A program made the translations under genes and the position numbers. DNA of 64,000 nt from Ylistrum balloti. Its lineage: Eukaryota. The stretch covers positions 310,001 through 374,000 of the forward strand of contig NW_026782111.1 in NCBI RefSeq assembly GCF_031769215.1, read 5' to 3'. Within the stretch, counting starts at the first letter, position 1. Each line of letters starts with the position of its first letter. Below, one piece after another: positions 1 to 64,000 of this stretch. Under the pieces are notes generated by a model that was not told the origin of the DNA, made no database searches, and saw only the letters and a program-made list of their open reading frames with translations.

Positions 1-27910: not shown

Positions 27911-28254
27911 AATAAGAACAAAGGAAACAACAATAGAAATGCCAGTTATACTAACTAACATCACAAGATAAGTATTCTGAATATTCTTATTAAATTGTAT
28001 CACATGTCACAAGATTTAATCGCAATTAGATGTGAATTGATATGTATCGCATATTGCGGAAATTAGCATTTTGAATCAAAATACTTTACTGTTAAATTCG
28101 TCGTCTATCGCTTTTTCAAATATCTTTATGTACTGATTAGCAGTTTAAAGAGGGATTTTAATATTGAGTTTACGAAATACAAGACATACCCTTATTTGAA
28201 AACATCCCTCTTACAACTATTTGAGACGAGAAGAAAATTCCGGCAAGATAACAA

Positions 28255-28412
28255 AAGTTTCAATCAAACTCAAAGGCGATGAAACGACACGAGGGCAAAT
28301 ATGAACATAAGAAATATTAACATGGAGACACATGACAACTGCGAGGAATAACACCTGTTCCTGAAAGACTATCGTCCTCCTTCTGCTGCATTGACAACAT
28401 CCGCCATGTAGA
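28255..28412 (-). mobile_element. Penelope-like 3' tail fragment
   Basis: CATGGAGACAC...GAGGAATAACACCTGTTCCTGAAAGAC...ACAACATCCGCCATGT parallels 20333-20425. Confidence 0.5.
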
Positions 28413-28489
28413 ACATAAAAATGTGATAAAAAATTCAATTGTATTGAAACCTGTGAGAAAATAACACTACATGTAAAAGAAAACATGGT

Positions 28490-28650
28490 GCTTTGATATT
28501 AATTATACTGCATCATGCATTTGTTTCGACCGTCTAGGACTCGTCAGTAATGCTAAGTGCCTAAATTTTGAAGCCTAGGAGGCGACTCAGGAAATTTCCA
28601 AAGTGATCGAAAGAAACGTAAAAATCTAGATGGGGAGGTGTAATGGCCCC
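28490..28650 (-). mobile_element. HHR carrier element with a single mutated hammerhead (28511-28555)
   Basis: RC TAGCATTACTGACGAGTCCTAGACGGTCGAAACAAATGCATGATG; its 5' flank (ATCTAGATTTT...CGATCACTTT...CCTAGGCTTCAAAATTTAG) is shared with 46940-47030 and 31085-31132. Confidence 0.75.
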
Positions 28651-29510
28651 ATTGATCAATGTGGTTATTTTCATATATCTGATAATTAAAATGTTAATTT
28701 ACGTGTACATGTTGCTTATTATTTGTGTGGGTATACCATTGCACGGTTTTACGAATTCGGGTTTTTATAATCTGAATTTATGTATGTTAATTGACAACTG
28801 ACATACATAATTGTGATGGTCAGCAAAAACCATTTATTAGGTTACTGGATCATTTCAACAAACACTCAATACAAGTGTTTACTAATAACAATTAATGGAT
28901 AAAAAAACTAAAGTAGACTGTCATAGTGATAATATCAATGTTGATATCGCAGATATTATATTACCCGGATCAAAATTCCTGATCACTCATATCCGATGCA
29001 TGTTAGCGATATCAAAACATTTCTTTGAAAATGAACGGCTTCGGTTGAAATTGTTGACGATCAGAAATTTCATATCTTCATTTTCAAATTTTTCCCCCAT
29101 AACAGTGATAGAATCGTGTTTCATCGTGTGATAAGAAAATTCAATTTGTTTGATGGTCGTTAGTTTGCCTTGTAGGTTCGTTGTTATTTAACCGACATTC
29201 ATCTTGAGAGCTTGCCATTTTTGCAATTGATTACGGTTAATGTTGCCGGCGTCTTCAATAAATCACGGACCATGTGATTTGTGTGGAATAGTGACTTAGA
29301 TCAACAAGAGAGATGCTGCTTAGAAAATGGTAGTCTTTTAGTAGAATAAACAGTTTACCATACACGTTAGCTTTCATAGCGGCATTTCCTGGATGATGGT
29401 CTTTATTCATGTACCAGATCAGACAGGTTTCGCATAAACGTTTAATCTTATTTAAATGTATACATACACAGTTCATATTTTTGTCGCACTAATATTTTTC
29501 CATCCTTTCA

Positions 29511-29727
29511 GGGGCCGCGATTGCCAAGGGAGTCAAGGCCTCTGAGTGGCTTTATCAAACTCGGGGTCGCGGGTTCGAGGCCTTACGTAGGGAAGTCGCC
29601 AGATAATGACTGCAGGTCGGTTGTTTTCCTTCTGGAAATCCGGCTTTCTTCCACCAACCAAACTTGGCATGTCCTTAAATGACCCCAGGCTGTTAATAGG
29701 ACGTAAAGCAACAATAATCAAAACCAA
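29511..29727 (+). mobile_element. tRNA-derived SINE (Meta/V-SINE-like central domain)
   Basis: GGGGCCGCGATTGCCAAGGGAG (A-box-like), GGGTTCGAGGCC (B box), central GGTCGGTTGTTTTCCTTCTGGAAATCCGGCTTTCTTCCACC, tail CCTTAAATGACCCCAGGCTGTTAATAGGACGT ending in A/C-rich repeats. Family assignment is from recall only. Confidence 0.75.
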
Positions 29728-30739
29728 TGTTTTCCTTCAGAATCATTGATGTCGTGTTTACAGGGTGAAGATTATCTAAGTACATATCTCAAAGAAAACA
29801 ACACGTGATCAGGTAAACAATATAAAATAGACCCATTACATGAGATACACATTGGCCCTTTAGGAATCTTTTGATAAACATCACAACCAGATGTGGATTG
29901 AATATTGACGGGAATGCAAGTCTTTTATCGCGTTGAAATGTCACATATGCTCATATATCTTAAAATAAGATATCGGTTCACTGAATGTACGCCTAATTTG
30001 ATGTGAAGACATCCGAGATGTAAAGCGTGCCTTGTCGTAAGTAGGCGAGACCAGAAACACTCGTTTCGATTCATCATTTTTCTTTGTACTTAAATGTTTT
30101 TATTCTTATTCTTGGTATCCACCCAGTTGTATGGATCAATGACTCCTTCTTCGCTTTATTCATCTTTTATAAATAGTATTTTATTGTCATGCCTTTTTTC
30201 TAATATTCAGACTCCCTGTTGTACATGTATGCATTTCACCGAAACCAGACGTACACCAGCGTGTTGTTCAAAGGGTAAACATGTGAAAAGTACATTTCAA
30301 TACAAACATTTAACACCGTTACACAACTGTTTCATTCTTCTAGGTTTCATCAGAGCCTTATGGGTTGAAATTCAGGAGGCAATTCAGGCAAGTTGGTCGA
30401 AATCAAATTAGTAGAATGGCATCTCACTTTCTTTTAATGTACATTTCTTCTCAGTTGTTTTCACTAAATCAATCAACATGTATTGTTCTATCCATGCATT
30501 ACGTTTCATCTTGATTTATCGGTATGGAAACTTGGGATTCGTTACGGGTTGCATCTGGATATCGTATCGAGTAAGAATCGATTTCTAACATCCTGTACAG
30601 GTATGATGAGACACTATTCAGAATACTAACATACTCGAAAGTGCTCGACATTCGTTTGTTTGCAATTATCCAATATTTTGATATGAAATTAATCAATTGT
30701 GGGATTAGTGTACCTTCACATCATATTCGGATTTCCCCG

Positions 30740-30830
30740 TCACCTACAAGATTTTAATAATTTAGACCCTCAGCATCACTGACGAGGCTTAGAAGGACGA
30801 AACTTGCCGTAATGTGCAGTTCGGTTCATT
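30740..30830 (+). mobile_element. HHR carrier element, solo decayed hammerhead (30771-30816)
   Basis: TTTAGACCCT-CAGCATCACTGACGAGGCTTAGAAGGACGAAACTTGCCGTAATGTGCAGTT. Confidence 0.7.
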
Positions 30831-31084
30831 GTTCGTTTCTCCTTTGGTCTAAGTTTGAATTGAAATGTGTGTTTTGTACAATATCTTCCTCAGCACTTTG
30901 AAGATGTTAGACACAGCAGATAGACGTTTAGTCCTTGTGATTCAACGTAGCCGACAAACCACGTTTAGACCAATGGAAATAGTAGCACGATTAAGAATAT
31001 AGACACACACTTGTCGTTCTGATGAAATCATTCGAAATAAAATTTTAATGAAATTTATTGAAATTTGAGTTTAGTGCATCTCCT

Positions 31085-31235
31085 CAATTTAGATTTTCTC
31101 AGTTACCTCCTAGGTTTCAACCATTTAGACCCTTATCTGACTGGATAATCCTAAGAGGACGAAACAGTGGTATGGTGCTGTTCAATTCATTATTTCACTC
31201 TGCTGTATTGAAAAGTGCTATTCACTTATGTGTCT
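31085..31235 (+). mobile_element. HHR carrier element with both flanks, core destroyed
   Basis: CCTCCTAGGTTTCAACCATTTAGACCCTTA...ATCCTAAGAGGACGAAACAGTGGTATGGTGCTGTTCAATTCATT...GAAAAGTGCTATTCACTTATGTGT; the last motif recurs at 44649-44672. Confidence 0.65.
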
Positions 31236-31293
31236 TTCATGTATACAGATAAGGCATTCATTGTATAGAAAAGGAAGATTTGTTAATTTTTTT

Positions 31294-31330
31294 TTCTTCT
31301 TCTTCTTTCTTCTTCTTCTTCTTCTTCTTT
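31294..31330. repeat. (TTC)n microsatellite
   Basis: Direct reading, one short interruption. Confidence 0.85.
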
Positions 31331-31558
31331 TTTCGCTCTAACGATGTCACAAAGCTACATCCGTGACGTAATTTGGAAGAGCAATCCAGTTTCATAGATT
31401 GTATGCTGTTGTTTCAATTGTTTTAAGTGTGCATCAGATGATAAATAAAGAGCGATCCTAATGTAGAACTTTACGGTAGTGTCCTTGGGTGGATCCGTTT
31501 ATAGGATTCAATAGAGTTCTTTAACAAAAAAAACATAATTAGCAAAAAGAAATTCCAC

Positions 31559-31691
31559 ACAAGGAAGACGTTCTGTGAGATTTGCCTGCTTGTTTTGGCC
31601 GCTGTGCGTAGATTAAGAATACTCCCAATAATCAATTATAATAATAATCGGACGAAACTTGTAGACGAATCTCACAAAACGTCTTCCTTGT
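31559..31691. repeat. 24-bp inverted repeat with 85-bp spacer (MITE-like)
   Basis: ACAAGGAAGACGTTCTGTGAGATT (31559-31582) versus AATCTCACAAAACGTCTTCCTTGT (31668-31691), 23/24 complementary. Confidence 0.8.
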
Positions 31692-32316
31692 ATTTCGTTT
31701 CCATTTTTGGTAATTAAATGTGCAAAAGAAAAATTTTACTGTAAATTCTTAAGTAAGTAAACAAGGAAGTCTAGCTGTGGTTTCTATTACGTTTCGACGT
31801 CTGTTCGAATTCTATGTTTTAATCACTATAACTTAAAGTCTTTTTTTTCAGAATTTGATTTTTTTTTCATTAATCAATAAATTTTTCTTTCATTTCGATG
31901 ATTTGCGTTACCAATTGCTTGCGAAAAATACGTTATGAAATGAGATCGGTATCATATTTGTTTTATTAAATGACTGTCGCCATGTAATAATTTAACTGTA
32001 TGTAATAATGCTATGTACTTCAAAGACAGTCTGAAATGTACATGAAGTTCTACCTATATGTTCCCGAAGGTTTAAATAAAATCAATTTAAAGACAAATTC
32101 TATAGTGAGGGGTTGTTGGTCAATGTTAATATTGAGTCCTTGAATGACTTACTAAAATGTCATTCTAGCATAAATTTCTATATCTAGTGACATTTTTCTT
32201 CTTCCATTTGGTCAGTATATGTCAGGATGTAATGACAGTGTAGCACAACCAAATTTCTGACTGTTAATGAAAAAACCGCTATAGTATACTTGTATCTTTT
32301 ATTGTTGCTGGGTTGA

Positions 32317-32528
32317 TACTGCAAAGTCATATATATTTGTGGGGCTCAATTTAAATAGTTTATCAAAAAAATCATGAACTCGTGGACAATTGATTTTTCG
32401 GATATATCTCAATAAATCTACTGAAAATAATTTTTCGGTAGATCACGTGACATATCAATTCTTGGATTAATATCGCAACGAAATTCAACGAAAATAAATT
32501 CCGCGCGAAAATGAATGACTTTACAGTA
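32317..32528. mobile_element. MITE with 14-bp terminal inverted repeats and TA ends (CACGAAA/TTCGTGG family)
   Basis: TACTGCAAAGTCAT ... ATGACTTTACAGTA (13/14 match). Internal motifs recur at about 4965-5162, 7140-7245, 8386-8574, 9240-9420, 14456-14640, 18800-18870, 32880-32976, 40010-40095 and 55340-55435. Confidence 0.7.
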
Positions 32529-33479
32529 CGAGGATAACCAGTGAATTAGATTCTAGGATAAACAGCAACTAATCCTTTATCTATTTTACAACACTTCGTC
32601 CCTGGTTCACTTAAAATTCTTAAAGGATAAAACAACAGTTTCCTTGCTTGAATTCTTAAGGCCTTAATTCTATGTTCCTTGTACAATAGTTGCTTTGTTC
32701 TTCGTTGTGCCAATAAGAACTTGTTTTTGTCCGTTTTCTTTTCTCCCTCTCATAGCTTTCCTTTTGAAGACAACCTTCTGTTCCCCATTCTTCATATAAC
32801 TTTGGCTGTTGCGAGTAAATATACCTTTACACGTGCAGTTAATATTGATAGATATGTCCAAATAAATCTACTTATATGAATCTTAAACATTTTATAGACA
32901 TATGAATTCGTAGATTAAGAATACCTACAATAATCAATGAAAATTAGCCCCCACGAAAATTAATGGTATTGCAGTAATTGTTTACGTATTAACGAACGAT
33001 AATGAAAGTAGTGATTAATATGCAGATCGTAATCAGTAATACCTCATAATTATGTCAAATAAATCAATTTAACCGTAAATAGCTACGTGATGAAGTCATC
33101 AATCATGATCGCCCTAATCACAGTTGACGTCTGATTTATGACACTGATTTCAATTTACTCTGTCAGATATTTCAATAATATTTTGATATGAAACGCACGG
33201 TGAAACGAAAGAGCTTTCACTGAAATATAAGTAGGCTCGAATTAGATTCTGGCGTCTTCACGATCAATTCATTCGTGTATATCACTTTACATTTCTAAAG
33301 TCACAGTGTTCTTTACAACACAAATGGTTTGATTTGGAAATCGCTGGCTGCAAAATATTCATTATCAATCCAGGAGGTGTATACGTTGACAGAGGGCGGA
33401 AGACTCAACCGTACTGTAGATTCAACTGTACAAATCATGTACAGAGTGAAAGAGAGCGGAAAAATACCGCAGATGTATA

Positions 33480-36400
33480 CATACCGTGACGAAGGATTCA
33501 ACAGTACCGAAGATGTTTACCGTGACGGAGGACTCAATAGTACCGAAGCTGTATACAGTGACGGAGGACTCAATAGTACAGAACGTATATACAGTGAGGG
33601 ATGACTCAATAGTACCGAAGGTGTTTACAGTGACGGAGGACTCAATAGTACCAAAGGTGTTTACAGTGACGAAGGACTCAATAGTACCGAAGCTGTATAC
33701 AGTGACGGAGGACTCAATAGTACAGAACGTATATACAGTGAGGGAGGACTCAACAGTACCGAATCTGTATACAGTGAGGGATGACTCAATAGTACAGAAC
33801 ATATATACAGTGACAGAGGACTCAATAGTACCGAAGGTTTATACAGTGACGGAGGACTCAATAGTAATGAAGGTTTATACAGTGACGGAGGACTCAATAG
33901 TACCAAGGGTTTATACAGTGACGGAGGACTCGACAGTACCGAAGGTTTATACAATGACGGAGGACTTAATAGTACCGAAGGTTTATACAGTGACGGAGGA
34001 CTCAAAAGTACCGGAGGTGTTCACAGTGGCGGAGGACTCAATAGTACCGAAGGTGCATACAGTGAAGATGGACTCAATAGTACTGAAGGAGTATACAGTG
34101 ACGGAGAACTCAATATTACTGAAGCTGTATAGTGTGACGGAGAACTCAATACTACCGAAGGTGTTTTCAGTGACGGAGGACTCAGCAGTATCGAAGGTGT
34201 ATACAGTGACGGAGGACTCAATAGTACCGAAGGTTTATACAGGGACGGAGGACTTAATAGTACCGAAGGTGTTTACAGTGACGGTAGGCGGAGGACTTTA
34301 TAGTACCGAAGCTGTCTACTGTGACGAAGGACTCAATGGTACTGAAGGTGTATACAGTAACGGAGGACTCAATAGTACCGAAGCTGTATACTGTGACGGA
34401 GGACTCAATAGTACCGAAATTATATAGAATGAGGGAGGACTCAATAGTACCGAGGCTGTATACAGTGACAGAGGACTCAATAGTACCGAAGCTGTATACT
34501 GTGACGGAGGACTCAACAGTACCGAAATTATATAGAATGAGGGAGGACTCAATAGTGCCGAGGCTGTATATAGTGACAGAGGACTCAATAGTACCGAAGG
34601 TGTTTACAGTGACGGAGGACTCAATAGTACCAAAGGTGTTTACAGTGACGAAGGACTCAATAGTACCGAAGCTGTATACAGTGACGGAGGACTCAATAGT
34701 ACAGAACGTATATACAGTGAGGGAGGACTCAACAGTATCGAATCTGTATACAGTGAGGGATGACTCAATAGTACAGAACATATATACAGTGACAGAGGAC
34801 TCAATAGTACCGAATGTTTATACAGTGACGGAGGACTCAATAGTAATGAAGGTTTATACAGTGACGGAGGACTCAATAGTACCGATTCAGTGACGGACTC
34901 AAAAGTACTGAAGGTGTTTACAGTGACGGAGGACTCAAAAGTACTGAAGGTGTTTAAAGTGACGGAGGGCGGGGGACTCAATGGTACTGAAGGTGTACAC
35001 AGTGACGGAGGACTCGACAATACCGTAGTTATATACAGTGACGGAGGACTCAAAAATTCGAAGGCATATAGAGGGGCGGGGGATTCGACAATACCGTAGT
35101 TATATACAGTGACGGAGGACTCGACAATACCGTAGTTATATACGGAGACGGAGGACTCGACAGTATCGTAGTTATATACGGAGACGGAGGACTCGACAGT
35201 ACCGTAGTTATATACGGAGACGGAGGACTCGACAGTACCGTAGTTATATAAAGTGACGGAGGACTCGACAATACCGAAGGTTTATACAGTGACGGAGGAC
35301 TCAATAGTACCAAAGGTGTTTACAGTGACGAAGGACTCAATAGTACCGAAGCTGTATACAGTGACGGAGAAGGTTTATACAGTGACGGAGGACTCGACAG
35401 GGATACCGAAGAACATATATACAGTGACAGAGGATCAATAGTACCGAATGTTTATACAGTGACGGAGGACTCCACAGATTCGAAGGTTTATACAGTGACG
35501 GAGGACTTAATAGTACCGAAGGTTTATACAGTGACGGAGGACTTAATAGTACCGAAGGTTTATACAGTGACGGAGGACTCGACAGTACCGTAGTTATATA
35601 CAGTGACGGAGGACTCGACAGTACCGTAGTTATATACAGAGACGGAGGACTCGACAGTACCGTAGTTATATACAGAGACGGAGTACTCAACAATGCCGTA
35701 GTTATATACGGAGACGGAGGACTCGACAGTACCGTAGTTATATACGGAGACGGAGGACTCGACAGTACCGTAGTTATATACAGTGACGGAGGACTCGACA
35801 ATACCGAAGGTTTATACAGTGACGGAGGACTTAATAGTACCGAAGGTTTATACAGTGACGGAGGACTCAATAGTACCGAAGGTTTATACAGTGACGGAGG
35901 ACTTAATAGTACCGAAGGTTTATACAGTGACGGAGGACTTAATAGTACCGAAGGTTTATACAGTGACGGAGGACTTAATAGTACCGAAGGTTGATTCAGT
36001 GACAGAGGACTCGACAGTACCGAAGGTTTATACAGTGACGGAGGACTTAATAGTACCGAAGGTTTATACAGTGACGGAGGACTCGACAGTACCGAAGGTT
36101 TATACAGTGACGGAGGACTTAATAGTACCGAAGGTTTATACAGTGACGGAGGACTCAATAGTACCGAAGGTTTATACAGTGACGGAGGACTTAATAGTAC
36201 CGAAGGTTTATACAGTGACGGAGGACTCGACAATACCGAAGGTTTATACAGTGACGGAGGACTTAATAGTACCGAAGGTTTATACAGTGACGGAGGACTC
36301 GACAGTACCGTAGTTATATACAGAGACGGAGGACTCAACAATGCCGTAGTTATATACAGAGACGGAGGACTCGACAGTACCGTAGTTATATACAGAGACG

Positions 36401-37010
36401 GAGGACTCGACAGTACCGTAGTAATATACAGAGACGGAGTACTCAACAATGCCGTAGTTATATACAGAGACGGAGGACTCGACAGTACCGTAGTTATATA
36501 CAGTGACGGAGGACTCGACAGTACCGTAGTTATATACAGAGACGGAGGACTCGACAGTACCGTAGTTATATACAGTCGTAGTTATATACAGAGACGGAGG
36601 ACTCGACAGTACCGTAGTTATATACAGTGACGGAGGACTCGACAGTACCGTAGTTATATACAGAGACGGAGGACTCGACAGTACCGTAGTTATATACAGA
36701 GACGGAGGACTCGACAGTACCGTAGTTATATACAGAGACGGAGGACTCGACAGTACCGTAGTTATATACAGAGACGGAGGACTCGACAGTACCGTAGTTA
36801 TATACAGAGACGGAGGACTCGACAGTACCGTAGTTATATACAGTGACGGAGGACTCGACAGTACCGTAGTTATATACAGAGACGGAGGACTCGACAGTAC
36901 CGTAGTTATATACAGTGACGGAGGACTCGACAATACCGTAGTTATATACAGAGACGGAGGACTCAATGATATCGACGGAGGACTTAATAGTACCGTAGCT
37001 GTATACATTG
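33480..37010. repeat. 36-bp minisatellite, close to 100 copies, two variant classes
   Basis: Units GTGACGGAGGACTYAATAGTACCGAAGGTTTATACA and GAGACGGAGGACTCGACAGTACCGTAGTTATATACA; 12-aa periodic ORFs result. Confidence 0.97.
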
Positions 37011-38364
37011 ACAGATGATGAAAGGCTGAACAGATCAGATCGAAGAAAACCCGCTTACATACATGCCCTGTGGCTTTTACATGTCTTAGTTTATTCGATA
37101 TACAATAACTTGATTAATGATTAATTATAAATTATCATTCAATCCGGGTTCTCATAGAAAAAAAATCATCGTTTTCTCAATGTGAAAATACCGATTATTT
37201 ATTGACTTGTACTTGTAACTAAAAATTGTCAGCTCAGTCTTCCATGACTTCTCTGAACTGCTTACCAAACAATGTATTAAAATATGTTTAAATGAATAAA
37301 TAAAAAAATTGTTATTCATCTCATTAGTAAACAAATTGTGACTGATTTATCTGAGTTAATTTAAATATTAAGAATATTAATGAGCAATATATTACCTCAT
37401 CTTTGTAACCACAATCGTAATCAGTTACAAAAACGGACATTATAATTATGTTTGAATGTCAAAACTTAATTACATTTACATGTCTTTTTAGTGTGCACCG
37501 TAACTGTCACTCAATAAATAAAAGGAAAAATAGGACAACGTAAGATAAAAAATTTATTACGGCTGAAAATGATATTCAGAATTATAAATCTACAAGATAG
37601 ATTATAATATAAAATTAAAATTAGAAAATTTTAAATGATGTATGTTGTTCTTTTTGAAAGTTAAATTATGAATTATATGAATTTATCTGCTATAACGTGT
37701 ATATAAAACAAACTGATTTGCATAAGTAAATAAGGTACTGAATAATACATAACAATGAAAATCGATATTCATGTCTAACTTTGTTGTATTGCTATTTGTT
37801 TACAAGCTAATATGACAGATACTGGGTAAATAATGTGATGAATGTTTGTTAAGGTATAGGAGTTGTGTATATACAACATCAATATCATTAATCTACACTT
37901 CCTTTTAATAATTATGTTTAAATTTGCATCTTAATTTAATTTGAATCCGCAATATAGAATACAAATAATAAATATGTATCTTATCTGCATGCAAATGAGT
38001 TTGTTATCGTGATAAAGGTTGCGTCTATCGGCGCCTAATAAACAAAAAAAGGTTATGTGAATACATTTCTTGTCACATAGTGTATATTGTATTCTACTAG
38101 AAATATATCATTAAAGTTACTTTGATCTATTTGTATATAGTTTAATAGTATATTACTAAAATTAACCAACCATTCAAAAATTTGTCTAAAACCTTACTGC
38201 TCAGTGACAACGTATGTGTACATTTTAAATCTGTGTCTGTTCCGATTTCCCTGTTATATATTTATAATAGGAAATATCTTCTGTAACTGTACTGTATTTC
38301 ATGGATTACGTTTGTTTCATCGTAAATATTGCATCATTTTCTGCGTAGTGACAATTCAGGCCAT

Positions 38365-39084
38365 CAGCATCACTAGCGAGTCCTAGGAGGACGACCCGGA
38401 TGTATAATGCAACATCACTGATAAATCCTAGAAGGATGAAACAGTTGTATGATGTAATTTCGCTGACGAGTTCTAGAAGGACGAAACATCGGTATGGTGC
38501 AGTATCATCGACGAGTCCCTAGAAGGACGAAACAGTTGTATGATGTAGCATCATTGAAGAGTCCTAGAAGGACGAAAGTGGTGTATGATTTAGCATTACT
38601 GACGAGTTCTAGAAGGACGAAACAGTTGTATGATGTAGCATCATTGAAGAGTCCTAGAAGGACGAAACTGGTGTATAATTTAGCATTACTGACGAGTTCT
38701 AGAAGGACGAAACAGTTGTATGATGTAGCATCATTGAAGAGTCCTAGAAGGACGAAACTGGTGTATGATTTAGCATTACTGACGAGTTCTAGAAGGACGA
38801 AACAGTTGTATGATGTAGCATCATTGAAGAGTCCTAGAAGGACGAAACTGGTGTATGATTTAGCATTACTGACGAGTTCTAGAAGGACGAAACTGGTGTA
38901 TGATGTAACATCACTGACTCGTCTTATAAGGACGGAATAGATGCATGATGCAGCATCACTGACGAGTCCTAGAAAGACAAAACAGCTGTATGATGTAGCA
39001 TTACTGACGAGTTCTAGAAGGACGAAACAGTTGTATGAAGTTATATCACTGACGAGTCCTAGAAGGACGAAACAGTATATGATG
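38365..39084 (+). ncRNA. Tandem array of 16 x 45-nt hammerhead ribozyme units with a 90-bp A/B higher-order repeat
   Basis: Same module as 11988-12438. B-type units (e.g. 38591-38635, 38681-38725, 38771-38815) read TAGCATTA-CTGACGA-GTTC-TAGAA-GGAC-GAA-ACAGTTGT-A-TGATG, with an intact core and G.U wobbles. A-type units have a TTGAAGA core and ACTGGTGT stem III. Confidence 0.88.
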
Positions 39085-41989
39085 CAGTTTAATTCATTAC
39101 TATTTGTTTATGCTGTATCTGATTCTAAATTTGTATCGAAAAATGCTATATATATTTCATTTTATTTTGTAGAAACTTATGTTAAATTGAATTAACTAAC
39201 CGTGTAAACTCCAGGAACCCTTACCCTTTTTACTCGCAAGAGATTTGATAAATAAGCAATGCATTCGTAATGTTATATCCAAAAATAGGCAGCAAAACTG
39301 GATATCTGGAGCGTCGTCCTTGGTTCATATACAATTTGATAACCTTTTATTTATAAACTCAGCTTGTGCAAATAACGCATCATGACTAGGCATGTGACGT
39401 CATCGCGCGTGTAAATGTTAAATTGATTTCATTCATCGTGTCTTCAAAATGACCTTCATTCAGGTACGGAAGTTATGTCTTTGAGTAGTCACATTACAGA
39501 TGCGTCCAGGATTTGGAATGGTATGAATAAATGAATAATTTTTTCAGATTCAATAAAGAAACGAAACGGAAAATATCCCATTTAGGTTGACTGTTGATCA
39601 TGTCTTTTTCTAGTTGGGATTTATAAATATGGTTACAAGGAGTTGATGTTTTGTCAGTGTTAAAGTTGTATATCGAAGTTAAGGTCCCACCTAGTTTATT
39701 TTGTCTAAACTGTTAATTGTTTCCCGCTCAAAGTTAATTAACACAGAGAAGTTTCTCTCAGAATTTGTTCGGTATTATAATTTCAAAAAGTACTGTGTAA
39801 TGATAAAGTATCTTATACTACTACTAACTTAACTTGCTTCTAAAACTGAAACTAATGCCAGTTTAATCATTAACATGGTATTTTTGTACAATACTTTACA
39901 CGAGCTGAAAATTGTTTCGGAAAAATGAATTCTGAAACAAAGAGGTTTAGATTTTACATGAAACATATTTGACGAATTAATATCCCCACTACCGCCTAAA
40001 ATATAATTCGTGAAATATTGGGACACGTGTGTAAAGATTTGTTTGAAATGAAAATCGCGAAAATGCTGACCCGTGAAAATTATCAGCCATAAAGTATGTG
40101 GTCTTTCATTAGTTTTATTACATACTTCACGAAATAGGTGTTGTGAAAAAAACTGAGAGGATTACAAAATAAGACAGTAGATTTCGCTTCAGTCTCCTAA
40201 GAATTTATTTCGTTACATGGATCGACGTTCGGCCTCAGAGGCGATTTTCATTGGCGTTTATATCGGAAGTTCAAATAAGAATGTTTAAAAATATAGATTT
40301 GATAAGCAATGGTCAAATAGATTCTGGCAATTTTTGATAATAATCAAAATAATTCCAGACGTTTTTGCCTACATCCATCATTTATTCTGTTATGTTCTAT
40401 TGTTATTCTGAATTCTCTTTGTGCGGTCCTGAATTTTTATCACAATGTAGTCATATACTCATCATTTCAGAATTAAATTGATCAACAAAAGTTACAACTT
40501 TGCAAAACTGTAGTCGCCATATGGTTAAACAAATTAAAATTACCACCCTTTAGCCTCATCAGAATATCTGGTGTCTCTACAAGTAATTGATAACCGAGGA
40601 CGAAAGAGGTGCATCGGTGATATAAATATAGGGATCACACAATTATTATGTTCATAACTGTACACAGACTGTGCATGGCACACACCACTACGGAACCCCA
40701 TCAGTAAATAATGTCACATTGTTTAATTAAGGCATATTTCAGCCCCATAGCTCAAACATCAGTTTCGCGTAACAGCATATGCGCGTGGACAAATCAAATT
40801 AACGCTAAGGGAAGCAGAAGATTACAGACTGAAGTTGAAGGTGGGCGGAAGCGAATATTTTGGGATCTTTTATGACAGGTAGGGGGCCTATAATCAAATA
40901 CCCTATTAGGGTCCATTAGTCACGCGAAATGGTCAATGTGTAAAATGGTCCTCGGTAGGAGTGGATATGTGATCATGCCCAGCCGGGTGCAGCGTCAAGC
41001 TTGCAGATGAATATGATGTGTAAATTTAACTAATTGTTATATTAAATAAACCGTTGTGGTGACTATTTGATCGGCGCTGTATGTGTTCAAATGGGTAGAT
41101 GTCCTAATGTATCTTTAAGTACAATGGTGAATAAAGGTGGGCGGGTCTGGATCTCTGTGTGTCCCCAATGAAGATGATAACCAAAGCCGACTGTCAACCA
41201 CTAACCCAACAGATCGGTAGGGGCCGACCATACCATCAAAGGAGACCTGACCCGACACGGAGGGTTACTAATTATAGAGCAGGTGGACGAGAGGAAACCA
41301 AGTAAAGCGGTGTAATTGATATTCGCTTCGCTTCACTATGATACAGTGTAACCAGGCAGATCCTCTAATTGAAAGTTTGATGCTCTACTATCTCTCTTCT
41401 TCCGAACCCCTTTTCAGTTTTGTATTTTCAATACAGTACACCAGCCACAACGAAGATAGTACACTTTAAAATCTAGATTTTCCAATCATTGCTAGATTTC
41501 CTAACTTGTTTCATAATTAATAAGTGATCAGACGAAAAAAGGTTTATGACGTAAATCGCTCCAACAGTTACACTATCCTTTCCCTCACAATCAAATCTCT
41601 AAGCGCTCTGGGATTCATTATAGTTGCGAATGTCGAAATTAGCCTTCTTTTTCTTCTCCAAGTAATATTTCCGAAACTTCAATTAACCGTCTTTTTTAGC
41701 GTTAATTTTCTTTAATTGGGAAACTTTTCTACGACGTAAATGGTGATAGTAATAGCCCGGCATGTTAGAATATGTGCCATTTACTGAGGCCGCTACAGAC
41801 AATGAATGTTCGGCAGTCGACCTTTGTTCATTAAGACTTGACAACTATAGGGAATGTATTACACAGCCACTCACCAAGAACACATAAATGGTTGTAGATA
41901 TAATGATTAGTATATACCTACCAGCCTACATCTACATTTGTAAACGAAACAAAACCAATTGGTACAGAACCAATTAACAATACTGTGAT

Positions 41990-42312
41990 AAAGAAGAGAG
42001 GTTCCGAAAGGACAAACGTACACCAGAGGAGAGAGGTCCTGAAAGGACAAATGTACAATACAGAATGGTTCTGAAAGTACGAGCATGAAAAAGAAAGAGG
42101 TCCGGAAACGGCAAACATGCAACAGAGAAAGTTCTGAGAGGACAATATAAGAGAGAGTGGTTCTGAAGTCACAAACATTTAAAATAGAGAGGTTCTGGAG
42201 TTACATTCATACAACTAAGAGAGGTTCTAAAAGGACAAACAAATAACAGAGAGAAGTTCTGAAGGAACAGCCATATGACAGCGAGAAGTACTGAAGGGAC
42301 AAACATACAACA
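41990..42312. repeat. Degenerate ~32-bp tandem repeat, about 10 copies
   Basis: Recurrent GAGAGGTTCTGAAAGGACAAACATAC at roughly 32-bp spacing. Confidence 0.75.
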
Positions 42313-44524
42313 TAATCTTATCTCTCATTCAAACTATACCTCATATGTTGTCTTCAACATTTTCTACACTCGGTATGAAATCTTAGACGGATATTGACCA
42401 AGACACATTCTGCCATGTTGAACTTGAATATTTGACATCAGCAGACTATTATTTAATCCTTAATTATTTTCTCTGGTCTGGTTCCCCTTTCTATACTTGT
42501 GAGGTCAAATATCACAAAACACAGTCCAAATATTATATAATTAAACATAATTCCAAATGTCATACAAATATTTAAATACATATCGTACAATTTACTTGCT
42601 TGCGCTCATAAGCATATCAATTAAAGGTATTTTTTTCAAAATAAGTGTCTTCGGCTTTTAGTCAGAAGAGAGACGCTAACCTTTAAAAAATTATTTTTGT
42701 AGATTTTCTTAAGAACATATTTGGTTGATTTTGTATTCCATGAAACATTGAATTCAATAAACGAATTCAATCCCCTTTTCAGAACGACCATTCATTGTCA
42801 AGGATTTATCTGTAAAGTTTCGGATTGTGTGAAAATAAGTCATTATCTAAAGCATATAATTAGGATTTACGAGCAACACACGTGAACATGTTCTTTATAG
42901 TTTAGTATTATAAAAAGAAAAAAAACAAAAAACAAAAAAGCGACATGTGTTTAAAATTAACATCATCTCAGACGGCTGTGAAAAATATCAATTTTTCCTC
43001 ATAGCAACTATTGTTCCATCCGAATATTATCAGATTCCAGAATTTCGAAATATGAATGCCTGTTCTTTTTTTTCGACATGCTAAAATATCATTTGATGAG
43101 TCACGCATTGTAAACATTCGTTTAATACATATTGTTTCATTGATTTTTATTTCAGATTCCATCCTGGATCTTTGTTGTACGTATCATTAGATTGTAATTT
43201 AAATACAATGTAATGCAAGTTATCTATTATGCTAATAGTGAGTTGATTGAATATCCTTAATATTACTAATCTTGGTAGCTCATGCTTATAAAGTCATCAC
43301 GTCATTATAGTATTGACAGGCCGTAGCTATGTAATATATGCCGAAGGTCTCGCCTAACTGACAATCTGGTTGAATGGGCAACATTTGGACATCTGTTAGG
43401 TTTTACACATCCATTCATTACGTTTCACTCATTAAAATTTAATGACATGTTTTGGATGCTTTGGAGTAGAGTTCGCTCCTTTTCTCATCAACGAAATCAG
43501 GAGAAAAAGAGCAATATTCACTGGTGTCTTCCTCATCACCAGCAATCAAAGCCATCATTCATGTTTCAAATTAACAAATCGATTCCATGTAACATTTTTT
43601 TTAATAAGCAACTTTTTTTTCTTTTATAATTTTCGAAATTGAAAAATCTAAAATACATTTTTTTCAACTGTTAAATTTTGTAAAAGCGTTTTCAAAATAT
43701 AAACTTTTTCATTGAACGGTTCATGTAGTTTCACACGTCAAATAAAAACTTCTTGCTTAATGGCTCATATGTTAAGTCTCTGTGATAACCATATTTCGAA
43801 GGCCATTAAATATTTGTTAAATTTAATTGGGATGTGGCGAAAAGGACGTGGATAACCTTTGGGTCACCATGGTGTTAGTTGGGACACCATTAATTGAGTC
43901 AACAGAATGCAAGGGCATATAACCATATGACGGTATGGAAGGGTTTTACAAACTAACGGGCAATTGGATATTATGTGTTAGTCTTATTATTTTTAATTAA
44001 GATCTATTCGACACCTGGCAGTATGGCATGTTCTATTTCCCCATCCAGACTTTTAAGAGATATGACTTCTCATGTATTACATTTCATTTAAAAACAAAAA
44101 AGAATTTTCGCCTCTAAATTGAAACTATTATTGTCAATGGATTTAAAAGCAGATGGTATTTCGCGTTAAATTATTCTAGCATTCTCAAAGTGGTGTAAGT
44201 ATGATACGGCAAACCGCTGAGGCTTGTTATAATTGAGAGACACTCTAGCCAATGCCTTCCTAACGGAGACTCATTGCGGCAGCGCATCTATTCATTGTCT
44301 CGTTAGGGGCTTTTGCGTGGTAACAATGAGATGCAGAAATTATCCATTAATAATAATGATATATTAGTTTTATGCAAAAATTCTCTTCTACTTGTATTTT
44401 TCTTTATCATTATTTTGATATTTCGTCCGTCTGTAAAAATTCTGAAATCTATTTGATGAATTCCCCGAATATTTTTTTTATTATTATTATTCCGCCAATT
44501 TAGTTTTCAACAGTCGAAGTTTAA

Positions 44525-44675
44525 CCTACGTTTCAACACTGAAAGCCCCTAGCATCACTGACGATTCCTTGAATAACAAAACACCTGTATGTATGATGCA
44601 GTTCATTTCATTATTCTGCAATACGATATCTAATTCTAATTTGCTTTTGAAAAGTGTCATTCACTTATGTGTGGT
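44525..44675 (+). mobile_element. HHR carrier element, decayed hammerhead (44550-44598)
   Basis: CCCCTAGCATCACTGACGATTCC...ACACCTGTATGTATGATGCAGTTCATTTCATT...GAAAAGTGTCATTCACTTATGTGT. Confidence 0.65.
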
Positions 44676-45577
44676 TTGTATAATCCTTCGTTCATTGCGG
44701 CTGCAAGATTCGTTTTAAATTAAAATCCATTGTACTGAAAATGCTAGTTTTGTTGAAACATATTCCCCTTTTACAACCCATGTATATTGTGCCATTGGAA
44801 GAATTTAAAAGGTACAAAAAATTTATTATCCTTTGAGGCTGTTTAATATTCCAAATTATATCGTTATCAAGAAAGTCCATCAAAAAGGTTTCGAAACCCA
44901 GAATCTAGTTTATTACGCATACAGTATAACAATTGAGAAGTCGTAATAAAAGTCACTTGGTGACAACATGTAGGTAAATTATGAAATTATTAGCATACAC
45001 GTGACAACAGACACCTGAAATACCTTAAATGTTGGTGTCATGTTATTTTGTAATGAAATTTAGATTAAAAGAATATTTACAGTCTACTCAAATTCATGAT
45101 AATTGCTATGTAAACTGACATTTTATATGCAACTAGTTGGCTCACAAAACGTGTTTTTTTACAATGATATCGTTAACAATTGACAAAATATTAATTTGTT
45201 CTGGTATAGGTGTGTGCTTATACATGTATGCAAAACGAAATATACATATTTATGATTTTATTTGTATAAGAAAAGTGAATTAAGCAATGAAGGGTGTGTA
45301 TGTGTTCCTGCTTGCTTGACGGTCTTGTTGGTCGAATGCGACATACGATGCGAGTTATAAGTAATAAATGGAGTGCATTCCTTATAAAATGGCTTCCTTT
45401 AAAAGTATGATACATTTTATCTCGAAATAGAATAAAATACTAACATATTTAAATGATATACACGGTAAGCGAACCACTAGGCATATTCATTAAGAACATA
45501 AAACATACAAATATATTTAAATTATATGCATGTAAACGGACCGATTTATGTTTTCCGTTAATGAAATAATTCAAGTG

Positions 45578-46583
45578 ATATACAGAGTAAACGGACCTCT
45601 TTGCATATCATCCCTGAGTAGTATAAAATTCACTATCATATCTAAATGATATTCACCGTAAACGGACCTTTTCACGTCATCCATGAGTAGTATAAGAATC
45701 ACTATCATATCTAAAGGATATTCACCGTAAACGGACCTTTTCACGTCATCCATGAGTAGTATAAAATTCAATCACTAATTGATATCATATCTCATCCAAG
45801 GATGATATACACCGTAAACGGACCTTTTCACGTCATCCATGAGTAGTATAAAATTCACTATCATATCTAAATGATTTTCACCGTAAACGGACCTTTTCAC
45901 GTCATCCATGAGTAGTATAAAATTCACTATCATATCTAAATGATTTTCACCGTAAACGGACCTTTTCACGTCATCCATGAGTAGTATAAAATTCACTATC
46001 ATATCTAAATGATATACACCGTAAACGGACCTTTTCACGTCATCCATGAGTAGTATAAAATTCACTATCATATCTAAATGATATACACCGTAAACGGACC
46101 TTTTCACGTCATCCATGAGTAGTATAAAATTCACTATCATATCTAAATGATATACACCGTAAACGGACCTTTTCACGTCATCCATGAGTAGTATAAAATT
46201 CACTATCATATCTAAATGATATACACCGTAAACGGACCTTTTCACGTCATCCATGAGTAGTATAAAAATCACTATCATATCTAAAGGATATACACCGTAA
46301 ACGGACCTTTTCACGTCATCCATGAGTAGTATAAAATTCACTATCATATCTAAATGATATACACCGTAAACGGACCTTTTCACGTCATCCATGAGTAGTA
46401 TAAAATTCACTATCATATCTAATTGATATACACCGTAAACGGACCTTTTCACGTCATCCATGAGTAGTATAAAATTCACTATCATATCTAAATGATATAC
46501 ACCATAAACGGACCTTTTCACGTCATCCATGAGTAGTATAAAATTCACTATCATATCTAAATGATATACACCGTAAACGGACC
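45578..46583. repeat. 69-bp minisatellite, about 14.5 near-identical copies
   Basis: Unit ATATACACCGTAAACGGACCTTTTCACGTCATCCATGAGTAGTATAAAATTCACTATCATATCTAAATG; TAAACGGACC recurs every 69 bp from 45815 to 46574. Confidence 0.97.
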
Positions 46584-46879
46584 TATCGATATTTTCATTA
46601 GGCTGAACATTGTGCAAAGTTTGAAAAGCTGTTGCGACTAATTTCCGGTTTTTTTGTTTTTTTTTTTAGAATGGGATTTTCGAATTGCAGTGGTCCGAAT
46701 ATGATGTTGAAACACACATGGAACTTCATTTCAAAGATATGAGAATAACATAACTTAAACAAATCTATATATGATATAACTACCAGGGCCACGCTTTCAA
46801 CAGATTTTACAAAATACACACAGGAGAACAACATCTTTTAATAATTTCGAGTTAGGAGTTGAGATACAGTAGAACCAAA

Positions 46880-47035
46880 CAATTAATTAAACTGCATCAT
46901 ATAGCTGTTTTGTCCTTCTAGACCTCGTCAGTGATGTCAAGGGTCTACATTTTGAAGCCTAAAGGGCGAGTGATGAAAATAAAAAGTGATCGGAAGAAAG
47001 GTCAAAATCTAGACGGCGAAGTGCAGCAGCCCTTA
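46880..47035 (-). mobile_element. HHR carrier element, solo hammerhead (46895-46939) with long 5' flank
   Basis: RC GACATCACTGACGAGGTCTAGAAGGACAAAACAGCTATATGATGCAGTTTAATT; the flank matches 28560-28640 and 61335-61395. Confidence 0.72.
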
Positions 47036-48187
47036 ATTAAATGAATTATCAATCCATTGCGAAATGGATTTATTTAGATGTGAATTGTGCACAATTTGCA
47101 TACTTATTTTTGTTTTTTAGTGGTAGCTTCTTAATCTAAATGTTAAATTAAAAATATTTATATTACTTTTTTTACAAATAAAAGTTGAGGAACGTGAAAT
47201 AACTAATAACTATTCTACAATAGAGATAGTCTTCATTGTCCATCATGTTGGACTTCTACAAGGGATGGTATTGAGAAAACTGTATGAATTAGTCTGCTGT
47301 AGCAAATATTCACCGTCGTTTCCACATATGATGAAAATATATCGTTCACAAAAGAAATCGTGCAAGGACAGATCTGCAGAGTAATTAGGAATTTCTATTG
47401 AAAAAACTTTTTTTTTTCAACAAGTACAAGTTTCTGGTAACATTGTATCTGACGTAAGGTTAAACGATCCTTCGTTCTTATTTGCACATACAGTTTTTGT
47501 ATTTGAAATGTAAATTGTATTTACATTTAATCTAAATGTGATGTGCATAATTCATCAGAATGAAATGAAATGTTCTGGTTTATTTCTTCAGGATTTTCCT
47601 GATGAGTGCATCCTAATGGACATAAAACTACGCAGGGTTTCCATACATATCTTAACCCCTGCTTATCGTTCATATTTCCCTTGCAAGATCTGCTTGTCAT
47701 TTCCTATCCTTAGTTTTGCTGTTATCATTGCCAAAGCCACTCAAAGGTTAGTGAACAATTCCACTTATTACCACCGAAGATTACTAAAGGTAAAAATCAA
47801 CGCTACCGATATATCAATCTGTCCTAAAATAACCTACAGCTGTAAAATGATACAGAGTGTTCAGAATTTTATTTGATTCATACTTGAAATTCTTCATTAA
47901 CCACTGGTTAAATTTTACTAACCATTGAACAACCGTGGACTGCATGCGTTGTCTAAAATCTTGGCTGTAAATAGGATTTGCTTTCTTTGAATAAACACGA
48001 TCCAATATAAAACAACCAGATAATTGATTGAATTTGTAGTTACATTCCTTCTCCTCTGCCGCTGTCAAGATAATCACCCGTCTATTTGATAGATCAGAAC
48101 GAAAAATAGTTTATTCTCTTATCTATAATGTAACACTGTGTATGTCGATTTGGACTTTCTAAACTACCCTTATAGATTCCCACAACG

Positions 48188-48250
48188 CTGACCCTTAGCA
48201 TCACGATATTAAATCGAAAGAAAACAAACAGCTGTATGACGCAGTTTTCT
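48188..48250 (+). mobile_element. HHR carrier relic, core lost
   Basis: GACCCTTAGCATCAC...AAACAGCTGTATGACGCAGTTT keeps the stem I and stem III ends of the module. Confidence 0.5.
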
Positions 48251-50875
48251 AAATTGTTCTATATTTATTGTATCACTGTATCTATGGCTTAATTCATTGA
48301 CCAATTACAATCTCGGAAAGCTGAAACTATTCTGGTATTTTTTACCACAATTTTTTGTTAATCATTCTTTTGTATCTGTTTTGCTCTCGTTTTCAACGAA
48401 TTTGAATAAAAAAAATGTTTTAACTGCACACTGTTTTTTTTAATATTTCTTCCCCTTTTTTGACTATTCTGAACAAGCAAGAGGTGATGCAGCTTTGGAC
48501 ATAATGACAAGTTATGTTAAAAATCTGATAAATGAACTCCAGCGCAGAGGCAAAATGATCTCACCCTTAATAGTGTCAAGATTCCAGATCTATACTAAGT
48601 TATCTTTTTTTACATTTTATCAACATTTTTTGGACAATCGGAACCAGAAATATTACATTGCCATACGCCTTTCTGCTTTAAATTCTTTATGTCTTGTTCC
48701 ATTTATTTAGATATTAATTTGTTTGTACTTGCGTCGGTTTTATTATGGCAAGATGTCGTTGTTCTTTGTCTATTACATATATCGTATGTATATCGTGTTA
48801 CTGTATAAGTATTACATATCAGATACCATGTAAAATTATCAGTTTTGTCACATCGCAAATTGAATTAAAAAGAATATAATTCAAAAAGAATTAATTATAT
48901 TTCCATGACTAATGATTCAATTAATAAGAATATATTAAGTAACATGGCAAAACATATGCATAAAATAATAAACAATGTTTTAAAACGTATGACAGAATGA
49001 CATGCATTGTCATGTGCCTGCTTAACTCGTTCCATACATCATAAAGTTAACGTAAGATCTCGAGCAGTCTCGAACAATTGAATACGAAAATTCGGTTATA
49101 AAAGTGCTGACGTACGTCTACTAAAATTCCAAGTGTTTCAGTCACACCTTGTCCAGACATGTTAAGATTCCACTATTTACATGTTGAGCATCAATACAAA
49201 TGTCGACCCATTAATGTAACGACAGGTTTAAAGTTTAACTTGATTACTTCGGCCCAACTCCATTTACGATGGATGTAAAATCTAACAACATTTAACGGGA
49301 AACATTTTGAAAAAAGTTATAGGCCCATGCGTTGTTCTAGTTGACATTTGTCAACTGCCATATATCTTTGCTCTCATCGTTACCTATTTCTGTTCCAAAT
49401 GAATGGTACGTGTAACGAACTCACTGACATATTGGGGTGATTTTGTCCACTTATTTTCACCCTAATATAAAGCCTTGCATCCGCTTTATGTAAACTTTCA
49501 TAAGGCAAACAGACATTATATAGTCTGCATTTTTCGTCTCGTACTGTAGTTACTGTTTTCACTCTCATTTGCTAGAATTGGATCAATTTTCATTCCTATC
49601 CCTATTTCAAATTTTCCGAAAAGGTTGAAAGATAATGCAATTGCTTTCGGTAGGATAATTTTTTTTTCAAATAATATAATTTTTAACCATATAATGTATT
49701 TCTGGTCTATTTTATATTTAAACTATCAAATACTACAGAACAGTGAATGCATCGAACCGAGATCCTCTGTAACCTTTGACCTTTCATCCTTTGTTATATA
49801 AAGAATACATAAAAAAACAGCGAGGAGATTACATTGACTTCGTAACACATTTTATTTATGCACATCGATTTCTTTGCCGAAATCGATCGTTAAATGCGCA
49901 GATATTTCTTTACCACGCACGATAAGATCACTTTTGTTTAACTCCTCATGGCATTTTAATGGTGTATAATCCAGGGGAATGATTTTTTCATATTAAGTTT
50001 ATTATTGTTGTTGGAATTTCCGAAATCGTACAAAGGACACAAAAATAGCGTCTTCTTTTAAACATGTTGAAATTAGATACAAATACAGAACTATGCCAAA
50101 CAATGCATTAAACTGTACTAGCTTTGAACAGGCAGGTTTTTTTTTGTTCTGGTCCCTCTAAAACTAACCCAAAAATCTATGCAATAGACGTATATTGTGT
50201 TATTGGTTGATAAAATTTTATAATTCCGTGTAAAATTGTCTTGAGAGTTTTACTATTCTTCACGCAAACGACTTTATCTCGCAATTTGGTTACATCTGTT
50301 TACCATTATCAGATGTGTTCGGAACCATCAGCAGTCTGCATCAACTTATTTTTTTTGATGAAAAATTCTTTTCAATTAAATTTATCTTGTTCTGGACGAT
50401 CTACCCACAGTGAAAGATAGAAACAACAAGAAACAGTCATACAGATAAAATCATTTAATTTACATTTGTAAATAACATATTTTAATGGTGAATTTACAAT
50501 TTCAAATTTCATAATATGCAGATTACAACATGTGGATATGGTTGAGCTACGATTTGTTGGTTTAACCTGATAGAATTGTAATGTAAGCATCTTTTTGAAA
50601 TAATCTGTTCGAGTTTCTCTTTCGCTATGATATCCCGTAATATCGATGTATATTGTTCGAAAATAGACCACATATTAAGACTAAGAACAATATACTTAAT
50701 TACTAGGATAAATATTCACGCATTTTTAATTTCAGTTTTATTTTATTTTACTGTATATAGATTTCTTCAATGCATGTTTTTAAACTAATAACTAATGGAA
50801 TTATCTTTTGTATAATTTAATATTTTCGAGGTTTACTCTTTTCTAACAAAGCATTTAAAATCAATGTTAGTCTAA

Positions 50876-51264
50876 AATAAATATCTTATATGTGGATAGT
50901 ACTAATTTTTAAAAGTTTGAGAAAAAACGCAGCCATATTTGTTATCAGTGTGTACTAATTATCAATTTTTCCCTTCAATTACATATCAATTTCTTGGTGT
51001 TGCATTTCTTTCATGTCATTGCATATCTTCCAGTAGCGTTTTAAAAGTAATCTTTTGACAACCATAAACAGATGTTAGCTTGAAAATAATATCTCCGATA
51101 TGGATAGTACTAATTTTCAAAAGTTTGAGAAAAAAAAACTGCGGCCATATTTGTTATCAGTGTGTCCTAATTATCAATATTTCCCTTCAATTACATATTA
51201 TTTTCTTAGCATATCTTCCAGTATCGTTTTAAAAGTAATCTTTTGACAACCATAAACAGATGTT
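50876..51264. repeat. Local tandem duplication of ~200 bp (two copies)
   Basis: 50876-51076 and 51084-51264 share GGATAGTACTAATTTT...TGACAACCATAAACAGATGTT; copy 2 lacks about 25 bp. Confidence 0.9.
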
Positions 51265-54157
51265 CTTTCAAATGTTGTGACAAGTGGAGGCAGCAAGCGC
51301 CATGTTGGATATGTGGGTGATGACTGCTGATATCGACAATGCTACTGTAGCTAAGGATGAGAGGGCAGCGGGAAAGATGAGACGGGATAAACAAACAAAA
51401 AGCTGATGACAGATGACTTTACGCTTCAACTTGAAAAGAAACCGAAAATTTTATATCTATTTTTCTCAGTGTTCCGTTGTTATAACAAGAATGATAACGA
51501 TGTGTTTTAGACTTATTTGATTACGTAGCCGTCATGTATTTAGAGAGGTTGTAAATAATTATTTAACTACATTTTCACGACATTTCGGTCCCCTGAGAAA
51601 TGGTGGCAATGACAAGTTTATTTCTGTTATGCTGGTTTCCAATACTTTTCAAGGTTACACCAATTAGTTTCGTATTTCTGTTTGAAATGTTTTGTATTAA
51701 ACAAACTTCCCAATATAATTTTAAACCATTATGTTCAGAGAGTGAAAAAAAAATAATATATTGAAATAATACACTAAATGCATTACCTTGGAAAATATAT
51801 ATTACTTTCATGATCTTGTTTTTGAAGCAAAATTTGAAACTTTTTGACATTCAATGATGTAAATATTTTTTAATGAACATTTAAATGTCTTGTGATAATG
51901 TGAACAATAACTTTATTTCCATCGTTCTAACGAGTTATGGAATTCACAATCGATAAAAAACAGCGATGGTTATATTACAAATACATCAATTGTCTTTAAT
52001 AGTTTCCAATCTATACTATTTTCTTTACATATTCGGTGATTTATACGGATCTAAGGAGAAAAGGAAACCAATATGTCGGTCTATATCAAGCCAAATGATA
52101 GCGCTCTGTGACGAATGATAGGAATTGTCTGAGGTAAAATTGTAGAAAGACAAATTAACACTTGCCTAGGCCATATAATTGTATACTTTAGACAAGCCTT
52201 GGAACACTGTACTGAAAGTGATATGTATTATCAATTTGAATAATCCATTGATAGTTGAATAACGTTCGAACAGAAACTGGTCTTTAGAGACAATATTCAA
52301 CTGTGTAAATGAAGAGTGAACAGAAACTAAGGTATGGTTGAATAAATTATTGATTAAAGTTAATTGAACTTTATCATTTGTTTCATATTTTAGCTCTTTT
52401 CATTCAGCAACATTCTGACATTCTATTTTTTGGCAGGGATGAAAGCATGGTTAGTACAGTGTAACTGTTATTTAAGTGTATAAACAGTGTATTTCGTATC
52501 GACACCATACTACATGTGTACATTGTAATACTTAATCTGATCACGTAGAATCTAATAATATGTCGTTCATTATTACAACACCGTTATTATCCACAAAACA
52601 TTGAGGTAGAACGAGCAGTTAAGAACAAAAATGGTACGCTTTATTTTATGCTTCAAATTTATAGGGTTTGATAAATATGTTTAAATCATATTAAATAGTA
52701 ATATATTTTTTATATATATCATTCTCGTTAGAAAAGGATGAAAGATTCAATGGACATATCAGATTCAGGAAAGTGTGTATATCAAAACTTTATTAAATTA
52801 AAGGATTATATATGCAATGTGTGCATGACGTCATTTCTATTGATCCGAAAAATGTGAATTTGTGTATTTAGATTTCCGTGAAAAAAAAGAAATTGAACAT
52901 ATCTTGGAATTGTGCAATATTGCTCTTTGCTGAATCTTAATACTTAATGGTAGCTTCATTTTGATTGGATTATAATCTTCGTTACGTCATCACATATTCG
53001 ATATTGTGTATTGAACAATTAAGTGTAATATTACTCTAAAACATGAAATCGATTAATGCTTTCGTTTAGAGTTTAGTATGAAATAAAATGCACATGTATA
53101 ACGAAAAAATGTTTCCTCTTGAACTGTTTAACTTAGTTTAAATTTTGATTTAGTAACGCTTATAACAATACATTTTAAAATTTAGATTGAAATTAAGATA
53201 GATAATACATAGATTTAGATGACATGCCCAAACCCTATATAATAAGTTCTACGAAAGATGAATCTTATATACTATAACCTAATCACACCTCTAAAAGGTA
53301 GATCTTTGATAAGGATTTTATAATTGAAATATTGTTTTGAAGGTTAAATGTTTTTTCTGTAATTTTTTCGCGATAAATTTTCGTTCCTATATTTTTTCTT
53401 TATATATATATCTAACGGGTGCGTCGATTCAGCAATGCACCTATCTGAAAATTTTAAACTGAGCTAGATCTGAGTGTGTAAGATTACTATTGCAGTAAAA
53501 AGGAAATAGGCATAACATAGCCATAATGCTATTTTTAAAATTCTACATTATTGCAAGGTTTGGTCAAGGAGAAGCCATTTGATACAAAGTCGAAACCAAA
53601 TATTCAAATAAAAAATCATATCACTAGTTTTATTTTTGAAAGAAACATATGAACACATTACTTCTTCTTTAAAAGAGAAATATAATTAATGCGTTATCAA
53701 CGAGGGACTAATATACATGTAATTTTCATGCTACATACATTCTTTGCTTATACAAGATGTGCTGTTTCATAAATAGTGGTAGCGCGAGTATACAATAACA
53801 GTCACTTCCACCCATCTGATCAAGGTCACAGAAATGCTTAGCTGTGTTCCAAGCGAGGGTGATGAGCAGACGATAACTATACACTGAATGACAAATATGA
53901 AGGTGTATTATGTATATGCAAGGACTGCAAAGCATCAGACGCCGTAAATGATGATGACGTCATTTTTACATTTTTACGTCACAGTTTTCACTATGAAGGC
54001 GGGTTTTACCCTTTGTGTGTATCTCTTATAGAGAACGATATACTATATGCCCTTTGTCTCTTGCATGTTCGACATATCAATAATATATCAAATATGCAAG
54101 CGACTCGGACTAAATATGGGACGAACAATATCACATTAAATACACTTTCCATCCTAG

Positions 54158-54609
54158 CTATGACGTCACTGCGTCATGTTCTGTGTCTGAGTTGTTATTC
54201 TCCCTGTCCGACAAACAGGTGTTTTCCTTCTCGGAACTTTCCTGATCACTTTCTAAACAGCTCTTAGATAATTTGGCTGGAGATGGTTCAGACTCACTGT
54301 CCATATCGCTATCATGATGAGTTTCTTCATCTGTTTCAAGCTTTGAATGGACTACGTCATTTTTCAGCTCTTCGAGATCACGTTTAAGTTTTGCACGCCT
54401 GTTCTGAAACCATGTTATAACTTGTGCATTTGTCAAACCAAGCGTTTGAGCGATTTCGTCTCTATCAGCCGGTGTTAAATACTTCTGGTATAAAAATCTT
54501 TTTTCGAGTTCATATATTTGTTGGTTTGTAAATGCTGTTCTTGATTTTCTTCGCTTCTTTGGTGGTTGGTGTTTCCCAAACAATGCGGCTTGTTCACGTC
54601 TTTTGGCGT
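54158..54609 (-). CDS. Lbx: Ladybird (Lbx) homeobox transcription factor, last coding exon (homeodomain at about 54374-54553)
   Basis: Translation KHQPPKKRRKSRTAFTNQQIYELEKRFLYQKYLTPADRDEIAQTLGLTNAQVITWFQNRRAKLKRDLEELKNDV matches the diagnostic Lbx homeodomain and its flanks (TWFQNRRAKLKRDLEE). A pyrimidine-rich acceptor (TTGTTTTATTTACTATTTCAG) ends at 54610, giving a phase-1 exon start. Acidic Ser-rich tail and TAG stop at 54160-54158. Confidence 0.96.
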
Positions 54610-57600
54610 CTGAAATAGTAAATAAAACAAATGGGTTACACATAATTGATAGAAAAGTATGACATGCATATTTGCGTGTTGCAATATCATATATCATCTT
54701 AATAACATCAATTAATTTCAAATAAATGACTGTATAGAATGCCACAAATCAATGCCGAAATGCCTCATTAATCACGAAATCATATATGAATATTTCCAAC
54801 TTAAAGCCAATACAATAATAGTCGAGAGCACTTTTAAGGTTCGGCAAAACAAGTAAGAAATACCATTCTGATTGCCAGCAGTATTATTTTTATATCAGTT
54901 ATTTGAACATAAAAAAGACATATATGGATGCAGTTTTAATGCGTTGATGAATATTAATGTATGTATTATACCAAGCGTAAAGGTGGATTTTTGTGGTCTC
55001 TGTTGTTTGATGGTAAATGTTTTATGAAAGCAAAAATGCACAAAGAGATAAATTGATCGATATATTTTAATACATTTGACTTTAAGAGTACACATGTATA
55101 CTAGCCTTGCTGCCAGTTATCTTAGTGAAAATGACATTCAATACTGCCATGTACCCTATACTGTATATCTTTACTTGTATGGCTTCCCATCATCATTGCT
55201 AGTCATCAAAAACAGTTTCATGATAGAACTAAAAATTGACACGAAAAAAGGAAATTGTTATATTTACTGGTATCAAGAACGTATTAAACTATTAAAATGT
55301 ATTACCAAGTTCCAGGTTACTGTATCGTTGGGTATTTTAGTGGGGTAATATTTCCGCTTTTTCGCGGTACATTAACGTGATCGCGAAAATTTAATTCATT
55401 GTGAATGAAAATCACAAAAATTACTAGCTATACGGTATCATGTAAGTATTCAACTGATTCGTCTTAAATGTTAAACACAATCGGCAGTATAGGGAATACC
55501 AGTACAACTCTTGCCATGTCTTTTTTAACATAAGAAGTGCAGTGGTTGTATTTGTAAGCTATGTTGACTTTGCAATCTATGACACTGTTGTTTGGATTTT
55601 TCCTAAAATAATATTTACTTCAGCGTAATTAAATGAGAAATTTTCGTTCATCGTTCACCTACGTTATCCATCAGTTAACTTGATATAATATATATATGTA
55701 TATCTAAGATGAATCTCATTTACAGAGAAGTCACGTGCCAGAGTAACATACACCCTTAAAACAACATTAAAGGTTGTAACCATGGCCTTATATCAAGTTT
55801 TCTTTGTATAATCTATCTTATTTTCTGATTAAAGAAGAAAAACATTTCCTGAATAACTAAATGTCTTTAATCTTTAAGGGGAAAAAATGACCTTTTTAGG
55901 TTTTTTTGTCTGTTCCTTTTGTTAAAGAAAGATCTCATTCTAATTGTGTTAGTCTGATATAAGATCGATTTTGTCAATTACCACAGTAACGAAAATGATT
56001 GTGTGTTCGAGCAAATACCATCGATGTGTCTAGAAAACCTAAGTGGCGCTATAGGATTACGTTAGAAAGACTATTGTAGACAATGGAAGATATATATATT
56101 GGGTTTAGTTAAGCATTAGGTATTAAATACCTAAGCGCTGTCGTCTTGCGATCGTGTTTTGAAGCCAAAACGATATATTTACACTGACAGTGGTAAGATA
56201 AGCTTTCAACGAAGCCCTTGAAGATGTATACATGTTTTTGTCGTGTTTGTTGCCGACTATACCGACCAACCCAATTACAGAAGCATATCATTTGTATTGA
56301 AAACGGTTAATAGAGAATTACTGTTGCTTCAAATTTGTGGTTGAACATTGCAATGTCCCAATTGGCGGCATCTTCGGGGATTTTTTTAGTATTTTAATAA
56401 TGTTAGAGTTAGCTTGTTACGGTCTTGACGACAGCTAACAGTCAAGCTGCCAAAGAAAATTAGATGTTTAAATTCGCAAATGAAAGAGTACATAGGGCTT
56501 GTAGCCATTTCAACAATCCATTTGTTCTCCGAATAAATCAAGTGCGCGAGATGGTTTAATATGCACATAAAATACGACTTATTGAATATCGGCTATCAAG
56601 GAATGCCAGCACTAGGATGGCGTGCTTTATTGCTACTGTTACTAACACCACAGATGTATGAGGAAACATTGTTTTCAATGTTTAATGTCTGAACCTCTAA
56701 TAGGAGGTGAAGAGGTCCCGTGCTTGTGTGAGGTCCACGTGTGTCGTTGCTGGCCTGTCAGCATTATACTGAGCCTAGTGTGTTTTTAACAGAGTATCAA
56801 GCCTGTCGCCTAGACGTATACAGTGTACCATATGGCTCTTAATTTTCACTTACATTTTCCATTAAACTATCATCATTACCATTTTTATTAGTTTAAGGTA
56901 CATTGCTTCGGTCAGACATCAGATAAAAAAAATGTTCTTTTTCTTAAAGGGGTGGGGGGGATGGGGTTTGGTGGTGGTTTGGGGGTATGGTTATGGAAAT
57001 GTAATTTTCATGACTTTATTACATCAGTTGTTAAAATTTAAGTTTAAAGGAACCTTATATTCAATATACGAAGATAAATATTTCTATTTAATCTGAATAT
57101 ATGGACACTGAGAGAAAAAGCATCCTCAAAAACAGTGTAAATGGTTAAAGTATGAAGCTTAAAACGTTGTGAAAAGAAGAACTCTTTCAAATACAGCATG
57201 TACCTGTTCTTTATCGGTTCTCTGTATGTGTTTTTTTCGTTTGTTCATATGTTGTCCTACTTTTTTAAAATTTGACGTTGGATAATGATTATGTTGACAT
57301 GTTAATATTTTCTTGTTGTATCTTTATTCCCATGCTCTTTACACATAACCAGCAAATATACGATTGTGATATAAATTGAGTTATTGAAAGTATTGTCACT
57401 TTTGCATCTCATCGACGTTTACCGTACATTTAACGTGTCTTATAAAAACATTTTCAGAAACACCTAACCTGAAGGCCGAGGTACACTTAGTAAACTTTCC
57501 AGTTATTGCCCCAAAAAAGTCGGCAGGTGTTAACATACGTTCATGTTAATTAAAGTCATCAATTTAATTAAAATTGGAAGTTTTTGTTTAAAGATATGTT

Positions 57601-58451
57601 AATAAAAGTTTTAAAAATGCGTATTTCACGTGAATAAAGACATATTTTCATATGTCGGTATGCAGTTTTTTTCATTTTGTAACTAATTAAATTACGGGCT
57701 CCCTTGAGAGTGTTCAAAATGCACACATGTATATTATTTGTAAATGAAATCAGTTAATGTAGAGGAAAAGCCGAGACTTTTAGTTGGCCTTAGCTGGGGT
57801 TAAATATGATGGTAAATTATAACAATGTTTATGATAAATACGTTAGATGCTAATTTTGTCATTTGTTTGTTTCATTTTCCTTCATCTGACAGTTTCATGA
57901 AGAAGAAGACATATGTACGAATATTTCATTAAATTATTCTAAGGTCGGCTTCGTCAACGTAAGACTTAAACAAACAGCATGTACTTTTCTAGTTTAAATC
58001 AATTTTGAGAATTAATGTACAGAAAATGCAAAGTGTGTCTTTGTTTATACTGACAGAAGGTAGATTTAGGAAAAATTAATGAATGCTATTTAACATAAAA
58101 GACTTTTTATTTTGTTAAACAACTACAGCGTGGAAAAAGAGAATGTATCACAGTGGAATATAGACATGACAACTGCGCTATGAACTTGTCATCCATGCCC
58201 GCTTCTGCTCAGCTGACAGAAACAAAATGGCGATAGCTGGACACCTTGAGAGTTCATGGTAGTGCAACTAGATTATACTTGCCGTTGCTGTCACGGATAA
58301 TACTTTATATTTTCATTAGCTTCATTCAGGGCATTAGCATTAAAATATCTTTAGGAAACAGCTTCACAACTCTAACATCCTAACAACTTATGACAGCTGC
58401 GGTGCCATCAGTATCCAATATGGATGTTAAATGACTAAAGAGCAAAAGTCT

Positions 58452-58617
58452 TACATACTAATATCGTTATCTCGAAGTCGTGCAACTCAGGAGACCCCTT
58501 TTAATTCGAAGTAATTAGTCGTTACCAGCAAAACTTCTCGAAATCTCTCAAAATACTCTGATAACTCGAAGTTTCCTCATAGTTCCGTCGACCTCGAGGC
58601 AATACGGTTCGACTTTA
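58452..58617. mobile_element. pogo/Tigger-like MITE relic in the Lbx intron
   Basis: The left end TACA..ATATCGTTATCTCGAAGTC and RC of the right end TAAAGTCGAACCGTATTGCCTCGAGGTC both resemble a TACAGTCGAACCTCGTTATCTCGAA-type TIR. Confidence 0.45.
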
Positions 58618-61334
58618 CTTGCTTAAAAAGGCAGGAAAGTGAATATCGCATATCTCTGGGTTTTTTTAATTTCAGAATTTGACACAAATACTGAAAGTGA
58701 AAAATACAGTCGTTTGGTGATAGGTTGATGCCTGGGTTCTGGGTGTAAGATCGTTTTATAAACGTTATTGCAAGGATTTGAAATTTCAAAAGTTTAAATC
58801 ATCGCAATAACAGATGTTATCTAAAAAAGGAAAGTCCTAAATATTTTAATAATAATAGCAATAAGGTTATTTAATATATATCTAAATATGACATTTCTTC
58901 ACACTATTCATATGAGCTTGTCCTGTGTTTGCTAATTTCATGTCATGTTTTTTGATGTTGTATTCACATTTTAGAAACATATATGTGTTTCCTCTTTCTA
59001 ATTAGAAAAATTTAACTCCTTGTCCTTAACAACAGAAACCCAGGTGACAAGTCACAGGTGTTGATTATAAGTTGATGAACTTGTGTATTTATTAAACAAC
59101 CTTGTGACCTTTTATGATAAATGGGAGTCCAATTTGACAGGTATGGTCAGGTATATTTGAAACTGATCCAGAGTTTACGAATATAATTGTATTTAGTTGT
59201 TTGTCGTGGATCACGTTAACGAGATCTACCTTTCTAAATGTGACAAGTTATTTATGCATAGGGATATCTAGCTTAACAATTCATATCTTGTAGAACACCA
59301 CGCCTATCATGGAACGAGATATTGCATACCATTAAAACTAATTTAATCTGAAACAGATCTATTTCAACCTCCTCCAACATATTTATGACCAAAGCTAACT
59401 ATTAACAATGTAATTTGACTTTAATTGCGTTACCAAATATTATATAAGCCTCAGAAGGCCAAACAGAAAAGGTAACTGACACTTACTCGCTCTATCTCTG
59501 ACCCGCGTGCATTCAATTTACAATGATTTAACTAATATGATTATTTCTAAAGATATTTCAAGTGATCTTTTGTATATCTGACACGAAATAGAATTTATGC
59601 AACTTGCATAGAAACTTATTTACGACTAATCCCTATAACGTTGTATTTTTCTGCTTTGTCACAGTGACCATGTGTGTGCCGTATGTTCGTTGCAGAGGTT
59701 TTTTCTGTTTTGAGATTGCAGAACAACCTATAATGGATGGCGTTATAATGAACGATGAAAACACTACAAAGTAGTCTAGGGTAAACTGTATGGATGTAAA
59801 ATGCACACTTTGTAACACAGAAACATATGTCAGTTGACTTAAAGGGAATCTCTTTCATTGATCTTCAACGCAATGAGTTTCTTTTTGTTCTTCTCCCAGT
59901 TTTAGATTTTGAATAATTTCTTAATCTGGTCACTTCCTGTTTTGCATTCGGATGTCATTCTATATGACCTTATCTGAGTCCTTTCGTCCTTGTCTTTGTC
60001 CTTCCCTCTTTAAACTTATCTAGTTCCATTTTTTGTCCACCGCTTTATCGGCATATTGTATGTGTAACTGTTTGGATGTCACGTTATTTTTTAAACGTCC
60101 ATCTCATAGTCTATGTTAGTCTTTCTATCACTCTTGGTCTCTAGTTTTAAGTTGACCTTTCTGTCTACATAACCTGACAATGTATGTTATATCCTTTCAA
60201 CGATCCATCCATCTTTTATTCATTCTGGCTATCTACATTTTCCATTAACTTCCTCTGTCTTTCAATTATCCCAAATATCACCCTCTGTTACTATCAACTT
60301 CCTCTGTCCATCTATCTGTCTGTCGTTCGGTCCAATTATCACCGTCTATTGCTATGAACTTACTTTGTCTATTTCAGCTTCCTCTGTCCTGCTATCTCTC
60401 TATCCCTTTACCCAATTATCACCCTCTATTGCTATCAAATTTCTTTGTCTATTTCAGCTTTCTCCGTCCTTATATCTGTCTATCCCTTAGCCCGATTATC
60501 ACCCGCGGTTTTAAGAGTCGTAGATACATCAGCTATAGGTATTTGACAGCCTGACAGGTACTAATCATCAGATTAATGGAAAATTCTACGATCAGAGATA
60601 CACTGATCTATCACTTTGTGTCACCTCTACCTAACTAGTATGGATCACCTTGGTGACCCGTATGTACATCATTCCATGCTTACCTAGTCAGTCTATATGA
60701 TAGCAACATCCATCAGGTGATATCATGTTTACCTACATGTAACGCTTACATGCATCAGCTGTATGCTTGCGATTCAGAAATATACGTGTTTCCAACGTTA
60801 CCCTTCCTTTATCATACATAACATTACAGACTGCTAGTTCGATATCTTGCCAATTTGACTGAATAACTTTAGATGATTTAAAATTGTAAGCATTCCTACC
60901 AAGTTAGCAACTTTTCTGAGCTATTTATGAGTAACTTTGAAATATCATGGAATTTTACAGCGGCCCAGTTTACACTTTTTTTTCATTATTATTGTTTGTT
61001 TGTTTGTTTTTAACCTTATAGTTAATTAATCTATCCTTATTATGTTGAGAAGTGTTCTATCAATACATGTTACAGTATATTTGGCTATTTGTGTAAACAA
61101 AAACACAATCTTTTTTATGTATGTATAACACTCCGTTATCGAAGTCTCTTTACACACCGTGAATGTGTTTGGGAAAGTTTGCATGAAACGTTTATTCTAA
61201 AATAATCACACTACTTGTAAATGCATTTCTTTCATACAAAAGGATTTCAAATCTTTATAATAGTAATAAATACATTATATTTATATTGCTGTTGTATTCC
61301 TTCATATAAATAAGATATTTAAAGATATATCCAA

Positions 61335-61395
61335 AATCCAAAGCGATCGAAAAGAAAGTCACAATTTAGACGGGGAGGCGCAGCAGCCATTATTG
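61335..61395 (-). mobile_element. 5' flank fragment of the HHR carrier family (no ribozyme)
   Basis: AAAGCGATCGAAAAGAAAGTCACAATTTAGACGGGGAGGCGCAGCAGCC aligns with 46982-47031 and 28600-28640. Confidence 0.5.
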
Positions 61396-64000
61396 AAACA
61401 GCGAAAATATCATATCTCGTAAATAAGAGTATTTACAGTTGAAGACCTGTATACAAGCTGGTATTGACTTACTGATATCCTTAGTAGGTGATATACGTGT
61501 CATCATTTAATGTAAGTACAGATTTACATCACCTGAGTACTACCTATATGGGTGAGGATGGTTGTTAGTCAGTAGATAGAACGAGCCTTAAGTGACAACC
61601 CTCTGCCGATATCTCTGATTGATAGGTCAAGTGATGGACACTAAACGTCTACGATGAGTTTGCACCTTTAGTGACGACTTAAGGAACGAGAATAATACGT
61701 CTTCATCTCAATAATGATGACCGCCATGTGGGGCGTAGGGGTTAATGTGTCCAGTCAAACATATACCGTATAGGTCATATATGCAATGGAGCGAAGCAAC
61801 GGAACGATTGGAAACGATTTATAGGCCTTCTCTATTGAGGCTTGAAGTATATTTATCGTCTGAGTACATATATTTCATGGTACATAGTAGAATGAAAACG
61901 AATTCCAATAATCATCATTTGCATTAAAAACAGATGATTTTCCTGTTAAGAATTTGCGTATTTTTTACCACGATATGCATAGTTTAAAGAAAATTTACAA
62001 CAAAACAACGAACTAATAACGACATTTTGCCGTTTCTAAGAACTTACTTTGTGTCTTTTTTGTAATATCTTTAACCAAGAACTGGCAGCATATTTTACTT
62101 CAATGCAATATTCATCGCATTTAATTCATAATTCATTTCTTAAATTGGAAATTGATTTCTTGAGTAATGTGTGTTACCATTTGCATGACAGCAGACGTGC
62201 TTGATTTCATTTAAAAATAATACGGAACTATTATACCATAATTAATTTCAAAACGCTCCCATATTCTATCGCTTTCAGATTCTTTAAGAATAATTATCTC
62301 AATAGTTCAAATTATGATTAATGTCCAAAATATAATGAGTGGTAAATGCGAACTGTTCGATCTTGAAATTACGACAATTCGGCCTTGCCTCGTAATCATC
62401 CCTTTGTCATACTCAATTATCACGTGACCACATCTCGCAATCGTTAATTAACCCGGGACCTCAGAGTTTTCCACAAAACCTCAATTTCTGACCACACGAG
62501 ATTTCCTGTAGTGTAGTACTAGACCACGGGATGGCCAATTATTAAACTTCATTATGAACGGGTTGGGAACGAAAATATGGACATATTTAAATCAAATTCC
62601 TTATTGAAAATCAATCGATAAATCTATCAAGGAGAATGGAATTGATATGAGCCAACACAACATTTCTACAACTCATCACAACTAACAGATCTCTGTTGCT
62701 TCATCATTTCTCCTTCATCCAAAATCCCTCCAGGATTTGATAAATCCCTAACTACTTATTTGTAACTCATCTCGCGTTTCCTTGCTGAAAATAGCTCACT
62801 TTATGCTTCCTTATTTTCCTGTCTAACTATCCCGTCCTAGTTACAATATCCTGTCCGATCCCCTGACTAAGGCTCACGCTCTGTACTATTCTGTCTCCAA
62901 ACCGCAATAAAGTTAGTGGTTCTTTGTTGTGACTACTAAAGAAATATCTCTATTTTCGTCACACAGTTTCGGTTCCAAACATTTTTATTCTAACTCTAAG
63001 CATTTTTACCAACAAACCTTTTCTCTCCCCCTCCTCCCCCTTCCTACCCCCTCTCACATCATTACGACCACACGTACTACTTCGAATCATCTCCTAAAAT
63101 GTATATATAGAATGTGTGTATTGTCAATCATTAATTTGTCATGAAACAGTCAACAGTTAGTATAAATATCGATATCTTGTTTACAGCTGATATTCGCGAC
63201 ATAAATCCATCACGTACCTGTCAGCTCGACATCTCAATGACGACCCGCCAGTTTTTGAATACTAAGTGGACAGATCGGTTAATCATAAGAAATTCCAAAC
63301 GTCATTGGTACAATGAAAGATTAGATGCGATCGAAGGTCAGTTTGTGAACTCGGCTACTTAACTCCCTGTGCGTATGTTCGGGGCAACAGGTGATGGGCT
63401 GTTTTAATCGGATCCGTTTTAATACCAACTTAACAATTCGACTAATTAGGATGATGGTACCTTCGACACGTCCTGAGAGAATAAATTTTGTCAGTGAAAT
63501 TTCACTAAACATTTCATTTAAAATGTCATGATCTTTGAACATTTACAATTCGGTCGGTTCAAAGTTTTTCTTAAATGTTAAGAGTAGGTATTTAACCTAT
63601 AAATATATATTAAAAGTACAGTTATGATATACTTATCATGATGAATTTATTTTCTATGTTTCCAGGTGTTAAGGACAAAAACTAATTATCATAATACGAA
63701 GTTTCCTAATACAATAAACCATCGAAGAGAGACTTTGAGAGGAGAGAATTTGAGAGGAGAGAATTTGAAATTTGATGAGTTGACAGTCATAATTCATTTG
63801 GGAAATAATTAAACAATATGAAGTTCATTTATAATGAAAATACCGTTATACAAATAGTGTTAAAACATCTAAAGTACATTTTCGATTGGTAGCAAAAATA
63901 TCTATCAGGTTTGTTTTAACTTTGAATAAAACAAATTTAAACACAATATTGATTAAAACTGCATTCAAAAGAGATACAAACTTTTCTGTTTCATTTAAGT

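What the first reader, a model, noticed from the sequence alone, without database searches (positions are those of the whole stretch)
38365..39084. Second, apparently independent hammerhead array (16 units) with alternating intact and impaired 90-bp dimers
Seen: units from 38546 to 38905 alternate A (TTGAAGA core, ACTGGTGT stem III) and B (CTGACGA, GTTC/GGAC wobble stem II, ACAGTTGT) four times. Diagnostic variants (GTTC, TAGAA, ACAGTT) differ from array 1 (GTCC, AAGAA, ACAGCT/ACAGAT). Unit 38410-38454 shows a compensatory ATCC/GGAT stem II. Array 1 also has a dimer duplication (units 4-5 resemble 6-7). Inference: two separate insertions 26 kb apart each expanded the same module, often in steps of two units, which fits either a dimeric active form or 90-nt spacing between working cut sites.
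Basis: partly seen in the sequence, partly recalled or inferred. Interest (0 to 1): 0.82.

Follow-up and report, generated by a model that had tools for sequence, protein, structure and literature searches.

The report
Decaying hammerhead-ribozyme minisatellite, 90-bp higher-order repeat
This 720-base stretch is 16 back-to-back copies of a 45-base self-cutting RNA motif that grew, as ordinary repeat DNA, out of the single ribozyme of a small mobile element; its tidy two-unit (90-base) pattern is a recent DNA duplication of one dead and one weakened copy, not evidence of a working pair.

Summary
Window 38366-39085 is 16 x 45 bp type-I hammerhead (HHR) units. Units 5-12 (38547-38906) are four near-identical 90-bp A-B dimers (98.1% identity at lag 90, 84.1% at lag 45).

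- **Two separate expansions: supported.** Both arrays sit at the single-HHR slot of a dispersed ~270-nt non-coding element, have no other flank homology, and their units mostly cluster by array.
- **A functional reason for the 90-bp step: not supported.**
  - A units carry C3->U and a non-complementary helix III.
  - B units keep the core but have G-U wobbles in all three helices. None reaches the Rfam cut-off (best 23.9 bits against 34).
  - Only 7 of 16 units keep a full core.
  - Core positions change as often as loops.
  - The one compensatory pair (ATCC/GGAT) lies in a unit with a broken core and is no more than shuffles give.
  - No RNA run was found.

The best reading is a neutral minisatellite born from a retrozyme/Penelope-type HHR, with a young higher-order repeat made by unequal exchange.

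An HHR-only 45-bp repeat is shorter than the published 150-450-bp ribozyme repeats. Earlier notes of this scan report such arrays on other DNA of this genome. Interest is modest.

The parts
38366..39085 (+). Array 2: 16 head-to-tail 45-bp type-I hammerhead units (one unit is 46 bp, one is 44 bp)
   Evidence: TRF; unit parsing; weak Rfam Hammerhead_1 hits of 13.8-23.9 bits
38366..38546 (+). Left edge units 1-4: old and diverged, 5-8 differences from the family consensus. Unit 2 (38411-38455) has the ATCC/GGAT pair but a G8->A core. Only unit 3 keeps a full core, with poor helices I and III.
   Evidence: (lag-45 identity 0.59); the left-flank contigs run to 38455, through the first two units
38547..38906 (+). 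Young higher-order repeat: 4 x 90 bp (A-B)
   Evidence: lag-90 identity 98.1% against lag-45 identity 84.1%; 90-mers differ by 1-3 bases
38547..38591 (+). A unit. The other A units are 38637-38681, 38727-38771 and 38817-38861. Core TTGAAGA (C3->U, N7=A), helix III ACTGGTGT not self-complementary, helix I 3' strand TGATTT.
   Evidence: the A-unit minimum-energy fold (-10.6 kcal/mol) pairs UGGUGU with the helix I strand GCAUCA, while the hammerhead fold scores -2.3
38592..38636 (+). B unit. The other B units are 38682-38726, 38772-38816 and 38862-38906. Intact CUGACGA/GAAA core, with G-U wobbles in helix I (AGCATTA), helix II (GTTC/GGAC) and dimeric helix III (ACAGTTGT). The fourth B (38862-38906) carries the A-type ACTGGTGT, so it is a chimera or conversion product.
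   Evidence: Rfam 23.9 bits against a cut-off of 34; hammerhead fold -1.6 against a minimum-energy fold of -8.1 kcal/mol
38907..39085 (+). Right edge units 13-16. Unit 13 is heavily mutated, unit 14 has G12->A and a helix II mismatch, unit 15 is B-type, and unit 16 has a 1-nt deletion in helix III.
   Evidence: the right-flank contigs start at 39049 in four runs
39086..39200 (+). Downstream arm of the host element (CAGTTTAATTCAT...CTGTATCT...), shared with array 1 and the solo copies
   Evidence: alignment A2; blast of arr2R against arr1R, s46895 and s17248 gives 77-84% identity; the genome-wide loose-end consensus is CAGTTTAATTCATTGTTTGGCTCTACTGTA
38340..38365 (+). Remnant of the upstream arm of the host element (..GACAATTCAGGCCATC against the consensus ..CAACAATTTAGGCCCTT). 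Further upstream it is diverged or 5'-truncated.
   Evidence: alignment A1; blast of arr2L against s30772 covers 588-629
11989..12439 (+). Array 1: 10 x 45 bp in another copy of the same element, with both arms recognisable. One unit passes the Rfam cut-off.
17247..17485 (-). Third multi-unit locus: two HHR units in the same register, the first split by a ~150-nt insertion
46894..46938 (-). Solo HHR in a copy of the host element. Further solo or fragmentary copies are at 3021-3065(-), 28510-28554(-), 30316-30360(-), 30772-30816(+), 31134-31178(+) and 44551-44598(+).

Best explanation
Array 2 is a DNA-level minisatellite that grew in place from the single type-I hammerhead of one copy of a dispersed, ~270-nt non-coding retroelement (retrozyme-like or Penelope-derived).

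**Origin (inferred).** The first duplication joined the 3' end of helix I to its 5' start. The motif is flanked by a short direct repeat (T/C)AG and is itself a compact inverted-repeat structure, which would favour slippage in this register.

**Growth (inferred from the pattern).** Later growth was by replication slippage or unequal exchange.
- The edge units are old and diverged.
- The centre was recently overwritten by four copies of a 90-bp pair made of one core-dead unit (A) and one weakened unit (B). This is an ordinary higher-order repeat.
- One patch of gene conversion shows in the last B unit.

**Function.** The array is drifting neutrally. If transcribed, at most units 6, 8, 10 and 15 could attempt cleavage, and only by pairing helix III with another unit. 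Nothing indicates that the 90-bp step is selected.

**Shown:** the anatomy, the periodicity, the host element, the separate flanks, and the lack of constraint.
**Inferred:** the slippage and unequal-exchange mechanism, and neutrality.
For: - **Host element.** About ten copies lie in the window, sharing an upstream arm (..CCTCCTAGGTTTCAAAATTTAGGCCCTT) and a downstream arm (CAGTTTAATTCAT..CTGTATCT..), usually around a single HHR. Contigs from four public DNA runs give the same two arm consensus sequences as loose ends on either side of a single unit.
- **Abundance.** Summed contig depth is 5-17 on the unique flanks and up to about 7e5 on HHR bins. That tool states this figure is no copy number, so it indicates only that the motif is highly repeated.
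- **In-place growth.** Arrays 1 and 2 begin and end exactly at the element's HHR slot, and no other flank homology was found.
- **Separate homogenisation.** Units cluster mostly by array.
- **Age pattern.** Edge units differ from the consensus at 5-9 positions. The central 90-mers differ from each other at 1-3 positions.
- **No constraint.**
  - Distinct substitutions per column in array 2 are 1.0 for the core, 0.77 for stems and 1.09 for loops.
  - There is 1 double-sided pair change in 324 cells, a count reached by 465 of 500 shuffles.
  - The three B-specific changes are all C->T, each leaving a G-U wobble.
- **Weak ribozyme signal.** Rfam scores are 13.8-23.9 bits against a cut-off of 34. 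Only 7 of 16 units keep an intact core, and only 4 of 16 also have usable helices.
Against: - **Recurrence in one register.** The same 45-nt unit has multiplied in the same register at three independent loci in this window (arrays 1 and 2, and 17.3 kb). Earlier unchecked notes report many more in the genome. Purely random slippage would not always pick the ribozyme's exact borders. My (T/C)AG microhomology plus hairpin explanation is an inference.
- **No RNA data.** No RNA data set was available, so transcription and cleavage are untested, neither shown nor excluded.
- **Thin phylogenetic signal.** With 45 columns the unit tree is poorly resolved: 15 of 24 inner branches are open.
- **Interior unverified.** The array interior could not be checked in other individuals because short-read contigs collapse it.
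Confidence: 0.72

Rival explanations
1. Tandem hammerheads are useful to the mobile element. Because this ribozyme type has only a 2-bp helix III with a palindromic loop and needs a partner, extra adjacent copies would supply the partner in cis and speed self-processing of the element's transcript. Arrays, and two-unit steps, would then be favoured in source elements or soon after insertion, and array 2 would be a decayed remnant of such a cassette.
For: - The architecture is the dimer-dependent one: helix III AC/GU plus a 4-nt palindromic loop.
- Published work says such motifs cleave poorly alone and better as dimers or in tandem (PMC4209133, PMC6765202).
- Neighbouring units can also complete a type-III-like hammerhead across the junction, with weak Rfam Hammerhead_3 hits and junction helix III of 3-4 bp in many unit pairs.
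- Three of about ten element copies in the window have two or more units.
Against: - The amplified dimer contains a core-dead A unit whose helix III pairs with neither A nor B: two or four mismatches in eight positions, and no full 8-bp helix III in the duplex fold.
- There is no covariation and no protection of the core.
- Most copies seen in the window and in public contigs carry a single unit.
- Each array has its own private variants, so most units arose after insertion.
Confidence: 0.12
2. RNA-level origin. Cleaved 45-nt units (or 90-nt units where only B cores cut) are ligated into tiny circles or multimers and copied by a retroelement reverse transcriptase in rolling-circle fashion. The multimeric cDNA then replaces or extends the resident ribozyme by recombination. 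The 90-bp period would record the spacing of working cut sites.
For: - The repeat unit equals the ribozyme exactly, at several independent loci.
- A rolling-circle route through circular RNA is the proposed life cycle of retrozymes (PMC7229834; bioRxiv 10.64898/2026.07.22.740005).
- With A cores dead, predicted cut sites in the central block are 90 nt apart.
Against: - Both arrays keep the host element's arms and stay in register with older, diverged edge units. That is expected for growth in place and needs an extra recombination step under this model.
- Published ribozyme circles are 170-400 nt or longer, and no 45-90-nt ones were found in the papers read (PMC7229834).
- B units are thermodynamically poor hammerheads.
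- There are no RNA data.
Confidence: 0.08
3. One array arose once and was copied to the second site by a segmental duplication, so the two arrays are not independent.
For: Both arrays lie on the + strand, 26 kb apart, with the same unit. One array-1 unit (u10) groups with array-2 units in the tree.
Against: - No flank similarity was found beyond the short, diverged host-element arms (no hits at E<1e-3).
- Private variants are homogenised within each array: AAGAA and ACAGAT in array 1, GTTC and ACAGTT in array 2.
- a1_u10 is simply the unit closest to the family consensus, with 1 difference.
- The AU test does not reject array 1 as one group (p=0.29).
Confidence: 0.03

Closest known systems
Metazoan non-LTR retrozymes (tandem repeats with type-I hammerheads; Cervera & de la Pena 2020, PMC7229834)
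   Same: - Type-I hammerhead with a 6-bp helix I, a 4-bp helix II, and a 2-bp helix III capped by a palindromic tetraloop.
- AT-rich, non-coding, dispersed and tandem copies in an invertebrate genome.
- One pair of host elements in the window sits at 363-bp spacing, close to the 350-390 bp reported for mussel.
   Different: - The repeat unit here is the 45-nt ribozyme alone. Published units are 150-450 bp and carry a long non-ribozyme body that becomes loop 1 of the circle.
- No RNA or circle evidence was obtained here.
- Most units are mutated.
Minimal hammerheads of Penelope-like element pseudo-LTRs (Cervera & de la Pena 2014, PMC4209133; review PMC6765202)
   Same: Retroelement-borne, massively repeated, dimer-dependent hammerheads with a short palindromic helix III. 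Copies occur in direct and inverted neighbourhoods, as at 30316-31178 here.
   Different: - The described min-HHRs have a long helix II (6-8 bp, with a bulge), a short helix I, and little or no helix III. Here helix II is 4 bp and helix I is 6 bp.
- No reverse transcriptase or GIY-YIG ORF was found among the ORFs I scanned.
[quoted passage not shown]
Double-hammerhead self-cleavage of newt satellite 2 and avocado sunblotch viroid (Forster et al. 1988, as cited in PMC4209133)
   Same: An unstable helix III that can be extended by pairing two copies. Array 1's ACAGCUGU self-duplex is predicted at -13.1 kcal/mol.
   Different: In array 2 the extended helix is weak: B with B gives -5.4 kcal/mol with two G-U pairs, and A units cannot form it.
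Higher-order repeats of satellite and minisatellite DNA (unequal crossing-over model)
   Same: Alternating diverged monomers, near-identical multimers, homogenised centre and diverged edges, and a chimeric unit at the block's border.
   Different: Nothing mechanistic. The only unusual feature is that the monomer is a complete ribozyme motif.

Membership tests
Hammerhead ribozyme, type I (Rfam RF00163) | Conserved core: CUGANGA, GAAA, the A15.1-U16.1 pair, and H17 not G | tested here: met
   Met by 7 of 16 units (3, 6, 8, 10, 12, 15, 16). The other 9 units carry core substitutions, and A units have C3->U. H17 is A in all 16 units.
Hammerhead ribozyme, type I (Rfam RF00163) | Three helices around the core in type-I topology | tested here: met
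   90.4% of pair cells form standard pairs, against 17-50% when the partners are slid. Helix III is only 2 bp plus a 4-nt loop, so it needs a partner. Only units 6, 8, 10 and 15 combine a full core with usable helices.
Hammerhead ribozyme, type I (Rfam RF00163) | Score at or above the Rfam gathering threshold (34 bits) | tested here: not met
   Array 2 units score 13.8-23.9 bits. In array 1, one unit reaches 34.8 bits and the rest score 23.5-32.1.
Hammerhead ribozyme, type I (Rfam RF00163) | Self-cleavage at the predicted site | not testable with these tools
   No RNA run holds the locus. The only reads laid were DNA contigs.
Metazoan non-LTR retrozyme | Tandem repeat unit of about 150-450 bp: one type-I HHR plus a non-ribozyme body | tested here: not met
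   The array unit is 45 bp, the ribozyme alone. The host element is about 270 nt, with one direct pair at 363-bp spacing. The host may qualify; the array does not.
Metazoan non-LTR retrozyme | Expressed as self-processed linear and circular RNA | not testable with these tools
   No RNA runs were found.
Penelope-like element pseudo-LTR hammerhead | Lies in the terminal repeat of an element that encodes RT and a GIY-YIG endonuclease | tested here: inconclusive
   Pfam on 10 window ORFs gave no RT or GIY-YIG hit. Only ORFs of at least 89 aa were scanned, and non-autonomous copies need no ORF nearby.
Penelope-like element pseudo-LTR hammerhead | min-HHR architecture: helix II of 6-8 bp with a 5' bulge, a short helix I, and minimal or absent helix III (PMC4209133) | tested here: not met
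   Helix II is 4 bp, helix I is 6 bp, and helix III is 2 bp plus a tetraloop. This is the 'canonical metazoan type-I' form of that paper.
Higher-order repeat (satellite DNA) | Identity at the multimer lag clearly above identity at the monomer lag | tested here: met
   98.1% at lag 90 against 84.1% at lag 45 in 38547-38906. The signal is weak in array 1, at 89.2% against 86.5%.

The most novel reading that the evidence does not exclude
The 45-bp arrays are not just decaying DNA. They would be (or recently were) cis-complementing ribozyme cassettes: adjacent units supply each other's helix III, as a double hammerhead or as a type-III-like fold across the unit junction. A transcript would then be diced into 45-nt RNAs, or 90-nt RNAs where every second core is dead. 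These RNAs could circularise and be copied back by a retroelement reverse transcriptase. That would make them the smallest ribozyme-defined replicating units known in an animal genome, and it would explain why exactly the ribozyme is the repeat unit at many independent loci.
Probability: 0.08. Interest if true: 0.75.

Novelty: new variant of a known kind. Interest (0 to 1): 0.33.

Why it matters
Hammerhead-bearing repeats of animals are known as 150-450-bp units that yield circular RNAs. A repeat shrunk to the 45-nt ribozyme itself, arising repeatedly at separate copies of one mobile element, is an unusual end-point.

It also raises a question that can be tested: why do the repeat's borders coincide with the ribozyme's? 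The cause could be DNA structure or RNA processing.

For this particular array the answer is sobering. Its neat A/B alternation is what unequal exchange makes of any minisatellite, and most units are dead. Its main value is as one data point for a genome-wide census, and as a warning against reading function into higher-order periodicity.

Tried and rejected
- **Segmental duplication of one array.** Rejected: the flanks show no homology at E<1e-3.
- **Selection on pairing.** Rejected on present data. There is one compensatory cell in 324, within the shuffle expectation. It lies in a unit with a G8->A core, and its C11.1->U half is a CpG transition. The ATCC variant also occurs uncompensated in array-1 units 4 and 6 and at the 17.4-kb locus.
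- **A and B complementing each other's helix III.** Rejected by direct pairing. A-with-B leaves 2 mismatches in 8 positions, and the junction helices are 2-3 bp. The duplex fold gives no full 8-bp helix III.
- **RNA evidence.** One run search found only DNA or unlabelled contig sets. The laid contigs resolve the flanks, not the array interior.
- **Autonomous element nearby.** Pfam on 10 ORFs found no RT or endonuclease. The ZoocinA, Pre-PUA and Ble-like hits are low-complexity artefacts of ORFs inside other satellites.
- **Literature.**
  - Lunse et al. 2017 (PMC5785218) and de la Pena & Garcia-Robles 2010 are not held.
  - Searches for hammerhead plus bivalve, scallop or minisatellite gave nothing relevant.
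  - 'Not described' therefore rests on a limited search.
- **Genome-wide census of arrays and their periods.** Not possible: no tool reaches the rest of this genome. Only unchecked scan notes are available.
- **Organism.** Run organisms are coded. 'Scallop' comes from earlier notes and was not verified here.

Full report
**1. What is there**

Tandem Repeats Finder reports a 45-bp repeat of 16.0 copies at 38366-39084 (79% matches, score 869). It reports a sister array of 10 copies at 11989-12438 (88% matches). The window has no N. It is AT-rich (about 33% GC), rich in satellites and without long ORFs, so it is eukaryotic DNA.

I parsed each unit into hammerhead parts:
- helix I: AGCAUCA / UGAUGY, 6 bp
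- core: CUGACGA
- helix II: GUCC-UAGAA-GGAC, 4 bp
- GAA
- helix III: AC-AGYU-GU, 2 bp plus a palindromic tetraloop
- A17, then the cut site

The motif is far above chance: CTGANGA-N(8-20)-GAAAC occurs 15 times against 0.43 expected.

Rfam's type-I hammerhead model passes its cut-off at only one unit, in array 1 (34.8 against 34 bits). Array 1 units score 23.5-34.8 bits. Array 2 units score 13.8-23.9 bits.

**2.

Units 5-12 (38547-38906) alternate as follows:
- A units: TTGAAGA, GTCC/GGAC, ACTGGTGT, TGATTT
- B units: AGCATTA, CTGACGA, GTTC/GGAC, ACAGTTGT

Identity is 98.1% at lag 90 and 84.1% at lag 45. The four 90-mers differ at 1-3 positions. The last B carries the A-type ACTGGTGT, so it is a chimera or conversion patch.

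Units 1-4 and 13-16 are much more diverged, with 5-9 differences from the consensus in most. Unit 2 does have ATCC/GGAT.

**3. Ribozyme competence**

Only 7 of 16 units keep the full core (3, 6, 8, 10, 12, 15, 16). Only four of these (6, 8, 10, 15) also have usable helices.

A units have three defects:
- They carry C3->U.
- Their helix III is not self-complementary and does not complement B.
- Their minimum-energy fold (-10.6 kcal/mol) pairs the mutated UGGUGU with the helix I strand, while the hammerhead fold scores -2.3.

B units keep the core, but all three B-specific changes are C->T transitions that leave G-U wobbles in helices I and II and in the extended helix III. Their hammerhead fold scores -1.6 against a minimum-energy fold of -8.1 kcal/mol. 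The B-with-B helix III duplex is -5.4, against -13.1 for array 1's ACAGCUGU.

**4. No sign of selection**

I aligned 30 units (both arrays plus four solo copies). The hammerhead pairing is clearly inherited: 90.4% of cells are paired, against 17-50% in slid controls.

There is just one double-sided change, the ATCC/GGAT unit, and 465 of 500 shuffles do as well. That unit's core is CTGATAA (G8->A). Its C11.1->U half is a CpG transition. ATCC without compensation occurs in array-1 units 4 and 6 and at the 17.4-kb locus.

Core columns are hit as often as the others. In array 2 the distinct substitutions per column are 1.0 for the core, 0.77 for stems and 1.09 for loops. Array 1 gives 0.42, 0.27 and 0.27.

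**5. Surroundings: the module is the ribozyme of a dispersed element**

A blast of the unit against the window finds nine further sites on both strands. Their flanks align:
- about 90 nt upstream, ending ..CCTCCTAGGTTTCAAmAATTTAGGCCCTT
- about 130 nt downstream, starting CAGTTTAATTCAT..CTGTATCT..GAAAAGTGCTATTCACTTATGTGT

This gives an old, non-coding element of about 270 nt whose copies are 70-85% alike.

Arrays 1 and 2 begin and end exactly at that element's hammerhead slot. Array 2's downstream arm is clear. Its upstream arm is recognisable for only about 15-25 nt.

Other loci in the window add to the picture:
- A third locus (17247-17485, minus strand) has two units in the same register, the first split by an insertion of about 150 nt.
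- At 30316-31178 three copies lie together: one inverted, and two direct at 363-bp spacing.

Public DNA contigs of four runs (two coded organism labels) show three things:
- Depth is single-copy (5-17) on the flanks, while summed depth on hammerhead bins reaches about 7e5. The tool warns this is no copy number, so I take it only as 'very abundant'.
- The loose-end consensus sequences on either side of a single unit are identical to the two arms above. The contigs that leave a unit therefore show a solo ribozyme in this element.
- Both flank/array junctions of array 2 (up to 38455 and from 39049) are present in all four runs, with about 1% divergence.

**6. Are the two arrays independent?**

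- No flank similarity beyond the element arms was found.
- In a maximum-likelihood unit tree, 8 of 10 array-1 units and 11 of 16 array-2 units form array-specific groups.
- Array labels are clustered: 0 of 500 shuffles for array 1 and 6 of 500 for array 2 do as well.
- The stragglers are edge units near the family consensus; a1_u10 differs from it by 1 base.
- Holding array 1 together is not rejected (AU p=0.29).
- With 45 columns the tree is weakly resolved, but together with the flanks it supports two separate expansions in place.

**7. Mechanism**

The pattern is that of minisatellite growth by slippage or unequal exchange:
- diverged, fixed edges
- a homogenised centre
- a multimer copied as a block, including a dead unit
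- an in-register chimeric border unit

The recurrent choice of exactly the ribozyme as the unit needs explaining. The motif is bounded by a (T/C)AG direct repeat 45 nt apart and closed by the helix I inverted repeat. I infer that this favours slippage in that register. This step is not shown.

Two RNA-based rivals remain possible but have no positive evidence here: tandem copies kept because they supply the dimer partner, and rolling-circle copying of 45- or 90-nt circles. The amplified dead A unit, the lack of constraint and the retained element arms argue against them. No RNA run was available.

**8. Comparison with what is known**

The helix dimensions match the 'canonical metazoan type-I' hammerhead that works as a dimer. 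They do not match the min-HHR described for Penelope pseudo-LTRs (PMC4209133).

Such ribozymes define the non-LTR retrozymes, whose tandem units are 150-450 bp (350-390 bp in mussel) and are expressed as circular RNAs (PMC7229834). A 2026 preprint derives these from Penelope-like elements (bioRxiv 10.64898/2026.07.22.740005). Naiad-type Penelope elements, which dominate bivalves, lack canonical hammerheads (PMC8557442).

The host element therefore fits the retrozyme/Penelope-derived world, although its exact affiliation is open. The 45-bp ribozyme-only array lies outside the described size range, and I found no description of it in the papers I could search. That search was limited.

**9. Earlier notes of this scan**

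Earlier notes report the same kind of 45-bp array on several other pieces of this genome, mostly read as DNA-level expansion inside a mobile element. One note mentions 4- and 5-unit higher-order repeats, which, if true, speaks against a special role for two units. I used these as leads only. The label 'scallop' comes from them and was not verified here.

**10. Verdict**

- 'Two independent expansions, partly in two-unit steps' is supported.
- 'Dimeric active form or 90-nt cut spacing' is not supported.

This is a real but largely dead hammerhead minisatellite with an ordinary higher-order repeat. It is a modestly interesting variant of a known kind.

Noticed in passing
window 17247-17485 (-): A third locus with two hammerhead units in the same register inside the same host element. 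The first unit is split between GGAC and ACGAAAC by an insertion of about 150 nt.
   Followed up: partly
window 30316-31178: Cluster of three host-element copies: one inverted (30316-30360, minus strand) and two direct at 363-bp spacing (30772 and 31134). The arrangement resembles retrozyme or Penelope-type tandem and inverted insertions.
   Followed up: partly
window 38862-38906: The last B unit of the higher-order block carries the A-type helix III (ACTGGTGT) but B-type helices I and II. It looks like a gene-conversion or crossover chimera at the block's border.
   Followed up: partly
window 33481-36964: A 3.5-kb satellite of 36-bp units with 108-bp higher-order structure (TRF scores up to 3449), 1.4 kb upstream of array 2. 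ORFs run through it on both strands, and their weak Pfam hits look like repeat artefacts.
   Followed up: no
window 45576-46584: A 69-bp satellite (11 copies, 98% matches) lying right beside a solo hammerhead element at 46894-46938 (minus strand). The 'Ble-like_N' Pfam hit of the ORF through it has no single significant stretch and is probably spurious.
   Followed up: no
window 12919-13757: An AACC-rich micro/minisatellite (periods 4, 26 and 56) about 480 bp downstream of array 1. It has a strong negative GC skew.
   Followed up: no
window 57-827: A 28/55-bp G/T-rich satellite (about 28 copies) at the start of the window.
   Followed up: no
window 54158-54745 (-): An ORF with a strong homeodomain (Pfam PF00046, E=6e-22). 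From my own knowledge the sequence (..RKSRTAFTNQQIYELEKRFLYQKYLTPADRDEIAQTLGLTNAQVITWFQNRRAKLKRD..) looks like a ladybird/Lbx-type homeobox terminal exon. The arrays lie 15-42 kb away, on the opposite strand from it.
   Followed up: partly
window 38547-38861 (A units): The A-specific helix III change creates UGGUGU, which pairs perfectly with the unit's own helix I strand GCAUCA (minimum-energy fold -10.6 kcal/mol). This alternative hairpin would trap the RNA away from the hammerhead fold.
   Followed up: partly
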